Origin: a virus
Lineage: Duplodnaviria; Caudoviricetes
Reading direction: 5' to 3' (one strand)
IMG/VR virus record: IMGVR_UViG_3300027728_000001
Span: 1 to 56,466 of that record
DNA length: 56,466 bases
Under the pieces are notes generated by a model. It was not told the DNA's origin and did no database searches. It was given only the letters and a program-made list of their open reading frames with translations. The position numbers and the translations under genes were made by a program. Positions 1 to 56,466 of this stretch are shown here, piece by piece (within the stretch, counting starts at the first letter, position 1; each line of letters starts with the position of its first letter).

Positions 1-91
1 CAGTCAGCGGCGGCACCACTATCGCCGGTGCAGTCCAAGATACGACTGCCTGAGCGTTGCCTGCCGTGGCAGTGACGCCCGTGGGGGCGGC
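1..91. repeat. 91-bp direct terminal repeat, copy 1 (circular assembly overlap)
   Basis: 1-91 is identical to 56376-56466; a CDS reads in frame through the join. Confidence 0.97.
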
Positions 92-2317
92 GGGCGTGAA
101 GAATTCCCAGCGTGCGTCGTCGCCGCCACCCCCAGGCCCAACCTCTGCGTACACACTGCCCGTCCACGCAAAGAGCCGGCCGGAATCGCTGGCGAGATAC
201 AGCGTTGCCGATGCACCAGTAGCAGGGAATCCAGCAGGGGTAGCAGCAGATACGACCGATGTGCCGCCTGCGACCGTCACCGCGCCTGTCGATCCATTAA
301 CGCTGGTCACAGGGCCGTACAGGGCTGCTTGGGTAGCAAAGTCGGTGATGGCCGATGCGGGGTGCGTGTGGGCTGTAGGCGTGCGGGAGTCACTGAGACG
401 GGCGTCCGTAGTTACCACAACTGCCGAGCCACCAACGGTCACCGCCCCCGCTGAAGAGACACGCAACCTCTCAACGCCGCCCGTACTGACAGCGATGGTG
501 TCAGCACTTGGGAAGAAAAGCCCTGTATTCGTATCGGTCAGCGATGTGACTGAAGGAGCCGCTGCCGTACCGGCTGGGCCGACTTGGAACGCTGTGCTGT
601 CAAACCGAAACCTTTCCGACCCACCCACAAAGAACTTGTGGTGCCCGTCGCCGGCTTGGTTGTACAGCATCGTCCGACCGGCCACGTAGTTGGTGATGTA
701 CAGATCACCCGCCGTGAGCTGCGACAACTGACCAGAGCCTGCCGCACCCGTGAGATTGAGGATCGCATCCGTGCCAGTGGAAATGGTGGTGATGCCAGTG
801 ACCGTGCCGCCAGTGATCGGCAGATAGGCAGTGGATGCCGCCGTGGCGATAGTCCCTAGCCCCAGAGTCGTTCGGCTCGTCGCCGCATCCGCATCATCCA
901 AGATGCTTCTGGCGAAGGCGGTGCAGGTGATTTCTTGGACGACACCCGCCCCCGCCGCAGAGCGACCTAAGATCCTGTCGGTAGCAGAGACGTCCTGGAG
1001 CTTGGCGTAGGTGACGGCGTTATTGTCAATCGTCCATGTCGCCCCAGTTCCCGAGACAGTGATGTCACCCTTGTCTCCATCCGTGACACCAGCCCCGCCT
1101 GCCGAGACGGTTACAGCCCCAGTGAGTCCGTTGACGCTGGTCACTGGCCCATACAACGCTGCTTGCGCAGCGAAGTCAGTGATCTGTGAAGCAGTGTGCG
1201 TATGCGTTGTGGGCACCCTTGCATCTGACAGACGCGCGTCGTTCCCTTGGCAAAAGCTCCCGGCTGCAGTGCCGAAAGTGCCAGCAGCCAGAACACCAGA
1301 GGTCGTCGTAATGATTGGGACGCCGGCCGTTGTCCCGATAGCGCCAGCGTTGGTCAGGTTGCCGTGCGTATGGGCTGTCGGAGTGCGGGCGTTGGTCAGG
1401 CGGGCATCTACGGTCAACACAACATTGGCAGAGAGCCTGGCGTCTGCAAGCGTGCCGGCCACCAAGTCTGTGGCGCTCGTAGTAGCTGCCGGGATCGCAG
1501 GCTTGTTGGTTAGGTCTACGTAGGAGCCCGTTGTCGCAACGCCCGCGAGCCCTGACACTTGGGCTGCAGTGTGGGTGTGCGTGGCAGGGGCATAGGAACC
1601 CGAAGCCTGCTTGCCATCCAAGGCCGTCTGCAAGTTCGTAATTTGCGATATTGCCAAAGCCAACGGGTCTGTGCCACCCGCAGCGTGCGTACCACTGTGT
1701 GCGTTTGGCGTGCGGGCATTTGTCAGGCGTGAGTCAGTCGTCAGAACCACGTTGGCTGAAAGGCGAGCGTCAGCGAGGGTGCCTGACACAACATCCGTGG
1801 CGGCATGGGTGTGCGACACAGGGGTGCGGGCGTCACTAAGCCTGGCATCACCCGTAAGCACCACGTTGGCAGAAAGCCTGGCGTCGGGCAGTGTGCCAGA
1901 GGTAATGTCTGTGGCAGGGTGGGCGTGCGCAGTCGGTGTGCGGGCGTTGGTGAGCCGCGCATCGCCTGTGAGGACGACATTGGCCGAGAGCCTCGCATCG
2001 GCCAGAGTTCCAGAGGTCAGGTTACTGGCATTCGTATTGACCGCAGGGGCCGCAGCAGCGACCGCCGCAGTGAAGTCCGACACCTGGCTGGCTTGGATAC
2101 TGATCGGGTCGCTTCCGCCGGCAGCGTGGTTCGCTCCATGCCCCGTTGTGTCGGCAGACTTATAGGGCAGTGAGTTCCAGCGGGTAAGACCGTCACCTAC
2201 CTTGCTGCGCCGGCTGTCTGTTTCGTAGCCCTCTTCACCCGCAAGCAACAATGGGTTCTTCGCCGCCCAGCGAGCAGCCGTTCCGCGTCGGAGTTGAACC
2301 CGCTGGTTGCCAGCCAT
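1..2317 (-). CDS. Tail fibre/receptor-binding protein, N-terminal part (about 1049 aa in total, continues across the junction to 55543); absent from the ORF track
   Basis: ATG at 2317 overlaps the upstream stop (TAATG). Translates MAGNQRVQLRRGTAARWAAKNPLLLAGEEGYETD..KVGDG (Mtd_N-like), then GTLADARLSANVVLT..DARL..RTP..HxH repeats. 3150 nt in frame to 55543. Confidence 0.88.
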   Translation of the reverse strand, partial: MAGNQRVQLRRGTAARWAAKNPLLLAGEEGYETDSRRSKVGDGLTRWNSLPYKSADTTGHGANHAAGGSDPISIQASQVSDFTAAVAAAAPAVNTNASNLTSGTLADARLSANVVLTGDARLTNARTPTAHAHPATDITSGTLPDARLSANVVLTGDARLSDARTPVSHTHAATDVVSGTLADARLSANVVLTTDSRLTNARTPNAHSGTHAAGGTDPLALAISQITNLQTALDGKQASGSYAPATHTHTAAQVSGLAGVATTGSYVDLTNKPAIPAATTSATDLVAGTLADARLSANVVLTVDARLTNARTPTAHTHGNLTNAGAIGTTAGVPIITTTSGVLAAGTFGTAAGSFCQGNDARLSDARVPTTHTHTASQITDFAAQAALYGPVTSVNGLTGAVTVSAGGAGVTDGDKGDITVSGTGATWTIDNNAVTYAKLQDVSATDRILGRSAAGAGVVQEITCTAFARSILDDADAATSRTTLGLGTIATAASTAYLPITGGTVTGITTISTGTDAILNLTGAAGSGQLSQLTAGDLYITNYVAGRTMLYNQAGDGHHKFFVGGSERFRFDSTAFQVGPAGTAAAPSVTSLTDTNTGLFFPSADTIAVSTGGVERLRVSSAGAVTVGGSAVVVTTDARLSDSRTPTAHTHPASAITDFATQAALYGPVTSVNGSTGAVTVAGGTSVVSAATPAGFPATGASATLYLASDSGRLFAWTGSVYAEVGPGGGGDDARWEFFTPAAPTGVTATAGNAQAVVSWTAPAIVVPPLT

Positions 2318-2850
2318 TAGCGCCCCTTTGCCCTGTAGGCGTGCTTCTCAATGACCTGCTCTCGCAACTCACCGACCTTAGCGCCGGGATTCAGTCGCTT
2401 GGCCTTCGCAACCTCTTCGTTAACGATTGTCTCGCTGATCAGCTTGCGCTTCGGAGGGGCAGGGCCTGGGTCGTAGTTGACCGTACCGGAGACAGTCAGA
2501 CGACGCTTGTGGGCCACCTGCAGGATGTCGTCGTTGCTAGACACCCATGCCGCCGGATCACACCAGCCCCGGTGGTCTGCAATGCCACCGCAATAATGCT
2601 TGCCCGAGATGCTGATCCCTGCCTTCTTGGCTTCAGCGGCTACGTACTTGGCCTGCTTAATGGGCATGTCGTTAAGCTGCTGGTTGTTCATTCTGCCTTC
2701 CATGTAAGCACGGTCGGTGCCGGAAGTGCCAGGAGGAGACTGAAGCGCGCACATCTCTGCGAACCGTGGGTCTTGGCCGTCCGCAATCATCTTGCGGTAG
2801 TGCGACTGAACGGCGTGCGATGCGAGGTAGATAGACTGCGGGAGTTCCAT
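2317..2850 (-). CDS. Hypothetical protein downstream of portal
   Basis: 177-aa ORF tightly packed between portal and fibre. Confidence 0.75.
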   Translation of the reverse strand: MELPQSIYLASHAVQSHYRKMIADGQDPRFAEMCALQSPPGTSGTDRAYMEGRMNNQQLNDMPIKQAKYVAAEAKKAGISISGKHYCGGIADHRGWCDPAAWVSSNDDILQVAHKRRLTVSGTVNYDPGPAPPKRKLISETIVNEEVAKAKRLNPGAKVGELREQVIEKHAYRAKGR

Positions 2851-2853
2851 AGA

Positions 2854-4824
2854 TCACTGTCCTTCGGGGGGAGGAGGTGGGCCTTCGGGCGGCGGTGGTG
2901 GAGGTGGTGGCACCATGTACCGCGTGACATCGACGTTCATAGCCTTGCCCCAGTCTTCCAAGAGCGCGTTGAACAGCTCTGGGCGACCGGCCTGGAGCAA
3001 GCCCTGACTGATCGGGGCCATAATCTGCATGGCCTGCGTGATGTTTTCGATGCGTGTCGAATTGTTTGGCTTACGCGCTGAGCCAGCTTCCACGCGGTAG
3101 CTGTACTCACGCACTACCGACTCTGGGTCTTCGCCCTGTACGTGCATCTGCCAAGCCTGTGCAGCCATCGGGCCAAGCAGCGGAGCAACGTCCTGTGGGT
3201 TGATGAGCCACCTCGCCAGGAGCGCTTCCTTGCGGGCGCAGAGCGACAGGGCGTCTTCCAATATATTTGCGTAATCGTCAGGCCTGACCGAAATCTGCTC
3301 AGCCTTCACGGTCGCTTCTGCAGCCGACCTAAACTGATTTCTGGTCATCCCGTAAATGAGTTCTGTCAATCCGACTCTGCGATCAAACAGATCCGTGACC
3401 TCGCTGATGATCTGGTACATGTCCGATGACACACCCGGCATAGTGAACACCGAGATCACATCGTTGACCGACCGGCCGATGGCTTCAGCAATCTCCACCA
3501 CCTTAAAGCCGCCTTCGTCCTTCTCTAGGATCTTGGCTTTGAGGTTTTCGTCAGCAGACTTCGCTACACCGATCAGCACCTGCGAGCTAGTCGCAATGCG
3601 GGTTGCCAAGAACGACATCGCCCAATTAATAAATCGCAGCTCTCCGATCCCCGGACGGATCAGCGAGATCGGCCAGCTATAGCCCGGCTTGCCATGCCAG
3701 GCGAGCGGAGTGAACGGCCAGCCGTTGGGTTCTGCCCAGAAGGGGATCGGCCACTGTGCTGCTAGGAACATCCCTTGCGAGACACCTGTCTCATCGACTT
3801 CTTCTTGGAGAAGGGCTTCGGGCATGTTGAGCGGGTAGTCAATCCCCTCTGCCACAGCGAGGTAGCAGTTGGGGCCGAAGGCGTCGAACTTGCCACGCAG
3901 CTCTTTGTCGGCATCTTTCAGCCGGTCGCCAAACCCGCTCTTGGAATAGACCTCCCAGTAGCACAGGAGATCGTTGCTCTTGCCCAGCTTCCGCTTGTAC
4001 TCCTGGCCTCGCTCACCCGCATCGGCACGGGATGCGTAGCTCTCCATGTGGCCCTGGAGCTGCTCACGGGATAGGCCAAACTTCGCAGCCACCTCATCGA
4101 CGGGTTGAATGCGCTTCCGTGCGGCCCAGCGAATGTCCTCATACTCATCTGCGTCCGGATCCCAGACGAGATTGTCGATGGTGTCATAGAAGCTCCCGGC
4201 CATCTTCACCGTAGCACCGGGTGGAGAATAAAGCTCATGCCACCAGACGCCAGCACCTTTGATGAACGCTTCTTCTACGACCTTGCGGCTGTGCTTCTTC
4301 AGATCCAACTCATTCGGCGTGTAGTTGAGATAATCCTCCAAGAGCTTGGAGACGAGCTTGCGGCGTTCCAGCATCATCTGCTGGTCTTGCAGGCCCTGCT
4401 GGTACATCTGCATCTGGGGGTCGGGCATCATCACCATCTGGCCGTCTGGGCCGATGATCGGCTGGCCATCTGGCCCCATGGCCGGCACGGGAGGCTGCGG
4501 CATAATCCCCAGCATCTCAGCCCCAATGATCGGGTACTCTTTCGGAGTCACCGTTCTAGCGGGGTTGCGATGGTGGATGACCGCTGTGAACAGCCGCACA
4601 GCCTCCCACACCCGGTTGACCTGCATGCGGAATGCCGGGGGGGACATTCCTTTGTTGTAGCCGCGTTCCCCGCGGGCATACCCATCCTGCCACATAAAGT
4701 CTGGGTCGCCGGCAAAGAAGTTCATCGCCTCATCGGCGTCTGCCTGGAACGGACGCTTGTGCGTCTGCGCTTGCTTAATGCACTCTAACCAGCGTTTGAC
4801 TATGGGGCGAAGCGGTTTTTCCAT
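2854..4824 (-). CDS. Portal protein (P22/podovirus-like)
   Basis: 656 aa, follows terminase, AGGAG RBS, portal-like NLVWDPDA..RWAA and SAAEA..AEQ segments, Pro-rich tail. Confidence 0.8.
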   Translation of the reverse strand: MEKPLRPIVKRWLECIKQAQTHKRPFQADADEAMNFFAGDPDFMWQDGYARGERGYNKGMSPPAFRMQVNRVWEAVRLFTAVIHHRNPARTVTPKEYPIIGAEMLGIMPQPPVPAMGPDGQPIIGPDGQMVMMPDPQMQMYQQGLQDQQMMLERRKLVSKLLEDYLNYTPNELDLKKHSRKVVEEAFIKGAGVWWHELYSPPGATVKMAGSFYDTIDNLVWDPDADEYEDIRWAARKRIQPVDEVAAKFGLSREQLQGHMESYASRADAGERGQEYKRKLGKSNDLLCYWEVYSKSGFGDRLKDADKELRGKFDAFGPNCYLAVAEGIDYPLNMPEALLQEEVDETGVSQGMFLAAQWPIPFWAEPNGWPFTPLAWHGKPGYSWPISLIRPGIGELRFINWAMSFLATRIATSSQVLIGVAKSADENLKAKILEKDEGGFKVVEIAEAIGRSVNDVISVFTMPGVSSDMYQIISEVTDLFDRRVGLTELIYGMTRNQFRSAAEATVKAEQISVRPDDYANILEDALSLCARKEALLARWLINPQDVAPLLGPMAAQAWQMHVQGEDPESVVREYSYRVEAGSARKPNNSTRIENITQAMQIMAPISQGLLQAGRPELFNALLEDWGKAMNVDVTRYMVPPPPPPPPEGPPPPPEGQ

Positions 4825-4850
4825 GCAGGACTCCTATTAGCCAGTGTCCC

Positions 4851-5171
4851 TTAGCGGGGTTTCCGGGCCTCAATCTCGGCTACCTTCTTTTCCAGCAGGG
4901 CGACCTTCTCGGCCAGGATGGCGTTTTTCTGGGGCTTGTACTCCCAGAATCCATACTCAGCCCAGGCTGGGAACTGCTCCACACCCGGATCGGTGGTGTG
5001 ATGCACGCTGGCTTTCTCAGTCCCGCCATAGCCCGGGGACACGGCCCACAGGGTCAGCGTCCGTGACGAAACCCTTGTCACCATCGCTGGCACGGCGTCC
5101 GCACCGGCATGTACCCGGAACAACACCCAGTCGCCCACTTCGGCTACCGGCATTACATAACTATCGCTCAT
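4851..5171 (-). CDS. Hypothetical protein
   Basis: 106 aa, ATGA overlap with terL. Confidence 0.7.
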   Translation of the reverse strand: MSDSYVMPVAEVGDWVLFRVHAGADAVPAMVTRVSSRTLTLWAVSPGYGGTEKASVHHTTDPGVEQFPAWAEYGFWEYKPQKNAILAEKVALLEKKVAEIEARKPR

Positions 5172-6841
5172 CGTCTGCTCCCCATAGGCCCAAGAATAAT
5201 GCAGGAGTCATCGGACTTCTGCTCTCTGCGGCGTTTATCCGCAAGATACTTAACCCACCAAGGATCTGGGCCATGCGTCTTTGGTGGGCTGTGATAATCT
5301 GGCTCATAGGCACAGAGGTATTCGACCGACTGAACGGCATGCACTTCGCCCCGTGTCTGCGGTTCGTCGGTGACATATACCTGGCCGTTGACGTTTGTGG
5401 TCTTCTTGCGGTAGCGGCGAATCTCCCGCATTAGATTAGGGCAGGAGCCCTCCAAGAACTTCAGCCCCACGCTCCCGTCGCCGCGGATGTGCAGCATCTG
5501 CCTTACTAGGGCAGTGCGGGCGCGGATGTCATCTGATCCGGGGATAAACCCATGCCCGCTGAGCTGGGCACGTATGCCTCTCTTCTTTAGCTCTTCGGAA
5601 TAAAGCTCATGGGGGAGACGACCGGAGCCCAAGTCCCGCAGCATGCCACCGTGCATGTCGATGATGAAGTTGTAGAAGTGCTGACCATCTGCCTTCTGAG
5701 CAAACTGTTCGCCAAAGATCAATGCGTTGGCTTGGCGGATATACAACTCATCATAGATCAGCAGGTACTTCTCATCGGGAGGGACAGCACCAAACACGCA
5801 CGCCAAGACGGTGTGCCCCGGGTCAATCGCTACGTACCGCGTCCAGTTCTGTGGTACTTGGCCAGCGGGTAGATCCTCTCTCCGCAGTACATGCACCGCA
5901 GGATTGAAGGTCGGATACATAAGCGTGGACTCTGTGGTGAACTCGCCCTCCGCTCGCATGCGAAGCTCGTCCACTCCCAAGGCAGACCACCGCTCAATGT
6001 TCTTCTGCTTTTCCTCTTGGTCGATGTGGGCGTTATCCAGAAACCGCAGGGTGAACTTCTTAATAATCGGGCATGGCTGTTCTTCCGCTTTCTCTGCACG
6101 TTCACACAACCCCAGCAACGCATCGTTTTTACTATGTGGCATAGCCGACCAAACGAACCGGCCTTTGCGGTCTGCGAGCCTAGCCTGCATCTCACCCACC
6201 CAACGCTCATTGTTAATATCCTCGTCAATATGTACCAAATCGGCCTGAAAACCTTGCGGAGGCTCACCTTCTGAGGAGAAACAATTAATAGTCCAGCCGT
6301 TCGTAAGCTCTGCCTTGTTGAGGTATCCGGCGTTCTTCAGCACCCAACTCATATCCTTAATCATCCGCGGAGGGATCAGCGGTGGGGCGGGCTTAGCTTT
6401 AGTCGGATCGTCTATGCCGGGGCGGAAGGCTCGCCACTGGCCCGTCTCCAGATCGCGGATGATTTTGAAGGCACCAGCACGGAAGAGCATCGGAACAACC
6501 ACTAGGCCAATGTGTGGCCAGTTACGCCCGATGATTACTAGGTTGCCGTTTTCTTTGGGATACTTTCCGTACGGGTCTTGTCCTGTGGCGGCGCGGGCGT
6601 CTTCGATGAAGCTTGCGGCCGACTTCCCTGAGCGATTTCCGCCGATGAGCAATCGCTCGCTGACCATGCAGCGATGGAACTCTTCCTGCTTCTCCATCGG
6701 GACATAGAGCTTCAGGGCTTCTAGCCGGCGATCCGCCAGCTCCACCTGCACCTCACGCAACTGCGAGATCGCATGCTGAGTGAGATGCGGAGCGGGAGCG
6801 TCAGGGATTGGCGGCGTTGGTCGCTTGGGATGCTTTCTCAT
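5168..6841 (-). CDS. terL: Terminase large subunit
   Basis: Q motif (KQEEFH), Walker A GGNRSGKS, Walker B VHIDED, nuclease AIDPG. Confidence 0.93.
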   Translation of the reverse strand: MRKHPKRPTPPIPDAPAPHLTQHAISQLREVQVELADRRLEALKLYVPMEKQEEFHRCMVSERLLIGGNRSGKSAASFIEDARAATGQDPYGKYPKENGNLVIIGRNWPHIGLVVVPMLFRAGAFKIIRDLETGQWRAFRPGIDDPTKAKPAPPLIPPRMIKDMSWVLKNAGYLNKAELTNGWTINCFSSEGEPPQGFQADLVHIDEDINNERWVGEMQARLADRKGRFVWSAMPHSKNDALLGLCERAEKAEEQPCPIIKKFTLRFLDNAHIDQEEKQKNIERWSALGVDELRMRAEGEFTTESTLMYPTFNPAVHVLRREDLPAGQVPQNWTRYVAIDPGHTVLACVFGAVPPDEKYLLIYDELYIRQANALIFGEQFAQKADGQHFYNFIIDMHGGMLRDLGSGRLPHELYSEELKKRGIRAQLSGHGFIPGSDDIRARTALVRQMLHIRGDGSVGLKFLEGSCPNLMREIRRYRKKTTNVNGQVYVTDEPQTRGEVHAVQSVEYLCAYEPDYHSPPKTHGPDPWWVKYLADKRRREQKSDDSCIILGPMGSRR

Positions 6842-6992
6842 ACGGGTGGTGTTCCCCGCAGCCCTGGCTCTTGTCCACTAGCGGGAACTCCCACGCTGTC
6901 GCTCTCGGCTGCGGGGGGAATCTCCGACACTCCCCCACCCATGCCTGCGGGCGGTTCGGGGTGAAATACTGGCACGTTTCGCACTGCTTCAC
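6801..6992 (-). CDS. Small Cys-rich metal-binding protein, overlapped by both neighbours
   Basis: CxxCxYF..GECRRFPP..FP.V....CGEH pattern; GGAGG RBS before GTG. Confidence 0.65.
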   Translation of the reverse strand: MKQCETCQYFTPNRPQAWVGECRRFPPQPRATAWEFPLVDKSQGCGEHHPYEKASQATNAANP

Positions 6993-7506
6993 TCTTGGCC
7001 TCCAGTCTTACGGGCTTGCCATCTACCTGCATAGAAAGTGCCGCGGCGAGAACGTCACGCCGGTACTGCGCCTCTAGCTCTTCTTCAGTCATCAGATCCA
7101 AGGGCTTCTTGGAACCACCCATTGCCGTGTTGTTGACGATCAGACGCATCACGCTGTCTAGCTGCTTCGTACGGAAAGCGCCACCGGCAGGAGCGTCAAA
7201 GAACTGCTTCATAAACGCCCCGGCGAATCCATCAGTGCCACCGAAGTACCGCATCAACACTTCTAGGAGTTCGGAAGAATGGGGGATGTTGGCGCCACCC
7301 AGCCGAGACGATGCGATAAACAGATCCACCGCCCCACGTTCGATCTCGTCTAGCTTCCGATTGCGCTTCCCATTACGCACCTTCTTTTCATGGGCATTGC
7401 GGCACTTCCGACAGCGAGCGTGAAACCCGTCTTTGCTCTTATGCCAATTGGTTGGCGTCAGTTCGTAGCTGTGCCCACACTGGATGCAGGCCTTAAGGTT
7501 CGACAT
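6838..7506 (-). CDS. Zn-ribbon protein, candidate terminase small subunit
   Basis: N-terminal CxxC..CxxC; directly upstream of and coupled to terL. Confidence 0.55.
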   Translation of the reverse strand: MSNLKACIQCGHSYELTPTNWHKSKDGFHARCRKCRNAHEKKVRNGKRNRKLDEIERGAVDLFIASSRLGGANIPHSSELLEVLMRYFGGTDGFAGAFMKQFFDAPAGGAFRTKQLDSVMRLIVNNTAMGGSKKPLDLMTEEELEAQYRRDVLAAALSMQVDGKPVRLEAKSEAVRNVPVFHPEPPAGMGGGVSEIPPAAESDSVGVPASGQEPGLRGTPPV

Positions 7507-8377
7507 GGGTCGGCTTCACCGTCCAGTTAGGTCGGAGATCCATCAGCTTCACACCGTTGTCATAGCCGCTCTGCCAGCACTGCTTCAGCTTGGCACTGAC
7601 ATCTACGGCTTGGATCACCTGTGGCTTGCCGACGCACTTGGGCTTCCAATGACCAGCCCATGCATCCCAGTTACAGAACACCGGGTTGTAGCCCAGCTTC
7701 TGCGTGCCCGTGAGAGACAGGTCACGGGTCATCGTCACATCCTCAGTGGATGCCTTTTCAGCTTGGTACTTGTCGGGGTACTCATAGTAGAACCAAGGCT
7801 TGTCTTCTTCGGTCTGCGGTTCGGTGATGTCAAAAGCCCGCATGTCATACATAATCAAACCCGTTGGCAGGGCTGCGCATTCTTGGATGCCCGCCATCTT
7901 GGCGCCAGTGTCACGGTCGATCATCTCCAGCCGAAAGTCTGGGTTGGCGTTGTGCGACTGCTGGGCCTGCCAGCGGAAGACGTACACGCTCTCATTGGGT
8001 GGCGGGCCGCAGTAGGGGGCACCAATCACCACCGGCCCCTTGGCGTAGTGGGCCACCAAGAAGTCAAAGGACGATTCAATGAACGGCTTAGTGTGTTCTT
8101 CGCCAGCGTACAGATCCGGCTTCATATCCGAATCCACCATCACCAAGATGTCTACCCCGTACTCCCGGGCCATCAACACGGACTTGTTCCGAGTCATAGT
8201 AATGGGAGTGTCAGAGAGGTTCCATACTCGCACATCAAAGATCCGTGGATCCTGAGTGAGCGTGGAGATGGTCGGAATCATCCATTCACGGATGTCTGGC
8301 ACTTCCGATGAAATGCCGCCGTTGCCACCGTAAGAAAACGTGCAGAAGCCGACACTAAATTTCTGCTGCATAAACAC
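7493..8377 (-). CDS. GT-A fold (family 2-like) glycosyltransferase
   Basis: TRN..V..A...D.LVMVDSD (DxD), TGLIMY, TED motifs; true start probably ATG at 8371. Confidence 0.7.
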   Translation of the reverse strand: MFMQQKFSVGFCTFSYGGNGGISSEVPDIREWMIPTISTLTQDPRIFDVRVWNLSDTPITMTRNKSVLMAREYGVDILVMVDSDMKPDLYAGEEHTKPFIESSFDFLVAHYAKGPVVIGAPYCGPPPNESVYVFRWQAQQSHNANPDFRLEMIDRDTGAKMAGIQECAALPTGLIMYDMRAFDITEPQTEEDKPWFYYEYPDKYQAEKASTEDVTMTRDLSLTGTQKLGYNPVFCNWDAWAGHWKPKCVGKPQVIQAVDVSAKLKQCWQSGYDNGVKLMDLRPNWTVKPTHVEP

Positions 8378-8395
8378 CTCGGGGGTAGGTGTACA

Positions 8396-8424
8396 AGTTT
8401 ACACTTTGTGCAATCTTCTGTCAA
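8396..8424 (-). promoter_or_regulatory. Sigma70-type promoter for the glycosyltransferase-terminase genes
   Basis: TTGACA-17 bp-TAAACT on the minus strand. Confidence 0.7.
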
Positions 8425-10064
8425 CGCCAGGCATACGATTGGCGAGGGGCGGTTCCGCGCCGCGCGGGTTGAGCTTTGCCCTTGTTCGGCGCCTTCCCTT
8501 GGCCGGGATACACTGCGTCAGTGAGAGCCGCGGGCGGTGCCTTGCCGGGATTCGCCTTCACCCATCGCTGCACTTGGAAGTACTGCTTCATCGCCGCGAC
8601 GTTCTCGGGCGTGTCGGTGCCGTTGTCGTAAAGATCATTTTGAGCCCGTTGCTCCTGCTCCCTCATCCGCTTCTCCGCTAGCTGAGCCGGCGTGTCTTGT
8701 GTGAATATTTGGCCAGTCACGGGGTCGTAGTCCGAAAAAGGAACCATGTCGGTGTATGGTCGCCGGGTAGGCTGTTTCGGTGCCCCTTCAGCTACCGGCA
8801 GTTGGATGTTGTTCTTGGCGCGGTATTCTGCCGCCTTCTTTTTATTGTTAAGCTCCGACTGGATCGGATCTGGGACGGGCGCCAACTGCGACCGTGGAGC
8901 GGAGGGGTCGTAGGGCGTGCCTTGCGACTGCTCTGGCCTCGGCTGGGCCGCACCGGGCGACATTGCTCCTTCGCTGGGGCGAGTTGGGGTCGCTTGGGCG
9001 GGCCGGCGGGGGTTGCGGGGATCGTCGTAGGCGCGGATGCCATCCGATGTCCACGCGCCCGCAGGCCGCAGGCGAGCGGTTGGGGATGGGCTTTGGGCTG
9101 GGCGAGACGGCGCAGGGGCGTTGTCATCGGTCGGACCGTACGGCTTAGTGTAGTCTGGGCGGGGCGGGGCGTTGAATACGGGAGCGAATTCCACCGGAGT
9201 TAGTCTGGCCGGGCTGTCGGGGCCGTAGGCCATGTCGTCTCCAAGCCCGTTGTAGCTTTGCTGATCCCAAGACGGCATGGGGTTGTTGGCTTGCTGGCTA
9301 TCGCCAAACGGGTTCTGAAAGCTGCCCTGCATGTACTGGTTGGCATTCCCCATTGCTCGCTGAACGTCTGGGTTCTGCCCCGCACCGTAGCCTTGGAACG
9401 TGCTGTCGCCGTAGGGCACCTGTTGACTGAAGCTCCCGGCCGACGGCGGCGTCGGCGCGCGCTGCGAAACTGCGGCTTGCGAGAATGGGTTGTTGAAACT
9501 ACCATCCGCCACTCGCTCGTTGGCTTGGTTGAGGATTTGCCTTGGGTTAATGTCCGGTCGGCCCGTTTGTGCGCCGCTTTGATACTGACCCAGTCTCTCC
9601 ACCAGCCCACCCGTAAACGCTTCACGCTGACTGAGGGCGTCCTGCCACGGCATGGCAGAGCCGTCGATGCCAGTAGCGCTGGCTTGGATCGGGCCGGGAC
9701 GGTTATCAATGGCGTTGTATGCCATGTTGCCGTCAAAGCTCTGCTGCGTCTGAGGCTCGGAGTACTGGCCGGTCGCAGGGTTCAGACTGCGGCTCGTCCT
9801 TGTACCCGGCATGGTGTAGGACGTTGCGCGGTTTGGGCTCCCGGTCTGCTTAGAGGCTTGGTTGTATGCCTGGGCGAAGACTTGGTTCGACGGCACCCGG
9901 CCAGACAGGTCGTTCCGCCTCGCACCGGCAGGGGGCCGCATGCTGGGGAGGGCCTGGCCACCTGCGGCGGGAGGTGTTCGACCGACATTCCGCCAGTCGC
10001 CCGGGGAGCCACCAGCGAACTGAGTGTCTGGGGGAGTTGCGTTCGGGCGGTAGCCAAAGGCCAT
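8421..10064 (-). CDS. Pro/Gln/Gly-rich hypothetical protein, probably virion-associated
   Basis: 547 aa, low complexity, TAATG coupling. Confidence 0.7.
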   Translation of the reverse strand: MAFGYRPNATPPDTQFAGGSPGDWRNVGRTPPAAGGQALPSMRPPAGARRNDLSGRVPSNQVFAQAYNQASKQTGSPNRATSYTMPGTRTSRSLNPATGQYSEPQTQQSFDGNMAYNAIDNRPGPIQASATGIDGSAMPWQDALSQREAFTGGLVERLGQYQSGAQTGRPDINPRQILNQANERVADGSFNNPFSQAAVSQRAPTPPSAGSFSQQVPYGDSTFQGYGAGQNPDVQRAMGNANQYMQGSFQNPFGDSQQANNPMPSWDQQSYNGLGDDMAYGPDSPARLTPVEFAPVFNAPPRPDYTKPYGPTDDNAPAPSRPAQSPSPTARLRPAGAWTSDGIRAYDDPRNPRRPAQATPTRPSEGAMSPGAAQPRPEQSQGTPYDPSAPRSQLAPVPDPIQSELNNKKKAAEYRAKNNIQLPVAEGAPKQPTRRPYTDMVPFSDYDPVTGQIFTQDTPAQLAEKRMREQEQRAQNDLYDNGTDTPENVAAMKQYFQVQRWVKANPGKAPPAALTDAVYPGQGKAPNKGKAQPARRGTAPRQSYAWR

Positions 10065-10219
10065 TAGCGATCCTCCTGCTGATTGGTCAGGGAGTCAGTC
10101 CCCACGCCCATGCCATACAGCATGCGGAGACGATCCATGTCCCCCGAAGGCAATTGGCCGATCTCAGCGATCAACTGCCGAAGGAAGTCCAGGTTTTGAA
10201 TGGCGATTGGGTTGTCCAT
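10064..10219 (-). CDS. 51-aa hypothetical protein (MDNPIAIQNLDFLRQLIAEI..), not in ORF track
   Basis: Fills the gap; its stop overlaps the next ATG. Confidence 0.6.
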   Translation of the reverse strand: MDNPIAIQNLDFLRQLIAEIGQLPSGDMDRLRMLYGMGVGTDSLTNQQEDR

Positions 10220-10223
10220 TTAG

Positions 10224-10257
10224 AAAACGGGGCCAGGATGAAAACACCCTGGCCCCG
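10224..10257 (-). terminator. Rho-independent terminator after the capsid genes
   Basis: 10-bp GC stem CGGGGCCAGG/CCTGGCCCCG followed by TTTT on the minus strand. Confidence 0.7.
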
Positions 10258-10280
10258 CCCCCGAAAGCCCGTTAGGGCAA

Positions 10281-10853
10281 TTACTTCACTGGCGTGTTGA
10301 CCAATGCCAAGACCGCAGAGCCCGTGGTCGCACCCGCGCTTGCCGCGTAGCCGATCACACCGCGGGCGTCACCACCCGTGGTCAGAGGAGCAATCGTCAC
10401 CCGTCCAGCCGCCGAGGCACCAGAGGTCGCCGCCGTTACAACAGCCAGCCGGCTGCGTACCGTGACATCCGACCCTGACAGTGCTACGGCCACTTCGGTC
10501 GGCCCGTTGACCGTCGCCCAGAAGACATCGTTCACGGCCACGCCAGCGGCGGGCAGGAACTCATCAACCACGCCGACGAACTCTTCCCCCGCCACGGCAG
10601 CGTAGCCGTCAGCAGCACCGAAGAGAGCCGTACCGTTACCGGCCAGCCGCACAACCCGCTTGGGCAGCAAGGCTGCGCCAGAGGTGTTGCGGACAGCGAC
10701 ACAGATCTTGGGACGATTGCTACGAATCGTACCATTGATGGGGTTCGTATCAACGAACTCCTTCACACAACCAACCCAGCCAGTGCCGTCCGTTACAAGC
10801 GAGACGCCAAGCGTCTGGCCCAGAGCGAACGGCGGATCGTTCGACAGTGACAT
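10281..10853 (-). CDS. Capsid decoration/cement protein (putative)
   Basis: 190 aa, Ala/Gly/Val-rich, directly after the major capsid gene. Confidence 0.6.
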   Translation of the reverse strand: MSLSNDPPFALGQTLGVSLVTDGTGWVGCVKEFVDTNPINGTIRSNRPKICVAVRNTSGAALLPKRVVRLAGNGTALFGAADGYAAVAGEEFVGVVDEFLPAAGVAVNDVFWATVNGPTEVAVALSGSDVTVRSRLAVVTAATSGASAAGRVTIAPLTTGGDARGVIGYAASAGATTGSAVLALVNTPVK

Positions 10854-10871
10854 AGTTCTATAAGTCCTTTC

Positions 10872-11981
10872 TCAGGCGAGGTTAGAGAGTTTGAAAAAGT
10901 TGCGTGGCGACTTAAATTTCAGGTTGCCAAGCGTTGACACAACATAGCGATATTGCTGGGTGATTTCGTCGTAGAAAGGCCCTTCGCTCTGAAGGAGTTG
11001 ACCTTCCATGCAGAGCAGTTCCATGTTGCCGATGGCCAAGCCGTAGCCGGTGTTGGCGGGGACAGAATTTTCCCCCGAAATTTCCACCCCGTCCAGCTCA
11101 AATACATCAGTAAATCCATAAGAACGCAGGCCGTTAGTACGACTGACAATCACACGCTCCTTGGCGTCCAGCGTGTTGAGGAAGTCAATGAACAGGCGTC
11201 GATCCAGCAGCACCATGTCCACCTGGTCTTCCTTGCTGTCGTTCCGGCGAGTCTGGTGAATTGCTTCACGCACCGCCTTCACGCAGTTGGCCGACCACGT
11301 TGTCCCACCGAAGTAGGAGCTGGTGTAGTTGACCTGCACCGGCGTGAAGAAATCCATTTCTGGATCTGCATCGCCGTTCGGCCAGATGCCGCTCTTCTGC
11401 GAGCCGCCGTAGGCACCAAGCACAGTCGAAAGACCGGCGTAGGTGTCGCTGGGGTAGCCGAAGGGATCCAAGACATTCGCCGTCCGCTGAGCGCCAGTGG
11501 CAACATTGATGGTGCCGTTGTTGGCCATAAAGCTTTCGATCCCATGGAATCGCAGCTCATTGCCAGCAGCGTAGCCGTCGTTGATCCACTCCTTTGCAAG
11601 GTACTGCTCCATGCTCGTCAGAAGACGGCTGGACAGCTTGCCGGCGACGTTGATCAGAGCCTGTGCGCTCCGATTCTCCAACATCTCCTTTTTGTAAATT
11701 GCGTCAGTGACCTGTGCGCCCCGATAGTCTAACTCCAGATTTTTCCAGAGGTTCTGGCGGGCGAAGGTGCGAGGAGTCTCACCATTGTTGCCGCTCGGCG
11801 TGTGATTTCTGTACTGGATTTCCCAGTCGAAACCCCTGCCTGACATGTTGGTTCGCACCTGGCCGGAACCTTCCAGCGCGGCGAACACTTTATACTTACG
11901 AAGCGATGCAACCTCCTCCTCACGGAGATGGTTTACAATCGTCGTTGCAATTGACCTCGCCCAGTCAGTACTGCTGCTCAT
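10872..11981 (-). CDS. Major capsid protein
   Basis: 369 aa; follows the scaffold; capsid-like ENRSAQALIN..GIES and C-terminal GNLKFKSPR. Confidence 0.82.
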   Translation of the reverse strand: MSSSTDWARSIATTIVNHLREEEVASLRKYKVFAALEGSGQVRTNMSGRGFDWEIQYRNHTPSGNNGETPRTFARQNLWKNLELDYRGAQVTDAIYKKEMLENRSAQALINVAGKLSSRLLTSMEQYLAKEWINDGYAAGNELRFHGIESFMANNGTINVATGAQRTANVLDPFGYPSDTYAGLSTVLGAYGGSQKSGIWPNGDADPEMDFFTPVQVNYTSSYFGGTTWSANCVKAVREAIHQTRRNDSKEDQVDMVLLDRRLFIDFLNTLDAKERVIVSRTNGLRSYGFTDVFELDGVEISGENSVPANTGYGLAIGNMELLCMEGQLLQSEGPFYDEITQQYRYVVSTLGNLKFKSPRNFFKLSNLA

Positions 11982-12988
11982 CAGATAACTCCATCAGTTA
12001 CAAGTTGGCTTTTCAGCCGTTCTTCAAAACTCATCCTCGCACGCGGTGCGCGAGGTTCAGTAGTTCCAGCACTTCGGTTCGGGGTGCGGGTCGCTCGTTC
12101 CCGTAGGAACTCCATGTTCTGCTGTGCCACTGGGTCTGCCGGGAGAGCAGGCGGTGGTGCATAGGCCGGCGGGGCGTTCTGCATCTGCTGATAGCGGACG
12201 TTCAGCAGATCCCGCTGCAGCATGCCAGTGGCGTACTTCCAGCGGTCGTTCGGGGACTGAATGCCCAACTGCTGAGCCTGGTTGATGTACTGCGAGATAG
12301 CCTGACCTTCCCGGGTGGGATTGCCCTGCTGGTCGTACAGCCAGTCCGCATTCTGACGCTCCAGATCCTGCACGTAGTTCTGCGTCTGGTACTGGCCCAG
12401 ATGCTGCTGAACCATCTCCTGAGCCTTCTGGATCGCTACCTGCTCAACGAAGGGTTTCAGCGTGTTCTCGGGATCGGTGACCAGCTTGCGGGCGAAGTCC
12501 GCGGTGTACTGCTGGTACTCACGCAGAGACTGCTGAGCCTCATACGGAGCGTCCGGTGAGATGACTTCCTTGCCAGTGGCAGGATCACGGACGATGTAGC
12601 TCTTCCAAGTGTCTTTGACCTGCGGGGGCGACCACCACTTTGGAGCTTCTGGCTCCTTGGGCTTGGCGGCTTCTGCCTGGGACTTTCTCCAAGTCTCAAA
12701 CTCACGCTGGTTCCGCAGATACTCTTGGGCGTAGGGAACGACCTGCTGGTACTGCTGGAGCTGCCGCTGGGTTTCCCCGTAGCCGTTGTATGCCTTGTAC
12801 AGGTTCTGGGCGATTGAGAGATCGTCCTGACCCTGGAAGTCCGGAAGATGCCGGAAAGCAGAGTAGGGGGTATCAAAGCCGGGAGAAGAAGTCTCTGAAC
12901 CGGCCGACGACTCTGTAACGGGTGCTTCGTAGCCTACATCCGCTACGGGAGCTTCCTGCGTCTGGAGATCGGGTGTTTCGTCTGACAT
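11981..12988 (-). CDS. Capsid scaffolding protein (putative)
   Basis: Acidic N-terminus, Gln-rich helical body, coupled to MCP. Confidence 0.65.
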   Translation of the reverse strand: MSDETPDLQTQEAPVADVGYEAPVTESSAGSETSSPGFDTPYSAFRHLPDFQGQDDLSIAQNLYKAYNGYGETQRQLQQYQQVVPYAQEYLRNQREFETWRKSQAEAAKPKEPEAPKWWSPPQVKDTWKSYIVRDPATGKEVISPDAPYEAQQSLREYQQYTADFARKLVTDPENTLKPFVEQVAIQKAQEMVQQHLGQYQTQNYVQDLERQNADWLYDQQGNPTREGQAISQYINQAQQLGIQSPNDRWKYATGMLQRDLLNVRYQQMQNAPPAYAPPPALPADPVAQQNMEFLRERATRTPNRSAGTTEPRAPRARMSFEERLKSQLVTDGVI

Positions 12989-13096
12989 GTAAATCCTTTC
13001 GGGGGAAGGGTCTACATGGCTACTGTCCTATTTACGCGGTTTTGTTACGGTGGTGTAACGAAACCTATGCCCATCTACAGAACGACAGAGGTTTTG

Positions 13097-14014
13097 TTAC
13101 TGGTCTTCACCGTAGGGGGATGCGGCGCCGGCGGCTATGGCTCCCGGTACGGCATACTTGCGCAGGATGCGGATCTGGTCTTCGGTGCCTGGGAACATTA
13201 CGTAGTTGCGTGTGCCGTCTCCAACCTTCCGCGAGCCTGAGTCTAGATACTGAATGCCGGGAATACCTTCTTGCAGCAGTGCCTCTGCCGCGCTGCGTGA
13301 CTTGTACTTATTCAATCCCAGCGCTGGGTGATTCGTTGGCCGAAACGCATCCGCAATGGCGTGGTAGGCGGATTCCCCCTCCAACTCTCTGGTAAGCCAC
13401 TCCATCATTCGATCTGCGGCCTGCCGGTCTGGGGCCACCGAAGCGATTCGCTCCATCGCACTCTTAAGATGCGGCTGTTCGCTGATGGGGCTGTCCCAAT
13501 CCAGCAGCGATCTTTCCGGGTGTGCAATCTCAACTTCGTAGGTATGACCCGGGCGGCGTGGTGGTCGGCCTAGAAATCGATCAACCTCGTCAATGCTGGG
13601 CGACGTTCGGTGAACCCTCGGGCGCTCGCCGTAAATCGGATTGCCAGCCTTGTCTACACTAATCACTTCAACCGCCCAGTCCCAAGGCGAGTCCTTTGGC
13701 TGATGAAAGTTCAGAACCTTGTCTCTCCCTCCGTATCCATTTATGACGTTACCGGGCGCAAAATACGCTGGCAGATCAGCGTCGGGAGCCAATCTGGCCG
13801 GCGAATAGCTGCCAGCCAGCCTAGTGCGGTAACCACTCGCAATGGACTCGTTTCCCGCAAAGTACAACCCATGCCCATATGCCTGCGCCCCTTCGCCCGT
13901 GCCAATCTTGCTGGCATCGAACTTGTCGAAGTCATACGGGCTACCGTGATAGGCGCGGATGACTTGGCGTACCGAGTCCCCGGCATCGTCCACATACCTA
14001 ATAGGGTTTGGCAT
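13097..14014 (-). CDS. ART-PolyVal-like (ADP-ribosyltransferase fold) protein
   Basis: AYHGSPYDFDKFD..IGTGEGAQAYGHGLYFA and GIPGIQYLD..NYVMF signatures. Confidence 0.7.
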   Translation of the reverse strand: MPNPIRYVDDAGDSVRQVIRAYHGSPYDFDKFDASKIGTGEGAQAYGHGLYFAGNESIASGYRTRLAGSYSPARLAPDADLPAYFAPGNVINGYGGRDKVLNFHQPKDSPWDWAVEVISVDKAGNPIYGERPRVHRTSPSIDEVDRFLGRPPRRPGHTYEVEIAHPERSLLDWDSPISEQPHLKSAMERIASVAPDRQAADRMMEWLTRELEGESAYHAIADAFRPTNHPALGLNKYKSRSAAEALLQEGIPGIQYLDSGSRKVGDGTRNYVMFPGTEDQIRILRKYAVPGAIAAGAASPYGEDQ

Positions 14015-14882
14015 CTCGCTCCGCTTTCTTACGCGCTTCCTCTCGGGCGTACTCAGAGGTCGCTAGGAATGCTGTGGGTAACGCAGCCTCTGAACCCAAG
14101 ACAGCGGCTCCGCGCAGGTATTTCCCGGCTGTCAACGCGCGGATACCAGTGCCAATCTCTGTGACAGGATCCGTGAGCATGTCGATGACGAAGCCTGCGG
14201 CACGCTGGGGGAAACCTCTTAAGCCTGCCTCACCTGCCACCTGAGTGCCATGAACCAAGCCCTGCCAGGCATGCGTTTCGTATGGGGAGTGATTGGGCAG
14301 GATCCTGGCACCCTTCTGCTCGGGCTGCATGTAGGCACTGAGATCCGCTATGGGACGCATCCCTTCTGCGTTGCGTTCTGCTTCCCACGCCTGTTGCATG
14401 GGGTTGTTTCCACCCCTCAATGCACCCAGAGCTAGGCGATCTGCTGAGTTCTCAAAGTCTACGTCAGCATTCGGCACACCTGCGGCCATGCGAGCTGCAT
14501 TCAGACCCGTCGAAGACACCGACTGCATCCAGTCTGTTCCATTACGCAGTGGCTGGCCGTAGGCAAGGACTCCCCGATTCCAATAGGGGGAAGCCTGTTC
14601 GTCACGGCGGTCTACTGCCTCCACAAGAGGCTGCGGCAGGGAGTCGTTGAACTCCACACCGCGCCCATCGTTCACCATCCGGTCACGCATGCCGGCGACC
14701 TTCCCCAAGAAACTAGACCTCCGCATATCCTGCTGGTAATGCGGCTGGGTCTTCACTTGGTAGGCCAGGATGCCAGGGTGATTGATGGCAAGAGACATCA
14801 TCCCCGGCAGTTCGTACTTCTCCTGCTCGGCTTCAGCCCGGTAACGCTCAATCTCCTCCATCAACTCACGGATCTCAGCCAT
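13998..14882 (-). CDS. Hypothetical protein, probably internal virion protein
   Basis: 294-aa ORF in the late operon. Confidence 0.7.
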   Translation of the reverse strand: MAEIRELMEEIERYRAEAEQEKYELPGMMSLAINHPGILAYQVKTQPHYQQDMRRSSFLGKVAGMRDRMVNDGRGVEFNDSLPQPLVEAVDRRDEQASPYWNRGVLAYGQPLRNGTDWMQSVSSTGLNAARMAAGVPNADVDFENSADRLALGALRGGNNPMQQAWEAERNAEGMRPIADLSAYMQPEQKGARILPNHSPYETHAWQGLVHGTQVAGEAGLRGFPQRAAGFVIDMLTDPVTEIGTGIRALTAGKYLRGAAVLGSEAALPTAFLATSEYAREEARKKAERDAKPY

Positions 14883-14888
14883 TGCGGT

Positions 14889-15143
14889 TCACCATTTAAT
14901 TTTATTAGCCCAAAAGGCCGCGGACATCTTGCCCTTCGCAATATTGGACGCATGCCGGGCTTTGAATGCTTCGTTTCTGGCAGAGCCGTCTGGGGAACCC
15001 TCAACGCCCTGTTGCCCAAAGCGGATCAATCGCTCCTCGCCCCCAGACTTCGCCAAGACCATGTGCGACTTCTCTGGATGATTAGGAGTACGCACGGGCT
15101 GGTTGGGTATCAACTTACGAACACGGTCACCCTCTCTGTCCAC
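14889..15143 (-). CDS. Small basic phage protein (DUF5754-like)
   Basis: LIRFGQQG..R..FKARH..SAAFWA..KW motif. Confidence 0.65.
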   Translation of the reverse strand: MDREGDRVRKLIPNQPVRTPNHPEKSHMVLAKSGGEERLIRFGQQGVEGSPDGSARNEAFKARHASNIAKGKMSAAFWANKIKW

Positions 15144-15282
15144 TTACCTTCCTCCATTGCTTGGAATCGGGGTAGTCCTTATCACCAGGCTTTGCGGGTG
15201 CCTCGCCCCGCTCACGTTTGGCGTGGATATTTGCCCACAACCCCTTCTTCAACTCCCGAATCTTCCCACCTTCTTTGTCCAT
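15127..15282 (-). CDS. 51-aa small basic phage protein (GLWANIHAKRERGE..KPG), not in ORF track
   Basis: Translated by hand; motif common in small phage proteins. Confidence 0.7.
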   Translation of the reverse strand: MDKEGGKIRELKKGLWANIHAKRERGEAPAKPGDKDYPDSKQWRKVSGQRG

Positions 15283-15322
15283 TACTCGTCCCAGTCATCG
15301 TCAAAGAGAAAGTCAAACATGT

Positions 15323-15772
15323 CTACTGCCACGGCGGCTGCCACAGGGGCGGATCCTTGCCAGAGGGGTCGTACGACCACGGCAACCGGAATGCGTTGCG
15401 GGCGGGAGGGTGTTCTTTTTCCCACGCCTCGGCGGCAGCGCGGCGGCGGACGGCACGCTCGTCGGCTGTCATCCGGTACTGCTCTAACACAAACTTCTCC
15501 AACGGCTGCGGCGGCGATCCGCTTTCCAAAAGACTCCGAGCCGCATCAGCTTGCGCCTGTTCAAATCCTTGGTCAACCAACACTGCGTGCAACCACTCAC
15601 CTCGCGACTTATTTTTGCTGTGAATGTATTGGCGGATCTTGTCTTCTTCGCTTATATGGTTACGGTCGTAATCATTGAATTTGCTGTTGAAAGGGAAGTC
15701 ACCCCAACCAGCTTGCCTGGCTGCTTTGTATCGTTCCGGCCAGCGAGCCGCATCATCGTCCGACACCGGCAT
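15323..15772 (-). CDS. Hypothetical protein
   Basis: GGAGG RBS before ATG 15772; TGATG coupling. Confidence 0.65.
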   Translation of the reverse strand: MPVSDDDAARWPERYKAARQAGWGDFPFNSKFNDYDRNHISEEDKIRQYIHSKNKSRGEWLHAVLVDQGFEQAQADAARSLLESGSPPQPLEKFVLEQYRMTADERAVRRRAAAEAWEKEHPPARNAFRLPWSYDPSGKDPPLWQPPWQ

Positions 15773-16314
15773 CAGACATCCTCCCATCGGCCGTTAATAA
15801 GCCGCTTCCTAGTAACACCCGTCTGTAACTGTCTCTGAAGAATACGATCCTTCTCCCGCCCCTCTTGCTCTATAGCCAGACGACGCAAGAGAGACTCCTG
15901 ACGAAGACGCTCCTTCTCCATCTCAAAGTTCCGCTCCTGCTGGGCAGCAGCCTGCTCAACCCGGGAGCGATTCTCATCCCGGTATGCCTTCTGCACGCCA
16001 GCGATCATTCCTTGGAGGTGCTGTCCCTGAGCAACCGGGCCAAACGCTTCCACAAAGGCTTCTTGGGCCGCAGGAGGCCCCTGTGCGGCTTGTTGCCTGA
16101 ACGGGCGTCTAGAGGCCTGCTGGGGGCCTTGCTGGGCATTCGGCTGTGGGGGAGGGGCGAAGGGGTTATTGCCCTGCGCACGCCGGCGGTTGCGGGCGAT
16201 CAGCAGCTTACGTGCTTCGTCCCGTACCTTCGGATCCCCGGACTGCAGGCGAGCTGTGATGTCAGAATCAAACTCTTCTTCGTTGCCCCACCAGGTCGCA
16301 TCACTCATTTCCAT
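15772..16314 (-). CDS. Hypothetical Gln-rich protein, first gene of the head operon
   Basis: AGGAGG RBS; preceded by the late-promoter-like motif. Confidence 0.7.
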   Translation of the reverse strand: MEMSDATWWGNEEEFDSDITARLQSGDPKVRDEARKLLIARNRRRAQGNNPFAPPPQPNAQQGPQQASRRPFRQQAAQGPPAAQEAFVEAFGPVAQGQHLQGMIAGVQKAYRDENRSRVEQAAAQQERNFEMEKERLRQESLLRRLAIEQEGREKDRILQRQLQTGVTRKRLINGRWEDV

Positions 16315-16762
16315 GTATTGCCCTCCTATAGGTCAGTGGCTTGCAGCGACAGCGGGCACTCACAGGGGCTTAAAATAGGGCAGAAGCGAAATCGACACGC
16401 TCGGGCTTGTGGTGGGCAAGTGCTAAAACCGCGGGAAAAGCGACATTGGGGGCCAGAGGGGTGAAAAAATCCAGGGGTGGATATGACTGGTATTCAGCCT
16501 TGGCTTGGGGGGGGAGGGGGGGCCTATCCGGTGATTCCCCGCGTCGTCGATTCGACCTAAGCCCCTGCCGCAAATGGACTTACGGCGTCCGCCCTGGTTT
16601 CGTAGCGGATTCATAGGAATCATCACTAATTTGATAATCATTGTTTTTTCTTTTCGATCCAGACCCGTGCATTCCCCCCCCCGTATCCATTTGTTCACTA
16701 CTATCCCCCCGTTCACTGGTTTTCTGTATACTGTACCCCCGTACACTCCCGCCTGGTGGCAT

Positions 16763-16798
16763 AAAAAAAGCCCCCTCCCCACTATAGGGAGGGGGCTT
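16763..16798 (-). terminator. Rho-independent terminator
   Basis: GCCCCCTCCC/GGGAGGGGGC stem plus T7 tract on the minus strand, 10 nt after the 16809 stop. Confidence 0.85.
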
Positions 16799-16808
16799 GT
16801 CGGCTGGC

Positions 16809-17558
16809 CTAATCCGCTGTTGGCCGGTGGGTGAGCCGGTTTGCCAGATCGTCCGCCGACCATGGCGACGGCGTCACGGGCGACATGTCGGCTACGAACC
16901 TACCCCTCACATCCCTGCCCCGGAGTGCCGCCTGTATCTTCCCACCAGAGGAAGGCCTTGTCTTAGCCTTGCCGATATGCCGGTTGAGTATTGTCCCCCT
17001 GTGGCGTACCCCATAGATGGTCACCCTCTCTACCCTGATGGCGGTATAGGTGGCGTGCCTGCCGACGACGCTAATCAGGGTGAAATGGCGGTTCCGTGTC
17101 CTAACCGCCTTTTTACGCCTCTCACGCTGGCGGTCGCTTACATACCGTAGCCCCTGCATGGCCGTTTCTTCGGCCATCAGGATAGCCAGAGGGGATGGTG
17201 TACGGCTGTCCTCACTGGTTCCGCTACTGGGCGTATCGTCCCATCCGGCGGCGCGCGCCTTTGCGGCCTTTGCGATCCGTTTCTTTTCGCGTTCGTCGTC
17301 TCGGGTAGTGCCGTGCCACCCCCTGAGCCGCCACCAGCTGCATTGCCGCGCCACCGCGTGCAGGTCGGACTCCGGTTCCCATTCGGAATAGTCCGCTGTT
17401 TGCCAGTCATAAATAATTCTGGCCGAAATCTCCTCGCGGGCCTCCGGGGATAGTGGGCGGGGGCCGTCCGCCTTTGAATGCTTCGCTACATACCGTTTGC
17501 TGAATAGCACCATTTGGCGAGCCGTTAGGTCGGACACTGTACGGGGATTGTAAGACAT
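16809..17558 (-). CDS. Basic hypothetical protein in its own transcription unit
   Basis: GGAG RBS, upstream promoter, downstream terminator. Confidence 0.7.
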   Translation of the reverse strand: MSYNPRTVSDLTARQMVLFSKRYVAKHSKADGPRPLSPEAREEISARIIYDWQTADYSEWEPESDLHAVARQCSWWRLRGWHGTTRDDEREKKRIAKAAKARAAGWDDTPSSGTSEDSRTPSPLAILMAEETAMQGLRYVSDRQRERRKKAVRTRNRHFTLISVVGRHATYTAIRVERVTIYGVRHRGTILNRHIGKAKTRPSSGGKIQAALRGRDVRGRFVADMSPVTPSPWSADDLANRLTHRPTAD

Positions 17559-17609
17559 TGCCTAGACTCCGTTGTTGGTGGGAAAGCGGAATGCTGTCCC
17601 GATGGATTT

Positions 17610-17638
17610 ACTATCGGCATTATCATTTCCGTTGTCAA
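17610..17638 (-). promoter_or_regulatory. Sigma70-type promoter
   Basis: TTGACA-17 bp-GATAGT on the minus strand. Confidence 0.55.
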
Positions 17639-17912
17639 CAACAAAATTGGAATTCCGAAAAGAATTGTTGGGGGCTCATTCCCATATATATATGTCAACG
17701 ATATGACACTCCCCACGGAATGACATGTCGTTGTCCATGACGACGGGCCATCTTCCTATCGTTATGCGACCCGCAATCACTCTGAAAACTTTTTCAGAAT
17801 TGTTGGCCAGTCCTTCCCATATAGATTGCTCAAATAATAACGAGCAATTTATGTCTTTCCGCGGGCAGGGGAGCTTTATGCTTCCCGCATGCGGGCAATC
17901 AAAGGAGGTTCA

Positions 17913-18122
17913 ATGTACTGTGTTACTAACTTCCGCTCTAAGAAAGAGCTGAAGGAAGCCGTGAAGAACGGGCAGGCCGGCGGCGTCTACCAAGTGGGGC
18001 CGTTTGGTGGTGGGGATTACTCCAACGGGCAGTTCGCCGTGGAGGGGCCGCACTATCCCGAGGCCCATAGGTGGTACGGGCAGGTGACAGTGAGAGACGG
18101 GCAGATTGTGTCTGCCAAGTGA
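17913..18122 (+). CDS. Small early protein (MYCVTNFRSKKELKEAV..EGPHYPEAHRWY)
   Basis: AAGGAGG RBS. Confidence 0.8.
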   Translation: MYCVTNFRSKKELKEAVKNGQAGGVYQVGPFGGGDYSNGQFAVEGPHYPEAHRWYGQVTVRDGQIVSAK

Positions 18123-18234
18123 CGACTTCGGATCGCGGGCAGATGGTAGCCGTCGGCGTAATAGGCACAGTGGTGCCGTGCCGCTGCCCGCATTCCGGTG
18201 CCGTTGTGGTTCCGGTTTCTTACAGGAGGTGCAT

Positions 18235-18981
18235 ATGGCTCTTCGCTATGCACCGGCCAACGCCAAGCTCTCCAAGCTGGAGAAGCGTCTGGGTGTCAAT
18301 GTCTACTCCTTTGACATGCTGTCAGGGGTGACTTGCCCGTTTGCGAATGACTGCCATTCCAAGGTGGTCGTCGTTGACGGCAAGCGGACAATCGTTGACG
18401 GCCCAAACACGTTGTTCCGGTGTTTCTCTGCCTCGCAAGAGGTGGTGTATCCGAATGTGTTTCTGGCCCGTCAGGCCAACACCGATGCGATCCTGCCCAT
18501 TGCGGCAGATTCGGTGCTGGGGGCAGCGGATGCCCTGGCGGATGCCCTACCTGCAGATGCAGGCTGTGTCCGCATCCATGTAGCGGGTGACTTTAAGTTG
18601 CTCAACTACTTCGATGCATGGCTGGAGTTGGCGTTCCGTAGGCCGGATGTCCGGTTCTATGCATACACCAAGAGCCTGCCATTCTGGATCAAGCGTCGGG
18701 CGATCCTGCCTGGCAACTTCCTGCTGACTGCGAGCAGGGGTGGCAAGGCTGACCATCTGATCGATGAGCATGGCCTGCGTGAAGCCCGCGTGGTGTTCAC
18801 TGAGCAGGAAGCAGAAGACTTGGGGCTGGAGATTGACCATGACGACAGTCACGCGGCTCTCCCCGGCCCATCGTTTGCCCTGCTGATCCACGGTGTTCAA
18901 CCTAAGGGATCAGAGGCTGGCAAGGCTGTGCGGGCCTTGCGGGGTGTGGGTTCTTACTCCAGACAGAAAGCGACGGTGTGA
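18235..18981 (+). CDS. GP88-family protein (Cys-rich, radical-SAM-like)
   Basis: NAKL..SF...GVTCPFA..C..CFSASQE, VRIHVAGDF and FYAYTKS motifs; AGGAGG RBS. Confidence 0.8.
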   Translation: MALRYAPANAKLSKLEKRLGVNVYSFDMLSGVTCPFANDCHSKVVVVDGKRTIVDGPNTLFRCFSASQEVVYPNVFLARQANTDAILPIAADSVLGAADALADALPADAGCVRIHVAGDFKLLNYFDAWLELAFRRPDVRFYAYTKSLPFWIKRRAILPGNFLLTASRGGKADHLIDEHGLREARVVFTEQEAEDLGLEIDHDDSHAALPGPSFALLIHGVQPKGSEAGKAVRALRGVGSYSRQKATV

Positions 18982-19032
18982 CATGCGGCGTGAAACGACG
19001 TTGATGGACTACTACTACAAGAAAGCGAGGGC

Positions 19033-19500
19033 GTGATGAAGATTCGGGAACGGTTTGATGCGTGGGTGCAGGGCATGGTGCAGGATGCGGTGAAGAAGTA
19101 CCTGCCCAGCAATAGCGATCTGATGTTCGACTTCTACAGGCGGATGGACATACAGCCACTGGCTGAGTTGGTGGCCACCAACGATGACCTGACCCGGCGG
19201 GTGGTCGAACAGTTGGAGGATGACATCGACACAGACGAGATCGCCCGTAATGTGGCCGAGACTATGGATGCCAGCGATGTGGCATCGCACATCGACATCG
19301 ATGATGCGTGCCTCAACTTGGCTGTGTCCAACTACGTCGATGATATCGCGGAGAAGGTGGCCGAGGAGATCGATGTGTCTAGCTGCATCGACTACGACCA
19401 TCTGGCCGCGAAGCTGGTTGAGAAGGATGTGTCTAGCTGCATCGACTACGACCATCTGGCCGCGAAGCTGGTTGAGAAGCTGAAGGAGGCATGGGCATGA
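19033..19500 (+). CDS. Acidic repeat-containing hypothetical protein
   Basis: 155 aa, very D/E-rich, internal repeats. Confidence 0.75.
   Translation: MMKIRERFDAWVQGMVQDAVKKYLPSNSDLMFDFYRRMDIQPLAELVATNDDLTRRVVEQLEDDIDTDEIARNVAETMDASDVASHIDIDDACLNLAVSNYVDDIAEKVAEEIDVSSCIDYDHLAAKLVEKDVSSCIDYDHLAAKLVEKLKEAWA
19372..19479 (+). repeat. Perfect 54-bp tandem duplication (DVSSCIDYDHLAAKLVEK x2)
   Basis: 19372-19425 equals 19426-19479. Confidence 0.95.
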
Positions 19501-22500
19501 GCCAAGTGTGGCACTTTACATTTGCTTGCGTGATGGAGGGTGAGTCTAAGGACGACGCTCTTGCATCTGCCTTGGTGTACATGCAAGAGCAGGCTGCGCG
19601 TGGCAGTTTGAAACCCAGCACAGCAACACTTTTTGAGGAGGACGAGTGATGCCTGACTACCGAATTATCGGCTACTACGATGACACCGGCCAAGTCTACG
19701 ACGGCGAGATGGATGGTGATGACGAGGTCGAAGCGGTGTGTGGGATTCGCGACATGCTGGACGAGGCAGGGCAAGACACCCTAGTGATCGTCGCAATCTT
19801 GGACGAGGCGGGGAAGAACGTCTACGAGAGCGACAAGGCGTCGTTCATTAAGGACTGGCCGCAGTGCGAGGGGGAGGATGCATGAGCAGATACCATGTGC
19901 AGGTGGGTGATGCGACCTATGCCTACGGGTATGACCGTCCGTTGCAGGAATACTTCCTGCAGAAGCACACGCCGGGGGAGGGTGACTACCCGGACGTTGA
20001 GGATATTGTGGGCAGCTTCACCGGCAACGGGTACGGCAGTGCCGGTGAACTGCTGGAAGCGGTGGCCAAGCATGGTGTGCCCGTGCCGGAAGAGCATCTG
20101 ACTTTGATTGGTTTGGATCTACCTTTCTAGGAGGACAGCGATGACAAGTGACAAGCTGGCCCGCATATCGCAAGCCGCATCGGTCATCCGTGAGGTGATC
20201 GGCTGCGAGTTTGAGTGGGAGACACCGGGACAAAGGCCGTATGGGAAGGGGGCTGTGATGCTCCTGACCCATGGGGTGGGCAGTACGTTGCGGCCGTACT
20301 GCAACTACGACTGCCGGGAGTACGACAAGATTGAGAAAATGGTCGATGCCCTGTCGGCTATCGGCCTGCTGGTGGAGGATTGCACCGGGGATTACTCAGG
20401 GGTTTATGCGACAACGGGCGGCGTAAGACCGTGCGATTCGATATAGTATACACCCTTACACTAGGAGGACGAGTGATGCCTGACTACACGGTGACTATCT
20501 CCGGGGAAGAGCGGGAGGATGCGTGATGCCTAAGACGAGAAGCAAGATGGGGCGGGTAGCCCTACACGCCGAGGTGTCTTGGTGTGCCGAGGACATCCAA
20601 GAACGGCGACCAGGCTGGTCGGCAAAGCGGTGCAACGAGTTCCTCGTTGAGAATGAGGAAGAGATTCAGTGCGAGATGATCGGGCGTGGATGGGAAGTGA
20701 TCGACTACCGTTTGGCAAGGGAGGACTGATGGCACATACACCAGGGCCGTGGGGCATTGTGTTTCACGGCGATGTCGAACGCCTCCGGCTGAATGGTTCG
20801 ACGGTCTACCAAGTGAGCGATGTGACTGACCCTGACTTCCCGTCAGGCCAGCCACGCTATTGCTTGGATGACCTGCGATTGATGGCAGCAGCACCAGAGT
20901 TGTTGCACGCCTGCCAAGCAGTGGCAAACGATCTGAATCGGCTGCTGGATGGCGATGACTTCTGCGGAATGAGCGACACTGAGTTGTTCACCGCATTCCT
21001 TGCCGTGCTGGAGCCGGCACTAGACAAAGCAGAAGGGATGGTGGAGTGATGGCAGCTATTGAAGGCAAGTGGTACGCATCGATTGGCACGCACGCCGGTG
21101 ATGCCTACCCACAGAGCGACGATACCGTGCGGTTTGTGTATGCCGACCAGCCGGACGGCACCAAGTACATTGTGGCCAAGGTGTGGGCAGACGATGCCGG
21201 GGACTATGAGAGTACGGCCAGGCTGGTAGCAGCAGCACCGGCTTTGCTTGCGTTGGTAAAGCGATTGCGTGAGGTGTTTGAAGAGTTGGACGACGACTGG
21301 CGAGTGATGGATGCGACCCGTGTGGATGAACTGATTTCCAGCGATGGCCTGTATGCTTGCGACCAAGCTATTGCCAAGGCAGAAGGGAGGGGCTGATGTC
21401 AACGAACAGTGACCGGGCGGCGAGGGCACGGAAGGCTGTGACGGCAGCGAAGAAAGGGACTCGCGGTGAGTTCCACCTAGTGGACTTGGTTGCGAACCTA
21501 CTGCACTTGGCCGACGCAGATGGTGACTCAGGTGAGCGGGTACTACGGCTAGCTGAGATGCACTACACAGAGGAGTGCTTAGAAGAACGGGGCGTGTCTT
21601 AACAAGGAGGACAAGGATGTCTATGATCGATGTCTGGAGTGACGAGACGATTGAGACTGCCATTCGCCTGCTGGTCTGTGCCGAGGGGTTGTTGGAGCCC
21701 TTCCGTGACCAGGATGGTGACTGGGGTAGGGTGTACGAACAGATCCATAGGTTCTTAAAGGAGGAATGCTGATGGCTGACCACAGGATCGGCGGTGTGAC
21801 GGACGAGCTATACCAGCGGGCAGTACGCCGGGTGCTTGCTTCCCCCACGCTTGCCAAGTACGAAGACATCATCTTCGCAGACTGGTCGGAGGGTGACGAT
21901 CACTTGCGGTGGGTGGCCACGGCCACAGTGAAAGAGATTGCGTCTTGGGCCAAGCGGATAAAGGAGGACAGTGATGGCAACACCGAGGCGTAAGATTTCC
22001 CCAGAGGAACGCAAGGGGCGTAACGCTCTGATGCGTGTTAACAACTGGGTGGTGGTGCTAGTTATGAAGCGGATGTTTGACGAGGGCTGGACTACTGAGC
22101 GGGTAGTGCTGGCCTTCGATGCTATCCAGCGGGAGACAGGACGCCTCTGCATAGTGCATGCCATGCCTGACTGGCACTGGGTGGATGAGAAGCAAGTAGC
22201 GGACGAGGTGTACGATGCGGTAACCAAGGGAGATATGTTCGGAGCTAGGATCAGATCAGAATAAGTCAGAGGGCGTTGCCAACGACACTGTGCCGAAGGC
22301 CGCTTGTGGGGTTGAGTACTAGGAGGTGACACGTGAGTGATCTGTCTATTGTCCAAGAGTTCTTTGATGTGCCAGATATCGGCAAGAAGATGGGCGGGCC
22401 CATTTCTGTCGATGACCTTGTGCTTTCCGCCGGTGCCTTGCGTGACTCCGGTCTGCAATGCGGCGGAGCTGAGATCATCGGGAGCCTGCAACGACTGCTG

Positions 22501-22722
22501 TTGGCGGTCGGACTGAGCAACTTCCTGGCACTGACCGATGTGCCTGCGAAGTGCGACGACCACTGGGCTGAGTGGTGCCCATCTCCCAAGCCACTGCACA
22601 GTGCCGATTGTCCAGCCGGCGGGACTCCACTCTGGTCGAACGGCAAGGAGACTGTGTTCTACAGGATCAGCAAGGACAAGCACGGCAACGATGTCATTGG
22701 GTTCTCTATTCATAATGGGTGA
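19497..22722 (+). other. Array of about 14 small, translationally coupled early genes (19497-19649, 19649-19885, 19882-20130, 20141-20446, 20476-20526, 20526-20729, 20729-21049, 21049-21396, 21396-21602, 21617-21772, about 21772-21993, about 21974-22264, 22333-22722)
   Basis: Nearly all have a GGAGG-type RBS and an ATGA/TGATG overlap; two carry the HTPGPW and/or L.AAAP.LL phage motifs. Confidence 0.75.
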
Positions 22723-22927
22723 CGCATGTACAAGGATGTACTACAGATAATGCACATGCTGGCGACTGCTATACTCTTGTTGTTGGCAGGCCAGTTAAAG
22801 GAGTTGTGTTTGAGACTGTTGATTATGGGAGGTGAGTGATGTTTGCAATGAGTGAGACGATGGACTTTCTGATTGGCGGCGGCACGGTGCTGCTGATGTT
22901 GTGGTGGACTTCGATGAGGGACTGACC

Positions 22928-23701
22928 ATGTTGTACGGCTATGTCCGCGTATCCACTGACAAGCAAGAGAACAGCCGGGATGCACAGGAGATAAAGCTGC
23001 GGGCCTATGCTGCCCAGGTAGACATGGAGTTCGGTGGCGTCTACGTGGACGAGGATCAGTCGGCCAACAAGATCCCGCTGAAGCACCGCAAGCAGGGCCG
23101 GATCCTCTGGGATGCCCTGCGACCAGGCGATGTCGTCTGCTTCACCAAGATCGACCGGGTGTTCCGATCCATGGCCGATGCGGCCTCCACCCTAGCGACA
23201 TGGAAGTCGCTAGGCGTGGGGGTTCGCTTCCTAGACATGGGCATCGATGTCAACACGCCGGCCGGGGAGTTGTTCTTTAACCAGCTTGCGGCCTTTGCCC
23301 AGTACGAAAGCCAGATGATCGGGCAGCGGGTACGGGAGATCGCCGCTCATCTCACCGCTGCCGGCCGACCCGTGGGTAGCGCTCGCCCGTTCGGCTGGAC
23401 AAAGAGCGACGGCCAGTACATTCCCTGCCCACAGGAGCGGGAGATCGGTGACCTCGCCCATTCAATGCGACAGGGCGGGGCTACTTACCCGGCAATCGCC
23501 TTGCACCTTTGCCGCAAGGAGCTTCGCAAACCGAAGAACAAGAAGGGTGTCCGTGGATACTATTGCGTGACCGACACCCGCTGCCTGTGTCGCGCGGCTG
23601 CAGCCGGATACCCAAGGATTCCGCCAAGGTGCGAGACAGGTGACTGGACTGGCGCCCTGCGGAACGCAGAGATATCTGATGCGTCTGAGCCAGTGACCTG
23701 A
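22928..23701 (+). CDS. Serine recombinase (resolvase/invertase catalytic domain with short C-terminal extension)
   Basis: YGYVRVST (catalytic Ser), GD...TKIDRVFRS, AAFAQYES..I..R. Confidence 0.92.
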   Translation: MLYGYVRVSTDKQENSRDAQEIKLRAYAAQVDMEFGGVYVDEDQSANKIPLKHRKQGRILWDALRPGDVVCFTKIDRVFRSMADAASTLATWKSLGVGVRFLDMGIDVNTPAGELFFNQLAAFAQYESQMIGQRVREIAAHLTAAGRPVGSARPFGWTKSDGQYIPCPQEREIGDLAHSMRQGGATYPAIALHLCRKELRKPKNKKGVRGYYCVTDTRCLCRAAAAGYPRIPPRCETGDWTGALRNAEISDASEPVT

Positions 23702-24116
23702 GCGTCTGGCCACCGACGAACCTGTCAGTGGCAATGGCCTGTGATTCTACGGGGAGATCAGCAATGGCTAGCCGTAGGTGATCCATGTGGTCGTAGTCTG
23801 GCATCAGCTCTTCTGCTTCTGCGAGCGTGATGCGGATGTCCCCTGGCTGGCGGTTGATCTTTTTGATCTGCTTGTACATGGCGTTCAAACAGGCGCGTGC
23901 GAAGTATGCCTTGGGGTAGGGGAGCCGCTTGGGATCGTAGGTCTTGGCCGCTTTCACCAGGGCCAGGAACCCCTCGCCGCGGAGGTCATCGACCAGCACA
24001 CCACGCTGCCAGTGCGGCCGGTTCTGCAGGAAGTACTTGGCAAGCACATCAGCCAGGCTGGCGTACTCAACTACGAGGGCCTGTCGCTTGGCCGAGAGCT
24101 TCAATCTTTTGGTCAT
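23481..24116 (-). CDS. Phage-encoded sigma-70 family factor (regions 2 and 4)
   Basis: DDLRGEGFLALVKAAKTYDPKR (region 2); LRLAIADLP..GQTLRSLAQTHQIS (region 4 HTH). Confidence 0.85.
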   Translation of the reverse strand: MTKRLKLSAKRQALVVEYASLADVLAKYFLQNRPHWQRGVLVDDLRGEGFLALVKAAKTYDPKRLPYPKAYFARACLNAMYKQIKKINRQPGDIRITLAEAEELMPDYDHMDHLRLAIADLPVESQAIATDRFVGGQTLRSLAQTHQISLRSAGRQSSHLSRTLAESLGIRLQPRDTGSGCRSRNSIHGHPSCSSVCEAPCGKGARRLPGK

Positions 24117-24297
24117 GTTGGTTCAGTCGGGACTCATGTTCTTCTATGGTTCGACGCAGCTCATCCAGCATGCGCGGCAGACTCTCAACGCTATGGGCTA
24201 TGACTGCGACCTTGGCATGCAGGGAGAAAGCCCACGGCACAACTGCCGCAGCCACCGATATGACCAGCACCCATAGCTCAGTCTCTGGACTCATCAT
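24067..24297 (-). CDS. Single-TM coiled-coil protein (holin/XhlA-like)
   Basis: N-terminal hydrophobic helix followed by a heptad coiled coil. Confidence 0.55.
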   Translation of the reverse strand: MMSPETELWVLVISVAAAVVPWAFSLHAKVAVIAHSVESLPRMLDELRRTIEEHESRLNQHDQKIEALGQATGPRS

Positions 24298-24523
24298 CGC
24301 CTCTCAATAATGACAACAGCAGTAGGCCGGCGTACGGATGGAGCTGCCCATCCTCCACATGCGCTTTGATCCTTTGCTGGACGCGGTAGCTTTCGCCGTC
24401 CGGATAGCGATAGATGTGCGTGTGTACACCACAGGTCAGAGCGATCTCAGTGCGAGTTCGGCCTCCTCCTGTAGTAGATCCATGCTTGCCGGTAGGTCGC
24501 TGAAAATCCATCGGGAAAGCCAT
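24278..24523 (-). CDS. Hypothetical protein, start uncertain
   Basis: Bridges its neighbours. Confidence 0.45.
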   Translation of the reverse strand: MAFPMDFQRPTGKHGSTTGGGRTRTEIALTCGVHTHIYRYPDGESYRVQQRIKAHVEDGQLHPYAGLLLLSLLRGDDESRD

Positions 24524-24744
24524 GCGGTGATAAGGTTGATGATGATGGGCAGGAGGATCAGCAGCAGCACAGATCCATACTCAGGGTTGCGTTGTCGAAA
24601 GCGTGCGCGGATGTCTCGCTTCCAAAGAGGGCGGTTCGATTGCAGCGTAGCTATTGCGATCAGCGATACCTCTTTGCTGTGCTTCGACAGCCTGGCTGAT
24701 CCACTCTCTTCGGCACATCGGTCGGCTATCGCTTCGGCAAGCAT
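24436..24744 (-). CDS. Membrane protein
   Basis: AAGGAG RBS; TM segment VLLLILLPIIINLITAWL. Confidence 0.65.
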   Translation of the reverse strand: MLAEAIADRCAEESGSARLSKHSKEVSLIAIATLQSNRPLWKRDIRARFRQRNPEYGSVLLLILLPIIINLITAWLSRWIFSDLPASMDLLQEEAELALRSL

Positions 24745-24998
24745 GTCTTGCAGTCTCCTTTGATCACCACCGGGGGATGCACTAGCGCCGGGCTGCGCTT
24801 GCACACGCAAGTCTTAGGGCAGGGGCATTCAGTCACATGCCCATCACCATGGATCACCTTGCCGTTAGTGCAATTCCCACAGCACTTACCCACTTCGTCC
24901 GGTGCTTTGTAGGTGGTCACCACATACGCTGCCTCCACCGCAATGCGTTCGGCATAGTTCGGTGTACTAAACATCAGTGCGATGATAATGTTAATCAT
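24726..24998 (-). CDS. Small exported Cys-rich protein
   Basis: Hydrophobic N-terminus; CCGNC..G...GDG...CPC...C.C. Confidence 0.65.
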   Translation of the reverse strand: MINIIIALMFSTPNYAERIAVEAAYVVTTYKAPDEVGKCCGNCTNGKVIHGDGHVTECPCPKTCVCKRSPALVHPPVVIKGDCKTCLPKR

Positions 24999-25941
24999 GC
25001 TGGAGTAGTCCTATGGCACCGTAGTCAGGCAGCTTCTGCGGGGGGAACCCATCGACGGCACCGTATGCGTAACAATCGCCGCCGCGCACGCAGACTTCCC
25101 AGTCTTCGGCTTTTGTAACAATCATCCCCGGCACCCACGGCGGAAGATCTGTCGGCCATTCTTGTGGCGATTGGTTCCATTTTCCCCAAGAATTTTGGAC
25201 GAAGAAAACATCGAATGGCCAGAACTTGCGTGTGCAATCCATCCCGACCGTGGCCATGGCGTGCGACCATCCGCCGGCCGTGCGCGGGTGGATGTGATCT
25301 TTGTTGGGGTGCTGTGACCAAGAGGCAAACTGCCCAGATGCTATTGCGTAGCCGTTAAACAAAGCGTCAACAGCATCGCTCACCTTGGTCAACTGTCGGA
25401 TGATTCCAACCTTTTGGTTTTGGCACAGCTTCCTGACTTCTTCTGGCACGCCGCCGCCACCCCACTTAGAACCAATGCTGCTGTTGTATTTTGTAAGATC
25501 AACAGGGTCGTATTTCTTTCGGAGCAGGTAGCCTGTTGCATTCACAAACCTGGCCGCGAGGGCTGGCGACATGCCGTCTCCCGAATGGCCTCTCGCCCCA
25601 TAGGTAGGCTCAGTGGCGCTTCGGACAACAAAACTTTCCGGCCGGTTTTCCACGCAGATTTGTGTTGCGCGGGTGGTATCAATCGCATTGCGCGCGCAGT
25701 GAGAAGTGCAGTCGCCCGTCGTCTGCACTTCCGTATACGAAAGCGGATCCAGCTTCTGTGCGTAGGCCCACAGCATTGCCCGCTGCCCTTCGCCCGTGTT
25801 CGTTATGTTCTTTTCCCGATACACTGGTTGATTCTGCGACTCTGCAAAAAGAACGCGCTCTCGCGGGCTGTCGATGTAGCCCTGCAGGCCAGCATCGTAC
25901 GCCGCCAATGGCTGGAACATGTTGTCGTTGTTATCAGCCAC
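24991..25941 (-). CDS. Papain-like cysteine peptidase (C1 family)
   Basis: QTTGDC (oxyanion Gln and catalytic Cys), SHAM (His), QNSWG (Asn); AGGAG RBS before GTG 25941. Confidence 0.88.
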   Translation of the reverse strand: MADNNDNMFQPLAAYDAGLQGYIDSPRERVLFAESQNQPVYREKNITNTGEGQRAMLWAYAQKLDPLSYTEVQTTGDCTSHCARNAIDTTRATQICVENRPESFVVRSATEPTYGARGHSGDGMSPALAARFVNATGYLLRKKYDPVDLTKYNSSIGSKWGGGGVPEEVRKLCQNQKVGIIRQLTKVSDAVDALFNGYAIASGQFASWSQHPNKDHIHPRTAGGWSHAMATVGMDCTRKFWPFDVFFVQNSWGKWNQSPQEWPTDLPPWVPGMIVTKAEDWEVCVRGGDCYAYGAVDGFPPQKLPDYGAIGLLQHD

Positions 25942-26482
25942 AGAGTGTCTCCTGCCCCGTGGCGTGGCAGTGGTCAATGTTTCGGGCGCGGGCGGTTGGG
26001 AATGACGACCCGCATATGTCGCATACTGGTACGGCGCACCTCTCTCGCACTTCTTCTAGTGTCATCGCATAGATTTGAGCGCGGTTGCGGATGCTTGTGC
26101 AGTCCCTACATTCCTTTCGGACGCCCGCCAATCGTTTAGTTGCCCGGGGGAATTCCGATGCTGGCTTTTCCACGCCGCAGTCTAAACACACTTGCGAACT
26201 AACCGACACTTCGTAATGCACCGCAGCCTTGCGGGCGCTGGTGCAAAGTTTGCACTCGCTTTGCAGTCCGCTACTCTTGTCCTTGGCTCTGTTGAAATCA
26301 CTTGCCGACTTTCGTTGCTCGCATTTACTGCACGTTTTCTCAGTCACGTTAACGTAAATGTTCTTGGCAGCAGACTTGTAATTGCGACATCTTTTGCAAG
26401 ATGGTTGGTAGCCATTGCGGCACGGGCTGTATTCAGTCAGTGGCTTTGTGATGCCGCAGACAGTGCAAGGCTTCTCACTCAC
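25934..26482 (-). pseudogene. Triple Zn-ribbon protein with truncated endonuclease VII domain
   Basis: Three CxxC..K...EF/Y..G..CxxC units, then CDICG..NIDHCHATG, ending before the VRGLLC..CN motif. Confidence 0.65.
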
Positions 26483-26867
26483 TTTGTTCTGCGACCTCTC
26501 TGCATCCGGTCACCACCTTGTCCACCACACCCTTAAGGGCAACGTCATCCAGCGGTACGTGGTCGGCCAAGACCTTCTCCACCGCTGTATCTAATCCGGC
26601 ATAGCGGCCCTTCATCTGCGCCGCTGCCAACTTCAGTGTGTTGCTATGCAGCGTTCGCCACATCGACAGCGTGGTGATGAGCGTGCCGTCGTCCTCTGCC
26701 GTCTTGTCTGCCAGTGCCGTGTAGATGCGGGACAGCGTAGCCTTATCGCTTCGGCTTGCGTTTGCCATTGCGGCGGCGACCGGGCCTCCCTGGCGTGGGG
26801 CTGATGCCGGGAGGAATGAGAATACTGCCAACGCCAAGGCCAGTATCACCGGGATGTGCTTCGTCAT
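26475..26867 (-). CDS. Exported/membrane-anchored protein
   Basis: Signal-peptide-like N-terminus. Confidence 0.7.
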   Translation of the reverse strand: MTKHIPVILALALAVFSFLPASAPRQGGPVAAAMANASRSDKATLSRIYTALADKTAEDDGTLITTLSMWRTLHSNTLKLAAAQMKGRYAGLDTAVEKVLADHVPLDDVALKGVVDKVVTGCREVAEQSE

Positions 26868-27091
26868 TTACTCACCTGTAACATTGCCTGGAGCAGGGCA
26901 TTGCATGCACTGACAATCACCTTGTCCGTGTGGGCCTCGCGGACAGCGACGATGCTTTCGATCTGCCGCATCACACTTGGCGTTGCTTCGGGCTTCGGAG
27001 TGCTAGGCAGGCGGATAGCATGGAGTGGGACATATGTCAGCAGCACAGCCACCACCACAGCCACCAACGCTAGAATTTGAACGTAGCTCAC
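26864..27091 (-). CDS. Small single-TM protein
   Basis: ILALVAVVVAVLLTYV. Confidence 0.65.
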   Translation of the reverse strand: MSYVQILALVAVVVAVLLTYVPLHAIRLPSTPKPEATPSVMRQIESIVAVREAHTDKVIVSACNALLQAMLQVSK

Positions 27092-28026
27092 AGTACTTTT
27101 GCTCCCGGGATAAAGATCGTTACGCCACCAATGTTTGCTTGGAGCGTGTAGTTCATCAGCTTCTGCGGATCGACCAGGCCCCAGCCGTACACATGGTCAT
27201 GCCCTTGCTCGCCAACGTCCTTGCAGGTCTGGGCCAGGGCTCGCATCACATCGGCGTGCGTCACCTTGCGATCCAGCTTGTGTTCCGCCGAGACATACAG
27301 AGCCAGCACACCTGCGACAAAGGGTGCAGCCATGCTCGTCCCGCTCACAGTGGCGTAGCCATTGGCCAGCCAGCAACTGGTGATGTCCTGCCCTGGTGCT
27401 GCGACAGCGACCTGTGCGCCACGGGAACTGAACTCACAGGCCAGCCCCTTGTTGTCCACTGCACCCACAGCGATTGTCTCTGGGAACGCAGCCGGATAGT
27501 TCACGGCCTCGCCGTCATTGCCGGCGGCGCAGACCACAATCACCCCGGCGGCAGCGGCTGCACGGATCGCCATGTGGACAGCTTCGTTCGCACGGGACGA
27601 ACCCAAGGACATGCAGATGATCTGCACCTTGGCTTCCGTGGCGTAGCGGATTGCCTGCTCCACCCACTCGTTGCTTCCCATTCCGCTGTGGCCCAGCACT
27701 TTGAGGGAAAGGATTCTGGTGCCGGGGGCAATGCCTTTAGCCAAGCCACTGCGGGCGGCGATGATGCCGCTTACATGGGTGCCATGGCCGAGCGTGTCAT
27801 GGGCATCGGAGTCGGATGTGAAGTTGCGGTAGTCCACCACCGCGGCGTCCAGTGCCTTGTGCTGGGCAACGCCACTGTCGATCACCGCCACTGTGACTCC
27901 ATCCCCCTGCGACCGCTGCCACAGGGCCGGGATCCCGTAACTGCACACGCCCCAGTCAACGCCATTCTGGAGGGCGCGGGGCGCGTCTAGGTTTACCCGG
28001 TAGGGCGGGAGGTGGACGAGGTTCAC
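27088..28026 (-). CDS. Subtilisin-like serine peptidase (S8)
   Basis: VAVIDSG, GHGTHVSG, AAGND, GTSMAAP: complete catalytic set. Confidence 0.96.
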   Translation of the reverse strand: MNLVHLPPYRVNLDAPRALQNGVDWGVCSYGIPALWQRSQGDGVTVAVIDSGVAQHKALDAAVVDYRNFTSDSDAHDTLGHGTHVSGIIAARSGLAKGIAPGTRILSLKVLGHSGMGSNEWVEQAIRYATEAKVQIICMSLGSSRANEAVHMAIRAAAAAGVIVVCAAGNDGEAVNYPAAFPETIAVGAVDNKGLACEFSSRGAQVAVAAPGQDITSCWLANGYATVSGTSMAAPFVAGVLALYVSAEHKLDRKVTHADVMRALAQTCKDVGEQGHDHVYGWGLVDPQKLMNYTLQANIGGVTIFIPGAKVL

Positions 28027-28370
28027 ACGGCCTTTCCGGCAGCGAGCGCCTTAAGAATCGCAATCACAAGGGGGAGGATCACCGTGGTCAGCAGCTCCCA
28101 GTCAACGCCGAGAATCCCAAACTCAGCACCCGCCTGGAACAGCAGGGCTTCGTAGTCTTCTTGGTCTTCCAGATCACCAAACCCGCCAGACAATGCCTGC
28201 ACCGACACGGCCTGGGATTCCAGCACCGGGATCAGCAGACGAGCAATCGAATCCACCAGCAGCCACTGCTCAATGAACGGCAGGTCTTTCCGCCAGCCCT
28301 TGCCGATCTCAATGATCTTCAGCAGGACGGTCTGGTTGGCGAGCAGGAACTTAATGACGCGGAGGTTCAT
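28023..28370 (-). CDS. Membrane protein (holin candidate)
   Basis: C-terminal TM segment LLTTVILPLVIAILKAL. Confidence 0.6.
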   Translation of the reverse strand: MNLRVIKFLLANQTVLLKIIEIGKGWRKDLPFIEQWLLVDSIARLLIPVLESQAVSVQALSGGFGDLEDQEDYEALLFQAGAEFGILGVDWELLTTVILPLVIAILKALAAGKAV

Positions 28371-28726
28371 AGATCGTCGTCCTCAAAATCCAAGATGGCC
28401 ATGGCCACAACGGCGTGGCCTGCGATGTCGGCAAGCGTCTCTCTGATAGCTATTGTCCGCTCTGGGCCGATCATCCCCCGGAGCCGCCGGCACTTCTCCC
28501 CAATGCGGGCCAACTGGTAGACCCACGGCTCAATACCCTCCTCCGATACGCCTAGCGCGTTCTCCAGGGGGCTCTCTGTGCAGCCGTAGTATCCCCGCTT
28601 CCGGTTCAGCAGCCGCCACAGCTCATCACAGATGGCCCTGTAGGGGTCTTCACCAGGGTCGCCCTCGGCATGCCTTAACGATCCGTCCAAACTCTGCCCA
28701 AAAACTGGGGTGGTGCCATGTATCAT
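28367..28726 (-). CDS. DUF1599/Nmad1-like (nucleotide modification-associated) protein
   Basis: RK..YYG..P.EN..RIGEK..RL..ETLADIAGHAV; GAGGAGG RBS. Confidence 0.65.
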   Translation of the reverse strand: MIHGTTPVFGQSLDGSLRHAEGDPGEDPYRAICDELWRLLNRKRGYYGCTESPLENALGVSEEGIEPWVYQLARIGEKCRRLRGMIGPERTIAIRETLADIAGHAVVAMAILDFEDDDL

Positions 28727-29000
28727 CGTCGGTGTCCTCCTCATCACACAGGAAAGCGGTTCGGGCATGTGCCCACTCCTCCGCAAAAGTCTCAATCATT
28801 GCGTCTCGGCCTAGGCTGTCTCGCAGGATGATCACCCCGCGGTCAGCGTCGTCATTGAGGGTGAAGCACCCCAGCATTTCTGGCATTGTCTTGGCTGGGC
28901 GCACTGCTACCCGCACTGGGAAGGTCAGAGGGAACCTGCGTTCCGCCCAGTACTTCAGCTTGCGGGCCAGCTTGCGCCTCCAGCAGGAATTTAGGGGCAT
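28650..29000 (-). CDS. Zincin-like protein with variant EExxH motif
   Basis: ETFAEEWAHA..H...FW..F. Confidence 0.5.
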   Translation of the reverse strand: MPLNSCWRRKLARKLKYWAERRFPLTFPVRVAVRPAKTMPEMLGCFTLNDDADRGVIILRDSLGRDAMIETFAEEWAHARTAFLCDEEDTDDDTWHHPSFWAEFGRIVKACRGRPW

Positions 29001-29283
29001 CAGTCAGCTCCAGAATCAACAGCCAGGGCCGGTCGTTACGCCGGTGTAGCACCACCGGGACTTTCCCCTGACAATCCCGGCGGGCCTGAGCCAGCCAGTC
29101 GTAGGGGTTCCCGCGTTCGGTACGCTTCACCTCCAAGTGAATGCCCGTGTAGGAGCTGATGACATCCGGACTGTCGTTTCCCCCGGCAAACTGCTGCCCT
29201 CTTCTGGCTGTGCCGCCCATTACAAACGCCCATACCTTGGACGCTTCCAGTTCCCCACGGCAACCCTTGGCTCTGGAATTCAC
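28852..29283 (-). CDS. PD-(D/E)xK Holliday-junction-resolvase-like nuclease
   Basis: NSRAKG.RGE.E, SPDV, HLEVKR. Confidence 0.8.
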   Translation of the reverse strand: MNSRAKGCRGELEASKVWAFVMGGTARRGQQFAGGNDSPDVISSYTGIHLEVKRTERGNPYDWLAQARRDCQGKVPVVLHRRNDRPWLLILELTDAPKFLLEAQAGPQAEVLGGTQVPSDLPSAGSSAPSQDNARNAGVLHPQ

Positions 29284-29525
29284 TTTGTATATCTCCCCAG
29301 CAGTCCGTTGCTGTGCCGTGCTTCGACCAATGAGAGGCTAGGGAACTGTTCGGTCAGTTGCTTTATCGCTGCCGCAGGGGTCAGCTTATCCACGGCACGC
29401 TCGTTCGCACGGAGCCATTTCCCCAGGCGACCACCAAGGTTCAGGTCGGCGTTCGGGCCAAGCGGTTCCCAGTACAGCAGGAACTTGTAGGTGTCTGTCC
29501 GGACTTCTGTTCCTAGCAGCATCAC
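29280..29525 (-). CDS. Hypothetical protein
   Basis: Coupled to both neighbours. Confidence 0.6.
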   Translation of the reverse strand: MMLLGTEVRTDTYKFLLYWEPLGPNADLNLGGRLGKWLRANERAVDKLTPAAAIKQLTEQFPSLSLVEARHSNGLLGRYTK

Positions 29526-29893
29526 TCTGGCTCCTCGGCGCGGATCATCGCCTCAATCACATCCGCGTAGTGGTGGGGGTATTCTTCTGCCACGCCGCGT
29601 TCGATCAGATAGTCAGTCAGTCTCTCGCCGGTAGTGATGTCGGCAAGGTCAGCGAGCAGCCGGCCATACTGATCTCTGACCCAGTCGTAGGACACAAGGT
29701 GCAGCCGGTCGGCATCCGCGTGGATCTCCACCCAGTCCACAATCGCAGACTTGGCACTCTTCTTACATCGCACGCCGCACAGCACAACGTAGACAGCCAC
29801 CATGCTGGCAAGCTGGGGAGCTGTGCATCTCACCAGTACAGTGTCACCACGTGTAACGCGGATGACTTGTGCTACGGTTTCCTGGCCGTCCAT
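29522..29893 (-). CDS. Degenerate SNase/thermonuclease-like protein
   Basis: VIRV..GDT, DQYGRLLA, LIERGVA. Confidence 0.65.
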   Translation of the reverse strand: MDGQETVAQVIRVTRGDTVLVRCTAPQLASMVAVYVVLCGVRCKKSAKSAIVDWVEIHADADRLHLVSYDWVRDQYGRLLADLADITTGERLTDYLIERGVAEEYPHHYADVIEAMIRAEEPE

Positions 29894-30270
29894 GTGCCTA
29901 CGTTCCGCTCTCGCTCTGTCAGGTAGTACTGAGGCACAGGTTCTGGGTCATAACCTAAGTGCTTCTTATGCTTTAGCGATGCAAGGAAAGCTGGATCGTA
30001 GTTCTCAGGATCACAGTCTTCCTTAACGCCAAGCAGTATACGCCTGTCTAGGTCGGGTTGTCCACTGAAAATCTGGCCGCTATGCAACACGCCATGGCAC
30101 CTCTCGCACAGCCGTAAGCAATTACGGATGTCATGCTTACGGCCAGCACCACCAATCAGATGGTGAACCTCCAGGCTGCGGCGACCATCGGACTCTGGCC
30201 ACCAGCACACAGCACAACATCGGTGAAGGGCAACCCAGTCTAGTAGCGCCGCTCGCTCAGCCTTGTTCAT
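29872..30270 (-). CDS. HNH endonuclease
   Basis: CAVC..LEVHHL..N.LRLCERCH..H. Confidence 0.8.
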   Translation of the reverse strand: MNKAERAALLDWVALHRCCAVCWWPESDGRRSLEVHHLIGGAGRKHDIRNCLRLCERCHGVLHSGQIFSGQPDLDRRILLGVKEDCDPENYDPAFLASLKHKKHLGYDPEPVPQYYLTERERNVGTWTARKP

Positions 30271-30541
30271 CCAAGACAGTATACAGTTGAACAGGTTCTA
30301 TCGCAACTGCGTGCCGTAGCCACATGTCAATGTCATATCGCTCGGGATGACAGAGAGAACATAGCTGGGCCATCGGCTGATACATAACCCGGTAGTTCTT
30401 CTTGCTAGTAGACAAACCCGTCGACCACATGCGGCACACGGTATCCTCACCAGTCCACAGATGGGACTTTCCGGTTAGATCACCAAGCCTGTTACACCTC
30501 ACTAAGAAACCCCTTACTTTCGGCAGACTACGCATATCCAT
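30257..30541 (-). CDS. Small Zn-finger-like protein
   Basis: H.W.G.DT.C..CxxC. Confidence 0.6.
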   Translation of the reverse strand: MDMRSLPKVRGFLVRCNRLGDLTGKSHLWTGEDTVCRMWSTGLSTSKKNYRVMYQPMAQLCSLCHPERYDIDMWLRHAVAIEPVQLYTVLDEQG

Positions 30542-30543
30542 TA

Positions 30544-30898
30544 AGCCCCCAAATCTGTTTCGGTACGGAAGACCAGACCGACTCCCTGGAAGAAATCCAA
30601 GAAGTCAGCGGAACCTGTTTCGGTTGGAGCCGACCGGCCCGCCCATCGGGATGGTTTTGATGTCGCAGTTACCCTCAATTAACCCTGTCACTGCGCTGCG
30701 ATTGGCATATGCCTCGGTGAATTCGGAGTCGTCAGAAAAACACCTTTACCGCAGAGAAACCTAGTCAACCGCGGGATTGCCTCTCGGCGCGTCTCCGCGG
30801 GGTTGCCCCCTCTTCGCCATTCCATGGCAGCGGCAAGCCTTGCACAGCTTGCCTTCGGCGGGGGGCCGATCTTCATACCGTGTGCCCATCCTGGGGCT
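30544..30898 (-). ncRNA. Candidate structured non-coding RNA (about 355 nt) or origin
   Basis: Gene-free gap; complementary ends; GCAA and GAGA tetraloop hairpins. Confidence 0.4.
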
Positions 30899-30912
30899 AT
30901 GTGTGTGCAGAG

Positions 30913-31059
30913 TTATTTGCTAGCCATCATCCAGAGTCCAATGTTAGCAGCCGAATACGATGCGTAAGTGATTGCCATCGCAGTGTTTCCGATCATCCCT
31001 TGCTCAATGGACACGTACAGGTAAATGAACCCGGTGATGATGATCAGTGAGCTGCTCAT
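30913..31059 (-). CDS. Small two-TM membrane protein
   Basis: MSSSLIIITGFIYLYVSIEQ..GN..MAI.Y..Y..ANIGL. Confidence 0.7.
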   Translation of the reverse strand: MSSSLIIITGFIYLYVSIEQGMIGNTAMAITYASYSAANIGLWMMASK

Positions 31060-31129
31060 TCGATTCCCCATCCGTATTGATAAAGCGACGGTTACTGTCG
31101 ATTCTGGCATATGATCGGTCGGCCTCCCA

Positions 31130-31342
31130 TCAGTCATCTAGCAGACCCGGGGACTCCCTGAGCATATCGCGGATCAATTCTAAATGCGCGCGTGTTTCTT
31201 CAGATTTCTCGCAGTGCTTAAGAATATGCCTGCAGTACTGGTCAACAGTCCCGATCACCGTCTTCGCATTCCGCCCCTGCATGGCTGCGGTGAAGTCGGC
31301 TTGGTCGTCGGGCAGTCGGTAGCGAATGATTACGTGGGGCAT
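31130..31342 (-). CDS. Small hypothetical protein (MPHVIIRYRLPDDQ..)
   Basis: 70 aa; N-terminus paralogous to the 31890 gene. Confidence 0.7.
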   Translation of the reverse strand: MPHVIIRYRLPDDQADFTAAMQGRNAKTVIGTVDQYCRHILKHCEKSEETRAHLELIRDMLRESPGLLDD

Positions 31343-31369
31343 TGCATTACCTAGTTCGCATTTTAGGAA

Positions 31370-31461
31370 CACCACCCGGCGGGTGTAGGCTGCGAGGCTC
31401 ACCGGGTTCCCCAGCCTGCCTCGCACGGTTTATCAGTCCGCTGCCGTCCCGCCGGGTGGTG
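31370..31461 (-). ncRNA. Candidate 92-nt multi-stem RNA element
   Basis: Perfect 14-bp closing stem, internal 8-bp stem and a small hairpin. Confidence 0.5.
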
Positions 31462-31485
31462 AACGCAAGGTGACGCTAGTGGCTA

Positions 31486-31890
31486 CTATGTGCGGAGTCG
31501 ATCCAGTAGGTGACGCAGCACGGCAGATATGTCGTTGTCTTCGGTGTCGAAAAGATCAACGGTCACTATCGCTGCGACTTCAATCGCCTCCCGCTCCGCG
31601 TCAGTGAGGGTGGGTGTATTGCCGGTGCCGTCATGGCAATGCGAGGCAACCGCTTTATCATTGCGGCCCTCGTCGCTCACGGCTATCGCGTCCGGCACAG
31701 CGTCATGATTTGTCGGGCTTTCAGCCATTTTCCCGGCGTCGGGAATATGGTGGCGATCAGAATTCCACAGCCGATCCATGTCTGCATGCGCCGCATCCAG
31801 CCGCAGCCGCACCCGGCCGCCGGCATGCATGGCAGCGTTGAGTTCGGCTTGCTCGTCGGGTAGGCGGTATCGGAGGATGACGTGCGGCAT
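31486..31890 (-). CDS. Mosaic hypothetical protein (MPHVILRYRLPDEQ..TLTDAEREAI..)
   Basis: 134-aa ORF. Confidence 0.6.
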   Translation of the reverse strand: MPHVILRYRLPDEQAELNAAMHAGGRVRLRLDAAHADMDRLWNSDRHHIPDAGKMAESPTNHDAVPDAIAVSDEGRNDKAVASHCHDGTGNTPTLTDAEREAIEVAAIVTVDLFDTEDNDISAVLRHLLDRLRT

Positions 31891-31913
31891 GTTCCAGATT
31901 CCAGAATGCGGTA

Positions 31914-31956
31914 CTACCTAGTTTACTACCTAGTTTCTGCGGATGCTACCTAGTTT
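31914..31956. repeat. CTACCTAGTTT x3
   Basis: Copies at 31914, 31926 and 31946; a 9-nt core also at 31348. Confidence 0.9.
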
Positions 31957-32056
31957 GCGATTCACAATCGCCCGCTGTGGGCCAGGTGAAGCCCTCGCCA
32001 GTTGCGGAGACGGCTGGCGATGTCGCCATCGTAGGCAGCGGCGGTGATAGTGTGGG

Positions 32057-32353
32057 TCATGTCCACCTCGGGTATATGAGAACGCCGTTGGTCTTGCTGC
32101 CGTTGAGAACTTCGATTGCGCAGATGCGAGGGAACTCTGCAGTCATCATCTCGGCCGTAGCCAGGAAGGGCTGGCTATCGATCAGAGAACGATTGCCGTC
32201 CACATAGTCTTTGATGACAAGGTAGTCATCGACATCGCTGGGGCCGGCAGGCTCACGCTCCACCCATGTGCGGATGATTGTGGTGAGCGTGCGGAAGGCC
32301 AGGATGTTTTCGTACAGCCGCTCGGGCTTTGAGAAGTTTGGCAGGAAGCTCAT
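32057..32353 (-). CDS. Hypothetical protein
   Basis: 98 aa, in operon. Confidence 0.65.
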   Translation of the reverse strand: MSFLPNFSKPERLYENILAFRTLTTIIRTWVEREPAGPSDVDDYLVIKDYVDGNRSLIDSQPFLATAEMMTAEFPRICAIEVLNGSKTNGVLIYPRWT

Positions 32354-32356
32354 ACG

Positions 32357-32968
32357 TCACCCCACATTCCTATTAGTTTTGCTCGGAGCCTTGCGACCTC
32401 GGCCTCTAGCTGCTGGATCCGCTTTGTCAATTGTTTCACTTTCTCCCCCTCCTTGGACGAACATTCCAGTGTCACCGTCTACAAACTCCAGTAATGTATG
32501 TGGGTACAGTAGTTCTAGCAATTGAGTAGCATTACGCAAGTGAGACTTTGGGGCGACCAAAGTATTTACGTTGTGGTTGCGTCCGCGGTCGAACACCACC
32601 TGCTCCTTCCATGTGTCATCCCGGTCTAGGGCCGACACCCACACCCACTGGCCGGTCGGCTTGGACTTAAAGATGTAGGCAAAGTGCTTTAGCCTTTCCT
32701 TCTCCATGCCCTGCACATTATCAACGAACACAGTGTCGTAGGGGTAATCCTCCGGGGAGGTGAATACGATGCTGCGTTCCTTTATCTCCACGCTCATTAA
32801 CACCACTGCGTCTGGAGTCTCGCAGTGATCGGTGAGTTTATTAAACCCCTTCAGCACCAGCTTGCGTCCGTGCGAGGCCGACCGGCCGGCGGAACGCAGG
32901 TCATCGACCCACGCCCGCTCGGCCCGGTGGCCGTTAGTCAATGCCGATTTGAACGAACGATGAGCCAC
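32357..32968 (-). CDS. PD-(D/E)xK-like nuclease-fold protein
   Basis: G..AE..TPD..SVEIKER; GGAGG RBS before GTG 32968. Confidence 0.6.
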   Translation of the reverse strand: MAHRSFKSALTNGHRAERAWVDDLRSAGRSASHGRKLVLKGFNKLTDHCETPDAVVLMSVEIKERSIVFTSPEDYPYDTVFVDNVQGMEKERLKHFAYIFKSKPTGQWVWVSALDRDDTWKEQVVFDRGRNHNVNTLVAPKSHLRNATQLLELLYPHTLLEFVDGDTGMFVQGGGESETIDKADPAARGRGRKAPSKTNRNVG

Positions 32969-33455
32969 GTGGCCTCCATGCGTAGGCGCGAATCCCAGAG
33001 CGGGGCTCGCTGAAGTTACGACCTCGGACAATGCGGGCCTCCTTGGCTCGCTTGTACAACTCTGCCGGCGGCGGATCGCTGGGGCGAAGCCCGTCGTCCA
33101 GCCATTCCAACTGGGCGGGAATCCATTCGGCCCCCCGCAGTTCGTCCGCGTCACGCCGTACCGCTGCAGACCATTCAGCCGTCTGGCCGAAGACCTCTGC
33201 GATGTCAGCGTCGTCGTAGCCGGGATCCAACTGGCAGATCACAGCCAGCCTCGCAATGGACGGGACGCCCCCGTACGACCGTAGGATACGGACTACGCCC
33301 TCGCAGGTCGTCCGCTCAAACCCCAGGTCGTCCGCTACCCTCCTCGTCGGTTCCTTGTTGATCACGCAGCGATGGTATAGCTGCCCTGCGAATCCCAAAG
33401 CATGCTGCAATGGCCCGGCACAATCTTTTCCAAAAGCCCAACTTAACCTTGTCAT
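32934..33455 (-). CDS. Putative HTH DNA-binding protein
   Basis: RRVADDLG and DADIAEVFGQT HTH-like segments; GGAGG RBS. Confidence 0.5.
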   Translation of the reverse strand: MTRLSWAFGKDCAGPLQHALGFAGQLYHRCVINKEPTRRVADDLGFERTTCEGVVRILRSYGGVPSIARLAVICQLDPGYDDADIAEVFGQTAEWSAAVRRDADELRGAEWIPAQLEWLDDGLRPSDPPPAELYKRAKEARIVRGRNFSEPRSGIRAYAWRPRGSSFVQIGID

Positions 33456-33567
33456 CAGACCCTCCGTGAATGTAAGCATGCTCTGGCGGGAAAGCATGCG
33501 GAACGTCAAACCGCCACAAGATCTCCGTTACCGTCTCATCGACTAGCAAATCGTTCTTCTCGTCCAT
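33316..33567 (-). CDS. Small hypothetical protein
   Basis: GGAG RBS; overlaps both neighbours. Confidence 0.45.
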   Translation of the reverse strand: MDEKNDLLVDETVTEILWRFDVPHAFPPEHAYIHGGSDDKVKLGFWKRLCRAIAACFGIRRAAIPSLRDQQGTDEEGSGRPGV

Positions 33568-34597
33568 GTCGTCTCCCCAGTTCCTTTCGGAACATAGCTT
33601 TGATCCAACCATTCAACTTGCCGTTCGTCGCAGCCCAAGACACGTAGTGGTCAGGCAACTCTGAGAGTTTGAAGCCGGCGTACTTCCCCTTCAGCGGGTT
33701 GTTGTAAGTGCCCACTGACCGGACTCCCTTCCATGTGATATCCACATCACGCCCATGGACGCTGCCTGCTCCCCGTCCGTGGGTGTTGCGGCGCATCTCT
33801 TCGATGAGCCTGGCACTGGCGAGCTTCTCAGCCTTCTTCGCAGCAGCCTCCGCAGCCAAGGCATCTATCTCCGCTTGCGAGAGTGGTTTTTTCTCGGCCG
33901 CTTCCCGTACACCTTTTTTGACTTCCTCGTCGTCGGAACCACAGAACATGTCCACGGCCGTGATGACTGTGTGATCCAGAGTTCCGGCTGTGCAATCAAC
34001 AATTTTGAAATGAGGCTTATCGGAGCGAGCGATTCCCGCAATTCTGTCGGCAGCGGTGAGAAGACCGTCTCCGTCAACAACCCCGGGGAGAGGACGAGTG
34101 GCTCGTCCAACGCATTGCAACCAGAAGGATCGGGATCGGGTTGGTCTGGCAAGGATGAGGGTGGCGGTCGGTGGGTAATCGAATCCCACGGCGACGACTT
34201 GGCAGTTGACCAAGACTCTGGCCTGCCGGGACTTAAAGGCTGTGAGTGCATCGGCTCGCTCCTCGTCAGGCATGGTGCCCCAGACACAGACGGCGGGGAT
34301 CCCGTAGTTCCTAGTCAGGTACTCAGTCGCACCCTTGGCTGCAAACACACTGCCTGTGAAGAGGACGGTCTGACCTTCCATCTCTTCAGCGGTGATCATG
34401 CAGGCACGGTGCAAGTTGGCTTCCTTGTTCAGCTCCGCGGCGAGCTTCGACTGGTTGAAGTCACCACCGACAAGATTGACCGCCGACAGATCCAGTGACT
34501 CCACACGGCTCAGCTTGCAAATAGGCGGCACTGACCATCCGTTTGCGATGGCCCAGTGGAGGTCGTAGTTACAGACGGACTCTTCGTAGAACTGCAT
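33536..34597 (-). CDS. SF2 (YejH/Irc3-like) helicase, C-terminal half, ending in a GKYxG..LP..Y..W domain
   Basis: Motifs IV-VI: VLFTGS, VGFDYP, QCVGRATR. Confidence 0.88.
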   Translation of the reverse strand: MQFYEESVCNYDLHWAIANGWSVPPICKLSRVESLDLSAVNLVGGDFNQSKLAAELNKEANLHRACMITAEEMEGQTVLFTGSVFAAKGATEYLTRNYGIPAVCVWGTMPDEERADALTAFKSRQARVLVNCQVVAVGFDYPPTATLILARPTRSRSFWLQCVGRATRPLPGVVDGDGLLTAADRIAGIARSDKPHFKIVDCTAGTLDHTVITAVDMFCGSDDEEVKKGVREAAEKKPLSQAEIDALAAEAAAKKAEKLASARLIEEMRRNTHGRGAGSVHGRDVDITWKGVRSVGTYNNPLKGKYAGFKLSELPDHYVSWAATNGKLNGWIKAMFRKELGRRHGREERFASR

Positions 34598-35100
34598 GCG
34601 TTACTCCTAAGCATGGGTTTGCCATCCATCCTGAATGGCGTAGCGGTGAATCCAGCGACCATGGCTCCTTGGTCTTGGAAGAACTTCAACATCTCAATCA
34701 CAGCCTCACTGCACTGCATGTGGGCTTCGTCAACGATCACAAGCTGAAAGCCATTCAGCCGGCGGTATCTCTTCTCACCCTGGCGAGAGGATAATAAGGT
34801 TTGCTTGCTGGCGACGATGACCTTGGAAGGCCAGCAGTCACGCTCGGCAACGTAGTCGGCCATCTCAATATCGGGATCGGAGTCAGTGATCTGCCGCACC
34901 TTGTCAGCAGCCTGCCAGACCAGCTCACGCATGGGGGCGATGATCAACGTGCGGCCTTCGATCTGATCAGCGAGTGCAGTGAAGACCACGGTTTTGCCAG
35001 CGCCAGTGAACAGTCCAACCAGCGTGGACTTCACGCCTCGCTTCATTGCGTCCAGCAACGAGTCGATCACTTCTGTCTGGTAGTCACGCAGCCTGAGCAT
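34510..35100 (-). CDS. SF2 helicase, N-terminal half
   Basis: LRDYQ, TGAGKT, VDEAH, GFTATP; helicase-like sequence stops at 34612. Confidence 0.9.
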   Translation of the reverse strand: MLRLRDYQTEVIDSLLDAMKRGVKSTLVGLFTGAGKTVVFTALADQIEGRTLIIAPMRELVWQAADKVRQITDSDPDIEMADYVAERDCWPSKVIVASKQTLLSSRQGEKRYRRLNGFQLVIVDEAHMQCSEAVIEMLKFFQDQGAMVAGFTATPFRMDGKPMLRSNACSSTKSPSVTTTSTGPSQTDGQCRLFAS

Positions 35101-35113
35101 GGAACCTCCTTGT

Positions 35114-35164
35114 AAAAAAGCCCGGGGGAGGGCGGGCCGGAGTAACCCGCCCTCAACCCCGGGG
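35114..35164 (-). terminator. Long GC hairpin plus T6 between ssb and helicase
   Basis: GAGGGCGGG/CCCGCCCTC inner stem, CCCGGGG outer stem, TTTTTT on the minus strand. Confidence 0.75.
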
Positions 35165-35187
35165 GGCGCCTTTGCGCCGCGGACGGA

Positions 35188-35532
35188 TCAACGGAACTCT
35201 GAGACGAACTCTTCTTCTTCAACAGCGGCCCGCTTGCCACCAACCAACTGGATGGCATTGACGTTCAGAATCATCTTGGATCGCTTCTGGCCTTCCTTCT
35301 CCCATGTCTGCTGATCCAGTTCCCCCTCAACAAGCACCTGTGTGCCCTTGTTCAGAAAGGCAACGACTCCGCCACCTCGCCAATATTCACAATCCATAAA
35401 CAGGACTTTGCCCTGCTTGTACGGACTGTTGACGGCGATGGAGAACTTCACCACTTCACGCTCACCTGCCGTGCGGACTTCGATATCCGCAGTCAGGTTG
35501 CCCATCAGAATCGTCCGGTTGTAACTAGCCAT
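35188..35532 (-). CDS. ssb: Single-stranded DNA-binding protein
   Basis: YNRTILMGNLTAD.E.R..KGTQVLVEGEL..W..G.KRSK; acidic tail. Confidence 0.95.
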   Translation of the reverse strand: MASYNRTILMGNLTADIEVRTAGEREVVKFSIAVNSPYKQGKVLFMDCEYWRGGGVVAFLNKGTQVLVEGELDQQTWEKEGQKRSKMILNVNAIQLVGGKRAAVEEEEFVSEFR

Positions 35533-36172
35533 TGGTCACTGTCTCCTTATCCCAATGTTTGACAAACTCAGCCTTGCAGCGGTCATACACATCCCGCCCA
35601 ATCGCCTTCTCTCGCAGCCGTAACTCCACGGTCTGCATCACCTTCACGGCATCGGGCCTGCTGCCCGCATTGCCAATCGCAGTCTTCCACCCTGCCTCCA
35701 GCTTTTCAGTGGATACGCGGACTTGGAGGTTCCCTGCCTTGGTGGGCACAACAGCCACAGTCTCACCGTCATCATCCGCCTCGCCAGAGAATCCTCCGGT
35801 GAGTGCCATCAGCAGGGTTCGCTTGGCATACGTCGTTGCCGCACCAAAGCCCTGCATGTCACCTTTTGGATTAACCAGTGGGGCAATGCCTGTGATGTAC
35901 TGGCCCGTCTTGTGACGCAGTGTTCCAACCAGCACCCACTGGCCGGCAATCAGACCCGGCCGGAAATCCGGCAGAGCCAGACCGTGCTTGGTCAGCGGGC
36001 CACGCAGTGAGTCGCAGCAAGTTGCGTAGGAACTGAACCTGCTTTTGAAATGCGGGTTAGCAGCGTCCAACTCAACGTGCTTGTACTCAGCTTGTGCCTT
36101 GGCCAATGCCTCTGTGAGCGCACTGGTATCTGGCGATGACGATGGCCCCAAGATCTCATTGTTGTCGTTCAT
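35525..36172 (-). CDS. ERF-family single-strand annealing protein
   Basis: ALAKAQ..NPHFKS..Q.FGAATTYAKR..DDDG. Confidence 0.9.
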   Translation of the reverse strand: MNDNNEILGPSSSPDTSALTEALAKAQAEYKHVELDAANPHFKSRFSSYATCCDSLRGPLTKHGLALPDFRPGLIAGQWVLVGTLRHKTGQYITGIAPLVNPKGDMQGFGAATTYAKRTLLMALTGGFSGEADDDGETVAVVPTKAGNLQVRVSTEKLEAGWKTAIGNAGSRPDAVKVMQTVELRLREKAIGRDVYDRCKAEFVKHWDKETVTNG

Positions 36173-37023
36173 ACTGTGATGACCTCCTCCTCTTGTCTCT
36201 TCGCCCACACAGGGAACTGAAGCTCCGTGATCTCTCCAGCATCCGCCGCCTCATAGACGCCGGTATCTCTCCGCAGACGAACCTCCTCCATTACGCGCGC
36301 CATACGCAGGCCCGCCTCATCCACAACCTCCGTGGGCAGATAGAACACATGGCAGGCATAAGGCGCCATGGTTTGAACGAAGACGAATGGCATGCGGAAC
36401 TTCTCCATGCCGAGAGCCATCGCCCCCTGCACGTAGAACCATTCCTGCTCGGCGTAGCCGTAGTCCATCACACTGCGGTAGATCTTGTCCCACGTGCTGG
36501 AGGTGGTCTTCAGATCCCACCACAGGCTCGGGGTGCAACCGTCGGGCCTGACCTTGCAAAGCTGGCCGGCCAATTCAAAGAAGACCGACACCTGCGTCTC
36601 AGTGGTCTGCTCCACCAGTGCCTTGGCAGCAGGGTTCTCCAAGAGGTGCTGGAGCATGATCTCTAGCTGCCAGCCCTCTTCGGCGTTGCAGTCGATCAGC
36701 CCCTTCCTCTCGGCCTCTTCCTTCCAAGCGTCGTAGGCTTTCCCCCGGCGGGCACCATTGCTGGCCAGAACATCCGCTGGCGGGATGGCCAGAACGTCAG
36801 TCAACTTTTTCCCCTCACAGACGGCCGAGACGAGCGTGTCGAACTTGCTACCCGTGCGGGTGGCCGTGGAGCCCCCAAACATGGAGTGACCAAGATCCAT
36901 CCAGCGTTGGGCCTCGCCGCCAAACCGGGCGACAGAGTGCAGGTACGACCTGCCCAAGAAATCTGTGTGAGCGTGGTACTCCGCGTTGGGCATACCGATA
37001 ATCTTCTGCGGGAACTTGTCCAT
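36169..37023 (-). CDS. RecE/DUF3799-like PD-(D/E)xK exonuclease
   Basis: MPNAEYHA, CKVRPD, WDLKTT, YGY..Q..FY; AGGAG RBS before ATG 37023. Confidence 0.88.
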   Translation of the reverse strand: MDKFPQKIIGMPNAEYHAHTDFLGRSYLHSVARFGGEAQRWMDLGHSMFGGSTATRTGSKFDTLVSAVCEGKKLTDVLAIPPADVLASNGARRGKAYDAWKEEAERKGLIDCNAEEGWQLEIMLQHLLENPAAKALVEQTTETQVSVFFELAGQLCKVRPDGCTPSLWWDLKTTSSTWDKIYRSVMDYGYAEQEWFYVQGAMALGMEKFRMPFVFVQTMAPYACHVFYLPTEVVDEAGLRMARVMEEVRLRRDTGVYEAADAGEITELQFPVWAKRQEEEVITV

Positions 37024-37241
37024 ATGTACACTCCTAGAAAGAAGCCCCATCCTTGGGGCGGAAAGAATCCCTCCGGATAAGACGCCGCCCAATGACGAGC
37101 GAACGCCCCAACTGGCCGATGGCGAGGAGAGTGAGCAGAAGGCTCACTTCAGAGAGAAAGATGAGGCTGGTTAGGAGGGCTAGGTAGGAGCCCTGTATGA
37201 TTCGGGAGAGCCCCCCACTAAGGGGGCTTCTGCGACCGATC

Positions 37242-37264
37242 CTATCCAATTGAGCTAGGGGTGC
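37242..37264 (-). other. 5' fragment of a tRNA-Arg-like gene, candidate attP core
   Basis: GCACCCCTAGCTCAATTGGATAG matches the acceptor 5' strand and D-arm pattern of bacterial tRNA-Arg; adjacent to the integrase; no T-arm follows. Confidence 0.7.
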
Positions 37265-37277
37265 CATATGGCCCGGG

Positions 37278-37306
37278 AGTTTAGCAGACCAGTTGTTCTT
37301 TGTCAC
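37278..37306 (-). promoter_or_regulatory. Sigma70-type promoter upstream of the tRNA fragment and RecE operon
   Basis: GTGACA-17 bp-TAAACT followed by GC-rich CCCGGG. Confidence 0.6.
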
Positions 37307-37360
37307 GCGGGGGATACTCTGACCCCCCACACCAAGGTCAACAAACTTGCCGCCACCTGC

Positions 37361-38176
37361 ATGTCTGTCCGACAATTCGCTGAAGCCTACGCCCTCCGCA
37401 CGGGGGCTTCTCCCAACTACCGTGAGCAACTCATTGTGCTGACCAAGCGCCTCCCGTGGGGGGTTGGCGATTTGACCGTGGCCAACATCGATGCGTACCT
37501 CACTCAGGCTCTGACACATCTCGCTGCCTCCACGGTACACAACCACCGCCGCATGCTGGGCACGCTCCGCAAGGCCGCTCTCCGAGATGGCCTGCTGGTG
37601 GACGATTGTACAGTCCCGATCCGGCGTGTCAAGCACTATCTGCCGATGGTCAGAGCTTGGACGCACGCGGAGCTTCGTCACTTGCTTGCGGTAGCCGCGG
37701 AGATGCCGGGGAGTACGCTGTATTGCCCGCACCGCATCTTGCTGAGAGCTTGGATTTTGGTGGGCTACAGCAGCGGTCTGCGGCTGGGTGACATGCTGTC
37801 CATCACCTACGACGCCCTGCGTGGGGATCGTCTCGCTACGGTGATGCAGAAAACGCGGCAGCAGCATGTGGTCGTCCTTGACTCTTTAGCTATCGCAGCG
37901 ATCCATTCGCTGCCCCGCCGCGGCCCCAAGATCTTCGGTGGGCTGGTCGGTAGGAGCCGGATCATAGTGGCCATGCGCGCACTTGTCAAACGTGCAGGTC
38001 TGACGGGCTCGGGCAAATACCTGCGTAGAAGCAGTGCCACATACGCGCAACTAGCTGGCATCGACCCCAGTGGACACTTAGGTCACCTGAGTCCCGGGAT
38101 GAAACGCCATTACCTAGACGAGGTCATCTTGTCGGATATGAAGCGCGCGGTGCCAAGCTTAGAGCTGACCCATTAG
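37361..38176 (+). CDS. int: Tyrosine recombinase/integrase (start could be 37268)
   Basis: SGLRLGD (R), QKT (K), KYLRRS (variant HxxR), LGH, RHY (Y). Confidence 0.9.
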   Translation: MSVRQFAEAYALRTGASPNYREQLIVLTKRLPWGVGDLTVANIDAYLTQALTHLAASTVHNHRRMLGTLRKAALRDGLLVDDCTVPIRRVKHYLPMVRAWTHAELRHLLAVAAEMPGSTLYCPHRILLRAWILVGYSSGLRLGDMLSITYDALRGDRLATVMQKTRQQHVVVLDSLAIAAIHSLPRRGPKIFGGLVGRSRIIVAMRALVKRAGLTGSGKYLRRSSATYAQLAGIDPSGHLGHLSPGMKRHYLDEVILSDMKRAVPSLELTH

Positions 38177-41100
38177 CGTTTCCAAGGGATCGGCTTCTAG
38201 CTTCTTACGCTCACGGGCCTTCTTCGCCGCTTCGGCCTGGATGACCTTGTACAGAAGGTACATGTCTCGCTGCTCCTTCGGCATGGCTCTCAGCACATCC
38301 TCGGGGACGGTGAGGTTTTCATATGTCCTCACGCCTGGCACTGTGGTCAGGAGCTTGTTGAGCATGTCCCGTGCGGCGAGTTGCTTTGTCCGCTCGGCAT
38401 CAACGTCTGTCAGCTTCACGCCAGCCAGCAGATTGAACGCTGCCTTGGAGTAGCGGTCGGCTGGGTCTAGCCGGTCGTCTCGCAGTTGCCTGTATGTTCC
38501 AATCGCCCTAGAGCCAAACGGCAGGAAGTTCGTCGCAAGCTGCTCCAAGGGGCGACCGATGGGGCCGATGTCTTGTTCCAGTACAGAGTACAGATCGGAC
38601 ATCTGCCGGCCGCTGTACAACTGGCGGTTGGTGACGTATTCGATTGGGGCTTTGATGATCGGGTTTGCCATCCCAAGAAGATTGGAGCCGGTCTTCTGAA
38701 TGCTGTCAGCGATCTGGGATGGCAGGGTGGAGCCGACACCCGGGGTCATCAGGCCCAGCGTGGACTCCCATGGCAGATCGACATTCGTCAGGTATCTCCG
38801 GAGCCCAGGCTTGGGGCTTCCTCCTAGGAGCGAAGTCCAGTCTTCTGGGAGTGGGATGGCTGCGGACTGACGCAGGTGTTCCGGCACCATGCTGTCGTCG
38901 GTGGGTTCTGTACCCCGGGCGACGGCACGGATCGACTGCCCTTGGATCCCACCGGGTGCGTAGATCATCCGGTCGGCAATGCTGGGCATAATGCCTTTTT
39001 GGAACGACCAAAACGGCGCTACCCGCTTCATTATCTTGCGGTCGAATTCGGTGAGAGCAGACCCGCTATAGTCCACGTTCACCATGCGGTTTAAGTCACC
39101 CGCCACGCCGGGATCGACACCCTTGCGGAGCTGGTTGATGAACGTGCCCTGCCGCAGGGCGTCTTCTACCGTTCCGCCTACGGCATCGTTCATTACCAAG
39201 AGCGGGTTGGTGTTCCTGGTCGCAGGCTCTTTGAAATATCCTACGCCTCGCATGGAGGTCATATCGGATGCGAACTGGCCCCATGTCCTATCGGGTTGGT
39301 ACGCCGCGCGGGCTACTGAGTTCCCAGTGTCGCCGCCGGGGAACGATGCCCGGATGGCTTGCTCTGGCCGACCAGAGACATCGTCTACAATGTTGCCGCT
39401 AGAGACTCGCTGCGAACCCTGCATCTCCATGTATCGCTGCAGGATCTGATCATCGTTCAATCCGCGGAACGAAGGGGTGTTGCGTAGCCGGTTGATCAGC
39501 GGGCGATAGTTTCCGCGGCTAGCCTGGTAGCCGGCCAGATGATCCATTGGGTTGAATGTATTGTGTGCGGCGGCATTGGCTACACCGCTATACAGATTGC
39601 GGAAGTGAAACGCCGGGCTTGCTAGGGCACCGACCTTAAATGCGTTGGTCACATTGTCCAAGCCGCGCACCAAACCTTGTGCCGGAAGGGAGGCGCTGAT
39701 CTGCGGAGCAAGTGTGCTGAGCGATTGGATGTAGCGTTCGTTGATCGAATAGTTGGTGGGGTCATTCCCCGTCAGTCTCTGCCACATCTGGCGGAAGTTA
39801 CGGGGATCGTAACCAAGACGCTGCGCAGCATCAGCGAGAGGAATGTTCACACCACCCGCCACTGCCCCGGCAGGTTCTGTTACGGCAAGTTGCTCCAGTC
39901 GCCGTGTAAGGAACTCAGTCTTCCCCAAGGTGACTGCCTGACCCTGCTGATAGCGTAGTACGTTCTCAAATGCGGGCGTGTCATAGATGCCCGTACCAGT
40001 GCGGGCGAACTGAGTGTCGGCCGAGCGGACAATGTCTGCGAGGTCACGGTAGTTGCGTGCAACGCGGGCTTGGAGAGCCGTCTCCATGGTGGCACGCTCT
40101 GCTGCCGACGCTGCGACATATTCTGGCGAGGTGCGAACGGAATCCTCAATGCCTTGGTAGACCGACTGACCCTGTGCCTTGCGACCAACCGCCTCAAAGG
40201 CACTGTCTAGGATCATCCTCGCCTGCTGCTCATTGGCGTTGATGAGTGCCTGCTGAAGGCCGCGGGAATCGACGCCCCGCCCCGTGTTCGCAAACTGTTC
40301 AGCGGTCGTTCCCGTCAGCTCGTTGAACGTCGCTTGGCCACCAACGACATCGGTGTACTCTGGGCGATGCCGTCCAAAGCTATCCCCGGTATTGATGAAC
40401 CGTTGGCCGCGTGTCATCGGCCTAGCCGTAGCCGCACCAGCCCCCGGGATAGTCGGAGGGGCGGGTTGTTCAAACCACTTCGTCTGTCTTGGAATCCAGC
40501 CTGTCTCAGCGTTGGCGCTCGTCCACCGCGGAGCAGGCAACCCAGCGTCTATAGCCTGTGTCTGTGCGGTTTGCTCCAGGTCTACCATGCGGTCACGGAT
40601 GACTTGGAACTCAGGGATGTTCTCCAACACCCAGTCTGCAACTGGATTGCCGCTGGTACGTAAGCCGAGTGGGCCTTGGGCTCCCCCCGCCAACCGCGAG
40701 GGTTGTGATTCGACGTAGGCACCCAGTGCCCGCTGGGTATCTGAGCTTTCAAATCGGCGCAACGTCCTCGGAATCGCTTGGCCTGCGAGTGGCCCGCTGG
40801 GGATAGTGTCAGGCACCGCGGCCCTGGTGGCGCGGAACAGGAGCCCCGTGGCTTCGCCATCGACTTGCTCCAGCCTATCTCTCGCCGCACGCGCAGCCAT
40901 CCGATGGTCTAGTTGCAGATTGTTGGTCAACTCCAAGTCCCGGCTCACCACACCCAATGGGCCGGCAGCGGGGCTGGTGAGTGACGCAGCCGTGCGGGTG
41001 ATGTTCCCGATCACAGGAGCGGTCTTCGTCCAGTTGCCAAGCGAGTCCATGTTGCGGGCCACGGCATCGCCAAACGCCCCACCGCCGATGCTAAAGCCGA

Positions 41101-41806
41101 TGTTCGTCCCCGGGATGCGGAAGTCGTCCAACACGCCCACGGCGTCGTTCATCCCATTAGCGCCGAAGCGATCAAACTGTGCTTGGAGGCGAGCTAGTGC
41201 ATCGGGGCGTTGGGCGACCGGCAGTTGGTCTATCAGCGTCTGGGGCGTGGAGAGACGGTTGTACTCTCGCACGCGGGGCATGCGGGTTGTATAGGCAGGT
41301 AAGCCGCGGGCCGCACGCAGGGGGTTGAGGTTATCAACGGAGTCCAAGGCGGCATCACGCAGCAAGCCAGCAGCCTTTGCCGCCTTCCCCGCCGCGGACT
41401 TGGCCCCCTGCCCAATCACGGCGCTGGTGCCAAGCGATGCGTATGTCAACGGATCTAGAAGAATCTCAGCGGCCAATCCACCGCCGAAATTTCCCCACGT
41501 GTCCTCGTCACCCGCCATGCCGTACTGCCGCAGCAGCTCACGGCCAGTGACGCGATCCTCAGAGGATCCAAAGACACTGAGCGGATCGCCAGCGAGGATG
41601 CCTCGCACTAACGAGCCCGGGGTATCTAGGATGTACCCGGCAGTAGACAAGCCAGACGCGCCGACCGAAGCCAGCGAGCGGAGCATGCTGCGCTTTTCCT
41701 CTTCTGGCAAGAGGTCGGTGAGCGTAGGGTCGTCGTCCGGGATCCCCTCTTGGCCATTCAGCAGGCCGTAGGGATCGTATAGATCAAAGAGTGGTGAGCG
41801 TGCCAT
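38159..41806 (-). CDS. Large internal virion/ejection protein (LPD38-like C-terminus)
   Basis: 1215 aa, last late gene; APFWSF..NPIIKAPIEY.TNRQLYSGR. Confidence 0.7.
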   Translation of the reverse strand: MARSPLFDLYDPYGLLNGQEGIPDDDPTLTDLLPEEEKRSMLRSLASVGASGLSTAGYILDTPGSLVRGILAGDPLSVFGSSEDRVTGRELLRQYGMAGDEDTWGNFGGGLAAEILLDPLTYASLGTSAVIGQGAKSAAGKAAKAAGLLRDAALDSVDNLNPLRAARGLPAYTTRMPRVREYNRLSTPQTLIDQLPVAQRPDALARLQAQFDRFGANGMNDAVGVLDDFRIPGTNIGFSIGGGAFGDAVARNMDSLGNWTKTAPVIGNITRTAASLTSPAAGPLGVVSRDLELTNNLQLDHRMAARAARDRLEQVDGEATGLLFRATRAAVPDTIPSGPLAGQAIPRTLRRFESSDTQRALGAYVESQPSRLAGGAQGPLGLRTSGNPVADWVLENIPEFQVIRDRMVDLEQTAQTQAIDAGLPAPRWTSANAETGWIPRQTKWFEQPAPPTIPGAGAATARPMTRGQRFINTGDSFGRHRPEYTDVVGGQATFNELTGTTAEQFANTGRGVDSRGLQQALINANEQQARMILDSAFEAVGRKAQGQSVYQGIEDSVRTSPEYVAASAAERATMETALQARVARNYRDLADIVRSADTQFARTGTGIYDTPAFENVLRYQQGQAVTLGKTEFLTRRLEQLAVTEPAGAVAGGVNIPLADAAQRLGYDPRNFRQMWQRLTGNDPTNYSINERYIQSLSTLAPQISASLPAQGLVRGLDNVTNAFKVGALASPAFHFRNLYSGVANAAAHNTFNPMDHLAGYQASRGNYRPLINRLRNTPSFRGLNDDQILQRYMEMQGSQRVSSGNIVDDVSGRPEQAIRASFPGGDTGNSVARAAYQPDRTWGQFASDMTSMRGVGYFKEPATRNTNPLLVMNDAVGGTVEDALRQGTFINQLRKGVDPGVAGDLNRMVNVDYSGSALTEFDRKIMKRVAPFWSFQKGIMPSIADRMIYAPGGIQGQSIRAVARGTEPTDDSMVPEHLRQSAAIPLPEDWTSLLGGSPKPGLRRYLTNVDLPWESTLGLMTPGVGSTLPSQIADSIQKTGSNLLGMANPIIKAPIEYVTNRQLYSGRQMSDLYSVLEQDIGPIGRPLEQLATNFLPFGSRAIGTYRQLRDDRLDPADRYSKAAFNLLAGVKLTDVDAERTKQLAARDMLNKLLTTVPGVRTYENLTVPEDVLRAMPKEQRDMYLLYKVIQAEAAKKARERKKLEADPLETLMGQL

Positions 41807-43254
41807 TACCTACCCACGGGCGGTGGTGCTGCGGGCCGTGGCCCGCCCCGGGGATCGCGTGGTGCTACAGGCAGAGGGCCACGCGGGCCGTTACGAGTGC
41901 CAGCCCGGTCGTAGCGGCGACGATCTGCAGCTTGGCGGGCGGTTTCGCGCGCCAGCGTCTCGTCCATGCCATAATCCCTAACAAATGCCGCGGCCAAGTT
42001 TGCTTCGTCAGTGTCGGACATTCCGCCGTAACCGCCCATCATCGGGAAGCCCTCGTCACCACTGTCGTATTGCAGGGCCAAGCGGTCGGCTTCCTTTTGC
42101 GCCATCGGAGATGTGACATTACCTGCGGTGAGATCTTGGCGACCGGCGGCGGCGGGGTCGGCCTCCCTGGCCTCGCGGTCTAGTTGGGCTAGCTTCGCAT
42201 CGACCAAGCGGCCGTCCGGTGTATTCCGATCAGCTTTCTGCCCAGCGGCGGCAGCATCCACCTGTGCGACGAGTGCGCCACCAGGCAGCATGTACTGCAG
42301 GGACTGTCGCTGATCTTCAGAGACGCCCGGCTCGTCCATCATACTGAAAGCGTTCACTTGGTTCTTGGCCCGGTTCTGACCAGCGAGCATCATCTGGGCA
42401 CGCCATCGATCAGTACGCGCATTGCTGTCGGATCGCTGGCCTGCTCGTACGGCTTGGCGGCGTTCCTCTGGTGTCATCGCCTGCAGTTCGGCTTCACTGA
42501 CACCTGACCGATCTGCGAAGCGAGCAATCTGCCGCTCGTCCATATACGCCTGCTGCTGTTGCTGAGCAGCTTCGTTCTGTTCATAGACATAGTTCGACCC
42601 AGTGGGGCCGCGGCGAAGCCCTAAATTAAAGCCCGGCAGAGATTGGTCTTGTGCTTCCAGATCCGCCCGTGGGCCTAGTCGCCCAAGGCCACCAGGAACA
42701 TCTCGCCGCCCCAGACCCTGCATGGTCAAAGGCTCTTGGCCCGTGCCAAGCATGTAGGCCACACCGCCATCGGGAGTGTCAACCGGAAAGAATCCCCGCG
42801 CCGCCATGTCCCGGTCACGCTGGGAGGGCTGGTACGCGGCGTCTGGGTGGGCAGAGCGATATGCCACATCCTCGTCCAAGACTCGCGGGCGTGTCATATA
42901 GTCAACGGCGGCACTCATCTTGTCAAAGTGTTGCCCCGGCGTGACCTTGCCTCCACCTCGCACGCTGCGAGGGCCAGGTTCAGCTTGTGGCATATAGCCC
43001 TGCGCACGGATCTGATCGGGCGACACAGTCGTCTCTCGCGGGGGCTGCATCACTGGAGCAGGTGCGGGCGCAGGCTCCAAAGCCTCGCCGGCCATCTGAC
43101 GCGCGGCGACGACAATGGCTTCTTGGCGATCCATGCCTTGTGCAACCAAGCGGCGTACTAGCGACATGTGCCGGGCGTCGGTAGGCGTCAACACCGGATC
43201 GGGCGTGATCGGGGCAGCGGCACTGGCAAGGGGATCTAGTTCATCGGGTCGCAT
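41806..43254 (-). CDS. Putative internal virion protein
   Basis: 482 aa, A/Q/R-rich, AGGAG RBS. Confidence 0.65.
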   Translation of the reverse strand: MRPDELDPLASAAAPITPDPVLTPTDARHMSLVRRLVAQGMDRQEAIVVAARQMAGEALEPAPAPAPVMQPPRETTVSPDQIRAQGYMPQAEPGPRSVRGGGKVTPGQHFDKMSAAVDYMTRPRVLDEDVAYRSAHPDAAYQPSQRDRDMAARGFFPVDTPDGGVAYMLGTGQEPLTMQGLGRRDVPGGLGRLGPRADLEAQDQSLPGFNLGLRRGPTGSNYVYEQNEAAQQQQQAYMDERQIARFADRSGVSEAELQAMTPEERRQAVRAGQRSDSNARTDRWRAQMMLAGQNRAKNQVNAFSMMDEPGVSEDQRQSLQYMLPGGALVAQVDAAAAGQKADRNTPDGRLVDAKLAQLDREAREADPAAAGRQDLTAGNVTSPMAQKEADRLALQYDSGDEGFPMMGGYGGMSDTDEANLAAAFVRDYGMDETLARETARQAADRRRYDRAGTRNGPRGPLPVAPRDPRGGPRPAAPPPVGR

Positions 43255-43257
43255 CTG

Positions 43258-44337
43258 CTATCTCCTAGTACGTGCGTTGCGCATCTCGTCGCCCTGAGCC
43301 TGGAGGCGTCGGACTTCCGCCATAATCTGCTGAGCCTGCGGAACCTCACGGCCAGCCTTGCTGCGCATCTCATTGAGCTGTGCAATCAGAAACTGGGCCT
43401 GCGCATGCGGGTCTTGCGGATTCGCCCCGGCGACACGGCCCGCAGCTTGGGGCGAGCGAGAGTTCCGCATCTCATTGCTCTGGGCCAAGAGGGCATTGAT
43501 CTGCGGAGCTTCGGGAATCTCCCTGCCTGCCTTCTGCCGGCGGGAATTCAATTCACCGATCAGCATCTCAGCCTGCTGGCGAGGATCGTATCCACCCTGG
43601 CCAGCAGCCTCACGCTTCTGTTCACGGGCGTTGTACTGACTCTTAAACGTGTCAGCAAAGTTACTCTCATCCACGCCACTGCTATCGACAACTGGGGCAG
43701 GGCGAGATTCCGCCACAAGGTCAGCGGTTCCGCCTGTGCTAGTAAGTCCGGCGGGAGGTGCTTGTGGAGGCGGTACGGCCTGAACGCCCGGCTTCATAGC
43801 CTGCTGGCCGACCATGTACGCCCCGGCACCCAATGCGCCCGCAGCCGCCACGCCACCACCCATCATTGCCAAGTCCTGTGCAGTCTGCCCGCGTTGGGCA
43901 GCTTGCTGGGCACGCACGGCAGGATACGCCTGCTGCATCTGCAGGGCGTCTCGGGCCATGGGGGCGAATGGCTGGTTGCGGAGGTTGTTCTGCTTGCCAC
44001 TCAGTAGAGCTTGGTTGCGTCCGGAGGCACGGCTCATCTCTGTCCAGAGGTCACCGCCCAAGCCCATGTCCGCGGCGGCAGGAGGAGGAGCCTGGATGGC
44101 ATCTAGTCCTGTAGGAGGATCGGTGGCTCGGATTGGGGCGCGGAGCAGGGGAGTGATGTCGCCGTTGCGCACCAAAAGCTTCTCAGCGTCAGACAGCATC
44201 TGGAACTCAGGTGAGTTGATGAGCTTACGCATATCCATGCCGCCGCCCGGGGGGCCAGCTACAAGGTTGCGGATCATCGCTGCATTGTCAGCACCCTCTG
44301 CGAGGTTCTGCACTCCGGAGCGGATGGGATTGGGCAT
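43258..44337 (-). CDS. Putative internal virion protein with duplicated DP..QA..LI..LN..R.KAGRE.P.A.QI module
   Basis: 359 aa, internal repeat. Confidence 0.65.
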   Translation of the reverse strand: MPNPIRSGVQNLAEGADNAAMIRNLVAGPPGGGMDMRKLINSPEFQMLSDAEKLLVRNGDITPLLRAPIRATDPPTGLDAIQAPPPAAADMGLGGDLWTEMSRASGRNQALLSGKQNNLRNQPFAPMARDALQMQQAYPAVRAQQAAQRGQTAQDLAMMGGGVAAAGALGAGAYMVGQQAMKPGVQAVPPPQAPPAGLTSTGGTADLVAESRPAPVVDSSGVDESNFADTFKSQYNAREQKREAAGQGGYDPRQQAEMLIGELNSRRQKAGREIPEAPQINALLAQSNEMRNSRSPQAAGRVAGANPQDPHAQAQFLIAQLNEMRSKAGREVPQAQQIMAEVRRLQAQGDEMRNARTRR

Positions 44338-44603
44338 TATGCTTTCCTCTTCTTAGCTGGAACGTCTGGCATTTCATCGGACGGGAGGTCGTCCTCAGTA
44401 ACGAGCGGCGTGTTGGGCTTGCCGTGCATCTCTTCGTCCAAGTCGGCAAGGTCGTTCTTCTCCTTCTTGGGAGACTTCTCGTCCTTGCTCAGCTTGGAGA
44501 TGATTTCCTTTTCCTCTTCGTCGCTGGCAGCGAGCAATTGTTTAACAAGTCGCTTCAGCCCAGCCTGTGTCAGATCGTCTAGATCAAAGTCTAAGCGTGC
44601 CAT
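44337..44603 (-). CDS. Small charged protein
   Basis: TAATG coupling at both ends. Confidence 0.7.
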   Translation of the reverse strand: MARLDFDLDDLTQAGLKRLVKQLLAASDEEEKEIISKLSKDEKSPKKEKNDLADLDEEMHGKPNTPLVTEDDLPSDEMPDVPAKKRKA

Positions 44604-44980
44604 TAGTCCAAGAGCCCTCCAAGAATCGACGTTGCAAAGTTAAGCGCACTGTTCTGCCGTTGAAGGGCAGACATCTGCGTGTTGTATTGCTGCTGCTGAA
44701 GAAGAGCCCCAATGGATTGCTGCTGCGAGGCATCGGCCTCGGCGTCTTGCACGGAGTACGCGGTGTTGTAATCCTGTGCGTTCTGTCGCTGGGAGTAAGC
44801 GTCAGCGATACCAGTAGCCATCTTCCGCGCGCCCAAGATTCCTGCTTGGCTCTGCTGGCCGGCACCACGGGATTGACCGGCGCGATCCATCGTCTTCATC
44901 TGAAGTCGGGGGTCGCCTTGGGCAATAGCGTCTGCGTACTGATTATTGAACGCAGAGCGAATCTTCTGGGGTGCGAGCAT
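44603..44980 (-). CDS. Gln/Ala-rich putative ejection protein
   Basis: Coupled; C-terminal ILGGLL. Confidence 0.65.
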   Translation of the reverse strand: MLAPQKIRSAFNNQYADAIAQGDPRLQMKTMDRAGQSRGAGQQSQAGILGARKMATGIADAYSQRQNAQDYNTAYSVQDAEADASQQQSIGALLQQQQYNTQMSALQRQNSALNFATSILGGLLD

Positions 44981-45243
44981 TAGTACAGACCTCGCAGTAG
45001 GCTACCGATGCCGCCAAACATCCCGTCCATGCGAGTCTGCGTCAGGCTATCTCGCTGCCGCTGGAGCTCCATGTCGTTCTGCATTCCTTGCAGCGAGTAC
45101 TGATTGGCGAAGTTTTTGCTCTGCTTCGCTAGCTCTGATTGTCGGCGTGCTTGCTCCACGGCATCGACAGCCATTGCGCTGGCTGTCAGTGAAGACAGAA
45201 CGTCGCCGTGAGCCGATGGGTAAGAGCTATAGGGTGATCTCAT
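44980..45243 (-). CDS. Small putative ejection protein
   Basis: Coupled; C-terminal GSLLRGLY. Confidence 0.65.
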   Translation of the reverse strand: MRSPYSSYPSAHGDVLSSLTASAMAVDAVEQARRQSELAKQSKNFANQYSLQGMQNDMELQRQRDSLTQTRMDGMFGGIGSLLRGLY

Positions 45244-46532
45244 TAGCGAGCCTTTGTCACTTGCCAGCCGGGGCCCTGGGGCTTGTACATCCCAGACGCT
45301 ACGCTATCACGCCAATTCTCTTGGCTCTGCCTGTAGTAATCGGCCAGCCGCCCGGTTGCGTAACCCTGCTGGTCGTCCTGCCGCCTCCTCTCCGCATCCG
45401 CCAAGCGGTACTGCTCTTGCTGGTTCTGGGCTTTGCTATTGAAGATGCCTGTGTTTCCGATGCTGTCATCCCACAGCGACCTCACGCCGCCAGCGGCAGA
45501 ACCGTAGGCGGCTTTAGCATCACCCCAGCCAGATCGCATGTCGCCCTGCACGCCGCTAATGCGATTTGCCGAGTCTGTGTATCCACCGGCCAAGGCTTCC
45601 AAGATCGAACCCGTGGGGATCGCTTGGCCCGGTCGGTTGCTGTTCTCCATGGAATCCCGGGAGAAGTCATAGAACTGATTCATTCCGCTAGTGGAGGCGC
45701 CTAGATTTAGCACGTTGAAGTCTCTGAGAGCGTCGTACGCATCTTTCGTCATAGTGCGTGGCATCTCACGGGCGATTGCCTGGTCGGCATTCAGCGAGTT
45801 CATGCCCCTGTTGAAGCCGCCTGCGAGCTGGCCGTAATCGTATGTGCGGTTCACATCGCCACGCAGATCATCAATGGCTTGGTAGCCACGGCCGATGCCA
45901 GAGGAGTCGTATCCGCCACCGCCACCAGATCCGGCAATACCAGAACCCAGCGACTGACCAAGACCAGGAATAGTGCTAGACACGGCACCGCCAATACCCA
46001 AGGCAGAAGCAGACTTGCCCAAGCCAGCCAGAGCGTTGTTGCGGCTTTGGCCCAAGCTGCTCACTGCCCCTTGGTTAGCAGAGGTCATATCGGCCAAGGA
46101 TCGCTGATAGCCCTGCTGGTTCTGTGCCCACGCCTGCATGCCCAGCCCGGCCACGTTGCCGTAGTTGGCCATGGCCGCAGTGCCAAGATTAGAGATAGCT
46201 ACTTGCCGGGCGGCTTCCGCAGACGAGACGGCTTGGTTCCCAGACTGGGCGTTGTTCCACGTATTGCCCAGCGCGTTCGCAGTGCCAGCGATTCCGTTCG
46301 CCATGGCTGCGTAGTTCTGAGCGTAGCTATTGCCTAGCGAACCCAGCCCTTGGTTGTATGTGCCATAACCCTTGTTGTAGGAGTCGTACATGCCACCCAT
46401 CACACCAGCAAACTGGCTGGGCGCTGCGGACATATTGCCGCCCACTTGCGTGGCGTAGCCGTCAGAGCCCGCACCAGAGGGGGACATTCCGAAGGGGCTG
46501 CTGTAAAACGAATTCGGGTTGTAATACGCCAT
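45243..46532 (-). CDS. Gly/Ala/Asn-rich putative ejection/pilot protein
   Basis: 429 aa; AGGAG RBS. Confidence 0.65.
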   Translation of the reverse strand: MAYYNPNSFYSSPFGMSPSGAGSDGYATQVGGNMSAAPSQFAGVMGGMYDSYNKGYGTYNQGLGSLGNSYAQNYAAMANGIAGTANALGNTWNNAQSGNQAVSSAEAARQVAISNLGTAAMANYGNVAGLGMQAWAQNQQGYQRSLADMTSANQGAVSSLGQSRNNALAGLGKSASALGIGGAVSSTIPGLGQSLGSGIAGSGGGGGYDSSGIGRGYQAIDDLRGDVNRTYDYGQLAGGFNRGMNSLNADQAIAREMPRTMTKDAYDALRDFNVLNLGASTSGMNQFYDFSRDSMENSNRPGQAIPTGSILEALAGGYTDSANRISGVQGDMRSGWGDAKAAYGSAAGGVRSLWDDSIGNTGIFNSKAQNQQEQYRLADAERRRQDDQQGYATGRLADYYRQSQENWRDSVASGMYKPQGPGWQVTKAR

Positions 46533-46542
46533 ACGTTGTCTC

Positions 46543-47742
46543 CTACTGGTTATTGCTCTTCCAGAAGCGTTTGAGTGCCGCTAAAGCCACGGCGGCGAAA
46601 ACTAAGGCATATCCCGCGGGGGAAAAGAACCAGAGATCCCGCTTCTCAGACTCCTCTTTGAGCCAGCCAACGATCTCCCGGCACCTCCGAATACACTGCC
46701 CAGAGCCCCATTCATCCATTTGCGCAGCCCGTGCATTACAGGAGCAGGTCGGGGAGGCGACGATTCCACCCAGCCTTAGGATGTCTTTTAGGGCCGCTCC
46801 TGGCCCAGGTAACAGTTTTGGTGGTTCCTCGCCTTCTCCATAGACGATTGGCTCACCGATGGCGGCGGGCGTGAAGCCTGGGCACGGGTCAGTGAGGAGC
46901 GAAATAGTCCCTGTGTAAAACCCTTCGTTGTCGGGGGCGCAATCATCGTTCGCCCGCAGCTCCAATAATCCGGCACCCGGCTGGCCTGTGTAGCTGGAAC
47001 CTACGCTGAACATAACGCCATTTACGCGGCCGATGAGGCGCATGTGCTTAACCCCCGGCAGAGGGTTGCAGCCGCCGTTGGCTGGATAGTCATCAGTGCC
47101 ATCTGGCCCAATGTTGTCGATAGTCGGGAGTCGCCATTGAACAGTTCCCGTGGCATTGATAGTGACGGTGGCCCCGGCAGGGATTGTTAGCCCGGTGCTT
47201 TGCCAGCTGGGGTTGGCCACATCGACGCTGAAGTCAACGGAGGCTTGGGTCGGCAGGCACCCAGATGCCCCGCAGCACTTAGTGTTGTCCCCACAGCAAT
47301 TGAACGCCGTACCGTTCCCAGCGCAGAACGTAGTGCCAGCGGCGCACTTATTTACGCATGCCTCGTTTACACATTTCTGGTGCAATGGGCAGCACGTGCC
47401 CGCGCAACAGCTCCTTGGGGACGGGCACTCAATCCTGCAAGCACCTCCGACGCATTGCTCGCAGTAGTACCACCGACACCCGTTGCTCTGGGCGCCAAAC
47501 ACCGACAGCTCCGTGCAGCTACAACTGAAGCCAAACCTAAACGTGCTGGCGTAGGGCTTATTGCGGCATCCGCACTGGTTCTCCTGAGTGCATCGCTCCT
47601 TGCCCGTGTCGTCTGTACAGGCGCCAATCGAACAATCTCCAGCCGCTACAGCCCCTCCTCCATGGACACATTCACTGCGAGTGATGTCATTACACGCATT
47701 GCCGTTGCAGCACGGTAGCACTTGGCAGCACGTACAGGTCAT
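46543..47742 (-). CDS. Cys-rich repeat protein with PA-IL/LecA-like lectin domain and C-terminal hydrophobic segment
   Basis: More than 30 Cys in CC.G.C repeats; WQSTGL....G..V.I.ATG..LIGRV..ND..DN.G. Confidence 0.65.
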   Translation of the reverse strand: MTCTCCQVLPCCNGNACNDITRSECVHGGGAVAAGDCSIGACTDDTGKERCTQENQCGCRNKPYASTFRFGFSCSCTELSVFGAQSNGCRWYYCEQCVGGACRIECPSPRSCCAGTCCPLHQKCVNEACVNKCAAGTTFCAGNGTAFNCCGDNTKCCGASGCLPTQASVDFSVDVANPSWQSTGLTIPAGATVTINATGTVQWRLPTIDNIGPDGTDDYPANGGCNPLPGVKHMRLIGRVNGVMFSVGSSYTGQPGAGLLELRANDDCAPDNEGFYTGTISLLTDPCPGFTPAAIGEPIVYGEGEEPPKLLPGPGAALKDILRLGGIVASPTCSCNARAAQMDEWGSGQCIRRCREIVGWLKEESEKRDLWFFSPAGYALVFAAVALAALKRFWKSNNQ

Positions 47743-49838
47743 GCTCGCGGCCTCAGGTACACAATGAAGTCGCTCTTGGGGGCGGTCTTCACGTCAATCT
47801 TGTTCTTTAGGTCACCGGGAGTCATCACAATTTTCTTGCTGCCAACTATTTTCGCCCCCGTTGTCTCCGTGACACTTATTTCCCCATTGGCCGCAAATGG
47901 CGTAGGCTCGCTCCCTCTTGTCAGACTGACGTTGGCGTTACCCACGCTGACTTTGACGGCAACATCCTGCGTCCCAGTCGTCGGCGTGACAGTGCCTCCG
48001 GTCACAGAGATGGACAGGCCGGCCGAGCCGGGAGATTTCGCATTCGTCACCTTGCCGCCGGCCAGGGTGAACGTGTGATTACCATTGCCCGGGGTCAGGG
48101 TGATCTTTGCTGCAGGTATCGCTACCGGCCCTTTGGCCGTGCGAACCTCTTTGTTGAGAGTCACTGTCGGAAGTGGTGAGGTGACTGTATGGGTCTGTTC
48201 TTTGCTGGCCAGTTCTACTTTGCCAGCCACGGTGCCTTGGCTGGTGACAGTGGCTGTGGGTGTGCCAGCCAGGGTAATGTTGCGATCTTCTGGCGCGCTG
48301 GTTAGCGTCACCGTGCCAGCCACCGTGCCTTGGCTGGTGACATTAACTCCAGGGGCGCCAGCCAAGGTGACATCCCTAGCTTCGTCGGCCTTTGTGAGCG
48401 TCACCGTGCCAGCCACGGTGCCTTGGCTGGTGACCTTCACCCCGGGCACTCCAGTGAATGCAACGGTAAAAACTTGGTCGGCGACGGTGGGCACAAACTT
48501 GCAGTTGGCATCCAAGAAGCCCCCGGTAACGACCGGCACTTTGATTGTGCCTGCCAGCGTCCCGAGCGTACCGCTGGCGGCGATGCCTGTGATGGCCCCA
48601 TTCCACGTAGCAGCGTTTACAACTGGAACTGAGACGGTGCCTCTGAGTGTGCCGATGGTTCCGGTGGCGGCTATGCCCGAGATGGATCCTGCCCACACGG
48701 CCTTGCTCACAACGGGCACAGACACAGTGCCACTGAGGCTCCCGATGTCACTGCTGACTGCTATCCCCGTGATTGAGCCCGTCCACGTGGCAGAATCCAC
48801 CACAGGAACCTTTACCGTGGCGGCGGCACCGGCAGTGACTGTCGCGGTAGGATAGGCGTCATAGGAAATAGATACTTCCGATGACGCCGCCTCCATGCTG
48901 GCCGAAGCGACTGTCGGCACATCGACTGATCCGCTGAGGTCGGCCAGAGTGCCTGTCGGGTAAGTGTCGTACGCAACCGTACCCGAAGCAGTGATTCCAG
49001 AAACTGTCCCGCCGGTCACGGTCGGGATAGTGGCCTTGCCTTCAGCTTCGATATTGTCTAGCTGGGCGGACTTAATGATCGGCGCGTCCAGCGTGCCGGT
49101 TACGTCTACCGGCTTAGTCACAACACCCGATTCTAGCTCTACGTCGAAGTCATCGTCCAGCTTGCCGCCCGTGAAGCCTTCCACCTTGGCTGTGGCGGTG
49201 ACACCAACGGACTTCATAAAAGTCTTCACATCCAAGGCCGCAGGGAGTTGCGGGCCGAATCCGCCACCCGGCCCGGGAAAGAAACCCACGCCCCCGCCAC
49301 CCACGCCCCCGCCACCCACACCGTCCCGTCCGTCTCGCCCCGGCGTGCCTACATAGGTGTTGTTGATGTAGTTGACGCGGAGGGAGTTAGTGTAAATGTC
49401 GCCGGCATTGACGGTATTGTGTGTACTGTAGTCAAAGTTCGATGGGCCGGTGACATTTAAAGTATCGCCACCGTAATAGTCCGTGTACTCAAACCTTAAG
49501 TCTGTAGGGAAGTAGAACTGGTTGCCGTCATAGTTGCGTGAGTTGTTTACGCTGCCACCGCCGCTGCCACCGCCGCTGCCACCACCTCCACCAGGCACAT
49601 CGACATAGCCGCCCGATCCAGCAGTGGGCAGTAGGTTCTTGTAATCGCTAGGTCGCCACGTACCGTTCTTGGCAAGACCACCCCTGGTGGATAGCCCAGG
49701 GGGCTGGACGTTCACTGCTCCGCGGTGCGTAAGCGGTTGCTGGCAATTGCCAAGGGCTTGCATCAACTGGCGTACAGCACCGTCCGGAATCGCACCGGAG
49801 AGACCCTGCGCCAGTGCGGGCATGCTCTGCGTAAACAT
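47739..49838 (-). CDS. Thr/Gly/Val-rich repetitive tail fibre/spike-like protein
   Basis: 699 aa; VTSQGTVAG x3 and VPVV..A.W.G.I.GIA x3 repeats. Confidence 0.65.
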   Translation of the reverse strand: MFTQSMPALAQGLSGAIPDGAVRQLMQALGNCQQPLTHRGAVNVQPPGLSTRGGLAKNGTWRPSDYKNLLPTAGSGGYVDVPGGGGGSGGGSGGGSVNNSRNYDGNQFYFPTDLRFEYTDYYGGDTLNVTGPSNFDYSTHNTVNAGDIYTNSLRVNYINNTYVGTPGRDGRDGVGGGGVGGGGVGFFPGPGGGFGPQLPAALDVKTFMKSVGVTATAKVEGFTGGKLDDDFDVELESGVVTKPVDVTGTLDAPIIKSAQLDNIEAEGKATIPTVTGGTVSGITASGTVAYDTYPTGTLADLSGSVDVPTVASASMEAASSEVSISYDAYPTATVTAGAAATVKVPVVDSATWTGSITGIAVSSDIGSLSGTVSVPVVSKAVWAGSISGIAATGTIGTLRGTVSVPVVNAATWNGAITGIAASGTLGTLAGTIKVPVVTGGFLDANCKFVPTVADQVFTVAFTGVPGVKVTSQGTVAGTVTLTKADEARDVTLAGAPGVNVTSQGTVAGTVTLTSAPEDRNITLAGTPTATVTSQGTVAGKVELASKEQTHTVTSPLPTVTLNKEVRTAKGPVAIPAAKITLTPGNGNHTFTLAGGKVTNAKSPGSAGLSISVTGGTVTPTTGTQDVAVKVSVGNANVSLTRGSEPTPFAANGEISVTETTGAKIVGSKKIVMTPGDLKNKIDVKTAPKSDFIVYLRPRA

Positions 49839-52426
49839 TAGGTCACGCCCTCAATGCTGACCGCATGGATCACAAGAGACGTTGTCGTTGAACCCTGAGC
49901 CCCGGCAATTGCGAGAGCTACATGCCTGTCACCACCAGCCGACCTCTCGTCCGGGCTTCCGCTAAACTGGATGCGAGCTACGCCGTTCGCTTCACCTAAC
50001 GTAGAGCGAGTGCGCTGCATCTGCAGTGGGCTACCGGAACCTGGGAAATTGGAAGAGACACCGTCGCCTCGGGTGGTCGAAATCGCATTGGGGCGGGGAG
50101 TGTCGGAGCCGTTGAAGTGCCGGCGTATCAAAAGGACTGCCTCGTCCGTGGTTGGCGTGTACGTGATGCTAACTGCTCGCCGCCCGCCCTCGTCGGCCAG
50201 CTCCATGTTCCCGGTGCGCAGGCGATATGGAATCACGGTGCCGGTGTCGCTGTCTCCGGAGAGCGAGCGGAACGCGCCATTAGATAGACCGTACACCACA
50301 CCCTGCTGGCCAGCGATTGCGTAGGGTGCGGCGGCAGTGAGAGGGGCAACGTATTGCTCTTCCCACCACGCCTTCGTCGCTATGCAGTAGACGAGCGCAC
50401 GCACAGGAGCGGAGTCGGTAGATCGGCAGAAGAAGAATCGTACGGTCTTGGAGCCGACATCGGCTTGGACAAAGAACTGGGAGGACTTACTGAAGTCGAT
50501 CACCCGCTCTCGCCAGAAATCATCTACCGCAACCGACACCGCCTCTTCCTTGTTGCCGTCGAACGCATACAACCCGTAACTGTCGGCTATGTAGGCCACG
50601 CCTCCCAGAACGTCCCAGCACTTGCTGTTCAAAATGCCACGGTAGGCGGCGAGGATAATGCTGGCGTCTAGGACTGGCTGAGCAACATAGATGAGGCGAT
50701 ACAAGTGTCGGGACTGCACTGCCAGCAGAGCCGATCCCAGAGGGACGAGGGCAACGACCGCGTCAGAGTCGCCAGCGTTCTCTTGGACAACCATCTCATT
50801 CTCCAAGGGGATGGATTCCGGTTCGTCCACCTCAGAGTAGTACAGGCTGTTGGGCTTTTCTCCCGTCGTATCCACGGCCAGCCAGCAACGGTCTTGGAAC
50901 ATGCAGGCCACGGCAAAGTTGCCCGGGGGCACCCCAAACCTTCTGGCGTTCAACTGGCCGCTGGGCAGGGTGACCGGAAGCAGGCCGTACCCATCTCGTT
51001 CGACATCAGAGAGAACGTCATCGGAGAGGTAATCTGTGTACGTCCCAGTGAAGTTGCCGGCGGATCGCAGGATCTTCGCAACGCGGAACAGCAGGACGCT
51101 CTGGTCGGCGGTTGTTCGCCACAGCTCAACGGCGTGGACGCGGTCATCCAGGCCCGCGTGAGCAAGAGTCCACGTGAGCGATGCCGCGCCTGCCTGCACG
51201 TCCACTTCGACTAGGTCAGAGATGGAAGAACACACCGGGCCTCGCTGGCTTTCTGGCGTAGCGTCGATGTAGCGAATGGCGCACTTGTACTTGCCTCGCA
51301 GCGCATTGGAGATGGTGGCTGTGGCAGTCGCCTTGGCGTCGGGAAACACAACGCTGGGCGGCAAGGTGTACCCACCACCGGAAGCTACAGTCACCTTAGT
51401 GATGCTGCCGGCTGCGACTGTGGCTGTGACTGCCGCCAAAGACGCGGAGCTGTCTGTAGCTTGGGGCTCAATGGCCAACTGTGGCGCGGCGTTAAACAGT
51501 GTGCCGCCACTGGTGACCGTGACGGCCGAGACGCTGTAGCGCATTCCGACCGAAAGGCTAGCCCCCGTTCCGCCACCACCTACAAGCGTCACTGCGACAG
51601 GCCCAGTAGCGCCAGTGCCACCACTGAGGATATCAATGCCCGTAACGACACCGCTCTCCACAATGCAGCGCGCATTACCGTTGGTGAGTTTCTGTTCGCT
51701 GGAGAATACGACCGTGGGCGTAGAAGTGTAGTTCGTCCCCCCGGCCGTGACCGTTACTGCTTCTACCGACCCAGCGATACCGACAGTGAATGCAGCACCT
51801 TGGGCGAGGCTCGCAGACAGCGAGACAACAGGGGCAGACTGATACCCAACGCCGGGCTCAGAGAGCGTGATGCCGACAACGCGGCCCGCGGCGACTTCTG
51901 CTCGCCCCACAGCGGCCTTGGTTGGTGTCCCGCCGGAAAACGTGACGCTCGGCGCTGAGTAATAATACGCCCCGGGAGCGACGATGTTGACGCCATCCAC
52001 GTATCCCGCCATTCCGGCGCTGGCGATGGTCATTGCCGGGCCACGCTGGGGCTTCTGGATTCCCAACGGCTGCATGGTGCCAGCCGTGCCGTCCCATCGG
52101 AGTCCTCGCCCCATGCCGTCGAACACGTACAGGTCGTTGAACCGTGAGCGAACGAACGATGCAGGCCGAATGGCACCCGCGTAGACAGCAGCGGTAGCAG
52201 TGGCGTTTCCAGCAATCGTTATCACCGGGGCACTGGAATAGCCCGTCCCGCCGTTGGTGATTACCAAGGATTCGACTTGCGTCCCAGCCATGTGGGCCAG
52301 AGCCGCTGCACCCGCACCACCACCTCCAGAGAACGTGACTGCCGGTGGAGAGCTGTAGCTGGAGCCATTAGTGGTCATCGTCAATGCGACCACTTGGCCA
52401 GATCGGCGTTGCGCTAGAAACGACAT
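49838..52426 (-). CDS. Tail nozzle (P22 gp10/tubular protein B-like) with N-terminal beta-repeats
   Basis: V..I.ITNGG.GY.SAP.V repeats, then LYYSEVDEPES..G....ALVPLG..L propeller motifs. Confidence 0.65.
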   Translation of the reverse strand: MSFLAQRRSGQVVALTMTTNGSSYSSPPAVTFSGGGGAGAAALAHMAGTQVESLVITNGGTGYSSAPVITIAGNATATAAVYAGAIRPASFVRSRFNDLYVFDGMGRGLRWDGTAGTMQPLGIQKPQRGPAMTIASAGMAGYVDGVNIVAPGAYYYSAPSVTFSGGTPTKAAVGRAEVAAGRVVGITLSEPGVGYQSAPVVSLSASLAQGAAFTVGIAGSVEAVTVTAGGTNYTSTPTVVFSSEQKLTNGNARCIVESGVVTGIDILSGGTGATGPVAVTLVGGGGTGASLSVGMRYSVSAVTVTSGGTLFNAAPQLAIEPQATDSSASLAAVTATVAAGSITKVTVASGGGYTLPPSVVFPDAKATATATISNALRGKYKCAIRYIDATPESQRGPVCSSISDLVEVDVQAGAASLTWTLAHAGLDDRVHAVELWRTTADQSVLLFRVAKILRSAGNFTGTYTDYLSDDVLSDVERDGYGLLPVTLPSGQLNARRFGVPPGNFAVACMFQDRCWLAVDTTGEKPNSLYYSEVDEPESIPLENEMVVQENAGDSDAVVALVPLGSALLAVQSRHLYRLIYVAQPVLDASIILAAYRGILNSKCWDVLGGVAYIADSYGLYAFDGNKEEAVSVAVDDFWRERVIDFSKSSQFFVQADVGSKTVRFFFCRSTDSAPVRALVYCIATKAWWEEQYVAPLTAAAPYAIAGQQGVVYGLSNGAFRSLSGDSDTGTVIPYRLRTGNMELADEGGRRAVSITYTPTTDEAVLLIRRHFNGSDTPRPNAISTTRGDGVSSNFPGSGSPLQMQRTRSTLGEANGVARIQFSGSPDERSAGGDRHVALAIAGAQGSTTTSLVIHAVSIEGVT

Positions 52427-52701
52427 TAGGCAGTACCTGTTCGCACTGAGGAAAAGATTTTGCCTGTGGCATCTTGGTAGACCAGATGCTCGCCCAGCCC
52501 CTTCTGATACCGGAAGGCTGAAAGGACGGCCTGCGTGGCAACGTCAGCAGAGGTAAACGTGACAGCCTGCAAGCCCGGTCGCACAGTCAATTGCCCAGGA
52601 ACCAAGCACTGCAGATTGAGCTGATCCACCATGGCACCGGGAGGCAGTGCATACGGCGAAGCGTTGGTGACCAACCCCAAGAACTTCTGGATGACAATCA
52701 C
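52426..52701 (-). CDS. 91-aa protein resembling the N-terminus of nozzle proteins
   Basis: GGAGG RBS and GTG; FLGL..NASP..LP.G....N.....GQL.VRPG. Confidence 0.6.
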   Translation of the reverse strand: MIVIQKFLGLVTNASPYALPPGAMVDQLNLQCLVPGQLTVRPGLQAVTFTSADVATQAVLSAFRYQKGLGEHLVYQDATGKIFSSVRTGTA

Positions 52702-53840
52702 GGGGCACCTCCATCGTAATCGTCGGCTTGCAGCGGCGTCCTCCAAGACACCGTATCCCAGACGATGGTTTCGCGGGGTACGAACGGTGTCAGCTGATCC
52801 GCTTCCATGGAGAGGCGGAGATCCCGCTGGTACATCGCAAACGCATTGTCTGGCTTGGTGCCCCGTGTGCGGGCGAGCCAATAGGTAGCGCAAGAGAGAA
52901 AGCCGTTGTGCATTCCCGTGGGCATGTCAACGATGTCAGTCACCACATACAGCACAGCAGAGGCAGTGATGGAGGTGTTGATGGTGCATGCCGTTGCACT
53001 TGCCACAGCGGTAATCACAGCCTCGTCTTGGTACGGCCGCATCGACTCCAGCCCGCCCGGGGATTCCGATGCAGTGCCCACTCTTAGAACTGACCCAACC
53101 ATCCCGGCCGTGAACGCTGTGCCTGTGCCAGTGACAGCCGTACCGGAAATAGAGATTGTTCCTTGGCGAGCCGAGGGCTCATGGCCGGATAGACGCATCC
53201 TCCGCGGCAGTCGCCGGTAGGAGAAATCCAAGTTGGCCGATTCGACCGGATAGCCGATGACCCTAATGGCCCAGCCAGGCCCGCGGGGGTCTTTGATGAT
53301 CCCCCAAGCGTGCGGCGGGCCAGCGAGGTCATTGGCATTCTCCAGCTTCATCGCCTGGTCTGAAGTGACGTAGGTGAACTGCGTCCATGCAAACTGGTCG
53401 ATGGGCGAGTCGGCGTTGCGGAAGTCTGCCGGAAGGGGGAAGGTGTCTTGGTACAGAGTCGCCGTCGAAGCGTAGATAATGTCGTTGGCGGGAGACAGCG
53501 TTGCATCGCACAGAAGCTGGGTGTCGCTGATGCGAGAAGCGATTTTAAGGACAGTGCTATTGACCCGCATCCGACACAGAGCGGAGTTGGCCGGGAAGGG
53601 ATCCCCCGTCTCCAGGTCGATGATGTTAGTGGCGCGGTCGTAGGTGATCGATCCCACCCAATGGGCAGCAAACCGGACACGGCCGTGGGATTGGTAGTAG
53701 TTCCAGTCCCGCATGGTAGAGAGTTCGCTATACGCCCGCTGAACGGCAGTGCGAATATCAGACTGCTCCGCATCCTGCGGCCCGCCAGAGCTGCTGGTGA
53801 TCAGATGTTCGACAGCGTCGTAGTAGGTAAGCAGAGTCAT
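52698..53840 (-). CDS. Head-tail adaptor (tubular protein A-like)
   Basis: AVQRAYSEL...DW, FPLPADF; position upstream of the nozzle. Confidence 0.6.
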   Translation of the reverse strand: MTLLTYYDAVEHLITSSSGGPQDAEQSDIRTAVQRAYSELSTMRDWNYYQSHGRVRFAAHWVGSITYDRATNIIDLETGDPFPANSALCRMRVNSTVLKIASRISDTQLLCDATLSPANDIIYASTATLYQDTFPLPADFRNADSPIDQFAWTQFTYVTSDQAMKLENANDLAGPPHAWGIIKDPRGPGWAIRVIGYPVESANLDFSYRRLPRRMRLSGHEPSARQGTISISGTAVTGTGTAFTAGMVGSVLRVGTASESPGGLESMRPYQDEAVITAVASATACTINTSITASAVLYVVTDIVDMPTGMHNGFLSCATYWLARTRGTKPDNAFAMYQRDLRLSMEADQLTPFVPRETIVWDTVSWRTPLQADDYDGGAP

Positions 53841-54229
53841 TCGGCTGGCTCAGGCTCCGGTTCTGGCGCTGGTTCTGGCTCTGGCGCTGGTTCTGGCGCT
53901 GGGCTGGGGGCTGGAAGTGGATCCGTTGCAACGACACCCTGCTCCCGGCCAATCTTTGCCACGTAGACCATCAGCGAGCCCACCACAGCCGCCAGCTCTG
54001 GGTCTGCGGCGGCTCCCGTGAGAACGTCCGAGACTTCAACCCACTGACCGGGGGCCGATTCCAGCTCGGCAACACCGCCCACAATGCCGAAACGCCGCAG
54101 TCGCACACGGGCATTAACGGGGGCGTTGATGTCGGGGGCCGAGATAACCACCTCTTCCACCCAGATTGAGTCGTATGTCTTGGCGGGGACGACCAGGGGG
54201 TCAGCAGCGGACAGCGTGGGGATGGACAT
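53837..54229 (-). CDS. Hypothetical protein with APEPEP tail (tail fibre-associated)
   Basis: 130 aa; Pro/Glu repeat at about 53840-53905. Confidence 0.7.
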   Translation of the reverse strand: MSIPTLSAADPLVVPAKTYDSIWVEEVVISAPDINAPVNARVRLRRFGIVGGVAELESAPGQWVEVSDVLTGAAADPELAAVVGSLMVYVAKIGREQGVVATDPLPAPSPAPEPAPEPEPAPEPEPEPAE

Positions 54230-54319
54230 GGTGGCCTCTGGGAAGGGGATTTCCTCTATAGGCTAGTGGCCTGCGTGGGCGGCTAGGCGTACACCCGGGC
54301 GTGGTCGGCTGCGGCCTTA

Positions 54320-55333
54320 TTACCAAGGGGTAAGAGGAACGCGAGTCCAAGTGTTGTTCGTAATGCAGACGTACAGGTAGAGCGTGTCAAAACAGATTTC
54401 GCCTTGGTTGCCAGAGGCAGTGGCAGACGCGGGTGTTCGATGCGTGCGGAGTCGCAGGGTGCTGCCAGACAAATCCAACTGCGTTGTGGGATTGATCCCG
54501 CCCACGCCGACATTACCGCTGGCATCGACGCGCAGCCGTTCCACGCCGGCTGTCGCCACGGCAACAATGTCAGTAGACGGCGAGAAGAACCCCGTGTTTG
54601 TGTCGCCCGAAAACGTAATAGCTGGGGCAGTCACGGAGCCGATTGCGACCGTGATGACGCCGTTCACATCCAAGGCCGATGAGGGCGTGTCCCGGCTGGC
54701 GCCTATGCCGACATTCCCGCGGAACACATTCTGAGCCGTGCCGAGCGAAGCCACATTCCAACGGCCCGTGCCTGCTGCAATATCGGCGCGAAACCCATAG
54801 TTCACTGTGGCGGCAGTCATATTGCCCACAGCCAGGTAGCCGATCTGCGAGCTGAGGACAGTGCCTGCCCCCAGAGTCCCTTGGGCTGCGCTGAAATGAC
54901 TGTAGGACGACGCAACATCGACCGCTGTGTTGACGATGTTGTAGACGCCCACAACGCTGGTGACATCGGTCTGCACAACACCCTGCTGCAGGACGCCAAA
55001 GGCTGCTGTGTGGCCGGTGATCGGTGAGTCGACAGATAGACTGCGGGCGATTGCTCCGAGCGAGCCCATGCCTACTCGTCCTTCAGCGTTGATGCCCAGC
55101 CGGATCGCCCCGCCCGTGACGATGGCAATTCGATCCGCACCTGGGGAGTAGATGCCAGTGTTTGTGTCCCCTGTGAACGTATGGGAGGGGCTCGCAGCGG
55201 ATCCCAGTGAAGAGACAAACGTCTGCGTAGCGGCACCTACAAGCTCCCACGCAATGCCTGACCAAGAGTAGGTGCGGCCATTCTGAGTGCTTTGTTGGCC
55301 GACAGTCGGTGATGCTGGGAATGTCAGGGGCAT
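54320..55333 (-). CDS. Second tail fibre-like protein
   Basis: FPASPTVGQ..Y.W.G.AW start; two F.GDTNTG.. modules also present in the large fibre; C-terminal G..GEI.FD..YLYVC...NTW.R. Confidence 0.75.
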   Translation of the reverse strand: MPLTFPASPTVGQQSTQNGRTYSWSGIAWELVGAATQTFVSSLGSAASPSHTFTGDTNTGIYSPGADRIAIVTGGAIRLGINAEGRVGMGSLGAIARSLSVDSPITGHTAAFGVLQQGVVQTDVTSVVGVYNIVNTAVDVASSYSHFSAAQGTLGAGTVLSSQIGYLAVGNMTAATVNYGFRADIAAGTGRWNVASLGTAQNVFRGNVGIGASRDTPSSALDVNGVITVAIGSVTAPAITFSGDTNTGFFSPSTDIVAVATAGVERLRVDASGNVGVGGINPTTQLDLSGSTLRLRTHRTPASATASGNQGEICFDTLYLYVCITNNTWTRVPLTPW

Positions 55334-55384
55334 GTGTTATTCCAATGGGCTGCTGGCGATGCCGCGTAGGTAGCTAGCCATGGC

Positions 55385-55546
55385 TCACTCCGGTTCGCCT
55401 ATTGCGTCGATCTGTCGTCGTCTCTCTGCTGCCGCAGCTACCATCGCGTGAGCCTCGGCAACCGCTCGCGGCAGCACGCTGGCAGCACGCCAGAGGCAGT
55501 AGCTGCCGATGGTTGAGCAGATCAGGAGTTCGATGAGGTGTTTCAT
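55385..55546 (-). CDS. 53-aa hypothetical protein (MKHLIELLICSTIG..), not in ORF track
   Basis: ATGA overlap with the fibre stop. Confidence 0.55.
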   Translation of the reverse strand: MKHLIELLICSTIGSYCLWRAASVLPRAVAEAHAMVAAAAERRRQIDAIGEPE

Positions 55547-56466
55547 GATGTCGGGAATGCGGCGGTGGGGACGGTGATCGTCGCGCCGGTGTATCCGCGT
55601 GCCGATCCAACGGTGACGCGGAAGTCGTCGATGTAGCCGTTTAAGTCATAGCCGTCAAACAGCCGGCCTATGAATGGAGCAGAAGAGGATGCGTAATTAG
55701 TGGGGTCAGAGTAAGTAGACCCGACCTGCGTGCCGTCCACATACATACGAGTTCCGCCAGACGCTCTCGCAACGGCAACGTGATACCACTGGCCGGTGCT
55801 TAGCGCACTGCCTGTGATCCGAAAACCAGCGTTTGTGAACCACGCAATACTGCTGCCGCTTAGAATTAGCGTTGGCTGCGCGCCTTGTGAGTTAGGGCGT
55901 GCGTCGTAGATGCCGGTATACGAACCACCAACGGAATTGAGATACAGCCAACACTCAATGACAAAGTCGCCAGTGCCGAGGGCAATAGACGGAATCGAGA
56001 GTGAGTCCCCTGACCCACCGAATGCCGCAGACTTCCCGCCAAACTTGCTCTGCGTTGCCGACTGCGTTGCGCCGCCATTTGCCGTGATAGTCTTGGGCAC
56101 CGACGACGCATCGACGAACGTGTTGCCCGTGCCATCGAATGGCAGCAACAGAGCCACACTGGCGAAGTACGGGTCGGGCGTCACGGCCACCGGCGTCACC
56201 GCAGCACTCGCCGTCGAAAACGCCCCGGTGCCGATCCCGTTGACGCCTGCCACGCGGAATGTGTACGCCGTGCCGTTGGTGAGCCCGGTCACTGTCGCCG
56301 TCGCAGCCGTCGACGTGCCGTCGCTGAACGTCGTCCAGCTGCTGCCAGAGTCGCTAGAGAACTGCAACACGTAATCAGTCAGCGGCGGCACCACTATCGC
56401 CGGTGCAGTCCAAGATACGACTGCCTGAGCGTTGCCTGCCGTGGCAGTGACGCCCGTGGGGGCGGC
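55543..56466 (-). CDS. Tail fibre C-terminal part: fibronectin type III plus LamG/ConA-like lectin domain
   Basis: APTGVTATAGNAQAVVSW..GLTNGTAYTFRVAGVNGIG (FN3); GDFVIECW..WYHVAVAR..MYVDG..GYIDDFRVT (LamG). Confidence 0.85.
   Translation of the reverse strand, partial: AAPTGVTATAGNAQAVVSWTAPAIVVPPLTDYVLQFSSDSGSSWTTFSDGTSTAATATVTGLTNGTAYTFRVAGVNGIGTGAFSTASAAVTPVAVTPDPYFASVALLLPFDGTGNTFVDASSVPKTITANGGATQSATQSKFGGKSAAFGGSGDSLSIPSIALGTGDFVIECWLYLNSVGGSYTGIYDARPNSQGAQPTLILSGSSIAWFTNAGFRITGSALSTGQWYHVAVARASGGTRMYVDGTQVGSTYSDPTNYASSSAPFIGRLFDGYDLNGYIDDFRVTVGSARGYTGATITVPTAAFPTS
56376..56466. repeat. 91-bp direct terminal repeat, copy 2
   Basis: Identical to 1-91. Confidence 0.97.

Follow-up and report, generated by a model that had tools for sequence, protein, structure and literature searches.

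The window analysed here, a complete viral record of 56,466 bp with terminal repeats, carries a helicase gene that is interrupted by a short insert and laid out as two overlapping ORFs. Since the insert brings its own ribosome-binding site and start codon, the locus is most likely expressed by an ordinary mechanism, as two proteins that assemble. Comparison with related loci indicates that the split gene is genuine, old and functional, and a two-subunit helicase whose C-terminal half is initiated independently is very probable.

The interrupted helicase gene

The N-terminal half (N-half) is a 196-aa ORF at 35100-34510 and the C-terminal half (C-half) a 353-aa ORF at 34597-33536, both taken from the ORF list and both on the minus strand. 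Residues 1-163 of the N-half constitute the RecA1 part of an SF2 helicase, with what we take to be the Walker A, DEAH and motif III (TAT) elements, and end with the Met encoded at 34614-34612; the remaining residues, 164-196, form a tail that is out of frame and runs over the start of the C-half. The C-half supplies the last RecA1 elements, RecA2 (Helicase_C) and a C-terminal extension of about 130 aa. In Pfam the N-half matches ResIII (E 1.2e-24) and DEAD (E 7.4e-15), and the C-half matches Helicase_C (E 6.5e-13). The PHROG_16 DNA helicase profile is covered from 272 to 427 by the N-half (E 3e-30) and from 428 to 629 by the C-half (E 2e-32), so that the halves abut between 427 and 428. The best solved relative, by sequence, of the fused homologue P0007 is E. 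coli RadD (6jde; E 4.3e-26, residues 3-338), and the gene in the window is a RadD-like SF2 helicase cut inside RecA1, just after motif III. Its upstream neighbours, also on the minus strand, encode an SSB (35532-35188; PHROGs, E 3e-23), an Erf-like annealing protein (36208-35525; PHROGs, E 6.9e-20) and an exonuclease VIII-like protein (37092-36169; PHROGs, E 5.1e-34), which together with the helicase make up a recombination/replication module.

The junction is marked by two direct copies of CATGC, 17 nt apart, at 34615-34594 on the minus strand. The ATG in the first copy (34614-34612) encodes the Met that closes the homologous part of the N-half, and is followed by the codons CTT and AGG; that in the second (34597-34595) opens the C-half ORF. 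The 17-nt unit, from the first ATG to the base preceding the second (34598-34614, minus strand), contains a Shine-Dalgarno (SD) core, AGGAG (34608-34604), 6 nt 5' of the C-half ATG, and the C-half frame is closed just upstream of that ATG by TAG (34609-34607) and TAA (34603-34601). The N-half frame stays open for 33 codons beyond the first ATG and 29 beyond the second; the two ORFs overlap by 88 nt (34510-34597, minus strand), the N-half tail being in the +1 register of the C-half. The region of the repeats can also be folded into a hairpin (34595-34615, minus strand; -5.4 kcal/mol) whose stem contains both AUGs and whose loop contains GGAG.

An earlier note on this DNA, made from the sequence alone, had pointed out these elements, and the CATGC repeats, the ATGs, AGGAG, TAG and TAA, and the AGG codon all hold on re-reading; the hairpin is indeed the minimum-free-energy fold, and the 515 aa given for a joined protein correspond to 163 + 352 residues. 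The note had further stated that removal of one CATGC unit fuses the two ORFs at roughly normal spacing, and this needs a correction: each of the fused relatives read has two residues between a conserved Met/Leu and an F/Y-Y motif, so that removing 17 nt gives a protein one residue shorter, whereas removing 14 nt gives a length equal to theirs at the junction. On these residue counts, the insert is best taken to be 14 nt long, consisting of SD, 6-nt spacer and ATG. Such an insert would have landed in a loop, directly behind motif III, that tolerates it; ribosomes coming from the N-half would then continue out of frame through 33 codons before terminating, while others would start at the AGGAG/ATG and make the C-half.

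Split and fused relatives

Among 45 related viral loci, 31 are split at this spot and 14 are fused; among the 120 database homologues listed, 93 are the size of the C-half (303-371 aa, with Helicase_C only) and 27 are fused (500-516 aa). The 17-nt spacing recurs in 21 of the 45 viral loci and in 11 of 16 metagenome loci, a twelfth having 20 nt, and in most of the 17-nt relatives the N frame stops at the same place as in the window. Other loci are arranged differently. In L017 the N-half stop is followed by 1 nt and then ATG, L018 has an ATG-TATGA overlap, and in L025 (TGATG) and L071 (ATGA) the N frame ends immediately at the C-half start, while L036, L037, L042 and L045 carry a conserved ORF of 150-155 aa between the halves, with 45% identity between lineages and joined to its neighbours via ATGA and TGATG overlaps. 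For this ORF in L036 and L042, Pfam gave nothing that passed its threshold, PHROGs gave no match and its Atlas neighbours were uninformative; these comparisons gave no sign of a homing endonuclease or another mobile element, and neither the window nor the other loci contain a copy of the L042/L036 ORF. All of the loci just named are unambiguous two-gene forms.

In close relatives the same loop occurs fused as well as split, the split taking at least four forms. P0007 (81% identity to the window's C-half) is a fused protein in which Leu-Arg and the usual length are preserved, and in the tree the fused L059 is sister to the split L071. The cut appears to have been remade and healed several times in related phages. 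The outgroup L074 (36% identity) has a branch length of about 10 and attaches inside the close clade, so that no root can be placed and the tree does not tell fission from fusion. Scans with P0007 returned only split loci among viral contigs, and no identical contig among metagenome contigs. As for cultured phages, a distant blastn of the locus against the phage collection gave no match, and tblastn of the C-half gave matches of at most 41% identity, mostly to Mycobacterium phage helicases, with no close cultured relative.

A frame-shifting interruption usually points either to an indel introduced in assembly or sequencing or to a helicase gene that has recently been inactivated. Assembly error was the first check that the earlier note had proposed, and the insert is present, with an identical junction free of any indel, in all four contig sets obtained from sequencing runs (Logan contigs, which drop rare variants), one of them at depth 168 and one from a divergent variant strain with 14 substitutions and no gaps. 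It is also common to dozens of related, independent contigs. In comparisons with five insert-bearing relatives, at dS 0.6-1.4, dN/dS is 0.04-0.08 for the N-half and 0.09-0.17 for the C-half, and both halves are under purifying selection within the insert-bearing clade. As far as contigs can show, artefact and decay are already refuted, and we give them next to no chance. The note had also allowed for a dead one-off allele; since the close homologues are mostly interrupted in the same way, the insert is not one.

The exact flanking of the unit by 5-nt direct repeats, and the alternation of fused and split forms among such close relatives as P0007 or the sisters L059 and L071, could also point to a switch at the DNA level, in which slippage between the CATGC copies would remove 17 nt and restore a fused gene in some members of the population, leaving split and fused alleles side by side. 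We consider this highly improbable: the deletion occurs in none of the contigs, though contigs do drop rare variants, and P0007, with its Leu-Arg and normal length, does not look like the product of a CATGC deletion. The repeat itself is not beyond chance, with one CATGC-N12-CATGC in the window against 0.32 expected, and at least one in 25 of 100 shuffles.

Probable initiation at the second AUG

An SD-like core (at least 4 nt complementary to the anti-SD) lies 4-9 nt 5' of the C-half start in 44 of 44 split loci, representing 28 distinct junctions; for junction types C and D, the spacers are those read from the junctions themselves. The start is ATG in the split loci, with GTG in L033. Together with the two-gene and intervening-gene relatives and the purifying selection, these signals support the two-subunit helicase of the earlier note, which had suggested, as one of two readings, a built-in gene splitter whose second half is made only when upstream ribosomes melt the hairpin. 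That gating is conjectural, the hairpin being weak and almost without covariation. Its -5.4 kcal/mol corresponds to a z of -1.14 (-0.62 in a 71-nt context), and 28 of 200 shuffles equal it. Taken over the 22 distinct junctions with an insert, pairing holds in 79.5% of cells, and only one of the six pairs shows change on both sides, which 153 of 500 shuffles reach. Neither the stability of the hairpin nor its pairing is beyond chance.

The other reading in the note was ribosome hopping: peptidyl-tRNA-Met would leave the first AUG, and the ribosome would slide 17 nt and re-pair at the second, giving a 515-aa helicase as the sole product or as a minor one beside the halves. There is a resemblance to T4 gene 60 (50-nt gap) and its homologues, in which a short, non-coding-looking stretch likewise interrupts a phage DNA-metabolism gene, with identical flanking codons, the first of them in a hairpin, and a GGAG-type element before the second. 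The matched ATGs are 17 nt apart in the window and in most 17-nt relatives, the small hairpin contains the first AUG, and GGAG precedes the second by 6 nt; the accessible part of 10.1101/2022.08.31.505936 describes natural bypass gaps of down to 20 nt, with an SD-like element before the landing site. AGGAG 6 nt before the second ATG is, though, equally what an ordinary ribosome-binding site would look like, and in every case, the GTG of L033 included, the landing codon is a start codon served by a canonical SD.

In that part of 10.1101/2022.08.31.505936, bypass of the gene 60 type is marked by matched codons that are conserved, by a signal in the nascent peptide and by a stop or rare codon directly behind the take-off codon, none of which could be confirmed at the window locus. 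The earlier note had suggested looking for conservation of the matched codons in homologues, and here the match breaks down: the first codon is TTG in L040, L041 and L043 and CTG in L070, all insert-bearing, and the short-insert B-type junctions L031 and L033 have no matching codon at all. The residue at the take-off position is M or L in fused relatives too, so that the ATG/ATG match is explained by a conserved Met plus a start codon. What follows take-off is neither a stop nor a rare codon. CTT comes next, at 10.8 per 1000, and then AGG, which at 8.5 per 1000 codons in this genome (66 crude ORFs) is not rare and is replaced by CGG, AAG or GAG in relatives; with the N frame open for 33 codons, nothing pauses the ribosome. 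The weak hairpin, a hop product that at the junction would fall one residue short of every fused relative read, and the relatives with an intervening gene, whose halves appear to work as separate proteins, tell against it as well. We regard programmed bypass as very unlikely, and the same slender chance is all that we allow for some fraction of ribosomes hopping the 17 nt from AUG to AUG while the two subunits are also made. Such hopping, were it to occur in this uncultured lake phage, would be the shortest natural bypass from AUG to AUG and would furnish some single-chain helicase, setting the ratio of fused to split enzyme. The two-protein reading removes a candidate recoding site, and annotators and gene callers should treat the junction as two genes.

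Less easily squared with two ordinary genes is the constancy of the insert: in lineages whose dS is about 1, its length of 17 nt does not vary and the GC ahead of the second ATG is conserved, for which the SD alone is not enough of an explanation; if hopping were real, these would be hop signals rather than mere context of the ribosome-binding site.

The N-half tail runs on for 29 codons beyond the second ATG, in a frame from which a -1 shift leads into that of the C-half, so that in principle a programmed -1 ribosomal frameshift somewhere in the 88-nt overlap might join the halves into one chain. However, the whole N-half ORF is free of X XXY YYZ heptamers, the -1 frame is closed by TAG and TAA until the second ATG is reached, and in L025, L071 and L017 the N frame ends at or before the C-half start; moreover, the product would have extra residues that are found in no fused relative. 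The likelihood of such a frameshift is negligible. A +1 frameshift at CTT-AGG was considered and rejected; the +1 frame is not that of the C-half, and closes after 12 codons.

The two-gene reading also has to accommodate an ORF overlap of unusual size. According to the accessible portion of PMC12548453, more than 80% of overlapping gene pairs share less than 30 bp, and termination-reinitiation coupling is lost at -25 nt. Measured by these partial figures, the 88-nt overlap of the helicase halves makes reinitiation coupling unlikely, so that initiation of the C-half would have to be de novo. Whereas the coupled pairs described there typically have spacings of -4, -1 or a small positive number, the upstream stop here is 88 nt inside the downstream gene. 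With the RNA-unfolding coupling presented in the same portion the present case shares a downstream start that sits in a small hairpin to be melted by upstream ribosomes, and an SD, though this hairpin is weak. It may nevertheless take part in tying C-half initiation partly to upstream translation by such unfolding, a role without statistical support.

Predicted assembly of the halves and comparable systems

The two polypeptides are predicted to assemble, the first 20 or so residues of the C-half completing the RecA1 of the N-half and the ATP site forming between RecA1 and RecA2, as in single-chain helicases. In the model of the complex, residues 1-22 of the C-half pack against the N-half; the runs have at least 92% of contacts in common, and the partner pLDDT is at least 78. 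The ipSAE is 0.73, against 0.00 for the best control, and passes the mark used, which is reached by 58 of 80 solved complexes and by 2 of 110 mismatched pairs. Since single-chain relatives of the helicase have been solved (RadD 6jde, E 4e-26), this pass may stem from the predictor's memory of such structures. E. coli RadD shares with P0007 the ATPFR motif after motif III, where the split lies, but this SF2 DNA repair helicase has all its 586 aa in one chain, its C-terminal domains are different and identity is low. The literature searched held no split RadD, and searches for split phage helicases gave nothing relevant, which does not prove absence from print.

Other phage enzymes are known in pieces. 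The accessible part of 10.1101/2022.08.31.505936 cites the large subunit of T4 topoisomerase, divided between gp39 and gp60, and the NrdA of an Aeromonas phage, split by MobE. On that account the likeness lies in an enzyme gene cut inside a domain, both pieces kept and, in some relatives, a gene between them; the pieces of those enzymes assemble into active enzyme, and modelling predicts assembly for the helicase halves. In contrast to the cases described there, no homing endonuclease was found with the helicase, the insert in the window consists only of SD, spacer and ATG, and the N-half has no nearby stop of its own, giving the 88-nt ORF overlap.

The locus would thus provide a natural SF2 helicase core cut inside RecA1 after motif III and selected in many lake phages, of use for protein-evolution work on fission and fusion and for split-helicase design. 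The sequence that turns one gene into two is here a minimal one: an SD, a 6-nt spacer and an ATG.

The helicase locus and its junction

The window is a complete viral record of 56,466 bp with direct terminal repeats, and the sequencing runs containing its sequence are labelled as lake-water metagenome. A crude ORF call places 47 of its 66 ORFs on the minus strand. On this strand, a recombination/replication module begins with an exonuclease VIII-like protein (37,092-36,169), followed by an Erf-like annealing protein (36,208-35,525) and an SSB (35,532-35,188), and then by the two ORFs of a RadD-like helicase, here called the N-half (35,100-34,510; 196 aa; Pfam ResIII and DEAD) and the C-half (34,597-33,536; 353 aa; Pfam Helicase_C). 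These cover positions 272-427 and 428-629, respectively, of the PHROG_16 DNA helicase profile; since they abut, nothing is missing between them. The Erf-like ORF, taken from its first listed start codon, overlaps the exonuclease ORF at 36,169-36,208, and the SSB and Erf-like ORFs overlap at 35,525-35,532.

The last ~130 aa of the C-half (33,536-33,930, minus strand) extend past Helicase_C as a conserved segment in which G-T-Y-x-N-P-L and W are invariant; its sole match, to Pfam QSregVF_b, is sub-threshold (E 0.0016; 18.7 bits, where the cut-off is 22). Downstream, at 32,357-33,509 on the minus strand, lie ORFs of 265 and 191 aa that share about 220 nt, read in different frames, and have no PHROG match; the longer may simply have a later start.

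A 17-nt unit (34,614-34,598) runs from a first ATG to the base before a second, at which the C-half starts. The elements picked out in the earlier note are all in place: CATGC is directly repeated at a 17-nt spacing, the second ATG has AGGAG 6 nt 5' of it and TAG and TAA just before it in the downstream frame, and the first ATG is followed, two codons on, by AGG. By itself the repeat is unremarkable (1 in the window against 0.32 expected; at least one in 25 of 100 shuffles), and so is the hairpin (-5.4 kcal/mol, z -1.14, with 28 of 200 shuffles folding equally well; z -0.62 in 71-nt context). The junction is nevertheless real: in answer to the concern about assembly error, contigs of four sequencing runs span it without gain or loss of a base, one of them at depth 168. 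As three of the runs could stem from the source sample or one near it, the independent support comes from a contig of a different strain, with 14 substitutions (none within the 17-nt unit) and 0 gaps. Related contigs assembled elsewhere give stronger support.

Junction forms among relatives

With the C-half as query, a scan of viral contigs found 45 loci of 53-90% identity, which were assigned to types by reading their junctions. Eighteen (type A) have the 17-nt ATG-to-ATG arrangement of the window, and in L040, L041 and L043 TTG replaces the first ATG of the 17-nt form. The two type B loci, L031 and L033, carry a different, shorter interruption in which Gly-Arg-Gly codons give GGGAGGGG as the Shine-Dalgarno (SD) sequence; the C-half of L033 starts with GTG. 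Four loci (type C) have short, plain junctions: a stop, 1 nt and ATG in L017, an ATG-TATGA overlap in L018, and 31 nt in L032 and L046. In four more (type D: L036, L037, L042 and L045), an ORF of 150-155 aa lies between the halves, with ATGA and TGATG overlaps, while the remaining 14 loci are fused, without interruption. The type D ORF (L042:2534-3001; L036:1619-2071) is 45% identical between two lineages and is therefore a real gene. It appears to be helical or a coiled coil; it matched no family in Pfam, PHROG or Atlas, and it has no copy in the window.

A metagenome scan yielded 16 loci. Nine (L061-L069) have the 17-nt form, though two of them, L062 and L063, duplicate the contigs of viral loci L003 and L006, and the partial locus L072 has the same junction. 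L070 carries a 20-nt version with CTG as first codon; L071 has two ATGs 17 nt apart, but its N-half ends in an ATGA overlap. In L059 and L060, a 7-residue linker fuses the halves; it differs from the L071 insert by a net 1 nt in length (21 versus 20 nt before a shared TACTAC). L073 has no junction, and L074 is a distant fused homolog. The best 120 database homologs of the C-half comprise 93 of 303-371 aa with Helicase_C only and 27 of 500-516 aa with both domains. The window helicase belongs to the already known split phage enzyme genes.

Translation of the C-half

In 44 of 44 split loci (28 distinct junction sequences), an SD-like core can pair over at least 4 nt with the anti-SD and precedes an ATG or GTG by 4-9 nt, so that a normal ribosome-binding site for the C-half is the sole trait common to all. 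The features that a hop requires are not common to them. The earlier note had offered, as one of two readings, ribosome hopping of the T4 gene 60 kind, which would carry ribosomes across the 17 nt to yield a single-chain helicase. Its matched take-off and landing codons do not hold up, as TTG or CTG stands first in four insert-bearing loci and type B has no counterpart; M or L occupies this position in fused proteins too, and a conserved Met plus a start codon suffice to account for the ATG/ATG match. Neither a stop nor a rare codon follows the first ATG: AGG makes up 8.5 per 1000 codons and about 12% of Arg codons in the 66 crude ORFs of the window, and becomes CGG, AAG or GAG in relatives. 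Of the hallmarks of programmed bypass, only the SD is clearly present at the window junction, and it has a simpler explanation. Hopping thus appears very improbable.

The C-half frame is -1 relative to that of the N-half, which stays open for 33 further codons and stops 88 nt inside the C-half ORF. A -1 frameshift joining the two is also unlikely; no X XXY YYZ heptamer occurs in the N-half ORF, and in several relatives the N frame closes at or before the C-half start.

Fused relatives have two residues between a conserved M/L and the F/Y-Y motif, and the window has one; deleting the 17-nt unit does join the halves at roughly the spacing claimed earlier, but leaves the protein one residue short. 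Deletion of 14 nt (AGGAG, a 6-nt spacer and ATG) gives the length usual in fused relatives, and the Leu after the first Met then aligns with their Leu, Arg or Gln. The insert amounts to a minimal ribosome-binding cassette. The loop takes extra length in fused relatives as well (+4 residues in database protein P0058, +5 in L059).

That the helicase of this family would work as two polypeptides is shown directly by the gene arrangement of the phages with an intervening gene. Together with the universal SD and the selection on both halves, this supports the other reading in the earlier note, and the best explanation, with high confidence, is a two-subunit helicase whose gene is divided by an internal ribosome-binding site. 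According to the review PMC12548453, more than 80% of gene overlaps are < 30 bp and reinitiation coupling is lost at -25 nt; against these figures the 88-nt overlap is long, and the C-half would therefore need de novo initiation. Lineages with dS near 1 all keep the 17-nt length and the GC in front of the second ATG, which would fit a small hairpin pairing AUGC with GCAU; yet four of its six pairs hardly vary and only one changes on both sides. Hairpin-gated coupling of C-half translation is no more than possible.

Modeled assembly of the halves and history of the split

Comparison of the window with five insert-bearing relatives, at dS 0.6-1.4, gave dN/dS values of 0.04-0.08 in the N-half and 0.09-0.17 in the C-half, so that the split must be old, with selection acting on both halves. 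Residues 1-165 of the N-half were modeled in complex with the C-half from custom 21-row alignments. The model scored 0.73 against 0.00 for the best control; it thereby passed a mark that 58 of 80 solved complexes and 2 of 110 mismatched pairs reach. Its runs had at least 92% of contacts in common, with partner pLDDT at least 78, and packed residues 1-22 of the C-half onto residues 23-34 and 148-165 of the N-half. By this model, the cut seems to lie in a RecA1 loop, not at a domain boundary, and the C-half to contribute the last RecA1 elements. The model supports binding of the halves, though, since single-chain relatives have been solved (E. coli RadD, 6jde, matches the fused homolog P0007 at E 4.3e-26), its pass may reflect memory of those folds.

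In the C-half tree, a well-supported branch (99/98) has the 17-nt forms to one side, the 14 fused viral loci group together (98/86), and types C and D cluster (98/93). An enlarged tree requires at least three changes of the fused state, forced by starred branches; it is unrooted, the outgroup being too distant, and each change may be fission or fusion. Split L071 and fused L059 are sisters (support 99). Given this interleaving, the loop has changed between split and fused several times, and the recurrence of fission and fusion at a single site is modestly interesting. P0007, a fused helicase of 510 aa with 81% identity to the C-half of the window, clusters with the close, insert-bearing clade of the window, and other 17-nt lineages fall outside; parsimony makes it a probable secondary re-fusion in which Leu-Arg of the insert was retained.
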